DNA of 63,716 nt, counting the filler, from Reticulomyxa filosa (taxonomy: Eukaryota > Protista > Foraminifera): assembly GCA_000512085.1 (NCBI GenBank). It is 22 parts of 22 records of this genome, joined end to end, with 100 filler letters (N's around TTAATTAATTAA, not from the genome) between each part and the next. Parts side by side here need not be neighbours in the genome. Positions count along the whole stretch, not along the records: positions 9,080 to 16,846 come from ASPP01004209.1; 21 more parts are not named here. One strand, given 5' to 3'. Shown in pieces: positions 1-63,716 of this stretch. Each line of letters opens with the position of its first letter. Position 1 is the stretch's first letter. A model generated the notes under the pieces. That model ran no database searches. It was given only the letters and a program-made list of their open reading frames with translations, and had not been told where the DNA came from. The position numbers were made by a program, and so were the translations under genes.

Positions 1-16
1 AAAAAAAAAAAAAAAG

Positions 17-786
17 GACCAAAATAGCCAAATGTGAGTGTGATAATGACAGCAATGAGACATCGAACCCAAATCTGATGAAGAGTGTTGGAAGTAATGG
101 AATGTTCGATGATAAGATCAAGAGTAGCTTCCCAGGGCAACGCCATGAGCAACGCATATGTTTTTCGAATGGTATAACTGATATGATAATATCGATAAAA
201 TTGCCAATGTGCCTTTTTGTTTGTACGTTTTAGCATTGCGACATTTTCCAAAAAGGCCTGTTTTTCGCTGTTCAAACTTCCAGTCGTCTTCACACTACCG
301 AGGCTTTCATCACTGTCACTGTCGCTCAAATCGTCCTTGTTTTTCTTTTTTTTTTTGTGTTTTTCGACGTGTGCCGCCAGTTGTCTGTGATGGTCGCTAT
401 TGCCTTTATTATTGGGAGTAGTTTTGTCATCGCCGTTATTATTCGCGCTCATAGTTGTTGTTGTCGTTGCAGCAGTAGAGATGCCATTGCCATTGCTATT
501 GCCATTGGCAGCACCATGTTGGTTGTCATTATTATGTAAGCTGTTGGTCCTACTTCTCCCATTTTCATGAACGCCGTTTTCTTGGCGAGGCTTTTCCTGT
601 CCACCGACACGTGCCATTTCCGAGGTAGGCTCGGGATTGCCATATTCGGTCACCAGTCCATGGTCACGCCGTTGTTGGATATGCAAAGCTCGTTCTTGCC
701 AATTTTGAATGCGTCTTTTGTATGTTGTCGTGTGTATGCACCCAATCAAAGTATGCAATATATACATATATATGTGTATATATATC

Positions 787-819
<33 letters not shown>

Positions 820-2363
820 TTATGTACAAATTGAAAGATATGGAATAATGGAAACAAAACAAAACTCGCGCAAAGACTTGACTCTCCAAATCATAAATGA
901 AAATCCAAGGAAGGAGAAGAAGCTCGCCAATAAAACGCGAAAGAGGATGTTTTCTTGCAAAAAGACGTTTGAGACAATGGTCCATCCGACGGCCCACCCA
1001 ATGAAGCCATCGACGAACATGGACCAACGATCGATGCGTTCTCGATGTCGAAAGGCAAAGTGCAAAAGCCACTTGTGTTGACGACTATAATTGTGTTCAT
1101 CATCGTCCATCGACGACACATCTTTGTGGCCATGGTCATCGCCTTGAATTTTGGCTTTTTGTTTTTTAGACTGTTTCTTTTGGTCTTCTTCTTCTCGCAC
1201 CAGCAATTTGCAATGGAAGCGATCAGCTTGCATTTGATAAAAGGAAATGGTTCGGATCCATAACACTTGGATCAACGCCAATGACGCAGCTACACCAATG
1301 GCATAACCCCCATATTTTTTATTTTCCGTGTGCTCTTCGCCCGTTGTTTCAATAGGTATCCATTGCAACGATACCATGTACAGTATCACTTCTAACAAGG
1401 TCAGTCCCATTGACACTTGCCAAATGTCGAACTCGATTTCATTGTACAAATACTCCACTGTCTCATCTTCCTTCGCTACTCTTCCGTCGTCGTCGTCGTC
1501 GTCATCATCGTTGCCATCGTTGTGGTCATGACCGTTGCTAGCTATTGACTTCATATGCGTTTGACACACCAGCTGTCTCACAAACGACAGCACGTTGATT
1601 AGCACCAGCACCGAGCATATGTGAATAAAAAAATACAACGCACTTTCACCAAACGAAGAGCTAAAGTACGCGTCTTGAATTGCAAATCCGAGATCTTTGA
1701 TTGCAAATGCCAAAAAATGCGCCAGCAAACCCATTATAAATTTCATATAATTTGACAAACGTCGAAATCTACCAATTTCATTTTTTTTTTTTTTTTTTTT
1801 AAATTTTACAACCAATCATCAAGTTACAGTACATCATTTTTGCTTTGTTCAAACTTTGCAATATGCATTTACATGTACCGTACATTATTTTTCAAAAAAA
1901 AAAAATATATATATATACATATACTTATATATGCATATATTAATGTATATATATGTGTTGTTGTTTTTATTGTAAACCTGAGAAGAATTGCAATTGTACC
2001 CATTGTAATTAAATACACAATCGAACAATACACCAACAATATCACCACTGTTTGCTCCTTTTTCGTTGTAATCATGTTCTTTTCTTTCAATTGGTAGTCG
2101 ATTATACTTGTGCACACTGTGCTCCACACTGCCGCTATTAACACCTGTAACGCTCCGTATGAGACAATTATCATGTCGTGCTGGACGTGGCGTCGCTCTA
2201 TCCACCACGAACCATCCATACATTTCATACAGGGCCATATTAACAGGTCCAGTGGGTACAACAACATCGCATTCCAATTCTTGCTGTCATCCTCTTGGTC
2301 TACTTTTTCGTTTTCATGTAAAAGAGAACTTTTAAATTCATTGTTTGGATACTTGTATTTCAT
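17..2363 (-). CDS. Multi-exon polytopic membrane protein of unknown function (3' truncated)
   Basis: ORFs 1869-2363 and 820-1815 carry many hydrophobic helices. Coding continues over ~718-17 (RIQNWQERAL...TYALLMALPWEATLDL...) with an apparent frameshift in the T run near 347-356. The (TA)n tracts are introns. Confidence 0.7.
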
Positions 2364-3256
2364 TTCTTTTTAAAAAGAAAGATTAGTACTAAAATAGTAC
2401 TTAAAAAAAAAAAAAGAAAAAAATCTTTGTTTCTTCTCATTACCATATTATCCAATCAAGGGCGACAGCCTTTCTCTTGTTAAGGCTGCATACACTATTT
2501 TATTCATATGTTTTGTGTAGTTTTGAAACAGGAAATAAGCCTGCAAAAAAATAGGTACAAGAGGAATGAAAAGAGAGCACGATCTCAGCAAACTTTTCGA
2601 AACGAAAATAACAAGAGTCACATTCCCCCCGTTCAAATTATTTGCCCACACACACGGAGAAAACCCAACATCACAATTGAGTAATTCCATCAAAGCAAAC
2701 AGAAAAGAAAAAAGCTCAAGCAAAAGTAAAAAAGAGCAACTGACAGCACACGCCCATCCTTCTCAAACAAAAAATGAAAAACAAGGTCCTGCCACGAACT
2801 CTTCTCACTTTCACTGTTTTTTTTTTTGGGTAAATTTTTTTCAAATGACATTCCTCAACAAAACAAAAACATACAAAAGGAGTCCAAACAAAACAATGTC
2901 ACCAAAACTAAAAACAAAACGTAAGTTATGGATCCTTTGTGATTTTGAAAACAATAAATAGACAAAAAAAAAAAGTGAGATTAGATTTCTAAACTTATTT
3001 TGTGTTTTTTTTTTTATTATTTTTTATTTTTATTTTTATTTTTTTGTTTTTTTAAAAAAAGTTTGTCATAAAAAAATAAAACGAGGAAAGAGGGAGAAAA
3101 AAAAAAAAAAAAGCAACAGTTCAAATCACAAAAAACATTTGTCAATAACATATTCCGGGCCCTTTTGTTAGAAGAGAAATGGAAATGAGCTGTCGGTCTT
3201 GCTATTCAGATAACGACCTTTTCTCTATTGCATCTCAGTGTTTTTTCCTGTTCTTT

Positions 3257-3643
3257 TCAATATTGCTCGTAGTATCCATATCTGGCAGAGGAGTTATATT
3301 GTTGTGCCAAACGGTCGTAATGATCATAAGCGGGATAATTGACATAATCCGCACCAGTGCCATAAGTAATATTCGGAGTAGCTGTTCCATACATCGTCGC
3401 CGAATGTGTGGAAATGGTGGAGGATGGCTGCGAATGCGAGGGGGTAAGCATGTGTGGGGCTGTGATTATATTTGCGGATGCGGTTATTCCGTTTCGACTG
3501 GCTGAAGAATTTGTGCTGGTCAAATTGTTGTCGTCCAAAAAAGGATATGGATCAGTAGAGATCGAGGAAGGTAGTGATGCCACAGAATGCAATTGACGAT
3601 TATGTGCATGGTTATGATTATGATTATGATTATGATTATGATT
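3257..3643 (-). CDS. C-terminal fragment of a low-complexity S/T/Y-rich protein
   Basis: ORF is open to the contig end; the (GATTAT)n repeat at ~3613-3643 reads as NHNHNH in frame. Confidence 0.45.
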   Translation of the reverse strand, partial: NHNHNHNHNHNHAHNRQLHSVASLPSSISTDPYPFLDDNNLTSTNSSASRNGITASANIITAPHMLTPSHSQPSSTISTHSATMYGTATPNITYGTGADYVNYPAYDHYDRLAQQYNSSARYGYYEQY

Positions 3644-3743
3644 NNNNNNNNNNNNNNNNNNNNNNNNNNNNNNNNNNNNNNNNNNNNTTAATTAATTAAN
3701 NNNNNNNNNNNNNNNNNNNNNNNNNNNNNNNNNNNNNNNNNNN
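3644..3743. other. Artificial contig spacer (first of 21 identical spacers)
   Basis: N44-TTAATTAATTAA-N44 (stops in all frames). Others start at 5199, 8980, 16847, 18982, 21201, 33666, 38540, 40005, 43675, 44775, 45951, 47109, 49826, 50926, 54843, 57266, 58614, 60185, 61517 and 62617. Confidence 0.98.
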
Positions 3744-6392
3744 TTTTTTTTTTCATCATCCTCCTCATCTCCTCCTCTTGCTTGTTGGTGTCTTGACTCA
3801 AATTTCGAACAACTCCTCCACCAAATCGAGCCACTATCACACGAACGATTCTACCGATGTAGTCATTTGATCGGTCTCTATGTGCATTGTTTTTAACAAC
3901 GTCTACACTCGTTTCTTGCTCGCCTTCTACTTTTTCATTAGTCCAATCGCTGCCGCTGTTGTGGACATCGCCATGTGGTGTCGGTTTCACTTTGCGCAAT
4001 ACACCGCCTTCTTTCTCTATCTTCTTGGAGAGCTTGCGCTTTCGTATCGGGCGGCACCTATGTCCAAATTGTTTGAGATTGGAGTGAGAGAATCTTGCCC
4101 AACTGTCCCGGTGCCATCATATGATGAACGTCTTCCAAATAAGAAATTCATCATTGGACGTTATTTTTGAGTATGCCCAAGTTCCCTACGGCTTCACAGT
4201 TCGAACTAACAATTCGAATCCAACTCCAACGAATACAAATTGGTAGCCAACTATATATTCACCTATTGCCAATGTTCAATGTCGTCCGCGAGCCAAAAAT
4301 TCCCAAAATTGCGAATGTGCGTACGCACGCGACGAGGTTCAATTGTTGCCGCACTTGTTCCAAATTTTTCTTTGTTGCGCGATACGACAACTCATCGCCA
4401 ACTTAAACCACCCAACACCCATAATTAAAAGCGCGAAAATGCGCACGTACGCGGGACAATCTCCCGATTTTTTTTTATTTTATTCACATTTTTTTGCTTT
4501 TTTTTTTCTTCTTTTTTTTCTCATTGTCAACTTTTTATTTATTTTTCTTTCAAATTTTTTAACATTTTTTTTCATTTTCCAATCATTTTTTACTCTTCAT
4601 TTTTTTATTTTCTCATTCTTTTTTTTATTTTCCATTCATTTTTATTTTTCATTATTCTTAAATAAAATTTTCCCCCACTTTTTTTTCAAATTCTTTTTTC
4701 CCCCCCTTTTCCAATCAATTTTTTCCCCTCTATTCCCCTATCTCTCTCATGTAAAATAAAATAAAAAAAATAAAAATAAAAAAATTCCCATTTGTTTTGA
4801 TCTTGACACCTATAAACATGTTCAAAGTAAAATTTTTTAATTTTTAAGAAAAAAAAACAAAACAAACATACTTTTTGCTTTGGAGCTAAAAACTCCATTT
4901 CCAATATTCCTATTTTTTTTTTTGTCTTTGCACATGGAGGGGGTACACATAAATGTTTTTTGTATGGGGGCATGCCTATTCACAAAAAAACAAACACATT
5001 TTTTATTAAAAAAAATAAAAATAATAAAAAAAAAAATACGAACTCTTTTTTTTATTTTGGAATGTGGGTTTGGCTTCAACCCCGAAGTTTTTCTTTGGAA
5101 GGATGAGGAGTACGTATACTTTTTATTATTTTTTTTTGGCATGGGGCTGCAGCTGTAATTGGTAACACACACAAAATCATTATGTCAAAAAAAAAAAANN
5201 NNNNNNNNNNNNNNNNNNNNNNNNNNNNNNNNNNNNNNNNNNTTAATTAATTAANNNNNNNNNNNNNNNNNNNNNNNNNNNNNNNNNNNNNNNNNNNNGT
5301 TGGATATTTCAAATCATCACTACTCCAATGTAAAACTGATATACACGCAAACATTAGATATTTTTTAAGTTTAATAAAATTAAAAAAATGTAGAGATTTT
5401 TAGCGTTGAAGTTAGCATCATAAACAGATTAAGTTACAACATTTGTCGGCTGGTGGACTCATTGTAAGTATGTTGTAAACTAGTGTACTGGATATTTTTA
5501 AAATTACTTTGTTTCTGACTACACTAAAGAAGGCAGCGAAAACAATTTAGTCAAAATTTTTAAATCATGTTTTTTAATGCAAAAATCTACGCGTTAACAA
5601 AAAGAGCTAGTTAAATATACAATAAAAAGAAAACATTTTGTAGTCTAGAATAAAAAATGCCTGTAAGAAATAAATATCGCAATATCTTAAAGTAAATGTC
5701 CGTGTAGGATAAATCTCGTTATAAACGGCAAAGTTCTAAAGCAAGTGCGGAGCCCCAGTGGGCTAAACTTTCATCACAAACACAACTCATTTCTCTCTTG
5801 TTTTACTTCTGTCTCGTTGTAATTATTGTCATTAATTTACTTTCTTTTCATTGTAATTTGTTTTTGGGGCTAAGTTCCTTTCGTATTACATTTAGTACTC
5901 ATTGTTCCTACATCAGCAATATTTTCAAAGATCAAAGTTTATGTTGTAGGAAAAGTGTTGATTGATAATAATAAAATTAATTAAATAGAATATCTAAAAC
6001 TTAAAAACAAAAAGAAAGATAAGATTGTTGAAGAGTGAATTAAAAACATTTTGTATTATCAGACAAAAATTTCTTTTTTTAGAAATATTGATAAAACGAC
6101 AAATGTATTTGGTTTTGTGTCATAAAAGAAGCAAATGCCAAGATAAAAGTATGAAAGATTTTTTTTAAAGTAATGTTTCGAATTGGAAATAAAAATTGTA
6201 GTCATTATGGAAATACATTTTTTTAAAATAACAATGAGCGTGTATTTTTTATGAAACATTATTCTCAACAGAGTACTTTTAACACAAAGTGTGTTCAATG
6301 AAAAGGAGTACAACTACCTCTTTGAAAAAATTAAGTTTAAACAATTGAATGTTAAACAATTATTAAGCAAACAAACATTTACCACATTACAA

Positions 6393-7851
6393 TCAAACAA
6401 GTTTCTGTACCGGAGCTGGAGTACATATATCACTGTACGTCCCGCAAGACCATTTATTAGTCCCTTTTTCTATAAGAACGACACGCCATCAAGAGCGAGT
6501 TGTGTTTGGCTTGAAAAAAAAGATACAACACAAAACAACAAAAGAAATAAATGAATAAACCTTTTTCTGTCTTTAAACACGAAAAACAAAAACTCCATCC
6601 GCAGGCATTGCACAGCATATGTTTACATCCACTTGTATGTTCCACAAACTATCGTCATTAAAATGAAAAGTATTATTTTTTATGATACACTTTTATTGTA
6701 TTCAAAAAAAAAAAAGGAGCTTACAGTTAAGCATTTTGGACAGGCTCTAATTTTTGGCATTTTTATCTTGGAGTGGGATGCTGTGACGGTTCCACAATTG
6801 TTCAGCAGTTTCTGTATATCTAACACTGAGCATTTTAAATTTCCACAGATTTGGAGTCCATAACTCTTCCAAACTTTTTCACAGGCCCAACAAAAATCTG
6901 GTCCGTCACATGCGGTGCATTTTGCTCTAATCCGTATAAAAAAAAAAAAAGAGTCGACAAATTTCAGTTGCTTTTTTTTTTTTTTTGTGAAAACAATCAA
7001 ACCTAAAAATGGTCAAATTCTCACCTCGTTCCCCTTTGCTTCCGCAAGTGGGACAGGTTTTGTGTCCTTCGTTTTGTGAAAATCTTTGATTAATAATACC
7101 TTGGTAATACAAATATTCATCGTCACTCAAATCCGCAACTTTGGACACCAACTCCAAATCCCATTCCCTTTGGCACTTTAAGACAGGACAGGTAATTTGA
7201 TGAGTGTACAAATTCTTGTCCAATACAAATTGTAAGTAATTATACATTGTTGCAGCACCAATCGCATGTCCACATGGCATTTTTGCTCGTTTTTCATTGC
7301 TGTCATCGTCTTCTGTTATACAGTCTTTGGTGTTGTTAATGTAATGCTTGGGTCATCTTTATTCAATCGACGGACGCGATTTTCGTCTTTGCTACCAATC
7401 TTTTCTATTGTTTTGTTGTTTTGTATATTTCATTGGCGTTGATGTGTTATCACGTTATTGTCCCCACTCACAGATGATGAATCTCTTTTCTTTTTTATCT
7501 TACCTTGTGTTCCACCTTTATACCTTAGGATACACACAAAAATTGTCGCACGAGTAATCTCAACTTCCTCCAATGTTTTCTTGAAAAAGCAAAGAGAGGG
7601 AGGAAAAAAAAGACAACAGTATCGAGTGCAATATGTAGGCAACCAGAGGTGAGAAAAAAAAAAAATTTGCAAAGTCTTACATTGTCGTTACTTAAAATCT
7701 TTCCTTTGGCACTTAGAGAAACAGTCGCGTTAGGCAAACCCATAATCTTGATTGCTTTGCTTTTTACTTGTTCTATTGTCATATCCTTGTTAACCGTTAT
7801 ATCGAGTTGGCTTATTCCCGTTTTAAGAAGACATTTGAAAGATTTACTCAT
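6393..7851 (-). CDS. Ubiquitin-like domain + RBR (RING1-IBR-RING2) E3 ubiquitin ligase
   Basis: Ubl (TVNKDMTIEQVKSK...LSAKGKIL), RING1-like RAKMPCGH...CPVLKC, IBR CPTC...CTAC...FCWAC, RING2 RACPKC...EHTSGCKHMLCNACGWSFCFSC. Last exon KWSCGTYSDICTPAPVQKLV*. GT-AG introns between the ORF pieces. Confidence 0.88.
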
Positions 7852-8230
7852 TTTTATATTTTATAAAAATAAGGTACAAAACAAAAGACTTTTAACCTAA
7901 ACAAAAAAGGTGTCTCTTTTTTAAAAATTTTCCTGTTAGACAAAGTAACTTACATGTATTTGCGTTGAAAATGAGCCTTTTCCTATTATTGATGACTATA
8001 CGCGCGCATATTGCACAAACCTGCTTTTTTTCACACAAAAAAACGGTCAATAAAATTTCCTTTGATATTACTTGTTAACTTTGCATGGTTTTTGTTTTTG
8101 GATGTACTTTTCTAAAAAATACGGATTGCTTATGTTTACGCACGTCAAGCTCTGGAGCTCCTTTTTAGAAAATTTTCTTTCGTTCTCTTTTGTTTTTTAT
8201 CTTAAGTTTAAGAATTCCAACCCTCTTAGC

Positions 8231-8979
8231 ATGGCCTCAGGTATTGAGAGACTTAGTCAAAATTATGTTTATTTTGTTTTATTTTTTTCTTTCTTTTTTT
8301 TCGCTCTAAACTATTTATGGAAAAAAAACCGCCTTGTACCAGAGCAATCAAACTCTCGGTCCCCAATGGACGTAGATACCGATGAGTCAGATGGGAAAGA
8401 TGAAAATAGAGAGACACTGTGCACTGAGAACAATAATGAAAACGAAAGCAGAGAAACAGAGGTCCTGCACTCAGAGAGTAATGTTGAAGATGATAATCAA
8501 GCGCAGTTGAATCCTTCAAACAAAGACTTAAATAACTTCAATTGTCGGTTCATAGAAAGTCAACTGTTGTCATGGGAAGGCATTCCCATAGGGTATTGGA
8601 CCGTCAGTCAATTTACTGGTATTTATCTCCATACCGTTTGTTTTGAATGTTTTGTGTATGTATGTGCGTATGAAGTAAAAAGATTTAATAAGACAAGTTT
8701 ATTATTTTTTTTTTTTTTTTTTTGCAAATCCAAAGGAACACACAAAAAAAACAACTAGAATTTGTGAGGTCCATTCTTTCAGACCCCGAACAGCAAAGTG
8801 CTATTGTGAATGTTATTTCCAAGGCTGATCCCAAGTGGACCGGGAAACACGTTGTCAACGCGCTGAAAAAATTTCCAGACAACTTTGAAAATATCAAAAG
8901 TAAAATATTTCGTGAAAATAAATGTGCTGCAGAAGTTTTTTCAGGTGAGGAAAAAAGGCCTCTGTTTTTTTTTTTTTTT
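8231..8979 (+). CDS. Hypothetical protein, 5' part (multi-exon)
   Basis: MASGIERLSQN start, acidic exon, then helical exon LEFVRSILSDPEQQ...; no family recognised. Confidence 0.5.
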
Positions 8980-9079
8980 NNNNNNNNNNNNNNNNNNNNN
9001 NNNNNNNNNNNNNNNNNNNNNNNTTAATTAATTAANNNNNNNNNNNNNNNNNNNNNNNNNNNNNNNNNNNNNNNNNNNN

Positions 9080-10190
9080 GTTTTGGAACATACAATTTAA
9101 TATTATGAAATCGATGATGTGTCCTTGATTTTTTATCAAAGAAGTCCCTATCTTCAGATACAATCAAATTGAATTGTTCGGCCTTCTTCATCACTGCAAC
9201 CGCAGTTTGTAATTTGGTTGGATTATCACATAGAATTGTAAATCTTCCAATATCAAATGCTTGATTAAAATTACCACCATAATCTGCTTGAATTTTTTCA
9301 AATAATCTTTCATTTCCTTTTAAACTAGGTGGTTTCACAACTGTAATTTCGTATTTTTGCAGTTCTGTCACTAAATTTATTTATTTCAATGCTATTCATT
9401 GCCTGTTCACTTCGTTCTCTCAAATCTTCAATACTCTTTGCATGTTGTCTTATTTCATTTGCTTTTAGTTCATATGACAACCCAAATTTAATTGTATATG
9501 AACATTGATAATTATTATCTTTCACAGGTATCGAATCACCACTTGCACAAATAGAATGCTCGGAATTATAGAACATCGCTTTGACAATGGATGTAATCGT
9601 TAGTTTTTTACAATCAGGACAACTAAATGATGTTTTATCTGAAATAAATGTAATGTCATTAAATCCAATATTTACCCATACTGGCAATTTGGCTTTTGAT
9701 GCCAAACAGGTTTCGTTGCTACAATATCCTTGCAGATTAATTCCTGGCTTTGTTTCTCCAATTTCTGTTTGTTCTGTTTCCTTTTGTACGCTTTTATTAT
9801 TTTCTTGTTCTTGCTTCTATTCATTATTTCATACAAAAGAAAGTAACTTGAGTTTTCTGAAACATAAACAAAATTAATTTGTTACCTGCTCTATATTCTC
9901 CAATTTATTATTGCCTTTACGTTCTGCTTCTAATGTATCCTATTTTTTGTAGATTAATATAAATAAAAAGAAAAGATCATGACTTTTTAAAATTATTTTA
10001 ATACCTCTTTTTCAACAAATTGTTGAACAATGTCTTTAATCACCAATTCAATATTTCCATTATGATTTGCTATTTTCTTCTGTAGCTCTTCTGTATTGAT
10101 TGAGTCTCCAAATAAGCGAATCAATGTTTTTACTTCCGTTACATATTTTCGATCTTTTTCATTTGTATCGTTATAATTATTGTCTTGCAT
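9080..10190 (-). CDS. CUE/UBA-like + Cys4 Zn-binding + RelA/SpoT-like nucleotidyltransferase domain protein (3' truncated; frameshift ~9378)
   Basis: Exon 1 VKTLIRLFGDSINTEELQKKIANHNGNIELVI; then PGINLQGYCSNETC...CPDC; then LKGNERLFEK-x-DYGG-x-DIGRFTI...DRDFFDKK...HHRFHNIKL, matching the Syn1-Syn3 layout of RelA/SpoT synthetase domains. Confidence 0.7.
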
Positions 10191-12127
10191 GCCTCCATTA
10201 CACTTCATTTTTCCTATTAAAATACAGTTCGGCACCATTCTTTGCTTCACATATTATTTATTAAGAATAAACTAAACAAGCAATATACCACTGTCAACAT
10301 CTCCATGACATATCATTGAATTTATTATCGTGAACAGCGCGGCGAAAGGCTGAGCATCACTGGTCATTATCTTTTTTTTGTACAAAAAAATAAATAAGAA
10401 CGGGGTATCTTCTTTTCCTTTATAAAAAACATGCGAAAATATAAACGAAAATCAACTTCAAGGCATTTCATCTTATTTTCTTTGATGTACAGCAATTGCA
10501 TTGCTTTTCTAAAAATGATACGTATAAATTTTTTTGCATGAAAAAGGGGGGAGACGGGGGATGAAAAAAATGATTGCAAGTTGGATGCGCTTTCGCGATA
10601 TATGCCAGAAAAACAAAAAAACCTCTTTGCCAAAATTCGAAATGAATTTTAGTTTTTCAGATACCTATTGCGGATAAGGCACAAAAGCAAAACTTGTTTT
10701 ATGTTTAAGAGCACGTGCGGAACTTGTTTTTTAAGTGTCGGAAAAGTGGAAAAAGAATTACGAACCAAAGCAGTAGTTGTGGTAGTAGGCTGACAAATCT
10801 GCTAAAGATCACAGACAGCCTGCGAATAGCAAAGATTAATGATTGAAAATGCGTAAAACTGCCTGAAGGTTCGAAAAGGGAAAAGTTGTTCACAAACTGG
10901 GAAAAAAGCACATTGTCTTTGAAACAGCGTTATATATGTTATTTTCTAGAAAAAGAATTTATCACAACGGATAGCCCAGCCATTATGTTATAACATGCAT
11001 ATCCAATCCATTTTGTTTTTGTACTTGAATGAAAACAGAAGTTTTTTGTTGAGAAAAACGTAAAAAATATTTGTCTCATTCCAACAAAAAATCAAAATAA
11101 CAACAATAATTTACAAATCCCAATTTTTTACATGTGTCAGCAACGAATTAGGTTTTCAGGAATACAATAATTTGTTAACGTATAAAGTTAAACATACAAA
11201 TGAAACGAAATTATACGTATTTAAAAAAAAAGGATCGCAACCGTGCGCTGCGTTTTGAAATTGGAAGTAGCGTTACTGCTTAAGAAAAAAGGATATAATA
11301 ATTACAGCGAAAAGTTAGCACGTCATGTCAAAAGAAAATTTTTGCCATGGATACAATTCATTTTTACTTAATAACTTTAACGTCATTGAAACTGCCCCTT
11401 ACAATGTCAATAAAATCTACAATGATATCAAATCTCTTCACATCATTTGATGTGCTTAGCTATTTATTAGTCTTAACTTTATATAATTAACTTCTATATG
11501 TCCAAAAACGTGATCAATGGCCACACATATGAGTTTCCATAATAAGTCATGAGATTGAACACAAAGTTCAAAAGTGTAAATAAATTTGAGTAGCATCAAT
11601 TTGCTTAGAATTGTCTAACAATCAGTTAAGTAGCTAAAATTTATTACTTTTTATTTCAACGTATTGGCAATGTTTTTTATTAATAACTTGTTGTTAAAAT
11701 TGAGAAAATCAATATACCAGCAATTCCACTTTCAATATCTATCTTTGAAATTGACACAGTTTTTGGTTCTACTAATGTTTGAAATCATATTTGAATTCGT
11801 TGATTTAAATATAAAAATAAGAGTTTGTCTGATGAAACAGTCATATGATCGAAAACGCAAATCATAGTATTGTCAATGCTATATATTCTCAGACTAAGCA
11901 ATGTTTTCTAATCTAAAAACAAAGTTGTCATATTGATTGCTACAATAATGTTGAAAATGGGTTGTAATACTTAAAGATGTTTTATAAGAGTTCTGACAGA
12001 TATGAAAGACCTGTACAAGTTGTAAAATGGTAGTAAGTAACAAAGAAGAATTGAAAAACAAAGCTAATATTGCAAGAAAAATCGTGAATAAAGAAAAAAA
12101 ATTATCGAGCAGCAAAAATTTTCGTAT

Positions 12128-14940
12128 TTACTCATGGCCAGATTGGCTTGGTGCATTTGGATCACTTCGAAAGGGATTGCTGTAGCTTGGAAAAGTAGAT
12201 CCCACCGTACCAAAATGGATAAGACTAAGTTGATTATATTGTATATTTCTTCTTGGTGCTTGAAAGAATTGAAAAAACAAGAAATGTGGGGGAAGAGAAA
12301 TAGAAAATAGAGTTAAATAAAACAAAATTAGTACCGATCACCCATTTCGCAGATCTATTCAAAGTTGAATACAAAAAAAATGTATAAATTTGAGTTATAT
12401 GCAAACAAAAAACAATTCAAAACTGGATCAATGTTACGACCAATGACAATTCCATCTTCTTGTGCTTCATACTGTTTAACGAAATCACCAAACACATTAC
12501 GACCAATGGCAACGACATCCCCTTTTTTCAGCCATTGATTAACCCCGACCATCATTTGCAAAGTTCCTCCATGTTCGACAAAAGACCATTTGGATTTGAC
12601 ACAAATGGTAGGCATTACCAAAGGTGGCTCCACGGTGTCGTGGATCATTCCTAAAAACGACAGCACATTTTCAACGCCTTGCAATGCGTGTGAAATATAA
12701 GCTTTCTGAAACGAAGAAGGATTGCCAATTTCGACAGTGATAGCCGGCTTTCCAGCCTTCATCGCGGCTTCTCGCAAGCTGCCATCGGGAGCAGTGCTGT
12801 GCAATATGATCTGCGGAGCCTGCAAAATGGCCATTTGTTTACACACGTCGTGATTCATATCAGCCCGTGCATACAGCGAGTTTTGTCTGCCATGCGACGC
12901 CGTGTGTAAGTCGATCAAATGTGTAATCTTTTGAACAAACTTTTGCGTCAAGCAATACACAAACTGAGATGCACCTTCGCCACTAGACGTCCCTGGGAAC
13001 CATTTGTTTAAGTCCTTCGTTTCTTGTCCACAAATGAAATGGCGAGTGCGATGAATGAACCCAGGAGGATTGGCACAAGGAATGCAAACGATTACACCTG
13101 TCAGTTCGTCCACATTGATTGCACGGATTAAACGATGAATCACACTCACTCCATTCACTTCATTTCCATGTAATGCAGCTGTAATTCCGACTACGGGTCC
13201 TTTCTAATATACATTTATTTCATTTCATTTTTTTTGTATGTAATAAAAAAAAAAAAAAAAACTTGTATTGCGAAACGATAGTGCCTTTGCAAATGATAAC
13301 AGGAAGCTTGAGCGATGTAAGTGGATCGTCGACAGCCTCGAGCCACAAACGCGTTATTGTGCCAGGTTCGCATGCGTCAATAGGTAACTCTTTCACAGTG
13401 GCGACTTGATCTTCCACAAAGAATGTGCTCAAATCCACATCTGAGCTCGGCATGGGATCTATTTGCTATTTTGATGCGTGTCATTTCATTCGATAGCAAT
13501 TGTCACAACACAATAGCGCATATCCATAAATATACATACATACATATATATGTATATATAAATATTTATATATGTGATTATATTTTTAACTGCTAATTGA
13601 CCCATTAACTCATTTAACTTTGTAATTTCGGCTTCAACGACATCTTTCTTTTGTCGAAAACGCTCCACAGATCGACTGAGACGCTGTAAATCTTGTTTGA
13701 ACTTTTTTATTTCCTAAAAAGTTAGGGGTATGATGATAAGTAGAATATACACGCATATGTGATGAAAAGTTTTGTTGTCTGCTTGGCAAATAGGAAAAAG
13801 AAACAACGAACAAAACTTTGGGGTCTTTTGAGTCATCGCCGAGGATCGCAGGCTCGGGCGTTGATTCTTTGTTTTTTGACGCGATGGGGTTGATCGATTC
13901 GTCTCTTTGACTTTTTACAACTTTTGGGCGCAGTGATAGAGAAAAGCTCGAGCTACTATTCGCCGGTTCGAGTGCTTTTACGTATTTGGTGGTATGCACG
14001 TACATACATCATGTACGACATATACATTACAAATCAAAAATAAAATATGTTCTCAATAAATTACAATTTTTTTTTAAAAAAAAAAAAAAAAACAACTTAC
14101 ATAATAATCCGCAAACATTTTCTTTGGAATAAGTGTCATATTTTTTAATAATATTGGAAATTGCCAATTCATTTTGTTTCCAAAATATCAACAAACGACT
14201 CAATGCGCGAATGGCAGTGGAAATTTTGTTGGACTTTAATTTTTCTTGTTTGAATGTTTCATTGGATGCTTTATCGGATACTTCACTAGTACTACTACTA
14301 GTACTAGTAGTAGTAGTCTCATTAGTAACCACATTTGCAGATTCGTTGGTCAAAGTAATCTGAGTCGGGCTCACATTCGCATCTGCAGATTCTTTCTCCG
14401 TGCTCGACTTTATGTCATCTTTCAATAGTGAGTCTGTTTGACTGCTTGAGAACGACTCACGACGCTTCTGTTGGTTGCCCTTCCATTGCTGATATTGGTC
14501 CGGCATCAGCAATCGCATATGCTGCTCATAGTACTTGCGCAACCGCTCTGCAATCAAGTTGTCTGCACCACCAATCTGTCCATTTGCAGATGTTTTGCGC
14601 ATTTTGGAAATGCAAATGCGAAATTACCTGCTTTCTTTTTTTTTTTTCAAAAATACTTGCTCACCTCTTTTATTAACGCTATGAAAAAATTTGCTCTTTT
14701 GTCACGAAGAGGAGTGCTTTCATTGGCCTCCAATTCAAACAAATCGTGCAATAAAATCTTCAATGCGTCGTAGTCAATGTAGTAATCTTCGAGCTGCTTT
14801 ATTTGTGACGCTTTGTACTGTTCTCCAAATTTCAACAACGACTGTGCGCGACTTAGTTTTGGCTCTTTTTTTATTGGTTCCGCTGTTTGAGAGGAGGATT
14901 GTTGTTGAGGCGTTTCTTTTTTTTCTGTTGACGCAGACAT
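12128..14940 (-). CDS. SPX domain - coiled coil - M14 succinylglutamate desuccinylase/aspartoacylase (AstE/AspA) fusion protein
   Basis: SPX N-terminal LKFGEQY...YYIDYDALK and C-terminal IIKKYD. M14 motifs TAALHGNE, NPPGF..R, DLNK.FPG, IDLHT, ITVEIG, plus a C-terminal barrel-sandwich domain. An 8-exon phase-consistent GT-AG model joins them. Confidence 0.8.
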
Positions 14941-15195
14941 CTTTTTCTTTTACCCTCTCTTCTTGTCTCGTCGACGAAAGGATCTTGGCTGAAGTGAGCC
15001 TTTTTTTTTTTTTTGAAAAAAAAAGCCAAAAGTACGTAGCAAAGCTTCCATGTATTGCAAAAGAAACGCTTAAAAATTTACTTTGGATAAATATACAAAA
15101 CAATTTTTTTTGTAAAAAAAAAAAAATATATTTCATACGAAAGTAGGAGGACAAACGAAAAAAATTCATATGTTTAGTCACAAAATAAAATAGCA

Positions 15196-16827
15196 ATGCC
15201 AGAGGCAGAAGCAGGAGCAGATGGCGATAATGTTTGTGCTCTCTTCCAGTATTCATGAATAAGAATACTGGGAACAAAAACGACCTTGCTTTCTTGTTTG
15301 TCGTCTGGATATAGGAATCACTCTCACAAGAGTCAGGATTTGAAATTTTTCACAATTTGCCACATCCTATCGAACACTTTGTTGGTCGTCGACAACTGCT
15401 GCAGCAGATTGCCGATGATCTTTTGGAAGAAGAGTTTTTCTGTTGACAAAACGCTAAACACAAAGCATATACGAGCAACAAATGAAAATGTTTGAAAAAA
15501 GAAAGAGAGAGAGAGAGAAGCCCCGAGGACAGAACAATGAAAAAGATTGTGTGTTTTGTGTGTATACAACAAATGATACAAGAACACGTTTAAGTGTAAT
15601 ATTGGGAATGAAGGGAACGGGGAAATCAGGATTGGCAACGATGATCGGACATTACTTTACAGAATATGATACATTTCAAGACGGAATATTTTATTTGCCG
15701 TTATTTAAGATGAATCAATACTACGGCTATCAAACGTTTGACGATTGTTTTTATCATATGTTACAAAGTTATTTTTTGTGATTTGTGAACAAAATGCAAG
15801 TATAAGCACAAATACAAATACAAATACAAATACAAATACAATATATTGACAGAATGCAAAATTGAAAAGCATTGGGCATTAAAAGACGATGAGAAATTGA
15901 GCAAAGCCAATATGTATCAATTGATGCGTGATTCATCCGACAGCGTGTTAGTGATTATTGATGATTTTGATAGATTCGTATATGCAAATCGATTGACTTC
16001 GACAGAGGCGAGCAAAATACTTTACAAATTGTTCCAAGGCCTTCGAAATGAATGCAAGGTTTTTATATAAATATATAAATATATAAATAAAAAAAAAATT
16101 ATATAAAATAATAAAAAAATGATATAAATGTATATATTACATGTTTGATAAGGTCGTGATAACCTCTCGAACCGAACTCCCAGTGTATAACAACTTTTAT
16201 TGCTTTATAACAAAGTACTACACCATTGAACCATTGGAATTGCGCGACGCGTCGGATTTGTTCTCGCAGCTGACGCAATATTCGGTGGGAGATATACGGT
16301 CTCATTGGACCGAGTTCCGGGACGTGACCATGTTCAAACCTTCGCACATTAAGAGATTGGCACGTTTGAATGCAAAGCTGCGCTACGAAGAGCTGAGCTT
16401 TAACGCGTTGTTGTCGCTGTATCAGGAATTTGACACCAACTTCCTGACCTCGCACAGCAACTTCCCGCCTTCCCGTGGGCCAAGCAAAAAGCACTCGGCC
16501 GCGGACGAAAACGAGGCTAGATACACGGAGGGCGAGGAAGAGGAGGAAGAGGAGGAGGAGGAGGAGGAAGAAGACTTATTGGCGGACGAAGACGAGTGGG
16601 ATGCCGAACTTACTTTGGTCGGTAGGGAAACAGAGCCTATGGATCACGAGACGGAGGAAGATAATGATGATGATCGAAGAAAAGGAAGAGGAAGAGAACG
16701 AGAACAGGAAGATATAGTCGAAGAAAAAGTGCAAAAGAAAAGAGACAAAAGCAAAGAAAGAATTGAACGAGGCAATGAACATGAAGAATTGCTTCAACCA
16801 CATCCATCTGTGGTATTATTTGTCTAA
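15196..16827 (+). CDS. NB-ARC-like STAND P-loop NTPase with acidic tail (multi-exon, probably 3' truncated)
   Basis: NLPHPIEHFVGR, Walker A GMKGTGKS, Walker B VLVIIDDFD, sensor-1 VVITSR, IEPLELRDASDLF. Confidence 0.8.
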
Positions 16828-16989
16828 ATACATTAATATATCAATANNNNNNNNNNNNNNNNNNNNNNNNNNNNNNNNNNNNNNNNNNNNTTAATTAATT
16901 AANNNNNNNNNNNNNNNNNNNNNNNNNNNNNNNNNNNNNNNNNNNNGCTTGACACGCCCCACTGCAACCCATCTATAAAAAAAAAAAAA

Positions 16990-18981
16990 AATCAAATACC
17001 ACATCAGTCTCATCGTTACAATTCTTTCCATCAGTTTCCCAACTCCGGATAACAATGCAATATGCCTGTGATTCTTGCAAATGCTGTGATCTCGATCTGG
17101 TTTAGCAATTGGAACAATGTTTGCCATCTTCCATGTATCCAATGGAATAACTCTAATCAAATAAAGAGTCGATCATACTCTGTCCACCATTCTTGATCAT
17201 CTGGTCCTTGTGCCTTGTGAGATGAAATGTGTCTCATTGCTTCAATCATTTCTTCTTCTGTGATTTCACCTTGACGCATCTCAAATACACCAGGATATTC
17301 ACTCATTTCTGTTTCTCTCTTCATCCATTTCTTCAGAATGATCTGGTGGTTTTGGAGGTTGAGCGAACCATGACACCAATAATTCTGCTTTTTCACTGTC
17401 TGTTTTTGCCACTTGATTGTTATGTGAATCAACCAATGCACTGATCTTGTTGTTGTTCATCGATTTGAATTGAGAGAATTCCCTTCTTGAAGTGATTGAA
17501 TACTCGTAATCTCCGTTTCAGTTCATTTGCAGCTTGTTTGTACGTATCTCTTGAAATTCTCTACTTCTTTTCTTTTTATGTGGAGAGAATCACTCCACCA
17601 AGGCTTGTCCAATTGTTCTTTTTCCTAGGACTTGACGATACAATTCCCAATTGTTGTTTCTCAAGTTCCATGTTTCAGTTCTTTATTTCTTGATCTGTGG
17701 AGATGTCCAACTTGCCCGAATGTTGAGTGTGATTGGCATCATTGTCTGTTCTCCAATTGCTGCACAGATGGAATATTGATGACGAATACAGTGTGATGTC
17801 AATGGATGACAATCTTCCATCATCTCCATCCTTCTTCTCAAATGTGGACTGGAATTCAGAATATTCAAATTGTTGTTAATGATGAAATCCGAGACATGTT
17901 CACCAACTTCATCTATATTTTCATCCAACCATGCTGAGGGATGAGCATTCCAATCACCACCAATTACAATGTGTTCTGTGATCTTCTTTGCCTCTTTCAA
18001 TTCTTTCTCAAATAAGTTCAAATCGAAACAGACAATTGCTGGAACAATTTGATCTTCTTCGTATCTTACACTCGTTTTCTGCAAAACATGATCGATTTCT
18101 TTTGTCCTGGACAGCTAATCTCCACCCAACACGACTCGTATCCTGCGATCTGGGACTTGTCTTGCTGTTTTCCACGACACAGGATGCATTTTTGTTTGCT
18201 TGGTTTCTTTCTGTGATGGCAGTCTTCTGATTTATGGCTTCATTCCACAATACCTGCCTTCTGCTGCAGCCCTTTGCGAAATGATTCAAATCAAAGCACT
18301 TCCTGCACTGGATGAAATGTGACCTTGGTCTATTTCGGTATTTATCGAACAGCTCACACTTCACCAATCTGTAATCTTCCCACTTTCTCCAAGTTGTATC
18401 CCATGTCTTTCTGCGATCTCTCTTCACTTTCACTTGGAGAGATGTTTTTCAAAAGCACAAATCAGTTGATCTCTGGGTCTTCCTGTTTTCTTCTTTCTTT
18501 TTGTTCCGTTGCGTACTGTGGATTGTACACAACACATTTCATTTGCTTCTTCTTTTTCTTTTGTTCTTTTTCTTTGTCTTTTTCTTCTTATCATTTTCTT
18601 GTTGATGCAACTCATTAAATGACTTTTGATTATCAAAATGCACATACAATGTCCTCCAAGTCTGTGAGAACGTGTGCGCTTTGATCTTGGGCGCCAATTG
18701 TTTGCTTTCCGTCCACTGGTGTGATTACAAGTGTCGGAGATGTCCGACAAGTAATGTCATCATTCAATTCATCCTTTTTTCCTTCTTCTTTTTTGCTTTC
18801 TTGTTGGATCTGTAATTGCATAACCTGCCATTTCACTATGTTCATCTTTTGGATAGGATCTTTTCGTTTTCCGTGATCCAGACGATAAATCCACTGCCGA
18901 ACGTCTGCCATTGTTTGATGATGCATATACATTTTTCATATCAAAATCTTGGTCGTTCATTTCATTTTTTGGATTTGGCAA
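16990..18981 (-). mobile_element. Decayed non-LTR retrotransposon (gag zinc knuckle, APE endonuclease, RT N-terminus)
   Basis: QCRKCFDLNHFAKGC (CCHC knuckle); IVIGGDWNAH.SAW (APE); KAQGPD and WKMANIVPIAKP...NHRHIALLSGVGKLMERIV (RT domains 0-2). Many frameshifts and internal deletions; no introns. Confidence 0.9.
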
Positions 18982-19153
18982 NNNNNNNNNNNNNNNNNNN
19001 NNNNNNNNNNNNNNNNNNNNNNNNNTTAATTAATTAANNNNNNNNNNNNNNNNNNNNNNNNNNNNNNNNNNNNNNNNNNNNTGTTTTAAATGATGTAGAT
19101 ACATTAAATAGATTAAATATGTTTGATCGGATTGAAGAGTAGCGACAACATCT

Positions 19154-20875
19154 TCAATTACTACATACGTCCATGTGTTCTCTATTGGAGTTGTTCATCC
19201 TTGGGAATTGTGTTGGGCTTTTTTTAGATTGTTGGGAACAATTAATGTTATTTTGCTGGAGGTTATTGGAACTATCTTGTGAACTAGCTGTACTATTATT
19301 GTATCTGGGTACCCATTCCATTCTTTGAAGTGGTTGTCTGTAGTACCAAGGATTTTTTTTATATCTCCAAGAGTGTGGCCGTTCATGCCAGATATTTCTT
19401 CGATAGTGTTGCCTTGGTGGAAAACGTGTTGCCTGAGTATACGTCCATCTGCGACGATATGCATTGTGATATGGACTATCATCATGCTGTTTTTGACGTT
19501 GCTGTCTTTGATAACAATTTTCATTTCTTCCCCTTGGCATCGTCTGGTTGTTATATCCAGTAGCTCTATGATAATGACTCCCACTATTCCGTCCTCTTAG
19601 GAATTGTTCGTTTTCGCTTCTTTGGTTTCTACTCGGCGTTCGTTTCTTGAGCCTCTCTGGATTGAAGTATTCGACTCTACTTATATCTCTTGGCCGCATG
19701 GATGGTATCCATTTCATTAATTGCTTCTTCACGACTTGAGCTATAAATATGTCCGCGCAGTCCAATACAAAGAATATCTTTTGTCCTGGCGATGCTTGCC
19801 CAATTATTTGCACTTCATGTATTTGCTCAGTCGCAATTTCTCCACATTGGAGCATGTTATATATATCAGCTGCGTTTCTGTATTTCCATAGGCCTTTCCC
19901 AAATAAAATGAGCTTCTTCGTCATTTGAGTATTCAACTTTTCTTGGGGCGCTAGTCTTTCATGTTGTTCTCTCAAGTTACAGATATCTTTCTCTATATCT
20001 TTTAGTCTTTGCATTAATTCTTCCTTTTCTTTCTTTAGACTCTGGACAATCATCTCCTGCTTCTTGAGTTCTGCATTTAGGTCCATAATCCGTTGCTTAT
20101 AGCAATTATCGATTGTGTCTGCTTGAGATAGTTTCTCAAATTGGTTTCCCAAATTCTTTGGCGATAATGGTTTTTCTGGAGATACTGGTTTTTCTTCCTG
20201 ACTTGATATGTCTTTCTGGGCCAACTGTTGCTCCGGAATGTTGTTCGGAGATGTTCCGGTCTTCGTTTTTATTCTTTTATTTGATCGCAGCATAAATTTA
20301 TCAATTTCTGGTTGTCGATTGTAGTTATTTGCATCTTCGTCTTCGTCATCATTATTCACTGTCTTGGGGGTTATTTGAGATAAAGGTCTTTTCCTTTTAT
20401 TGTTAGCTATATTACTTGCAGGTGTTTCGTACGTATGACTTTTTTCATCCACCATGCTATAATTATCGCTCTGACTTTTTATTGTTGCTATATCCTCCTC
20501 ATCGTTTTGTTCATCTTCGCTTTTGAATATTTCTCTTATGTTTATTTTCTCTCCAGGCTTTTTTATACGTTGGGGTCCGTGAATAACATCTATTCTCATT
20601 TTTTGCAATTCCGACCACTTTTTTGACTTAATGTTGTCTTTGATAATGTCCCAATTCCAGTTTGTGAAGTCTATCCGGAGTTGTGCCAATACCTTTCCCG
20701 TCAGCATTTTTGGCTCGATATTTATTACATTGCAGCTTTTGCCTCTGCAATGCTTTTTTACACTATTGCTTTCTTTGAATTTCCACATGTGATTGGCAAT
20801 TTTGTCAAATGCCTCTTGAGTATATTCACAATAGGGGCAGCGGAAGGATGACATCTCGGCTGTAAAAATTCTCAA
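19154..20875 (-). CDS. Intronless 573-aa protein: Zn-finger-like / coiled coil / RRM-like / basic tail; possible retroelement ORF1
   Basis: FRCPYC...H near the N-terminus, heptad coil, KKLILFG...IFFVLD alpha/beta region, R/Q/Y-rich tail. Intronless, unlike host genes here. Confidence 0.5.
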   Translation of the reverse strand: MRIFTAEMSSFRCPYCEYTQEAFDKIANHMWKFKESNSVKKHCRGKSCNVINIEPKMLTGKVLAQLRIDFTNWNWDIIKDNIKSKKWSELQKMRIDVIHGPQRIKKPGEKINIREIFKSEDEQNDEEDIATIKSQSDNYSMVDEKSHTYETPASNIANNKRKRPLSQITPKTVNNDDEDEDANNYNRQPEIDKFMLRSNKRIKTKTGTSPNNIPEQQLAQKDISSQEEKPVSPEKPLSPKNLGNQFEKLSQADTIDNCYKQRIMDLNAELKKQEMIVQSLKKEKEELMQRLKDIEKDICNLREQHERLAPQEKLNTQMTKKLILFGKGLWKYRNAADIYNMLQCGEIATEQIHEVQIIGQASPGQKIFFVLDCADIFIAQVVKKQLMKWIPSMRPRDISRVEYFNPERLKKRTPSRNQRSENEQFLRGRNSGSHYHRATGYNNQTMPRGRNENCYQRQQRQKQHDDSPYHNAYRRRWTYTQATRFPPRQHYRRNIWHERPHSWRYKKNPWYYRQPLQRMEWVPRYNNSTASSQDSSNNLQQNNINCSQQSKKSPTQFPRMNNSNREHMDVCSN

Positions 20876-21384
20876 TTTTTGATTTGGATATGTTAACTTT
20901 ACTTCTTTCGTACCGATGCAACTTTCCGTTTCCGTTTTCTGTGTTTCCGAAGCATGATCGCTTCCAAAATTCTGATCTTGTGTAACACTTCTATGTGTAT
21001 TTTGAATTTCTTCGTCCGGGTCCAGGTCTGTCTCCTTACTGAAATCGTAAGGGCATTTCTTGTCTCCGATGAGTTTTTATAGTGAGATTGGTAGTTCATC
21101 GAGTGACAAGATTCGTCTTTTTTGGCTTCCATTATCTAAGTTCTTCTACGAATCAATGTAACTTACTGGCAGTCCACTTCTATCTTTATTTTACCATTCG
21201 NNNNNNNNNNNNNNNNNNNNNNNNNNNNNNNNNNNNNNNNNNNNTTAATTAATTAANNNNNNNNNNNNNNNNNNNNNNNNNNNNNNNNNNNNNNNNNNNN
21301 TATACTTGGTAACAGTCAAATAACGAAATGGTTTTTGTTTTTGAGAGTTTTGTCCGGAAAAAAAAACAGGAACACGAACAATTA

Positions 21385-22234
21385 AAAATAATTATTCGAC
21401 ATTGGTACCGACTTCAAATGCTAAAATGAGATGGGATAATAAATATAACCAAATTATTATTGTATATGTTAAGCAATTTTTCTTTTTTTAATCCCTATTT
21501 AAAAAATTTTTGTTCAAACAACGTTTGCATAGGCTAAATTTAAATTAGAAAAAATTTTAAAAGGACATACTGGCATTGTCACGAGCGTGCAATTTTTACC
21601 AAATGGTCACGAAATTGTTTCATCGTCACAGGACAAAACAGTTCGAATATGGAATATTCTATCAGGAAAACAAACCAGGACATTCGGTCAAATATTTACC
21701 AACTCGGAATATGCTTGTTTCATGTTCGGAAGATAGAACAATTCGACTATGGGATATAGCATCAGGAAAAGAATTCCGGAAATTTGAAGGACATTCAAAT
21801 GTGGTATCTAATGTGGACATTTCTCCAGATGGTGGAAATATTTTATCATGTTCATTTGATGAAACAATAAGGATATGGAATATCAACTCAAAGTAGAAAT
21901 TAAACGTTTAATGGGCCATTCAGGCGGTGTACGTAGCGCACAATATTCACCAGATGGACAAATGATTGTGTCAGCATCTTATGATAATACTATAGGTATT
22001 TGGGATGTACAATCGGGTAGGAGATTAAAGACATTAGAAGGGCATTCTGATTTTGTATTGTGTGCAATATTTTCTCCAAGTGAGGAATCAATTTGTATAT
22101 GGGATATACAAACCAGACGTAAGATACAAGAATTGTATGTAAGCTTTGGTTTGATGGCAGTAGTAGATATTTCACTGGATGGTGATATAATTGCATCATA
22201 TTTTGCAGACAAAACAATTCAAATATGGAGATGA
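21385..22234 (+). pseudogene. Degenerate WD40-repeat gene (family A)
   Basis: GH...SPDG...D.TIR.WD repeats broken across ORFs 21576-21896 and 21875-22234; broken N-terminal box exon at ~21390-21467. Confidence 0.8.
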
Positions 22235-22905
22235 AATAATCGATCTGAAAAAAGGATATTATATAATTTTTTATCTTACTAATGTTAAATCATTTTCATT
22301 GTTGAAAAGTTTTTAGACAACCTGTAGTATGTTGTTTTTATAAAAGCAGCAAATATAAATTCTTCTTTTCAAAAAAATAAAAAAATAAACAAATGAAAAG
22401 TAAGCTCAAAAATTAAAGATAGCGTCAGCATTAATTAGTTTTTCTCAACCTTTTCAAAAACTTATTTCTTAATGTGAAGGCAAAAAATTTTAAAAAATAA
22501 TTTACTGTCTATAACAAAAAAACAAAAGTGTGATGCCATAAAATGCCACATATTTCTGCATATATAGCAAAACTGAACGAGCAAATTTTTGATTATATAG
22601 GAAACTACGCAATAACACAATAGAGTATATGTTACGCAACGAAAGCGATAAAAAAACATTTAAAATACAGATAACAAGCGCAAGATACAAATTGAATAAG
22701 ACATATAAAAGTCCACATATAGATTTACTGTTGGATTGTGCCATTTAAAACTTTGTGCTGACGCCCTTTCTTTGAGAACTCGCACGATTAAGTACGCAGT
22801 GATTAACAGTCTTTTATTGAGGGGAGAAAATTCTACAGCTTTAGCAAATTATAGATCAATTAATAAAGTTCTGAAATCATAAAAAGCAAAACAAACAAAG
22901 CGAAA

Positions 22906-24999
22906 ATGAATAAAGCTGAAGATGAAAAATGGAAAGAAACTGAAGAACTTGTTGAAATTGGATTAAATCAATTTTCTTTTGGTCAACAATGCTTTGACAA
23001 AAATTGGTTGTTGCGATCGAATACGCAAGAACAAATTAGTCATTTTGTTTGTTTGATTTGCAAGCAAGTTGCAAACAATCCAGTTGAAATCAATTGCCCT
23101 CAACACGAACAAATGGATGAAGCATTTATTGTTGGAGAAAATTGTTTAAAACAATTTTTCAAAAACAATAATAATATATGTCCTGTTCAATCTCATGACG
23201 GTTGTCAGTATTATAAAATAAGATCAATGCAAAGACAAATTAATTCATTGAATGCCATATGTCAGAGGCAATTTGAACAAGATTTGAAAACGATTGAAGA
23301 AGGGCTAGCAGATGGAGATATGACAGCGATATGTAATTTTAAAGGAAAAATAGAAGATATTAGTGGGCATTTAATAAATAATTCATGTGCATTAAAAATA
23401 TCTAATTGTTGGTTTAAACAATTTGGATGTGAATATTCTTGTTTCCAGAAAGATTTAAAACAACATTTAATTGAAAATATGAAACAACATTTTGAATTAG
23501 TAATAAAAAAATTCGAACTAATGCGACATATCATCCAACAACAACAAGTTTTTTAAATCTTTCGTTTCATGATATAATACAATTGTAATAATCAATAATG
23601 CAAATAAACATAGAGTGAGATTAAGCATTTGAAATCAGAAAAAGAACTAAATGAAAAAAAACAAAATGATAACTTAATATTAAGACAACAGTCGGTATGT
23701 TTTCTTATTTCTATTTTATGACAAACAAATAATAAAAAACATAAATCAGAATACTTTCACTGAAATTAAACAATTGAAAAGAGAAATTGAATCAAAAAAT
23801 GAGCAAACTTATTCAATAAATTCTAATAATAGTGGTGAAGAAAAAAAAGAAAATTATTATAATCACCAGTTATTACAATCTAAATTCAGTTCTACTTTCA
23901 ATTTTGATTTGTTCCGCTCATCATCTAAACTGGTCAGTACATTCACTGGACATACCGGATGTGTGTATAGTATCGATTATTCAACATTTGATGGTGATCA
24001 ATTCGTTTGTTCTGGATCATATGATAATACAGTTCGTGTATGGGATATTGACAACAATAAACAAATTCAATTGTTCAATGGGCGTTCAAGTTATGTGTAT
24101 TGTGTGAAATTTTCACCATATCATTGTCATAGTCATCATCAAAATGTCATTTGTTCTTCATCACTTGGCAAAGACATTCGCTTTTGGGATGTCAAGCATA
24201 CTCAACAATTACAAGTATTCAATGGACATACACATGGTGTTTGCGGCATTGAATTCTCACAATTCAATGGTGGTCGATATTTGTGTTCTGGATCATATGA
24301 CGATACTATTCGTCTGTGGGATGTTGAGACATCCAAGGTATTGCACGTTTTCAAAGGACATAAATATTGTGTTTGGTGTGTGGATTTTTCACCATTGCAA
24401 AGCAATAATAATGACAAGAACGATAATAATAAAAGTAATAGTATTGGTGTGATTGGTGGTAATGGATATACAATTTGTTCTGGATCATTTGATAAAACCA
24501 TTTGTATATGGGATATTGAAACAACCAAACAATTAATTGTATTCAAAGAACATGGAAATATAGTGAGAAGTGTAAAATATGGGCCAAATGACTCAGGGAT
24601 TATTGGTGGCATAAATACGATATTATCTGGATCATGTGATAACACTGTTCGTTTGTGGGATATTCGATCTGGTCACAAATTCAAGTATTCAATGGGCATA
24701 CAGGATCAATAAGTACTGTCGAATATTCACCATTTGTGATAAAGAATAGTAGTGAAGTAGTTGGTCCAAATGTGATTTGCTCTGGATCAGATGATAATAC
24801 AATTCGTTTTTGGGATATTCGATCAAATAAGAATGAATTGTATGTGATCAAAGGAGATGAGAAAGAAGATTGTGGAATAATATGTCTTAAATTTATGCCA
24901 TTGAAAAAGAAAGAAAATAACAATGAAAAAAAATCAAATGACCGTGAGATTAATTTATGTTATGGCTCAGGCAAAGGTTCAATTCGCATTTGGGGATAA
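22906..24999 (+). CDS. RING-like + TRAF zinc finger + coiled coil + WD40 protein (TRAF7-like layout; frameshift ~24675)
   Basis: CLICKQVANNPVEINCPQH...CL...CPVQ; CNFKGK..HL...C...CWFKQFGC...HL; WD40 repeats ending SIRIWG*. One base is missing in the SGQQIQV codons. Confidence 0.85.
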
Positions 25000-25999
25000 A
25001 TGCATAAAAGTCAATGAAGAGACACATATAAAAGTTTGTCAAAATTTATTTTAACTTTCATTTTGCAATTTATTCTTAGAAGATTATTTGATTTATTTTT
25101 GTTCAGAATTTTTATACAGAAATACTATGATTCAATTGATATATTTTGTGTCACAAAATACTTTTTAAAACCAATGATAAATTTGGTAAGAATCGACCTT
25201 TTTTAGATACAGTTTCAAATTTTCAAATCAAATAATATTTGATGATGAAAAACCCAAACATGGATATTGCATCTGAAAACAAATCCAAACTTTTCAAGGG
25301 CACTCATATTATCCAATGTAGCAGGATTCACCAGATGAGATGTAACATACAATTCGAATATGGGAGTAGAATCCCGAAGAGATTTAAAGTATTGGAAGGA
25401 CATGAGAATATACGATTGGTAGATATTTTGAAACAAAAAAAAATTGATTGAATATGTTTTTTCATGAAAAATCAATAATCTCTATAAATTGGCATTTTAG
25501 GTAGCAGCTTTTTTTAATTCACTCTAAAATTAATAATTCAACACTTCCTTTGAATTTTGGAAATGGATTGGTTATTATTTTTTAAATTTGGATAATACAT
25601 TTATTCTACAAATCATCAGTATTTAATGCGAATAGGCAAAATATGTAAACCAGTAAAAATTTTGAGAGGACAATAAAGAAAATAAGTGTTGTTTTAGACA
25701 AGTTTTTTTTGTGGACAATTGCATGTTTCATCTGTTGAAAGAATGAATATCATATTCAAAACAAAAGTAATGTGTTTTGTATTACCTGAAACAGATCAAC
25801 AGAAAATATTAAAAAAAGAACAAATAATTTTGAAAAAATATCTTCAACAGACTTTACGTTATTAAAACTCGTGTTGTTGTCGCTTTTATTCTTATGAGAA
25901 CAAAAACAATAAATCTTGTCTTCATGTGTTTGGCTTGAAAAAACAGACCAAAAAAAAATGTGTGAATTCATGAAGGTGCCGTCAAAAGTATTGCAGACT

Positions 26000-27685
26000 G
26001 TACGTATCATTACGTTTCAATCCCAGTCAGTGTTGGGGAATAATAAGCAAATTCAACGAGCTTGGAAGAATCACAAGGGTTTTATGTTCCAAAACCATCT
26101 TCAGTGATTATCAATAATTGATAATCCCAACGCAATTTCGTCATTTGACATTGATTGTTTGTAGAGTTTTTGATATCTCGATTCCATTTCTTGCAAATCA
26201 TCGGTAGTCCACAATTTATACCCACTCCACAACTGCTCATGACCACAATATCCATAGAGAGATGGAGTGGATTCATAATTGCAAGTTGAAGAAAGGGTAT
26301 GGAAATTCACAGAATTATTGTGTTGTTCAAAATTCCAATGTGAATACAACATTGTGAGCCATTCCTTTTCTGAAGTGATTGCCTTTTTACTTGTTACATT
26401 AACCCAAGGTAAACAATAACTTCCCAAATACGTTGAAATAGTCTTTTTTTAAAAAAATATGCATTTTGGTTAACTCAAATTAAACGAACAACAAAAAAAG
26501 TAATGTGTATATACGTCTTATCTACGTATAAACCTAAACAAAAAACGTAACGATAACAACATCCAGCGGAAACTGCTCGTCAAAGCATTCATGTAACATT
26601 AACCAATGACTCTCAATTCCTGAGGACCAAGTTAACGATATGAGTGGGTTGTATTTAAAATATTTGTGTAAATCTTCTTCTCCTTTATTTAAAGCAACCA
26701 ATTCAAACAGCACTTCCCAAGCGCGATGTGCCATATAATACCAATGCTTTTCGGAATGGATTGGTATAAGCAAATGGTCGTATTGCGCTTCTAAGCGTTG
26801 TATCCGTCCAAAATATGTGTACACAGCTACATGGGGAACAATCGCAAAACTTCGAATTACTCGTTTTATTCCCTCTATTTTTTTTGCAAAAAAAAAAAAA
26901 TTAATAAGAATAATGAAAAAACATGCAATCACACAAAATATAGAGTCTCTTTTTTTTTTTTTTTTTTTCCTCTCTCTCTCTCTCACCTATGGGCTGTATT
27001 ATCACGTCGACAACAATTCGATTAATTTTGATTCAGGCACTTTGGGCACAACTCGGGTGAAATCTTGCACAGTCAATTCATGGACACTTTTTTTATCTGC
27101 GGCCTTGGCAATGGTTTGAATGCTAAGGCCCTCCAACTCAAACACAACTGATGCACTGATGTATCGGGAGTCTGTTTGTTCCTGTTTTTGCACATTAATT
27201 CCGGTGCTCTGATAGCTCCAACGATTCCATCTGCACCACAAACAAATAAAAAATTTATTGAAAAAAAAAAAAAAACTAACAAAGTAAATGCTAATGTTAG
27301 TGTATTTACTAAAACACCTGGAAATAGTGGAAGGATAAGAAATACAATTTCGATAACCATATACAGTGCATGCATTAGGTAGGTTGCATCTTCCCGAACG
27401 TGAGTATCTGTAGCGCTCTTGTCGGACATTGATTGTATTTCGTGGAATTCTCGAATTTTTTACTCCATAATCACACTTGTCCTCTGCCTGTTGTTGCAAA
27501 CTTGCTCGTCTTTTTTTCAGTAGCAACCTTTTGTCTTTTTTGTACGTATTCCGGTGACGATGCACTCGCCCTCTTTTTTGTCCATAATCAAGATGACAGT
27601 TTTTAAAATGCTTGTCAATTTTATTGCTTAGGTAAATATTGTTCTTTTGTTTTGTTGCTTTCAAATTGTACGCCTCTTCGTCCAT
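26000..27685 (-). CDS. Hypothetical multi-exon protein with basic N-terminus
   Basis: Coding-like ORF pieces 27002-27685, 26534-26986 and 26082-26427 separated by A/T-run introns; no family recognised; 3' end uncertain. Confidence 0.5.
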
Positions 27686-28373
27686 TCACAATTTTGTTTG
27701 TATCAACGAATCTATATAGTTTCTGGTCGTTTGAATATCTTGTATTTAAAAAAAAAGAAATATTTGCACGAAATTATGTAAGTAAGAAAGCTGAACAGTT
27801 TTACCTAAAAGTTCTTTCTTTTACTTTTTTGAAGTACAATAGAGCTCTTTTTTTTTTGAATGAAAAATCTGCAGGAATGATTGGCAAAAGGATGCTGCAC
27901 ACAATTATTTGGTGTTTAAGTTTAACATAGAAGTACATTTATAGTAAGATGTTTAAACAAACAAAATACGGATGAAAAGAAATAAGTACACGTTATTCTT
28001 TCCTACAATGAATATTCTTTTGTATTATCAATTTTCTGAAAGAATTTGAGTTGTATAGCATCTTTTTAGTTTCTGGTGAACAAAAATTTGAGCGCACTTA
28101 GGAGAACTTGTTAAAATAAAATATCTACATTTTTAAAGCAGAAAACCAATTTCTTCAAATATTGCTGTTATAGAAGAAATGAAAGGACCAACAAAGAATA
28201 AGCAGTTACCATAAATAAATCTTTAAAAAACGAACAGACAAATTTGATTGTTTGCGTAGGTTGCCATCCATTTCAACTGGTAAAATTAATGTGCTGCAAA
28301 TATATCCGGTATGAATAGTGTCAGATAAAGTTTTTCCAAAATTGTAAATAACAAAAATAACAAAAAAAAAAAG

Positions 28374-29440
28374 ATGAAAAAAGAGACAAAAACGTTGTTG
28401 GAATGCTGGCTTCGACCATTATTTATCACTCGAGGATGGATTGAAGAATTCAATCAAATCATTACACAATACGTTTAAGTATTTGATATTGTTACAAAAA
28501 AATCGTAAAAAAAAAAAAAAAAGTTAATAGTAATATGATACAATTATACTAACAGCGAAAAGAGTTTAATGAATTTGCGATTTTCAAAGGACATGTAAGT
28601 GAGGTATCAAGTGTAAAATTTTCTCCAGATGGTCGTACAATTTTGTCATCTTCAACAGACAAAACAGTTCGATTATGGGATATTGCTTCAGGAAAAGAAA
28701 TTAAAAAATTGGAAGGACATACACATTGGGTAACGAGAGCAGAGTTTTCGCCTGATGGTACTCTTATTGCGTCATGTTCAGATGATGAAACGATTCGAAT
28801 ATGGTCTGTGGAATCAGGAAAAGAAATACACATATTAACGGGTCATACCAATAGTGTAACAGCATTAGATTTTTCTCCAGATGGTCAGAGTATTATATCC
28901 GGTTCATCTGATAAAACAATTCGAATTTGGGATGTCAACTCTGGACAAGAAATGAAACAACTAAATGGACATTTAGGTGTTGTTATAAGCTTAAAATTTT
29001 CATCAGACGGAAATCTCATTGCAGTATCTTCTGCAGGCAATGGTATTCAATTGTGGGATGCAAAATCCACTAAATTATTGAAACAATTGCAAGGCCATAC
29101 TAGTGTTGTGAGAGGAGTGCAATTTTCTCCAGATTCTCGTATGGTTATTTCATTTTCACAGGATCAAACAATTCGAATATGGGATGTTGCATCGGGGAGG
29201 CAAATTCAAAAATTACAAGGGCATTTACATCGAATGACAGGTGCACAATATTCAATAGATTGTAAAACTGTGATATCATGCTCATATGATAAAACAATTC
29301 GATTGTGGAATGTAAAATCACAACAAGAAATACAAAAATTAGAAGGACATTTAAGAGCAATTACAGGAGTGGATATTTCACCAAATGGAGACATTGTTGC
29401 ATCGTGTTCGAATGATAGAACCATTAGATTGTGGAGATAG
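28374..29440 (+). CDS. W-W box + 7-bladed WD40 protein (family A)
   Basis: Exon 28374-28472 (LLECWLR...GWIEEFNQIITQY), intron, then 28556-29440 with seven GH..WD repeats. Confidence 0.9.
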
Positions 29441-29580
29441 TGTGAGCAAAAGATATACATAATACATTTTTTAAAAACTTGTTGTTTATAAAAAATGATG
29501 TTTGGAGACTTAAACAAATTTAGTCTGTTTCAGGAAACTGTAGAAGGGGACTGTTTTTTTTATATGAACTAAGTTGTTTT

Positions 29581-30390
29581 TTGAGTTTAGTGCTTAATAA
29601 TAATCCTAATAATCTTTTCAATCAAAGCCAATATGAAATCAGAACTATCACTGATAAATACAAACAAACCAGTTGCCCCTTCTTTACAACTACTAACACA
29701 ACATTGTACCCTTCTCGTCAAAGCCATCAAAGAGATTATCCTAATGACAACGGGTCTGGTTATGTTCGAAAGGGGCGAGGTCGAAGAGTAGGCCTATGTG
29801 GAAGACAAAGAGGATACAACGAAAATACAAATCGATATTATAGTAAAAGATATAACCAACAACGATATGAAAATGAAGTTAGTGAGAGCATAAATCCATA
29901 TCCTTCTAATGAACTGAAACGAGAAAATGAAAATTATAGGAGAAATCATTTCAATCGAGGTCGACAAAGTAATTATAAATATAATCAAAATGATCACCAA
30001 ATGTATCAAAATGATGATAATGTTTCCAATACAAACAAGTTTTCGTATAAAAGCAATAAAAATTGGAAGCATGATCGAGGCTGGATAGATTATTATAATA
30101 ACCCAAATTCGGATTTGTCATATTGTAACTCAAACATTGATTGTTGCGACAATGGAAACAGTAATGGCTTTGAATATAGCATTGGTAACGCTATTCCAGG
30201 GTACCTTTTGCACAACAACATACAGTATTTGCATAACAGTACGTGGAATTCTAAATTAATTCCATATATCCTTTCACCATTTGAAATTACCAATTGTAAT
30301 TCCTATGAGGACAAACCACATCCAATACATCCGGTACTTAGTAGCTGTAATGTAATAAAGCAGACTATATTCACTACTACTTTAACATAA
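29581..30390 (+). CDS. N/Y/R-rich low-complexity ORF, probably a 5' exon of the downstream WD40 gene
   Basis: 269-codon open frame; candidate donor AAT|GTAATA ~30352 is in phase with the acceptor at 30403. Confidence 0.45.
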   Translation: MSLVLNNNPNNLFNQSQYEIRTITDKYKQTSCPFFTTTNTTLYPSRQSHQRDYPNDNGSGYVRKGRGRRVGLCGRQRGYNENTNRYYSKRYNQQRYENEVSESINPYPSNELKRENENYRRNHFNRGRQSNYKYNQNDHQMYQNDDNVSNTNKFSYKSNKNWKHDRGWIDYYNNPNSDLSYCNSNIDCCDNGNSNGFEYSIGNAIPGYLLHNNIQYLHNSTWNSKLIPYILSPFEITNCNSYEDKPHPIHPVLSSCNVIKQTIFTTTLT

Positions 30391-30403
30391 ATAAAATAAA
30401 CAG

Positions 30404-31480
30404 ATTGAAAAAAAGATAAATTTAATTACAGGACATTGGACTCGTTCTTCGTCAATTCCATTAGGATGGATCGACGAGTTCAACAAAATTATAACACAAT
30501 ATGTTCAGCAACTTTGCATTTATTTTTTTTTATTTATTTATTTTTTTTTTTATTATTATTTTGTTCATTTAAAATAATTGAGGAATATTAAACAGGCCAA
30601 GTATTTTGTAAAATTAAGAAATTTTCAATGCCACGATGGTCAAGCAACAAATGTAAAATTTTCACCAGATGCCAGTAAAATAGCATCTGCATTTTATTTT
30701 AACACTATTCAAATATTAAATATCTGTGGAAATGTATTACATAAATTAGAAGGACATTTATCTATGGTTTGTGATGCACAATTTTCACCTGATGGAAATA
30801 TTGTTGTATCATCTTCACACGATAAAACAATTCGATTATGGGATCTGAAATCAGGAACACAGATTACAAAATTGAAAGGACATACAAATACAGTATCTAG
30901 AGCACAATTTTCACCAGATGGTAATTTTATTGTATCTAGTTCATGGGATAATACAATTCGATTATGGGATATAAAATCCGGACAAGAATTAAACAAATTG
31001 GAAGGACATTCAAATTGGGTAAATGATGTACAATTTTCAAAAAATGGTCAAACACTTGTATCAGCATCAAATGATGACACAATTGCAGTTTGGAATGTAG
31101 GGTCTGGTGAAAGAATACATCGATTAAAAGGACATTCTGATGTTGTACTAAGAGCACAATTTTCACCAGATGATAACTATGTTGTATCTTGTTCATATGA
31201 CAATACAGTACGAATATGGAATGTAAATACCAGAAAAGAATTTAAAAAATTGGAAGGACATTTAGATTTGATAACAGATGTAAAATATTCGCCAGATGGA
31301 CAAACTATTGTGACTTCTTCATGTGATAAAACAATTCGACTTTGGGATGTGAAATCAGGAAGAGAATTACAAGTAATGAAAGGACATTACAGTACTGTAA
31401 CGGGAATAGATATTTCACCAAATGGTAGTACAATAGTGTCATGTGACAACAATGGAACAATCCGATTATGGGTGATATGA
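30404..31480 (+). CDS. W-W box + 7-bladed WD40 protein (family A)
   Basis: Exon 30404-30502 (GHWTR...GWIDEFNKIITQY); exon 30596-31480 with canonical WD40 repeats. Confidence 0.9.
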
Positions 31481-31698
31481 TTTTCCACACAAATAAAACA
31501 CTTTCTTTTGATAGAGTTGAGGAAATTAGAGTTAATTGAAAGCAAAGGATAAAGTTGTGATTGATTTAAAAACGCCTCAACAAAAGGAAAAGTTCTTATA
31601 GAAATATGACTGATTTTTCAAAAATCAACAAAAGGTATTTGACAATTCCATTCAACTTTTTTTTTTGTTGTTTTTCTAAATAACAATAAAAAGACATT

Positions 31699-32599
31699 TC
31701 AATCCTTAAAAGAATCAAACCATATGTTATAAACAGCAAATTGAAATAAAAATTGTATATTGATATTATCTTTGGCTGAAGTTTCAACATAACAAATATT
31801 TTTTTGTTTGCACAAATTAATAATATAATCAAAATTAGTGTTATCATTTTCGAAATTATCTCTTAAATCACCTTTCAATCCGACAATAATTACGGTCACT
31901 TGTTTGTGCTCGAATCTTTTCAAATACTTCTCAACTGTTTTGTTTGATGAGTTTGCTTCACATAAATTATATCCAATGACAAGACAGTAACCTCATCGAT
32001 AGGATTTTCTCTCAATGGAATAAATTCTTCCATTTCTGCAGTATCCAAAATATCAATGGAACAGTCATTATTTTTATCCAATTGAATCTGTATTCGAAAT
32101 AGTTCTTCAATCGTTGGATCACAGCTACCTACAAATTTACCTGTTGCCATTCGATACGCTAAATTTGACTTGCCACAACCTGGTTCCCCCACTATTGTTA
32201 TTGTATATATTGCTTTTTGCCTATTCTCATTTTATTTTATTTGTTTTTTTAAAATTACTTGGAGTATGGCCATAATGCTAAACAAAATATTCGTCCAAAA
32301 TAGTTGAATAAACTTAACCAGTCGGCAGATATTGGATAATTTGTTGAGAGTGAATTATCGAGATTCATATCACAAAGATCTGGACGCGTCAGACGATAAT
32401 ACATGCGAAAGTTGTCATGTTCACCAAGTAATGACAAAAAAATGGTCAATACGTCTTGTAAGCGATAACGAGAAAATGCTTGTTCAATTTCCTTTATATG
32501 TTCCTTTGTCAATTTCCAACCTGTTGAAAAGCTCTGTAATTTTAAAGGGAAATGCTTTTTCCTTCGTTTCTCGACAGAGTTTGAAGTATTATTGCCCAT
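31699..32599 (-). CDS. Atypical Ras-family GTPase with N-terminal extension (frameshift ~31992)
   Basis: G1 GEPGCGKS, G2 DPTIEE, G3 DILDTAE, G4 VGLKGD, G5 ETSAK. Exon 1 begins MGNNTS and splices AA|G into QKAIYTITIVG. Confidence 0.8.
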
Positions 32600-33289
32600 T
32601 ACCTTTCTTGTCCCTTTTCAATCAAAAAATACAACAAATAATAAGTCAAAACGTATGCTAAGCCATCAAATAAAATAAATTTCTTTTTTTAATTTCATTC
32701 CTAAAGCAAATTTGTTTTTTGTGTGATTTGTTATAATGCAAATTGCACAACTATGCTAATGGCCTATCTTTTGAGTTTTTTTTATTTTGAGTTAGCTGAA
32801 CATCAAGTAAAAAATCGAAGTCAAGACAAAATATCAAATCATGCAGTTAGTGTTTTCCTTGGGAATTTTTAAAAAAGTCTCCTTTCCATCGACTGCATGC
32901 TTAATGTGATATACTTGAAGAAATAAATTGACGTCAAAGAGCCATGTGGACAAATGGGAGTCGCTTTGAAAGATTAAAGTCGCTAAATTCACTGACATTT
33001 CTAAATATCAGTACGAAAGATTTAGAATATTCATCCAAAGCTAATAACTTCAGAACGAAAAATCAGTTTTTAATCTCTAAGCCTAAAAAATAATTTTTTG
33101 AATTTTTACAAATATACATTTAAATATATTATATATAAATGTAGTTATAAAAAAAAGATTTATGATTTTGCTTTAATGCATACAGTATAATGCAAAGTAA
33201 AGTTAACACCTAAAACGACAACTTATAGAGATGATTGATTTTCTACATGAAAAAACAACATTCAGACTGTTTCTTTGTCATTTTTTTTT

Positions 33290-33470
33290 CCATTTTAATT
33301 TAAATTGTTTCCTGAGTTCTTCTTTTGATCAGAATGGTACATTTTTGAATACTTTTGTTTTCAATATCAACATCTTGCTGAAATATACAATTTTCATTAT
33401 TTTCTAAACACCAATTAATGCTTTTTGAGCATTTCGTCAACTAGAATTTCTTTGCAAATATATGCAGATA
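33290..33470. repeat. Dispersed repeat, copy 1 (partner 34222-34503)
   Basis: Collinear similarity: AAATTGTTTCC.GAGTTCTTCTT..GATCAGAATG...ATCTTGCTGAAATAT...AATTAATGCTTTT...AAATATATGCA. Confidence 0.8.
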
Positions 33471-33765
33471 AACTTCAGCTTCGTTTACGCACATTCATGA
33501 CTTACACGAAATTGTTTTGCAACTTTGCGCAAACTCCAGCACTGACGAAACAGCTTGTGGGACTTGTGAGAACACTAAGTGTAATACGAAAGGAACTTGG
33601 TTCCAAAAGAACAACTTCGGTAAAAGAAAGTAAATTAAAAAAGGAATAATGACAACTAAAAAGGANNNNNNNNNNNNNNNNNNNNNNNNNNNNNNNNNNN
33701 NNNNNNNNNTTAATTAATTAANNNNNNNNNNNNNNNNNNNNNNNNNNNNNNNNNNNNNNNNNNNN

Positions 33766-33897
33766 GATAAAGAAGATAATGGAATATTTTGTCTTAAATT
33801 TATTGGATTAAAAGAGAAAGATAATACAAAAAATGTTACGTATGATTTGAATTTGTGTTATGGTTTACGCAATGGTCTTATTCGTATTTGGGGATAA
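33766..33897 (+). CDS. 3' end of a family-B WD40 gene
   Basis: DKEDNGIFCLKF...LNLCYG...IRIWG*, as at the end of 24655-24999. Confidence 0.85.
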   Translation, partial: DKEDNGIFCLKFIGLKEKDNTKNVTYDLNLCYGLRNGLIRIWG

Positions 33898-34221
33898 TTT
33901 ACTTTTTTGCCGAATAAGAAATGAAAGTTTTGTTTGAAAAGTTTGATAAAAGAAAAAGTAGTGTATATTAAACTTGTTTGATTCGGTTGAATGCAAGTAT
34001 TGAAAGATTTGTTTTATCTTACTTTGTTTGAAAATTTAAAAAGTTGCAGTCAATGTTTTTTAAAATTCAAAAGCATAAGAATTGATTTTTTTTTTGGGTA
34101 AGATTTGTTTTTAATGAAAATTACAATTTGGTTAAATCATTTTTTGCATTGTATACTGCTTGTATTTTCTCTAATATTAATTTTGTTAAATTTATTCATG
34201 TCTATTTGTTATTTTTTTTAC

Positions 34222-34503
34222 ATTCTAATTCAAATTGTTTCCAGAGTTCTTCTTCGATCAGAATGATCCATTTTTGAATATTTTCGTTTTCACTATCCAC
34301 AACATATTTTCGATTTGGTTCAGGTCTGGAGAATTTGGAGTGAAATTCAATACTTTGATAGCATTTGTTCAAACTATTTTTTTGCTATAATTCTGTGGCT
34401 GGTGGCATTATCTTGCTGAAATATTTAATTTTCATTATCTTCTAAACCTTAATTAATGCTTTTGGGCATTTCATCAACTAAAATTTCTTTGTAAATATAT
34501 GCA
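34222..34503. repeat. Dispersed repeat, copy 2 (extra ~110-nt internal segment)
   Basis: Matches 33290-33470 on a different contig, with additional sequence at ~34300-34409. Confidence 0.8.
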
Positions 34504-35345
34504 TTTACATCAATTAGTGTTACATGCATAAACAAAAAATAATGTCCTTTTAAATGGATGTCTAATAATTTATAATTTAAGAAACAAGAGAAAGAAGGAA
34601 GGACTTGACAATGAAACATATTAGTGTCAAAATATAATGAATTCATCTCTTATTATTTTCTTTGAAATCTTTAATAAGTCTTAAAAATTTAGACTTATAA
34701 AATCAATAAAAATGAACTTGTTCTGTTGGCAATAAATGTTTCATGCTATCAGTTGCAAACTCAAATAGGACAGTGATCTTTATTATCAACTATCAAATTT
34801 ATTACATTACTTGATGAGATTGATTTCATATTCATCAAACAATTTACTACACTGCAGCTCCAATCTTTAGTCAAATGAGCATTTGTGTTTAAATTCATTG
34901 GTGACGATGTAATTCCAATAAATTGTCAATTCCTTGTAAAACTATTAACAATCCAAAGCCTCTTACCTATTTGAAAAGGTAAATTCATAATTACCAATTA
35001 TTTATGCGCAAAAAAACATTTCTTAACATATTTCATAATAATATTGTTAGAATCATTGATCAATCCTAATCTTCTTTAAAATTCGAATTCAATGTTTAAC
35101 AAAAACTTCAAAGTGTAGAGGGCCCTAGTAGGGAAGTTGGGTCTGAACTTAGAAATACCTTTTTTCCCAAACTTATTTGGTTACTTTTATTTACTTTCTT
35201 TTGTTTGGTGCTTTTCTGTTTTATTTTCTTTATTTATCTCTTGTTACAGTTTGCTCGAAGGGTGGTCATCCTTAAAAAAAAGTTCAAACATTTTTTCATC
35301 TTACATCTGAGACGTTATTAATAAGAAAGCAAAAGAGATTGGAAG

Positions 35346-36731
35346 ATGATCACCAGCGACAATGAAAAACAGTCTTCAATGCAGCTCTCATTTGTACGCA
35401 TCAACTAAGTCTTTTCGAAAACTAGCTACTTTATGTTTTATTGTGTTCATTGTATTAATTTGTGATTGAATTAGTTGAAAAATAAAGAAGAAGAGATCCA
35501 AATAATTATTCAACATTGGATTCGAACATTAAATATTAAATTAGGGTGGATCAAAGATTTTGACAAACTTGTTGTCAATTATGTTATGTCTTTTTTATTT
35601 TTCATTAAAACATTAATAAAATGTATAATATTATTTTGTTATCATTTTTTAACGCAGACAACCACGGTCTTTATGCTTGACACGTTTTCTTCATCGTCCA
35701 AACTACTCAAAACATTCACTGGGCACTCTGCTCGTGTGTACAGTATTGATTGTACAACATTTGATAATATGCATTTTCTTTGTTCTGGATCAACAGATAA
35801 TACAGTTCGTGTATGGGATATCGAAAACAACAAACAAATTCAATCATTTAATGGACATGAAGATTGTACATATTGTGTGAAATTTTCGCCATATCATCAC
35901 TATAATCACAGTCGCAATGTCATTTGTTTTTCATCAGATGATAAAACCATCCGTTTTTGGCATATCAAAGATAATCAACAATTGAAAATATATAATGAAC
36001 GCTCCACCTGGATTGGTGGAATTGAATTTTCACCATTTAATAGTGGTAGATATTTGTGTTTTGGATCTGGTGACAAAACAATCTGTTTATGGGATGTTGA
36101 AACGTCCAAGTCATTACATTCTTTCAATGGACATAAAAATGGTGTTTGGTGTGTGAATATTTCACCATTACAAAGTAATAACAATAATGATAATAAAAGT
36201 AATATGATTGGTGTGATTGGTGGAAATGGATATACAATTTGTTCTGGGTCATGTGATAAAACCATTCGAATATGGGATATTGAAACAACCAAACAACTCA
36301 ATGTATTCAATGGACATACAGAATATGTGATGAGTGTAAAATATGGCTCAAATGAATTAGTAAATACAATATTATCTGGATCAAATGATACAAGTGTTTG
36401 TTTGTGGGATATTCGATCTGGTCAACAAATTCAAGAGTTCAATGGACACACGATGCCAGTCAAAGTTGTTGAATATTCACCATTTGTAGTAAATAATACC
36501 GAAGCTGGTGGTAGTTCAAATATTGTATGTTCTGGATCAGAAGATAATACAATTCGATTTTGGGATGTTCGATCAAATAAGAAGGAATTGTATACAATCA
36601 ATGGAGATAATAAAAGAGATTGTGGGATATCTTGTTTTAAATTTCTACAATTCAAAAAGAAAAACAGAAGCAATTATTGCACTAATTTGTTTTATGGTTC
36701 ACAAAGGGGATGCATTTGTATTTGGGGATAG
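35346..36731 (+). CDS. W-W box + WD40 protein (family B)
   Basis: Short exon 1, box exon 35475-35582 (IQHWIRTLNIKLGWIKDFDKLVVNY), then a propeller highly similar to that of 23774-24999. Confidence 0.9.
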
Positions 36732-37820
36732 TGTAATTTTCCACAAAAAAACTTTGATTGCTTGATTCTTTTAAAAGAATTAAAAATAATTTCGCTCAAT
36801 TAATTAATATATTTCTGCCTCTCATTAAACATTCAAAGAATACAAAATGGAATTTTAGTCATTGCGACACAGCGAAATTCAACACAAATTCCATTTAAAA
36901 ACTACAATACGAATTTCAATATTTAAGAAACAACAAAAACAATTTAAATTGTAATAGTATTAAAAATCAAATACAATTGAAAAAGGTAATAAAATTCAAA
37001 ATAAATTTTGTGATATTGCTTAAAAAAAAAATTATGTTTAATGTTTTTTTTTCATTGAGAAAATCGATAATCTTCATAAAATGGAATTTCAGGTTTATGC
37101 AAAAAAAAAGCAGTTACAACAGGGAACAGTTTCTCAACAATTTACTTGGGAAAAACTTTGTTTCAAGGATCACCTTCGTTTGTCATATTTGTTCAAATTT
37201 ATTCCACAAAGATTAAATCATTTATGATGTAATTGAGTTAACTCAAACAAACGTTTTTAATTATAAACCAGAACGTGTCTTTTTGTAAAAAAAAAACGTT
37301 AAAGCACCCATCACTGTCACAACATGGCACGTCATCTCAACACACATTTTCCACTTACCACACACTATTACACTCACAATTAACACCAGGAACATCTTAC
37401 ATTTGCAGTGAACTAATTTGGTAATATTTAATAGTTTTACCAAGGGGGACTCAAACCTTTTTAAGGAACGCCAGCATTTTTTAGTCTTTTCATAAAAATT
37501 GCAGCATTATATTTCTAGAGATTTGGATATTGTAACGAATTAAACTCTTTTTTGAAAAAGAGCTCAACTGAAAATATTGTAATGATATTGTCAAGAGTAC
37601 ATATTCTTTATAAACTTGACACAATTGTATGTCGTCTAGTGAAACATTTATACTTTTAGTCCAAACCAATTCCTTAAATTGGTAAATAATATTCACAAAT
37701 AGAAACAATAGATATGATTCGATTTAATTTTGCATTAACCATTTGTGGTCTTTAAACAAAAATTCAGCGTTTTTTTAATCTTGCGTCATCCAAGATCATC
37801 TCAAGAAAAAAAACAAAACA

Positions 37821-38539
37821 ATGAACTTAAGCTTATCAATGAAGGTTGTGTTCAAGTTATCTTTAGGTTTTTTTTCTTTATTGTATGTTATCTTTTTTTG
37901 CTTTATGATTGAAACAGTCAAAAGAAGAAGATATCCAAATAATTATTCATCATTGGATTCGAGTGTTAAAAATTAAATTAGGATGGATTAAAGATTTTGA
38001 CAAACTTGTTGTCAATTATGTTAGTCTATTTGTTTTTTCTTCATTTACTGTAAATTAAAATATTCCAATATTTATTAACATAGGTATCCACTGTTTTCAT
38101 GCTTGACACATTTCGTTCATCATCCAAACTACTCAATACATTCACTGGGCATACTGATGTTGTGTGGAGTATTGATTATTCAACATTTGACGATTGTCAA
38201 TTTATTTGTTCTGGATCAAGTGATAATACAGTTCGTGTATGGAATGTCGAGAACAATAAGCAAATTCAATCATTCAATGAGCATTCAGCTGAAGTATATT
38301 GTGTGAAATTTTCACAATATCATTATCATAAGCGTCGTCAAAATGTCATTTGCTTTTCATCATATGATAAAAATATTTCGTTTTTGGGATTTCAGACATA
38401 ATAAACAATTACAAATGTTCAATGGACACATTGTTGGCGTTTATGGAATTGAATTTTCACAATTTGATGGTGGTAGATATTTATGCTCTGGATCAAGTGA
38501 CAAAACAATTCGTTTATGGGATGTTGAAACATCAAAATC
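37821..38539 (+). CDS. W-W box + WD40 protein (family B), truncated, frameshift ~38372
   Basis: Box exon 37918-38019 (IHHWIRVLKIKLGWIKDFDKLVVNY); WD40 ORFs 38099-38401 and 38343 to contig end. Confidence 0.85.
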
Positions 38540-38639
38540 NNNNNNNNNNNNNNNNNNNNNNNNNNNNNNNNNNNNNNNNNNNNTTAATTAATTAANNNNN
38601 NNNNNNNNNNNNNNNNNNNNNNNNNNNNNNNNNNNNNNN

Positions 38640-39310
38640 ATAATTGGTATTATCAATATGATCATATTCAATTATTACATCTGCGGAAATGTTATCAATG
38701 GTGGATCTATCAACAAATCATGTATGTATTATTTTGCTGTTGTTAATAAAATAAATGATATGAATATATAAATGATATAACTAATCATTTTAAATAGATA
38801 TAAAACAAGAGATTGGATTTTGCATAGAGTGTGTATGTTAGGAATGGAAAATAGAATGATTATTTTAGTGTATTTGATTATAAACATCGAACAATAATGT
38901 TATTTGATCAAAATAAATTAAAAATAAAATTATTACAACTTGGAAATCCAAACAAATCATCATTGGAATTTAATGTGAGTATTCAATGGTACAATGACAT
39001 CGATATCGATGATACACATGCCAAATGGGTTCGTTCTCAATTATACTTGGCGCTTCCGCACAATGAATTATTTGATAGAGATGATTTATCAAATTGGTAT
39101 CAGTTAATGAAAGCAAAAACATACAAATGCCATTATCAATTATCAAATAAAAATTATCAATTATTTGTTAATTGTAAAATTGTTGCACTTACATTTCAAA
39201 CACACAGGAGTTCAACTCTTTTCATGTCATTTGGAAAGATCAAAGCGATAATATAACAAATAAAGAGCCATTGAGTCCATATTCAATCACTTTCAAACAA
39301 GGAAAAAAGC
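38640..39310 (+). pseudogene. Degenerate fragment of an unidentified multi-exon gene
   Basis: Coding-like KIKLLQLGNPNKSSLEFNVSIQWYND with a micro-exon (YKTRDWILHR) and frame disruptions downstream. Confidence 0.4.
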
Positions 39311-40856
39311 ATGACAGAAAGTCTTTATTAATTTTTTGTTAGTAACAAAAAAGAGATTACAATGTGGCCGATTAGTTTTTTCAATCAATTATTGAATTTT
39401 TTTGTTTCATAAAAGAATGCATCGTAAAGAAAAAAAATGTTACTTTAATTCTGCATCAAGTTTATTGACTAGTTCATGGAAAAGAAGTAATTTGTATTTT
39501 ATTTGAGTCACTAAATAATAAGTATATCTTCACTTTCATCTTTCGGCAAAAACAAAAAAAGACATCATTCAGCTCTTGAATTTGCTTTTTTCATTTTTCA
39601 AAAGGCTATTCACACCTTTTTTTTTGAGGAAAGTTAAAACTACTCAACATTAACAGCATGAATAACCGAATTACAACACAAAAACTCATGAAAGACAAAC
39701 TTTGATACACTTTCAAAATTTGATAAACAACAAAGAAAGCAATAAATGCACTTTGATGTCTTTTGGTGATACGATGAACATTAATTATAAAATATGCTAA
39801 CAACAAAATATAACATAAACTCCTTTCATACAAAATTACAATCACAAATTTGTACCAAAAAATGATGGCAGTTATCATAAAAATCAAAAAAAATAATTTC
39901 ATTCAAGTTCACTAACACAAAATTGCAATGATATTGTAATTTGTTACAATGGTTAAGTATTCCAATTTTAAAAAAAAGCAAGAAGGAAAGACGAAAAGAA
40001 AAATNNNNNNNNNNNNNNNNNNNNNNNNNNNNNNNNNNNNNNNNNNNNTTAATTAATTAANNNNNNNNNNNNNNNNNNNNNNNNNNNNNNNNNNNNNNNN
40101 NNNNGTTCGTTGGGACAATCTTTCTATATCATACATTGTCACCAAATGGGCAATGAAATATGATTATGCAATACTATTACGTAGTGTGACGAAGTGTATG
40201 ATCCAATCAGACAATAAGAATTTGCACCAACGAATATTATTTTTTGTGCGATAATGTCGTTGATTAGTTTCTTTCACACAAATTAAATGACATAATCCAC
40301 ATTATTCATAATGTATTAATCTTTCACTGTGTTTCACAATTAACGAAAAATCTGCTTTGTTATTGATTAATACTTTGATTTTGTACCCATTTTAAATATT
40401 TTCATGCGTTTCGTCCGATGTCATGATACAGTATCGGAATTACTCATTTGTATTGAGATAATCTTATATGACTACTATCTACACAAAAAGAAATATATTC
40501 TAATTTCTTTTGTTTTGTTTTTATGTGTTTGAATATATTGTAAATTGTTAAAAAGAAATTGTAAATGTGTATTACATGCAATTATTGAATGTCATCTTTG
40601 TTAATCTTGAAAGCTGTTCAATTATCGAATGCCAAAACAACATTAACTTTGTCAATGCAATTCGATCCAAAGTGTCCAAATGTTCAAATGTGTTTTGTTC
40701 TCCAAATCATTCAATCTGACCAATACTGGTTCTGATATATATTCTTTTTTTTTGTTCCATGCATTTAATTGTCATAATTGTTGATCACCCAACATTTACC
40801 AATACTATTTCTTGATGCATCTAGTTTCAATCATATCAACGTCAGTCTTCATCATT

Positions 40857-43306
40857 CAAATCAATCAAATCGACGATTGAGCAGCGGAATGCTCCTAATT
40901 AATGCGTTAACCATTTTTTCCGCCATTCTTTTTTTCCTATCCTTTTCGCGACTATCACGTTCTTCTGGGCTTTCTCTTGAATTTGTTCTGTTGCTACACG
41001 ATGTCGATTGTTTGAATATCTTGTATTCTTCCCACGAGCTATTGTTTTATAAGTATGTATTGTTATATATTTATTTGTGGAATAAATGAAGTAAAGACAT
41101 TACAATAATAGTAAATGACATACCAAACGTGTTTCCCATCAATTACCGCCTTGTTGCAAAGCCATTCAAATGATTGACTTGTGTCCAATACATTCTGGAC
41201 ATTGTCAACTGTAGCCAGCGTGGTTAATAACACTGGTAGAAGTTGTTTGAGCTGTTGTTTTTATACACATACACACAAATATCACGTTATATGTTTTTTT
41301 TATTCAATTTATTTATCAAATGTAATTTCGATTGATGCATACTTGTTCGTCATTTTCTTCTCCTTTGAATTTTCCAATATGCACTGCGTTCTTTGGATGT
41401 TTGGCATAAACGTCTGGTGTGTCGTCTACTAAAATGACATCTGCCAACGGCTTGCCAAGACGCCCCAAATCCTTTCGTTTATTTTATTTTTACATCAAAT
41501 CGACAAATCAATTGTTGTTTTATATCTTATCATTTATGCACTAAATATAAATAAATATACATATATAACTTTAATGTATTTTCCATCCGCAAGTCTTGTG
41601 ACATTGTTACCAAATATTCGGTGGGAAATTACACTGCGCAAATCGATGTAGTCCAACACTTCGTTCGTATACCGGGGCCCAGCAGCAGTGAACACAACTA
41701 TATCGTATTCATTACTGCATTCCTGCAGGAACATATTGAGAAATGGACGCTTCTTTACGTATACTTTGGACGTATGTCCCGACGGATGTATTACTGGAAT
41801 GGTAAAATCGTATTTATCTAATTTCTATTAACATTCACACAATAAGAAAATTAAATAGACAAACTTAGGGATAAAAATACAATTGAAACTTTGAAGCTTG
41901 TGTATATCATGGTTTCATCCATGTCCATTACCAGCAGCCTCCTTTTCGACTTTATTAATTCTGGAGGCAATAATGGTGAAGTGGAGCCAACGTCGTTGTT
42001 ATTGGGGTCAATTTGAATTGATTGATTTTGTTCCTTTAGCACTTGCTGGACTTCTTCTTTTTTAAATTCATATAGTTGATCTTGTAGATTTTTTTGATTG
42101 AGTTGTCGTTGCTTTTGTTGTGTCAATTGTTCGGATTCTTGTTGGTGCTCATGTTGTTGGTACTCTTGCTCGGTTTCTTGATGATGTCGCGGTGCCTTCG
42201 TGTTAGCATTTGCATATACATTGACATACGCATGGTCATTAATTGCAATGTATTATTTGTTGTTTGTTGACAACGACATAAATATATACTGATTTGTTAA
42301 CACTTAACACATAGATATACCTGTGAATGTGTCATTGCCTTGCACTGATTGAATGTCGACCAATATTGTTCGAACGATGAAATACAGAAGTCAACGTATG
42401 AACGCATAGTGTCTCGGATATGCGATAACTTATTTATTGTTATTTATTTGGTAATTCAAAACGAAAAGATCACATTTGTTAATATCCATCAATCACAATT
42501 GAATATTACATATAAGAAAAAAAAACAAGATTGATAAACGAACTCTTGATCGCTTCGTAGCGGGCTCCATTTCTTTTATATCGTCTTCGTCGCTCATGTC
42601 CTGCAAACTCCTTTTGTTTCGTCGTTGTCGTGCTTGTGCACTTGTATTCCGCATTAGTGCTTGTTCAGAGTCTTGCTTTTCCTTTTTTTTTTATTTGTGT
42701 TTGGGATGATGTCACTTTGCATTGGTATGTTGCAATACACAGATGACATGCCTCCACTTCCGCTTGTCTTCGACACCATGAAAATGACACTAACGTTTGA
42801 AGGCAGCTCTTTGTGCGCTGGTACAAAGTTTCATCAGTCTATACAATGTTGTTTTTTTTGAAATTTAAACATGTGAAAAATAAAAGATATATTTGAATAA
42901 ATACAAACTTTTTGGCGCTTGCTTGCTCGATCTGTTGTTGTTCCGTCGCTTAGCTGACTAAAACTTCTTTTACGTAGCGATCTCGTATTTTTTTTGTTGG
43001 TATTGCCAGCTATTCAAACAGTTACATTTTGTGTTTTTGTATGTGCAAGCATTAAATAATGAGCCTTTATGTTTTGTTAAAAAAAAGATTTATGCATGTT
43101 TTTTCAGAAGCAAAAAGTTGAGTGTGAATGCGTGGAAAAAAAATCAAAAACAAATGAAGGTAAAAGCAAAGTAGCTGTGCAAGTGAAAAAAAATTAAATC
43201 TGTTATTATTTTATTCAAACATCCACGTTTTTTGCTGGAGCCAGTATGGCTCTTTTTTAGCTTTGCATACCTGTGGTGTCATTCTTTCTTTCCTTTGTTG
43301 AGGCAT
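40857..43306 (-). CDS. SCP/FCP1-type (NIF) CTD-like phosphatase with long N-terminal extension
   Basis: LLVMDMDETMI (DxDxT), KRPFLNMFL..YDIVVFTAA..Y..EVLDYID, DLGRLGKPLADVILVDDTP. Both ends are approximate. Confidence 0.85.
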
Positions 43307-43774
43307 TTCCTGCCATTTTATTTTCTTCTTTTTCTGTTGCCATTTTTGTTTTTTTTTTAAACATTCCTTGGAGACGTTAGCAGTAAACTGAAACTTCAAG
43401 GGTTTCTTACAACTTGACAGTGCTTGAATTGCAATAATCAATCAAACAATTGTTTTTAATTTTGCAAATATTTTTTTGCTCTGTTCAAAAAAACAGACTG
43501 ACGAAAAAAAATAAGAAAGCATTCCGATCTGACAAGCCTTAAAAATTAGAAAAGAAAAAGGGTTACACATTTCATCATTTTGAAAAACAAGAAATGTCGA
43601 ATCGATCTCGTTTTCACCACAAACAATATAACAATTATGGTCAGCAAGTGAGTTACTTATCTGTAAAAGGGAGGNNNNNNNNNNNNNNNNNNNNNNNNNN
43701 NNNNNNNNNNNNNNNNNNTTAATTAATTAANNNNNNNNNNNNNNNNNNNNNNNNNNNNNNNNNNNNNNNNNNNN

Positions 43775-43816
<42 letters not shown>

Positions 43817-43883
43817 GAGGCAGTGGACCGCCAAAGCGGAGTCACTTCTTTTTTTTTTTTTAAATTTAAAAAAAAAAACAACG

Positions 43884-44774
43884 TATCCATTCATACTTGT
43901 GGATTGAATAAAAGAGTGGGGATATTGAAAAGGAGTGGGACCCAATACTTGGCCAATTAGCTTTAGTTGATGTTGCGTACTCATCCCAGCAAATAAGGGC
44001 TCTCCCAAATACATTTCGGCCATAACGCAACCTATCGACCAAGAGTCGACAGAGCAGGTATAATGTTCAGCCTCACATAGCAGTTCTGGTGCGCGGTAAA
44101 AGCGTGAGCAAATGTAATGTTTGTTGCATTCACGGTCACTCAAAATTTTGGCACTTCCAAAATCACACAGACGAATGTCGTGAGTGACTGGGTTCACCAT
44201 AATATTTTGAGGTTTGATGTCTCGGTGACAAATTTGACGACGAGACAAATATCCGCAAGCACGGAATAATTGAAACATATAATACTATGTTGTTGTTTTT
44301 TTTTTTTTTTTTGTCGCTATATGTTTCACCTTGCTCAAATTTTTTTTTTTTTTTTAAATTACTCAGCTCTTATGTCGCACTCTGGCAACTGCTTTCTTTG
44401 TATCTTCGTTTGCTGAATGAGGTCATATAAACTATAAGGCATGTATTCCATGACAATGTTTAAATACTTTCCGTCTTGCTTTTGCGTATAAAACATTTCA
44501 AACACACTTATAATTGCTGGGTGCTTTAAACGGTTTATTATATCTGCTTCTCGGTTCTGTAAAACGTGTCACCAAAAAACCAGGTTACAAACGTGAAAAG
44601 GAAGAAAAAGTAAAAAGTATAACCTTGTAACGATCATTTTGAAAGGTCTCTTTCACTGCAAAATAATTTTCTGTACCGTCTTGTTTGGTAAGATACACAG
44701 TGCCAAAGGCGCCTTTTCCCAAAGTTCTATGATTTATTGTGAACATTTTGTTCTTGTGATTAAAAGATATTCAT
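43884..44774 (-). CDS. GSK3/shaggy-like Ser/Thr kinase (internal fragment)
   Basis: LGKGAFGTVY, AVKETFQNDRYK|NRE, ICHRDIKPQN, LCDFGSAKIL, YICSRFYRAPEL. Confidence 0.9.
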
Positions 44775-44874
44775 NNNNNNNNNNNNNNNNNNNNNNNNNN
44801 NNNNNNNNNNNNNNNNNNTTAATTAATTAANNNNNNNNNNNNNNNNNNNNNNNNNNNNNNNNNNNNNNNNNNNN

Positions 44875-45520
44875 ATATGCGACGATTGATCATTTGTCTG
44901 ACCAAACACAATGCGCGACTTACTTCAGGAGCTTCCAATCCTTTGTTACTCAAATCTTTCAACAGCTGTCGCACGTCCGAGTCGTTCTTTGGCAAGTCTT
45001 GACGCATTTCTATAAATGCTCGTGCTCTTTCGACGTCCACTTGAATCTGTTTATTCAGATATCATATACATATATTTGTATATACATATGTATAATGTGC
45101 AATATGTATACATATATATACATATATATAATATATATATATATATGTATATGTTATAATCCAAACAGGAGCCAAGTCAGTCCCTGCAACAGGGTCAATC
45201 AAGTAATACAAATCTTTATCATCTTTAAATACATCATTGCCTTTTACATGTAAGATCAAACGGACTTCTAACAAACGGTTCCCTAATTCCACCCCTTCAC
45301 TACGATTTTGGACTAACCCTGCCTCTACCATCCATGACACACACTCAGTTCCTATGAATGAGTTTGCATATGATTTTAAAAATTGCTTATGTGTTGACAC
45401 GTTCACGTTCTCTCGAATAGCTGCCACCAACTCTTTCATTTGCCTTGGTGATAAACCCAAAAATGGGCTTTTTGCCTTTAGCCGAAAGATACTCATCTCT
45501 TTTCACAAGTCAATCTGCAT
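44875..45520 (-). CDS. DEP-domain protein (5' part)
   Basis: KSYANSFIGTECVSWM...RSEGVELGNRLL...HV....FKDD..LYYL is a DEP domain; intron 45047-45166. Confidence 0.85.
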
Positions 45521-47208
45521 CAATGCAGACGTAAATTATCCGTCCACTTTTAGTCCCTTTATGAACGTTGTTTCCTCCTTCTGTTTACTTTACACAAATC
45601 AAATGCTAAACATTTGATTAAGTTGTTAACAAAAATGTTATTCGAAGCCGATTATTTATTTTTGGAACTACAGCGGTTACTGAAAAAAAACTAACACGTA
45701 CAATGCTATCTTTAGCATTTTCCTCTTCCGACAAAAAAATTAAAATTTTGATAGTTGTATATACTTTGCTTAAATGTTTGAATTTGTTTATAATTCAAAA
45801 CATTGTTTTTTTTAAACTGTTTTTGCATTTTAGTGCGTTGTGATATAATGATTGAACAACATGCATATCTCTGAATTGACTCATTGCAACACCATAATGA
45901 TTAATTACTGTTCAAATACAGTAAGATAAAAAAGAAAGTTGACACCTAAANNNNNNNNNNNNNNNNNNNNNNNNNNNNNNNNNNNNNNNNNNNNTTAATT
46001 AATTAANNNNNNNNNNNNNNNNNNNNNNNNNNNNNNNNNNNNNNNNNNNNGATATGGATACTGCAACCAAACTTAATCCATCCACTAGCAATCTTGTACA
46101 GGAACGACGTTAGCTAAGCAACTTTAAAAAAGGAGAAAAAGTTCACCTTCAACTTTTTTTGTCGCAGCGAAAAAACATTGTGTAAAATTTGAATTTTAAA
46201 ATGTATCATATTCATATTGATGCAGGGTAATAAGTACTATTTTTAAACTATGTGCAATATTAGAAATATCGATATTTAAAATTCGTTTCGAAAAAAACCT
46301 TGAAACGATTTGAGGGTTTGTAAACTTATCTTAATTTTGAAAATTTTTCTAACTTTGTTTCACATAATTTTAAATTATTTTTACAAAAATATCCATATTT
46401 GGAGAGTTCTTTCTATTTTAATTATCAAGTATATTGATAAAAATTTACATATGTGATCGTTAATGTACTTTGTCCGTTTTATCGACTGTTTTGTGGTGAT
46501 TTGTAGGATTTATTTGGGCTATGTTCTTTCTGGAACTACTTCTCAATTAAATGTAAGTATTCAATATGTTCCGTTTTATCTCGCATTGATAATTGATTTC
46601 CAATGTTTTGTTGTCATATTCTGTCGCTTTAAGTTTTTAATAAAGAGTACACATTATTTTGATAAAGTTTGTTAGTCACTTCAATGTTCTTCCTTATTAT
46701 TTCACAGTCCTCAAAGAAGGAGGAGAAAACTTCCTTTTTTTTTCCTCATACTTCCGTTCAAAAAAAAAATAAAAAACAAAAAGAAACGTTACGTGAAATT
46801 TTATATGAGATATACAAATTAAGCCAATAACGAGTTCACTACACCAGTATACAAGTGCCTTTTTTTTTGCCTTAAAAAAAGAATTGAAAACAATGTTTGT
46901 TTAGTTTTTTTTCTCTTTGTGCAGACATTTTATTATGTATTTCAAAATTCATCATTCAAAGACAACACACAAAAGTTTTTGTTTGTTTAACAATTGCAAT
47001 CTATTTTTTTAATTTTTGGAAAAAGTGAGCAAAGCTTTAATGACGTAATGGACAAAACGAAGCCACTATTAGTCAAGAGCAAAGATAAATTATTTAAAGT
47101 TCTGGTTTNNNNNNNNNNNNNNNNNNNNNNNNNNNNNNNNNNNNNNNNNNNNTTAATTAATTAANNNNNNNNNNNNNNNNNNNNNNNNNNNNNNNNNNNN
47201 NNNNNNNN

Positions 47209-49825
47209 TCATTGCTTGGATTCATTTTGATAAAGACAAAGATTATGCTTATAAGAATATTGATCGTGTCCTTGACAGACCATTGAATAAAGTAATGAAA
47301 TCGCATTTACCCAATTTTCAATATGTTTTGCATCATCCAGATATCCACTTGTGCATCATCGATCAAATTAAGATAATTCAAACACAATTCAATACACGTT
47401 ATTATTGCAGATTAAGAAGAGATCGATTGTATTTATTACAGTATTTGTGTATTTCAACAGAAACTTCAGATGTTGTTGTCCAATGTTACAAACAAGTTTT
47501 TAAGGAATATAGTCAGGCGTGTATAGACTTACTTTGTGTGATATCAATGAAATTAAATGAACGACAATTGGATGATGTTATTGAATTGTTCATGGATGGA
47601 CTTGCTCACGAAAGTAAATTTATTAATGAAAGATGTGTATTATCGATTGCAAAAATAGCATTGAAATTGAATGAGAGGCAATTGAATAAAGTGTTCGAAT
47701 GTTTGATGAATGCCTTTGAGAGTGGAATAATTACAACTTGTAATTATTGTGCACAAGCACTTGCAACGATTTCGTCACAATTGGGAGGAAAACAGTTGGA
47801 TAATGCATTACAATATTTCATTCATAGATTTCCTTCATATCTTTATGCTAATTATTCTTATTATGATTATTATCATTATTGTAATGCATTTCAATTTCTA
47901 ATGAAATTGAAAGAAGAACAATTAGGTGATGTCTTTCAATGTTTCATTAATCGATTATCCGATGAAAAGGAAAATGAAAATAATTGTAGAAAATGCGTAG
48001 AATTACTTGTAAAATTCTCAATGAAATGGAATGAAAAACAATTGAATGATGCTTTCAATTCTTTAAAAGACATATTCAATAAAAATAATTATAAGACGTA
48101 TGGAGAAGCACTTGAGACAATTACAGTGAAATTGTCTGGGAAGCAATTCCATAATGCTTTAAATTATTTCATTAGTAGATTCAATTGTGAACATACATAT
48201 ATAGATCATGATAAATACGCTAAGCTAATTAAAGAAATTGCACAGAGATTGGATGAAAAACAAATGAACATTGCATTGAATTGCTTTATGGATAAGTTAA
48301 ACGATAAAAATGAACATCAAAATATTCGTATTAAGTATATTCAATTACTTACAGAAGTTTCAACTAAATGTAATGAACAACAATTGAATGAAGCTTTTAA
48401 CTCTTCAATGAATATATTCACTGATAAAAATGATAATGTAGATGTGCGTGGAGAATGTGCAGAATTACTTGGGATAATTGCAATGAATCTAAATGGAAAA
48501 CATTTCGATGATGCTTTTCAATGTTTCACAAATGGATTAAAAGATAGTATTTTGGAGGGTTCGAACGTCATGTGCAAAATCACTTGTAACACTTTCAAAG
48601 AAATGGAATGATAAACAATTGAATATTACTTTTCAATGTTTGATTGATGGATTTCAAAATATAAATGGATATAATTGTTGTGCATCCAGAGATTTACTTA
48701 AAGGAATTGCAATGAAATTGAATGAAACACAAATCGATTCTGTTTTCACATATTTAATCAATAGTCTCAAAGGTAACAATGAAAAGAATCGAAAATTTTA
48801 TGCAAAGTCTATTGGATATCTCTCAATGAAATTAAACAAAAAGCAATTGGATGATGTTTTCGAATGTTTGAATGGATTAGAAGATGAAAATGAATACATT
48901 TATGCATTATGTAAACAATCACTTGAAACAATTTCAACAAAATTGAATGAAAAACAATTGGATAGAGTTTTCAGTGCTCTCATTCATGGGTTAAAAGATA
49001 AAAATTATTTTGTTCTTGGAGTAATTTTAGAGAAATTGAATGGGAAAAAACTGGAAAATGCAATTCTTACTTTGATCGATGGATTAAAAGATAAAGATTG
49101 CTTTGTTTGTAAATCATGTGAAAAATCACTTGGTATAATTGTAATAAAAGCGAATGAAAAACAACTGGAAGAAGTTGTCAACGCTTTGATGAGTGGATTA
49201 AAAGATAAAGATGAAAATGTTCGTAAATCATGTACAAAATCACTTGGAGTAATTTCAGAGAAATTGAATGAGAAACAACTGGAAAAAGTGTTCAACACTT
49301 TGATGAGTGGGTTAAAAGATGACGATTACTTTGTTCGTGAACCATATGCAAAATCACTTGAAGTAATTTCAGAGAAATTGAATGAGAAACAACTGGAAAA
49401 TGCAATCTATACTTTGATCAATGGATTCAAAGATGAACATATATATGTTCGTGAATCATGTGCAAAATCATTTGGTACAATTGCAACAAAAGCGAGTGAG
49501 AAGCAACTGGAAGAAATTGTCAATGCTTTGATGAGTGGATTAAAAGATGAAGATGAAGATGTTCGTAAATCATGTGCAGAATCACTTGGAGTAATTTCAG
49601 AGAAATTGAATGAGAAACAACTGGAAAATGTAATTAATACTTTGATCGATGGATTCAAAGATGAAGATATAGCTGTTTGTAAATCATGTGCAGAATCACT
49701 TGGTATAATTGCAACAAAAGCGAATGAGAAACAATTGGAAGAAATTGTCAATGTTTTGATGAGTGGATTGAAAGATGAAAATAAATATGTTCGTGTATCA
49801 TGTGCAGAATCACTTGGAGTAATTT
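47209..49825 (+). CDS. HEAT-repeat protein fragment (frameshift ~48550)
   Basis: Divergent helical repeats grading into near-identical 38-aa units LKD....VR.SCA.SLG.I..K.NEKQLE. Confidence 0.88.
48994..49825 (+). repeat. Tandem 114-nt coding repeats (HEAT units)
   Basis: KD codons start at 48994, 49087, 49201, 49315, 49429, 49543, 49657 and 49771; the first unit lacks 21 nt. Confidence 0.9.
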
Positions 49826-50016
49826 NNNNNNNNNNNNNNNNNNNNNNNNNNNNNNNNNNNNNNNNNNNNTTAATTAATTAANNNNNNNNNNNNNNNNNNN
49901 NNNNNNNNNNNNNNNNNNNNNNNNNATTTTAAATCCCTACTGCAACCAAACTTTATTCCCCTCTCCCCTCCCATGAAAGTCGAGATGATATGTCGTATGA
50001 AGCAGCATGAAGATGA

Positions 50017-50925
50017 CTAAGATTCTGTACCTAGTAGAGATTTGCTTTCAATTTCAATTTCTTTGCTATCTGTTTCCATTTCTGGACTAAGTATTACGTC
50101 TCCTTTTGCAGATTTGTTGTTTGTATTATCCACGATTTCTTGTGGATGTGTGGACGATCTCCCGACCAATTCAGACGTACCCGTGCCTGCCTTGCCATGT
50201 TCGATAACGTTTTTGAAGAGTTGTTGTTGCTGATGTAATTGTTTCAATTTAAGTTCAGTCCTTTTTTCGCGAATAGCAGCACGTTGATTTTTGGGTGATA
50301 TGTTATGCGGTGGCCTCTTATGGAAGATTTGATGAGTGACCAAGCGTTGCTCTTCTATTGTTATTCCTTTGACATCAAAACTGCTATCAAATTCATCTTC
50401 AATTTCTTCTTGTATCAGTTGCTCCATAATATCCTCAAGCGTAATTGCGCCCAGGAATTTCACTGTTTTTGGCATTGCTTTACCCGATTGCAAGCATTCA
50501 TTCACCACATCAACCTCACGTGTGATCAGAGCAAAATGGGTTCTTCTTTCTCGGAACAAGTTTAGTGCCTGTATCATCGTCGTGTCCGGGGACATTATCA
50601 CTGGCTTTCTTCGCACATAATGTCCTAACAAGGGTTTCGGGTTTGGGTCAACCAATATCAGATCCTTTCACAAATATTTTATTATTATCATTATTTGTAA
50701 TGTAGTCACTTTATTTAGTAGTTGTTACATAAATACACAAACCTTTTTTTTTTTTCCTTTTGACACCTCCTTAATTTATCTTTTTTTTTCCCCCCTCCCC
50801 CTCCAGGGGCCCATGTGAAGAAAGAAAAGAGATTTTTAAAAGACAAAACTTTGACTAAGCAAATTCCAACAACGTCCATGTCATGCTCTTTGTAAACTGG
50901 AACTCTCGAAAATCCACATTCCCAT
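50017..50925 (-). CDS. CNNM/DUF21-type CBS-pair protein, C-terminal part
   Basis: GFSRVPVY...VGICLVK|DLILVDP, ALNLFRERRTHFALI, GAITLEDIMEQLIQEEIEDEFD. Confidence 0.88.
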
Positions 50926-51025
50926 NNNNNNNNNNNNNNNNNNNNNNNNNNNNNNNNNNNNNNNNNNNNTTAATTAATTAANNNNNNNNNNNNNNNNNNN
51001 NNNNNNNNNNNNNNNNNNNNNNNNN

Positions 51026-51062
<37 letters not shown>

Positions 51063-54000
51063 GGAAGCACGATTCATAAACAAATCATTGACCACGCTAG
51101 GCATGGTAATGAAAAAACTGAGCGAAAAAGACACACAACATATTCCGTATCGCGACAGTGTGTTGACACGCGTGTTGAGCGACTCATTAGGAGGCAATTG
51201 TCAATCTGTTCTGCTCATATGCTGCAGTCCATGTGTATACAACCGAGAGGAGACAGTGAACACGTGTCGATTTGGACAGCGCGCCAAGTTAATCCAAACG
51301 GCGCCGAGACAAAACACAGTACGATCGCTCGGCTATTACATCAAAATGGTTGAAAAGTATCGAAAGAAGATTATCCAACTGTACGAAATGATTGGAGGAC
51401 TTTATCATGATTTATTATGGGTGCACTCTTCCTCTTCTTCCTCCGACTCGGCTGTTACCCCAAATTCTAATTCCAATTCCAATGTCAACACTAATGGCAA
51501 TGGCAATTCCGATTCCAATGTGAATAATGAAAATAATGACTCCTTTTTGCAGGGACAATCGCGACTGTTTCACTGGCTTCAGCGCATCCAGCAACTGAAG
51601 TCAGATGACCAACAGCTGTTGCAGTCCCTCAACGTCGTCTGGAACCATCCCGAACATGCACACCCCAAGCGTCATCGTCATCGTAATCGACATCGACATC
51701 ACGACGAAGAGGACAAGAGCAAGAGCAAGAGCAAGTCGAGGGAAGAGAAGGAGGAAGATGACGGATATGAAGAGGACGAAGAAAATGAAGAAGAAGAAGA
51801 AGAAGAAGTAGAAGTAGAAGCAGAAGAAGAGGAAGGGGAAGAAGAGGAAGAAGAGGAGGAAGAAAATGAAAACGAAGAGGCGGAAGAAGAGATAGTGGAA
51901 GAAGACGACGAAGATGATAGCGAAGAAGAAGAAGAAGAGGAGGAAGAGCAAGAGGAGGAAGACCAAGAAGCAGAAGAAGCAGAAGAAGCAGAAGAAGCAG
52001 AAGAAGAAGAGGAAGAGGAAGAAGAAGAATTGATGGGAATAGGAGATGACAATGGAGAGTTGGAAGAATATTTACAACCCCAAAGAAAAGAACACCGCCG
52101 AAGAAGGAGAGTATGGGAAGAACTTGATATTGAACTCGAACACGAGCGTGAGCGAGATAGCGCGGGAAACGAGGAGGAATTGGTGCGTGCACGACAAGAC
52201 GTCGAAGAGGACGAGAATGAACGTGGTCATGGTCGTGGCAATAGCAACAGTATTAGCAATAGCAATGGCAATGAGGACGAGCAAGAGGAGGTGCCGGCAC
52301 GTCACCGCAGCGACAGTAACGACAACAATAACAACGAAGAAGAAGAAGAAGAAGAAGAAGAAGAATCGCGTAATCGAAATGAAGATGGAGAAGAAGATGA
52401 AGAAGAAGAAGAAGAAGAAGAAGAAGATGAATCACATGCGCAACAACTGTCAGTAGATAGCATGGAAGAAACTCATGCCAAAGAAGAAAAGCGAGGAAAA
52501 TGCAAGCGAGCACTCGGAACGTATTGACACGCCCTCATCCTCTGTTCCGAGCGAGAGAATGTCCCCTTTCACACCAGGCCCTTCTTTATCGCGAATTAAA
52601 AAGAATGGAAACAATAGCAAAAAGGTCGCCGCTGAGGCAAAGACAAAGACAAAGACAAAGACAAAAGCCAAAAGCAAAAGTAAAAGTAAAAATAAAAGCA
52701 AGAGCAAGAGCAAGAGCAAACACAAAAGCAAAAGCAAGACGCAAAAAAGCGCAAAGAAAAACAAAAAAGACAAAAGGAGTGAAAGACGCTCCCCACGCCA
52801 AAGCGGCGATGAAGTTGACGTCCTCAGCGTGTTCAGCGAAAATGAAATCGAGATCATCAGCGAAAGTGACGACCGCGGAGGCCGATCTAAGAAAAAGCAA
52901 CAAAAGGACAGTGCCGGTCATCACAATCACAAATCCAAGCACTCCTCGTCTTCGCACAAAAAACACAAGTCCACGGAAAAAGTCTCTGTTAAAGACGTGT
53001 TGCGCAAAATCAGAAGTGCAAGTTTATTTAAAAAAAAAAATATATATATACATATACATTTATTTATTTATTTTATTTTATTTTATTTAATATAATTAAA
53101 ATAAAATACAGAAAAAAAAGAAACACGATTACCGACGCAAGAAATAAACAAGTTGTTGTCCGAGGCACACGAATCACTGGAGTTGCTGCGACACAAGCTC
53201 AGTCGAGAGGGCGCGGAGCTGAAGCAGCGACTGCACTCGCAACGAGAAAAGTTTCTAATCGAACTGGAGCATGCCAAACAAGAACTCAACAAAGTCAACG
53301 TGGCTAAGTTCGAAACTGAGGATCAGCTCCGAGCGAAAGATGAACAATTGTTACATGAAAAGCAACAAAATACTCATTTGGAAGTTGCGCTTTTCATTAC
53401 GCATTTTCGAATTTTCTTTTTTTTTTTTTTTTTTAATTACGCCATCTTCTCCAAAATCAAAATCAAAATAAAAAAAATAAATAGAAAGAGTACGAAAGAA
53501 TACGTCGTGAAAAAGATGAATTGCATGCGAAAATGATTGCAAATGAATTGTCGAAACAAGAGATAATAACCAAGTTCCGAACCTTGAAACTGAACAATGA
53601 AGACAAAACCAAAAAACTGAAAATGCTCACGGAAGCGCAACAGCGCAAAAAACAAGAAGCCAGTGGATTGGTCACTTCGCAAATGAGACAAAATATCCAA
53701 AAAGCAATGGAAGAAATGCAAGAGCACACAAAAGTTGTTTATATATGCATACATACATGCATACATACACATATGTATTAATGTATATGTATATGTGTGC
53801 ATAGGAGTTATCACAGAAAACGGAACCCATCAACGAATGGCTGAAGAAAGCGTATGAAAACCAAACGAGGTCATATATCGAACTGTCACAAATGTTTGAG
53901 ACTACAAGTGAGGAATTGAACCGCGTAAAGGAAAGCCTGCAAACAAAAGAACTGCTGCTTCAGCAATGCCAGAAAGAGCTGGAAATGAACAGTCGCAACC

Positions 54001-54842
54001 AAGAGCTGCTGAACGAAGCACAAACGCAAAATATGCAGTACTTGAAAACTCGAATCAACGATTTGGAGGTCAAGCAAGAAAAGTACAAGCGAAAGTGTGC
54101 CAATTTGACCAATGAATTGCAATCCATTTGTTCTCGATATAATATCACCCCTTCCAGTTTTCTTACTTCGCCCTTTTTGCAAGGTTTGCATTCTCTTTAT
54201 ATATACATATACATGTATATAAACGAAGAAACATGCAATGCATGTTGGGGGGGGGGGGGGGAAAAAAAGGTATGAGTGGCAATGACTTACCCGGAGGAAC
54301 GCTGCTCCAGAGTCGTCGCTCGTTTGAATTGGACAGTACCAATCACAGCTACAACGACGATCATGAAGAAGCAGGCAATAGAGAAGAAGAAGAAGAGGAC
54401 GACAAGCCGGGCGAGCTGCTTGGAGCGTCAACGGTAATATCAAACCTAACGCACTCTCAAGAGAGATCCAAGAGCATGAACATCAAGATCAGGGGAGGCA
54501 GCACGCATTACACGGTCGCTAAGCCTTCTCCTTATCACACGAATGATGATATATCCCCCACACTTGACATTGAAGATCGTCACATGAGCAAGGATCGTGA
54601 TGATGACGCACCTCCTCTCGTTGCTGTTACAAAGGCTCATCTCAGCCATGACAAGCCCAAACTGAAAGACATTGACAAAGATAAAAATAAAGATAAAGAC
54701 AAAGATAGAGATAGAGATAGAGATAGAAATAAGGAGAGAGAAAATAATCGTAACAATAACACTGACAATAAAAATAAAAATAATAATAACATTAATAATA
54801 ATAACATTAATAATAATAACAATAATAATAATAATAATAATA
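51063..54842 (+). CDS. Kinesin heavy chain-like protein (motor C-terminal part, charged inserts, coiled-coil stalk; frameshift ~52480)
   Basis: EARFINKSLTTLG, HIPYRDSVLTRVLSDSLGGN, CCSP...ETVNTCRFGQRAK; coiled-coil exons 53111-54150. Confidence 0.9.
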
Positions 54843-54942
54843 NNNNNNNNNNNNNNNNNNNNNNNNNNNNNNNNNNNNNNNNNNNNTTAATTAATTAANN
54901 NNNNNNNNNNNNNNNNNNNNNNNNNNNNNNNNNNNNNNNNNN

Positions 54943-55143
54943 ATCAGATGATAATACAATTCGTTTTTGGGATATTCGATCAAATAAAAATGAATTGTAT
55001 GTGATCAAAGGAGATGATAAAGAAGATAAAGGAATAGTATCTTTAAAAATTATATTGAAAAAAAAAGATAAGACAAATAATGTTACATATGATTTGAATT
55101 TGTGTTATGGTTCAGGCAGTGGTCTAATTCGTATTTGGGGATA
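54943..55143 (+). CDS. 3' end of a family-B WD40 gene
   Basis: SDDNTIRFWDIRSNKNELYVIKGD...LIRIWG*. Confidence 0.88.
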
Positions 55144-55265
55144 ATTTACTTTTTTGTTGAATAAGTAACGAACGTATTTTTTGTTTGAAAAATTTGATTA
55201 AAAGAAAAGTAATGTGATATTAAACTTATTTAATTTGATTGAATGCAAGCATTGAAAGATGTGTT

Positions 55266-55451
55266 CTATACTACTTTGTTGTTTAAAAAAATTTTAAAAG
55301 CTGTGTTCAATGCAATTATATTTCCATTTTGAGCTACATCCACACATCTCACAGCTTGTGAATGTCCTTCCAATATTTGCATTTTCTTCACTGATTCTAT
55401 GTCCCATAATCGAATAGCATTATCACTTAAGCACGATACAATTATTGACAT
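55266..55451 (-). pseudogene. Isolated family-A WD40 remnant
   Basis: DNAIRLWDIESVKKMQILEGHSQAVRCVDV, with no intact flanking repeats. Confidence 0.7.
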
Positions 55452-57068
55452 TCCACAAGTTAATTATTTTACAATCGTTTTACTATTTGATAAAATTGAG
55501 TACTCAATACATCTTTTGAGTGCCCTAACAATTGTTTTATTCATCTTCACTATCTATGCAATTTATTTTTTATGTGCTTTTTCATCCGCAGTAAGAAATA
55601 TTTTTGATGACTTCTATAAATTTGTATGAATGGACAAAAGGCATATACTTTCTTATTATTTTTTTTCAATGGACAATTAATTAAACAAAACAATTATGTC
55701 TTCTCTTCCATTTCCTAAAATCACTTTAATCTAAATTTAAACATTACTTTATTTTTTAAAAAGTCGTTCGTTGTGTTCAAGTGCTGTTAGAAAATAAACA
55801 ATCAAATTCAAAAAAAAAAAAATATTCCAACTTTAAATTTGTATTTTGCCATCATTTGTTAACAAAGATTACAATTTTTGAAAGACTAAATTTAAAACCA
55901 TACATAATTTGTGAATTGTTTCTTCATAGAAGAAATCAAGTAGTATTGCTTGACATTGAATAATTTCAATAAGATTGTTGAATTGATGAAATTGATATTA
56001 TAATTAAAATAAAAACAAAAAAAATAAATAAATAAGCAAAAAAAAACTTAAAAAAATCAACAGTTATTTAATTATTTATATCTCATTCGCCAGCTTTGCA
56101 AATGAAACAAATCAATAAGAGATAATTGACATTATTCGTTTATTTTAAATAGATTTGATAAAATATTTGACAAATCTGAAAAAAATAATAGTATCATTGA
56201 AATTATCCAAATTTAAACAAAATAATGGAAGAGCCATTGTTGCTTCGAATGATAATGAGACAGTATCAAAATCACAAGTGTATAAAGCATTCAATGATAT
56301 GTAATTATAGAATTTTTGTTTCTTTAGATTATATTGTAAATAATTTAACATATTTATCAAAGTCATAAATTTGTCCTCTTTTAATAATATTCCATCTACA
56401 ATGATTCACAATTGGTTGGATAAAATTTTTTTAAAGGATCAATATAATTCATCTCAAATTACATTTATTGATCAAAAAACTGTACTTGCTTTGTAGTCTG
56501 CCTTTCAAATTTAGGACATCTTTTCACTTTCTTAAATCTCAAATAATATTCTGCGTTCTTCGAAGCAGAAAAGATTTATATCATGAGATAATCGTGATCG
56601 ATTCTATACCAAAAAAAACTCAATACTTGAAATATCTTGCAACTTATTTTGATATTTGAATACTTTAAAAAAACATTGAATGCAACTTTTTAAATTTTTT
56701 TAAACAGCAAAGTAAGATAGAACACATCTCTCAATGCTTACGTAAACATAAATTTCATAAATGATACGTTTAAAAAACATTTGATGGATTAATATTTCTT
56801 TAGATGATATCACAACTCTTGAGATGAGACAATTTGTAGTAGAGATCATTGTGAAGAGGATTTTTGCATCATTAATATGATTAAATATACACGATATTTT
56901 ATCGAATAAACACAAATGAAATATTTTTAAGAACAGCAATAATATAATATCGAATCAAGTCTTATCACAAATATAACTTATTTCATTGAAATCAAGCAAT
57001 TTCCGCAAAGACTCAAATTAGTAAATTTTTCAAAAACATATTTAATTTATAGATTATTCCGTTTCACT

Positions 57069-57167
57069 ATATTTCATAATAATTTTATCAAAATCATCGA
57101 TCCATCCTAATTTTATTTTTGAAATTCGAATCCAATATTGAATAATAAACTTCATTTCCCTTTTTGA
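57069..57167 (-). pseudogene. W-W box exon of a degenerate gene
   Basis: FIIQYWIRISKIKLGWIDDFDKIIMKY flanked by AG/GT; downstream sequence is decayed. Confidence 0.7.
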
Positions 57168-58169
57168 CTGTTCATTATTTATTATTTGTTAATCCGTTTT
57201 ATACAACATAATTTATTTGCATTCATCAAAATAAATAAATAATAAATAAACAAATTATTACCAACNNNNNNNNNNNNNNNNNNNNNNNNNNNNNNNNNNN
57301 NNNNNNNNNTTAATTAATTAANNNNNNNNNNNNNNNNNNNNNNNNNNNNNNNNNNNNNNNNNNNNTTCGTTCTTTGATTGTATTAATTCCTTGTTGAAAA
57401 TTTGCACCAACGATACGCTTGACGGGCCATTGACTTGTGAATATTGCCTATGTCTCCATGTAATCAATTCTTCAAGTAGCTGATCGATCTGTTCCTTGAT
57501 GTTGTGAATATATTTATTTTGTCGTGGTGGTCCAAGAGTGTTTGTCCGTTCCCAGTTGCACATTCATTTTTTGCACTTGGCACCATGAATACATTTAACA
57601 AATGTGGAATCACCAACGCCAAGGTGGATTTCACGCTGCCGCCAACAACTAAAAGTTTCCACTCGATATTTTCTACTCGGTTTGTCCCCTCCGCTCGCCG
57701 AACAAAAGAATACTAAGTGAGCAATAAGCCGCTTTAAGAAAAAACAAAAAAGTTTGTTGCAATGCAGAGTTACTTGGAAAAATGTAATTTATTGCACTTT
57801 GTTTATACACATTTGCAATAGCTAAAAGTTAATGTTTTTCTCATTTCAAAGTTCTTTTCAAGCTAATCTCAGCCTGCTCAAATAAAAAGGTTAAAGGATA
57901 AAAATAATTTCCAATTAAAAACAAAAAATGGGAAAAGCAGAACCCAGCAATTTTCAACAAAAGAAAGAACAAGTTTTCGTAGCTGCCGGGCATAGAAAAA
58001 TGCTTTATCTTTTATATGATCAATTTTGTAATGCAATGACCAACTTTCTACTATTGAATATGACAAAAGTCTTCCTTCTTTTATGTGTTTATCGTCACAC
58101 GGTTGCTAGTTTTTTCATTGAATGCATCATATTGTTTTGTTTAACAGATCAATTGTAAAATCACGCATT

Positions 58170-58613
58170 CACAGCATAAATGAAATTGAAAAGAATACAA
58201 AATTAAAAGCATGGTTGCAACATTGCACTTCAAATGAATATTATTCAATAATTATGACAAGTCTACCCAATGCAATGTGTGAATATCTAAACAATCCAAG
58301 AATGTTGAATGTCATTGGATTCCAATCACAAGATATTCAAAATTATATCAATTCTTATTTCAAAAATAATAATGAATCAAATATATTGATGAAGAAATTA
58401 AACAATAATCGAATTTTAAAATTATTGGGTCATACACCATTGTATTTGAGATTATTTTGTTATTTATCAAGACAAAATAAATCAAATAATGATAAATGGG
58501 ACGAAATGACTCTTTCAAAGTTATATGAGATATTGTTGAAAAGTTATATGAAATGGAATTGGATAAAGCCAAATGGATTGAATAACAAATTAAATGATGA
58601 CAAGATATTGAAT
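58170..58613 (+). pseudogene. NACHT NTPase C-terminal half (sensor-1, helical domain), 5' truncated
   Basis: IIMTS(L)P, LNVIGFQSQDIQNYINSYF, HTPLYLRLFC, TLSKLYE match NACHT TSRP, GF and P-x-x-L motifs; no Walker A/B upstream. Confidence 0.7.
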
Positions 58614-58959
58614 NNNNNNNNNNNNNNNNNNNNNNNNNNNNNNNNNNNNNNNNNNNNTTAATTAATTAANNNNNNNNNNNNNNNNNNNNNNNNNNNNNNN
58701 NNNNNNNNNNNNNTAACAAAGAAAGTACACCACTGGAAATTAGCACCAAGACTGACAACAGTTTGCTCATTGGAAAGTCTAGATCCAAGTTTGTATATAA
58801 ATAGATTTATCAAAAGTGACGTGTTTTTTTTGTTTTGTTTGATTTGTTGACAACTATCACTTCTTCAAAACAATCCAAAAAAAGTATCTATTTGTCAATA
58901 TCCTTTTCATCCCCCTTATTGTTTTGTTTCATTCCAAAGACCAAGAACTGATCAACCAA

Positions 58960-59260
58960 GAAAGTGCTCATAAGCAACATGGTAACGAAAAAGGATATTA
59001 GAGATTGAACGCTGAGATATTTGCTATTCATTGTGAGTCGCTCAAAAAATATTTCTGTGTTTGATTTGAACACATTGAAATTTATAAAGCATAATATTCT
59101 GCCGAGTGGTGATAACATATGTTATTACTGCTTGGTGACAAAATTGAACAATGAATTGAAAGTAGCACAAACAAATGAAAAGATATTATTTCATAAAGCA
59201 ATATGCTTATCTATTCTCTATGATGAAGACAGCATGAGTTTTAATTCAATTCATTACAAG
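58960..59260 (+). pseudogene. Possible Kelch-like beta-propeller remnant
   Basis: LFIV...NISVFDLNTLKFIKHNILP...CYYCLV resembles protist Kelch-like blades from memory; disrupted. Confidence 0.35.
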
Positions 59261-60770
59261 TTTGTTTATGCAAAGACATCCCGGAAAGAGAGAAATAATG
59301 GAAAAAAGAACAGGAAGACAAAAACGAAATTGAAAAGATAAATTGAGTTATGCAGAATGCGCAAAGGGTTTGATATTAATACATTAAATGTGCTGCCTTT
59401 GTTTTTTTTTCAAAATTATTTGTAATTCTGTAATTTATGAAGAAATTAGATTATTAATTGAACATTGGCTCCGTTATCTTTTATCAAGATTCTACAGCAT
59501 ATACAGTGCAAAATTTTCATCAAAGTATTTACATCACTCCGACTAACGGCCATCGTCAGCCTAATGATCAAGTGTGCTATAATGTATTATATATTTATGT
59601 CATATTATGAGGTATGAACCAAAAACGATGGATATTAAACCTTTACATTAACTTTTTTAAAATATATATATGCAGATTTGTATATACTCAAAATTATTGT
59701 TCCATGTATTACACTTTTTATTTTATTATTTTGAAAAAAATGTTGACAAACAATGTGATTATACAACAAAATACTATTTTACACAGAGTTTACAGACAGC
59801 GAAAGTTTAATAGTTGTTTTACTCTTCGTGTTGTTCCGATACATTTGTCTGGAAAAGATATCATCAAATCAAAACAAATTTCGCTATACATTGATAACGT
59901 AAAAAAAACTCAATATCAAAATTTTATTGGTTTACAGTTAACAACTTTTTTTAAACAGCAAACGATAAACGCAACCAAGTGACTTGCTGCCTCTTGTCAA
60001 AAAAAATCTATTTAACCATATTTGACATGGGTGGTCTCCACAGCCTTCGATTGAGGATTAATTTTGGTGAGAGGTTGTTCGTGATTGAAATTTCAACATT
60101 GTCCGCCTTGTTACCAATCGGTCGTGCCCTTCTTCACTCTCTATCACACACAATCTATGGCCCCAAGTATTTGAACGGTTTTGANNNNNNNNNNNNNNNN
60201 NNNNNNNNNNNNNNNNNNNNNNNNNNNNTTAATTAATTAANNNNNNNNNNNNNNNNNNNNNNNNNNNNNNNNNNNNNNNNNNNNTGAATTTCAAAAGAAA
60301 AATTGCTTATACAATTTAAAAGATTGTTAATCAATTATAAATTTCAATCGACAAGATAAACTATTGCAAATGCAACCCATTACAAGAACTGCTACATTCT
60401 CCGTAGTTTTGCAAGCAATTCTGTTTGCACTAATAAATTATTGAAGACATTCAATCTTAAACACACGAAAGGAAACTAACTTAACCTAATTAAAGTCTGA
60501 AAGAACTTGCCTACGAAACTACTTATATTTCTACGTAACGAACACTGTCTACAATAAAACTATTAATATTAAAATCTCAATTCTCTCAAAAATTGAAATC
60601 GTTGTAGGCATCAAGAGGGTCAAGAAAATCATTTTGGAAAACATTGCAAGTTGATGTTTGGCTCAATCCAATTCAAAACTAAAAACGGTAAAACAAAACG
60701 TGCAAACAAACAAAAAAAGTAGAAAATCAATTTTAGGAAATGAGAGTTAAATGTTTTGTTGAATCATTTT

Positions 60771-61516
60771 TTATTTGATAAGCTCTTTTAGTATATGTTC
60801 AGAGAAAACTTCCACAAATGCTTTAAAAAAATGGTTAGGGTAAAAGAATATGACAAAAACCACAAAAGAAAAAATAATAAACAAACAGATTAAGGAGATG
60901 ACAGAAGTAACTACCAAGCAATGTTCGGTTCCATTAAGGCAGTTAGTACAAAAGTCAAAGTATCTTTTTTTCTTTTTCGGTAAGAGATGTTGAAACTTTC
61001 GTTCAAAGAAGATATCTTGTCCCAAGTGATCAAACAATGCCTGCTGTAAAGTAGGTGATTGGTCCAACCATTGAGCGATTTGAAATCCATAGCGATCCCT
61101 ACCAATGCAATGTGACAATACATCATTACTTCCAGTGCTGAAATAGACAACTCCAGGCCCAACGCACTCCAACATTATCACACAATTATTAATATCTTCC
61201 CACATTTCGTCACTGATGTCATCGTTATTATTATTGTTATTATTGTTATTGTTATTATTATTATTGTTATTGTTATTATTATTGTTATTGTTATTATTAT
61301 TATTATTTGCATTTTCTCCCAGCAATACATCACCGTCATCCCTATTTCCAATGGCATTTTGATCTTCGTCTGCGTTGTTTGCATTATTATTGTGATAAAT
61401 TCTTTGTAGCATGGCGTCATTGGCTTCCCGCAGTTGTCGATCTACCTGATGTTGTCCATACAATGTCACCCATATTTCCACCGAGATGTCACACGCAACC
61501 AAGGATTCACATCGCA
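60771..61516 (-). CDS. Hypothetical protein fragment with poly-Asn tract
   Basis: 243-codon ORF open to the contig end with an (AAT/AAC)n tract; the 3' part may be intronic. Confidence 0.5.
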
Positions 61517-62716
61517 NNNNNNNNNNNNNNNNNNNNNNNNNNNNNNNNNNNNNNNNNNNNTTAATTAATTAANNNNNNNNNNNNNNNNNNNNNNNNNNNN
61601 NNNNNNNNNNNNNNNNGTCTACAAACAAAAAAAGAAAACATCCAAATTACCTAAAGAATTGGAAGTAAAAAAAATAGCTTACCGATTTTGATTCAAATTC
61701 AAATATTGGAGTTTGCTCAAATTTTTTTATTTTGCATAAAAATGAATAAGCAATTGTTTTATTTTGAAATATTTATTTGTATATTTAACTCATTTTGCTC
61801 AAGATACAAAGACATTAAATTTGTCATATTTGCAATTTCTAGTGGCTCACTTTTGTGATGTTGTTTCAGTTTATTTTCAAACAAAAAAAGAAATAATGTA
61901 AGTTTTGAAGAAAACTGCAAAAATGAGTCCACCAAATGTAAATGACGGTCAACCAAAAGAAATTCAAGAACCAAGACATGTTTTATTACAGATTTAATTC
62001 AGTTTTCTTTAGAACTTCTGCACATTATTCCTTTTTTGTTTGTCGTTATTTTGTTCGCAACACAAGTCTGAAACTTTAACATCACAGCTTCTTTCTACTT
62101 TCTTGTTTTAATTTTAAAGTTTCAGAAGAAGCATGCATAATGAAAAGAACGAGGGTCAGATTGCGATAAATCAGCGAACATCAACCAAAAACTTTATACA
62201 ATGCAACACTCATCCAAACTTCAATCTAGTAAAAGTAATACTTGAAAAACAAACTTACAATACTCATAGTAATTTGATTCAATTTCAATTAGTAACAATG
62301 TTCTTAATACTTCAGCAGTTTCACTTGAACAAGTTTTACTTCAACTAAACATAGAACACATATTCAAAAAGTCCACTTTGTCTTCTTACCGTTTTAATAT
62401 TTTGGAAAATAAAAATGTCAATTCTGATTACACTACTATATCATATCATCATTTTTGTTCTGATGAATGAAAATTAATTAAACGTGCCAAGTCCGCAACT
62501 AGAAATTACTGTAAAAAAATATTTACACGCAATCATGACAATTTGTAATCGTAAAGAAAGACAAATCATGCGTGATTAATGTCACAAACAAAGATTACAT
62601 CGTTTAATTAATGACANNNNNNNNNNNNNNNNNNNNNNNNNNNNNNNNNNNNNNNNNNNNTTAATTAATTAANNNNNNNNNNNNNNNNNNNNNNNNNNNN
62701 NNNNNNNNNNNNNNNN

Positions 62717-63690
62717 GCATTTTAGTGGACTTAGAACCTGGGGTGTTGGACAGGTAACTTTAAGCTTACTCATACAATTTGTCTTTTTCGGCTTTGTATT
62801 GTGTTTCTGATCTGTGCTCGAGATAATGGAGACGTTTTTTTTTATTTTGCACAGCACCCGATCCGGCCCTTATGGTGCATTGTTTCGACCTGATAGCTTT
62901 GTATTCGCCCACAACGGTGCTGGGAACAACTGGGCCAAAGGTTTGTTGTCCATTTCTAATTTTTAGCAAAAATTACATAACATTAAACAAATAAAACAAA
63001 AAACAAACGACGAACGCTCAATTACTCGTGATATTACAGGACATTACACTGGTAAGTTACTGTTTTTGTTAGTTTTTGGGGCAATACAAACATTAAATAA
63101 CCAAACAAACAGAGGGAGCAGAATTAATCGACAATGTATTGGATGTTGTAAGAAAAAATGTCGAATCGTGTGACTGCCTTCAAGGTAACTTTTCTTTTTA
63201 CACTTAACTAAAAAAAAAAAAACGAGTTTTATCTTTTTTTCGGCCTTTTGAAACACTTTTTTGTCTGATTTGTACAATACAACCGAATATGAAAAGGCTT
63301 CCAAATCACTCACTCTTTGGGAGGAGGCACTGGCAGTGGAATGGGAACATTGTTAGTCGCGAAGATTCGCGAAGAATATCCTGACCGAATGCTGGCAACA
63401 TTTAGTGTGTTTCCAAGTCCTAAAGTTTGGTTGATTTTTTTTTAAGCTTTGAAAGAGATAGATTTTGAGCTGTTTGATGAAATGGAACAGGTGAGTGATA
63501 CTGTAGTAGAACCTTATAATGCAACATTGTCAGTGCACCAATTAATAGAAAACACAGATGAGGTGATGGTGATTGATAATGAAGCTTTGTATTTCATTTG
63601 TAATAAAATACTCAAATTGAATACTCCTAACTATGGTGATTTGAATCATTTAGTATCAGCCGCCATGAGTGGTATTACTTGCAGCTTAAG
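62717..63690 (+). CDS. Beta-tubulin (internal fragment, 6 exons)
   Basis: Exons 62717-62753, 62855-62940, 63040-63051, 63113-63184, 63297-63424 and 63491-63690 give [66 protein letters not shown]. Confidence 0.97.

Positions 63691-63716: not shown

What the first reader, a model, noticed from the sequence alone, without database searches (positions are those of the whole stretch)
12128..14940. SPX sensor domain fused to an AstE/AspA-type M14 deacylase
Seen: one spliced frame links SPX to the enzyme (IKE|IGGAD; GLL-T|CA via the GTAAGT donor at 14100 and acceptor at 13975; DPK|EIKK; QLA|QIDP; KGTI|KGPVVGITAALHGNE; IDP|ICEMGDR|LIHFG). Known: SPX domains bind inositol pyrophosphates and are fused to transporters, VTC, EXS, RING and ankyrin/GDPD domains; I do not recall an M14 deacylase partner. 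The enzyme resembles bacterial members of the family. Inference: phosphate-status control of amino-acid or peptide deacylation, possibly via a horizontally acquired enzyme.
Basis: partly seen in the sequence, partly recalled or inferred. Interest (0 to 1): 0.8.

Follow-up and report, generated by a model that had tools for sequence, protein, structure and literature searches.

The report
SPX sensor fused to AstE/AspA-type deacylase
This foraminiferan gene does join a diverged SPX (phosphate-signal sensor) domain to a zinc deacylase, but the same fusion already sits unstudied in public databases for well over a hundred fungi, amoebae and protists.

Summary
On the minus strand, 14940 to 12128, eight GT..AG exons give one open frame of 705 codons. 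It has an SPX-like N-terminus, a variable linker and a complete AstE/AspA catalytic domain (Pfam 1e-35) with zinc ligands and catalytic Glu intact.

The piece is a 7767-nt Reticulomyxa filosa contig. The gene is already public as ETO32433.1, a flawed 731-aa model that also joins both halves.

A spliced transcript-like contig from a close relative confirms the last three introns, including the 20-nt micro-exon. No transcript spans the SPX/enzyme junction. That link rests on orthologues.

About 85 of the best 120 hits to the Balamuthia orthologue carry SPX plus AstE_AspA_cat. They include chytrids, Kickxellomycotina, Mortierellomycota, Plasmodiophora and Spongospora. Transcriptome-derived fused proteins exist in Paulinella, Aplanochytrium and Mucochytrium.

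A tree puts the window enzyme with these long eukaryotic forms. A 99% branch separates them from 90 rows, 87 of them short, bacterial-type proteins. A recent transfer into Reticulomyxa is therefore not supported.

The closest bacterial relatives usually lie next to ATP-grasp amide ligases.

I found no paper describing the fusion. This copy alone has lost two of four conserved helix-4 lysines.

Verdict: real, catalogued, uncharacterised; moderately interesting.

The parts
14665..14940 (-). Exon 1: ATG at 14940, a 36-residue low-complexity N-terminal extension, then the first SPX helix hairpin (LKFGEQ...YYIDYDALK)
   Evidence: Pfam SPX E 0.0035, profile positions 2-37. hhalign against the orthologue SPX profile gives E 4e-7, probability 92.7%. 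The Tyr/Tyr/Lys of the phosphate-binding cluster are kept.
14101..14575 (-). Exon 2: Ser/Thr-rich insert, then SPX helices 3 and 4, with the helix-4 motif reading ISNIIKKYDT. Ends in phase 1 at the GTAAGT donor.
   Evidence: Pfam SPX E 0.13, profile positions 200-325. hhalign E 6.5e-4 on the helix-4 region. Lys positions 1 and 4 are N and T, unique among 107 family members.
13817..13974 (-). Exon 3: low-complexity linker. Borders are uncertain; the public model uses different splice sites here.
   Evidence: Open frame and GC 0.49, against 0.22-0.33 in the flanking introns. No Pfam hit. Public model P0278 differs here.
13591..13713 (-). Exon 4: 41-residue helical, coiled-coil-like linker
   Evidence: Only weak coiled-coil family hits. 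No similarity to the orthologues' linkers, which are themselves not conserved.
13277..13465 (-). Exon 5: N-terminal strand segment of the enzyme (FFVEDQVATV...LPVIICKGTI)
   Evidence: hhalign against the orthologue profile gives E 3.3e-10. Its junction to exon 6 is confirmed by L001.
12424..13203 (-). Exon 6: AstE/AspA catalytic domain and most of the C-terminal barrel domain. Carries HGNE, DLHTAS and TVEIG.
   Evidence: PF24827 at 1e-35. Alignment with orthologues, bacterial relatives and DoeB.
12335..12354 (-). Exon 7: 20-nt micro-exon (ICEMGDR, the last codon split)
   Evidence: L001 reads ...NIDP TCEMGDR LIHFG... without interruption. The motif is conserved in orthologues.
12128..12224 (-). 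Exon 8: C-terminal tail and the TAA stop (12130-12128)
   Evidence: The tail is collinear with P0001 from L001.

Best explanation
The locus is one spliced gene of the foraminiferan Reticulomyxa filosa (public model ETO32433.1). It belongs to a widespread but unstudied eukaryotic protein family.

In this family an N-terminal SPX domain is joined, through a variable helical linker, to a complete zinc amidohydrolase of the AstE/AspA superfamily. The enzyme falls in the branch nearest to bacterial 'predicted deacylases' and, more distantly, to DoeB.

Shown here: both domains, intact catalytic residues, the 3' splicing, the family's breadth, and the enzyme's place among the eukaryotic fused forms.

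Inferred mechanism:
- As in other SPX fusion proteins, the SPX module binds inositol (pyro)phosphates. It then switches the attached hydrolase on or off, for example by relieving or imposing contact with the catalytic domain or by changing its oligomer state.
- The substrate is probably a small N-acyl or glutamyl/aspartyl amide of the type made by ATP-grasp ligases. The closest bacterial relatives are usually encoded next to GshB/RimK-like ligases.
- In Reticulomyxa the sensor half has diverged: two of four helix-4 lysines are lost and there is an N-terminal extension. Ligand affinity or specificity may therefore be altered.
For: Gene identity:
- The piece length of 7767 nt equals the contig length of cluster member P0278, which is ETO32433.1 from R. 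filosa.

AstE/AspA half:
- PF24827 at 1e-35.
- HGNE, DLHTAS and TVEIG are conserved.

SPX half:
- Pfam E 0.0035 on exon 1.
- Orthologue SPX profile E 4e-7 and 6.5e-4.
- Orthologue SPX HMM against P0278 E 8.5e-13.

Splicing:
- L001 confirms introns 5-7.
- Exon and intron GC contrast.

Same architecture elsewhere:
- 12 of 36 long hits carry SPX.
- Individual Pfam scans of orthologues.
- About 85 of the best 120 hits to Balamuthia P0125 carry PF24827 plus PF03105.
- Transcript-derived examples come from Paulinella, Aplanochytrium and Mucochytrium.

Tree:
- A 99% SH-aLRT branch puts the window and all 18 SPX rows apart from 90 rows, 87 of them short, among which are the three sequences named as bacterial.

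Bacterial context:
- An ATP-grasp ligase is adjacent in 4 of 5 relatives.

SPX residues:
- The basic clusters that form the PP-InsP surface are described in PMC9911596.
Against: - No transcript covers introns 1-4.
- Exons 3 and 4 have no homology support, and the public model splices them differently.
- An in-frame Met in exon 5 (near 13453) could start a stand-alone enzyme.
- Generic Pfam SPX scores are below the cut-off.
- Two conserved helix-4 lysines are replaced.
- No substrate or ligand has been tested for any family member. NCBIfam equivalog cut-offs for DoeB, AstE and ASPA are all missed by a wide margin.
Confidence: 0.75

Rival explanations
1. Two neighbouring genes rather than a fusion. 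An SPX-only protein would end in retained intron 2 (stop near 14027). A separate deacylase would start at the Met in exon 5.
For: - With intron 2 retained the frame stops after about 30 more residues (ORF 14027-14602).
- ORF 13220-13453 starts with ATG just upstream of the enzyme's conserved N-terminal segment.
- Linker exons 3 and 4 lack homology support.
- No spanning transcript was found.
Against: - The AT-rich gaps between the two halves are only about 125 nt. Exon 3 has exon-like GC of 0.49.
- Both halves match the corresponding parts of fused orthologues.
- Fused transcripts exist in another rhizarian, Paulinella, and in stramenopiles.
- An independent public gene model also joins the halves.
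Confidence: 0.1
2. The fusion is real, but in Reticulomyxa the SPX half no longer senses inositol pyrophosphates. It would survive only as a structural or oligomerisation module.
For: - Helix-4 Lys positions 1 and 4 are N and T. This is the only such case among 107 family members.
- Generic Pfam SPX scores are sub-threshold.
- There is a 36-residue N-terminal extension where orthologues start at MKFGK.
Against: - The Tyr, Tyr and Lys of the first helices are kept, as are the central KK of helix 4. That is the whole 'phosphate binding cluster' pattern (residue classes from PMC9911596).
- The reading frame and helix pattern are maintained.
Confidence: 0.3
3. One reading: a bacterial deacylase gene was recently transferred into this organism and fused there to a resident SPX exon set.
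For: Bacterial proteins reach 44-48% identity over the whole catalytic exon.
Against: - Eukaryotic fused orthologues are as close or closer (about 50%).
- They fall with the window on one side of a 99% branch.
- The fusion occurs in Fungi, Amoebozoa and all three SAR lineages.
- The enzyme part holds spliceosomal introns, including a micro-exon.
Confidence: 0.03

Closest known systems
Public SPX plus AstE_AspA_cat proteins. Examples: Balamuthia mandrillaris KAL6050373.1, Mortierella hygrophila KAF9539618.1 (UniRef100_A0A9P6EZM7), Plasmodiophora brassicae and Spongospora subterranea 'SPX domain-containing protein', and the Paulinella chromatophora transcript GEZN01004413.1.
   Same: - Same domain order: SPX, variable linker, full deacylase.
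- About 50% identity in the enzyme.
- Same clade in the tree.
- Same conserved FxVED...LPxG segment before the catalytic domain.
   Different: - The window copy has a 36-residue N-terminal extension and a Ser/Thr-rich insert.
- It has N and T at two otherwise conserved helix-4 lysines.
- It has a 3-residue insert, and K for R in the DLNR motif.
DoeB, N-acetyl-L-2,4-diaminobutyrate deacetylase of ectoine breakdown (PDB 6TWM/6TWL)
   Same: Best solved-structure match (E 1.4e-13) over the whole catalytic exon. Zinc-ligand and catalytic Glu motifs align.
   Different: Scores 67.6 bits against an equivalog cut-off of 402.7. DoeB has no SPX domain, and the substrate is very probably different.
Succinylglutamate desuccinylase (AstE) and aspartoacylase (ASPA)
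   Same: Same Pfam catalytic family, PF24827.
   Different: Only 20-22 bits against cut-offs of 170-306. These are distant branches.
Bacterial 'predicted deacylase' genes in clusters with GshB/RimK-like ATP-grasp ligases
   Same: 44-48% identity and the same length of enzyme core. This is the sister group in the tree.
   Different: - They have no SPX domain.
- They sit in an operon with an ATP-grasp ligase and an unannotated protein of about 480 aa.
- No such neighbours were seen beside two eukaryotic orthologues.
Characterised SPX fusion proteins (from my own knowledge): VTC subunits, XPR1/PHO1/Syg1 (EXS), Pho87/90/91, SPX-MFS, Pho81, Gde1, SPX-RING
   Same: N-terminal SPX module ahead of an effector domain. 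The basic PBC and KSC residues form the PP-InsP surface (PMC9911596).
   Different: The effector here is a soluble zinc amidohydrolase. I found no paper describing that pairing.

Membership tests
AstE/AspA catalytic family (PF24827, M14-like zinc amidohydrolases) | Profile match above the curated cut-off | tested here: met
   123.5 bits against a cut-off of 25, E 1e-35, profile positions 2-191 of 192
AstE/AspA catalytic family (PF24827, M14-like zinc amidohydrolases) | Zinc ligands His-x-x-Glu plus a distal His, and a catalytic Glu | tested here: met
   HGNE, DLHTAS and TVEIG align with orthologues, bacterial relatives and DoeB 6TWM. The assignment of roles comes from my own knowledge of the family.
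AstE/AspA catalytic family (PF24827, M14-like zinc amidohydrolases) | C-terminal barrel domain continuing to the conserved GD...H.G end | tested here: met
   The end of exon 6 plus exons 7-8 are collinear with P0001 and the orthologue C-termini
DoeB / AstE / ASPA equivalogs (NCBIfam) | Score above the equivalog cut-off | tested here: not met
   67.6 against 402.7 (DoeB), 20 against 305.65 (AstE), 22.5 against 180 (ASPA)
SPX domain (PF03105) | Pfam match above the gathering score | tested here: not met
   Exon 1 scores 17.9 bits and exon 2 scores 12.7 bits, against 27.8. Public full-length model P0278 has no hit at E<0.1. The exons were not joined for a search.
SPX domain (PF03105) | N-terminal KFG...Y..Y...K helix hairpin | tested here: met
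   LKFGEQ...YYIDYDALK aligns to the orthologue SPX profile, E 4e-7. The invariant Y19, Y22 and K26 columns of A2 are kept.
SPX domain (PF03105) | Helix-4 basic motif K-x-x-K-K-x-x-K | tested here: inconclusive
   The window reads N-I-I-K-K-Y-D-T. The central KK is kept and the outer two lysines are lost.
SPX domain (PF03105) | Binding of InsP6 or PP-InsPs | not testable with these tools
   Needs recombinant protein and ITC or a similar binding assay
Eukaryotic SPX-deacylase fusion family (uncharacterised) | SPX half specifically related to the SPX halves of fused orthologues | tested here: met
   An HMM built from 12 orthologue SPX regions hits P0278 residues 37-245 at E 8.5e-13
Eukaryotic SPX-deacylase fusion family (uncharacterised) | Enzyme half groups with fused orthologues rather than with bacterial stand-alone enzymes | tested here: met
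   A 99% SH-aLRT split: 48 rows (18 with SPX, plus the window) against 90 rows, 87 of them short
Eukaryotic SPX-deacylase fusion family (uncharacterised) | Both halves on one mRNA in this organism | tested here: inconclusive
   The frame is continuous through GT..AG introns. Only introns 5-7 are transcript-confirmed.

The most novel reading that the evidence does not exclude
The SPX-deacylase family could be an unrecognised output arm of inositol-pyrophosphate/phosphate signalling in many fungi, amoebae and SAR protists. It would couple cellular phosphate status to hydrolysis of a specific ATP-grasp-made amide, such as a glutamyl or N-acyl amino-acid metabolite or peptide tail. The Reticulomyxa copy would be a variant with a rewired ligand surface.
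Probability: 0.3. Interest if true: 0.7.

Novelty: new variant of a known kind. Interest (0 to 1): 0.45.

Why it matters
SPX domains are the general eukaryotic receptors for inositol pyrophosphates. To my knowledge, their characterised partners are transporters, the polyphosphate polymerase, a CDK inhibitor, a glycerophosphodiesterase and ubiquitin ligases.

A conserved SPX-amidohydrolase fusion would add a direct link from phosphate signalling to amino-acid or peptide metabolism. It is present in early-diverging fungi, Amoebozoa, Stramenopiles and Rhizaria. Those groups include a crop pathogen (Plasmodiophora) and a human pathogen (Balamuthia).

The family is easy to test because the enzyme is soluble and the catalytic residues are intact. 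The value lies in the family as a whole. The Reticulomyxa gene alone is a diverged, already deposited member.

Tried and rejected
- **Joined protein not searched.** Exons were searched one by one by reference. The public model P0278 (by id) was the only full-length proxy.
- **Word search on the SPX half.** Residues 1-250 of P0278 found nothing.
- **Metagenome scans.** Scans with exon 5 and exon 2 found no relatives.
- **Relatives' contigs.** L007, L008 and L009 are all cut at the start of the catalytic exon and say nothing about the junction.
- **Linker exon 4.** It shows no similarity to the orthologues' linkers.
- **Protein atlas.** It returned only AstE clusters and an AstE+HutD cluster, with no SPX-bearing cluster of 50 or more members.
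- **Eukaryotic gene neighbourhoods.** Those in Plasmodiophora and Mortierella gave no functional hint.
- **Literature.** Searches pairing SPX with aspartoacylase, succinylglutamate desuccinylase, AstE_AspA, deacylase, carboxypeptidase and Reticulomyxa returned nothing relevant.
- **Rejected: recent HGT into Reticulomyxa**.
- **Rejected: contamination.** The enzyme part has spliceosomal introns and host-like low GC.

Full report
**What the piece is**

The usable piece (9080-16846, 7767 nt) is AT-rich eukaryotic DNA, with GC 0.27-0.30 between genes. An exact cluster look-up shows that the 731-aa public protein ETO32433.1 / UniRef100_X6P2S9 lies on a contig of exactly 7767 nt. That protein is named 'Succinylglutamate desuccinylase/aspartoacylase [Reticulomyxa filosa]'. 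Its sequence (P0278) is the translation of this locus. The organism is therefore the freshwater foraminiferan Reticulomyxa filosa (Rhizaria), and the gene is already deposited.

**Checking the observation**

I read the minus strand from 15300 to 12000. The exons are:
- E1 14940-14665
- E2 14575-14101
- E3 13974-13817
- E4 13713-13591
- E5 13465-13277
- E6 13203-12424
- E7 12354-12335
- E8 12224-12128

All seven introns are GT..AG and 69-126 nt long. The exons sum to 2118 nt, which is 705 codons plus TAA. Exon GC (0.36-0.50) stands clearly above intron GC (0.16-0.34).

Each was searched by reference, and the public model served as the full-length proxy.

**The enzyme half**

- E6 is an unambiguous AstE_AspA catalytic domain (PF24827, 1e-35).
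- The best solved structure is DoeB (6TWM, E 1.4e-13).
- The NCBIfam equivalog cut-offs for DoeB, AstE and aspartoacylase are all missed by a wide margin. This is a separate branch with an unknown substrate.
- The HGNE, DLHTAS and TVEIG motifs are intact. By my knowledge of the family these hold the zinc ligands and the catalytic Glu.
- E5 aligns to the conserved segment that precedes the catalytic domain in orthologues (E 3.3e-10).

**The SPX half**

- It is weak against generic Pfam: 17.9 and 12.7 bits for E1 and E2, against a cut-off of 27.8. P0278 has no hit at E<0.1.
- A profile made only from the SPX regions of 12 fused orthologues (A2) matches E1 at E 4e-7 and the helix-4 part of E2 at E 6.5e-4.
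- An HMM from the same alignment hits P0278 residues 37-245 at E 8.5e-13.
- It is therefore a true but diverged SPX.

**Splicing evidence**

A JGI contig from a close relative (L001, 80% nucleotide identity) reads straight through E5|E6, E6|E7 and E7|E8. This confirms introns 5-7, including the 20-nt micro-exon. It also shows that weak donors (GTTTCG, GTTTTG, GTACTA) are normal in this lineage.

The public model is wrong in several places. It retains part of intron 2, plus introns 4 and 6, and it lacks exons 7-8.

Introns 1-4 have no transcript evidence:
- Two metagenome scans found nothing.
- Other relatives' contigs stop at the start of E6.
- The linker exons 3-4 have no homology support, and the public model splices them differently.

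The fusion in this organism is thus very likely but not proven.

**How common the architecture is**

- An exhaustive HMMER search with E6 returned many long proteins (470-900 aa) with the enzyme at the C-terminus.
- 12 of the 36 scanned carry Pfam SPX. Individual scans confirmed several more.
- About 85 of the best 120 hits to the Balamuthia orthologue carry PF24827 plus PF03105.
- The taxa include many chytrids, Kickxellomycotina, Mortierellomycota, Basidiobolus, Neoconidiobolus, Massospora, Geosiphon, Saitoella, Plasmodiophora and Spongospora.
- Transcriptome-derived complete ORFs with both domains exist in Paulinella chromatophora (another rhizarian), Aplanochytrium and Mucochytrium.
- UniProt and NCBI mostly call them 'SPX domain-containing protein' or 'hypothetical protein'.
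- I found no paper that mentions the pairing.

**Origin of the enzyme**

I built a maximum-likelihood tree of 138 catalytic domains. The window and all 18 SPX-bearing rows fall on one side of a 99% SH-aLRT branch. On the other side are 90 rows, 87 of them short proteins, including the three named as bacterial.

The tree is unrooted, and some short rows on the eukaryotic side have unknown origin. Deep ancestry therefore stays open. A recent transfer into Reticulomyxa is not supported.

**Clues to function**

In four of five close bacterial relatives the gene lies beside a GshB/RimK-like ATP-grasp ligase and an unannotated protein of about 480 aa. This suggests the branch hydrolyses an amide made by such ligases. 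Two eukaryotic neighbourhoods gave no hint.

SPX domains use a phosphate-binding cluster and a lysine surface cluster to bind PP-InsPs (PMC9911596).
- The window keeps the Tyr/Tyr/Lys of the first helices and the central KK of helix 4.
- It has N and T at the two outer lysines.
- That combination is unique among 107 family members.

**Verdict**

The gene is a diverged member of a widespread, database-catalogued but uncharacterised SPX-deacylase family. It is neither a unique fusion nor a recent horizontal acquisition. Regulation by inositol pyrophosphates is a reasonable inference for the family (I put it at about 0.5) and less certain for this copy.

Noticed in passing
P0146 (Paulinella chromatophora transcript GEZN01004413.1), aligned: This fused orthologue keeps a good SPX domain. 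It has lost the first zinc His (LYGDE), the distal His (IEIQSSS) and the catalytic Glu (TFTIG), so it is probably a pseudoenzyme.
   Followed up: partly
L002-L004, L010, L011, L012 (bacterial contigs): There is a conserved cluster of an unannotated protein of about 480 aa (no Pfam or NCBIfam hit), a GshB/RimK-like ATP-grasp ligase and the deacylase. L010 and L012 also have a SET-domain gene just upstream. One relative (L005/L006) lacks the cluster.
   Followed up: partly
Proteins P0134-P0142 and the atlas cluster: Mucoromycota (for example Absidia) carry a different long fusion, AstE_AspA_cat plus HutD. It forms a separate clade in the tree.
   Followed up: no
window 12355-12423, 13466-13590, 13975-14100 (minus strand): Public model ETO32433.1 reads through intron 4 and parts of introns 2 and 6. 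It ends inside intron 6 and so misses the micro-exon and the last exon.
   Followed up: yes
window 15482-16827 (+): Exons of a neighbouring gene with a P-loop (GMKGTGKSG), a weak NACHT hit (E 0.008) and a long poly-Glu acidic tail, in a locally GC-rich stretch (0.53).
   Followed up: partly
window 9080-10250 (-): Several open frames (115, 126 and 85 aa) with no credible Pfam match; only one sub-threshold DUF3853 hit (E 0.009) on the 85-aa frame. The first runs into the piece's edge.
   Followed up: partly
window 13520-13580 (intron 4): A TA/TG-rich microsatellite-like tract (TATATACATATATATGTATGTATG...) lies inside the intron. The public model translates it as protein.
   Followed up: no
P0277 and P0103 (R. 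filosa ETO24394.1 and another short contig): Reticulomyxa holds at least two more copies of the enzyme part, at about 90% and 72% identity, on very short contigs. Whether they are fused to SPX cannot be seen.
   Followed up: no
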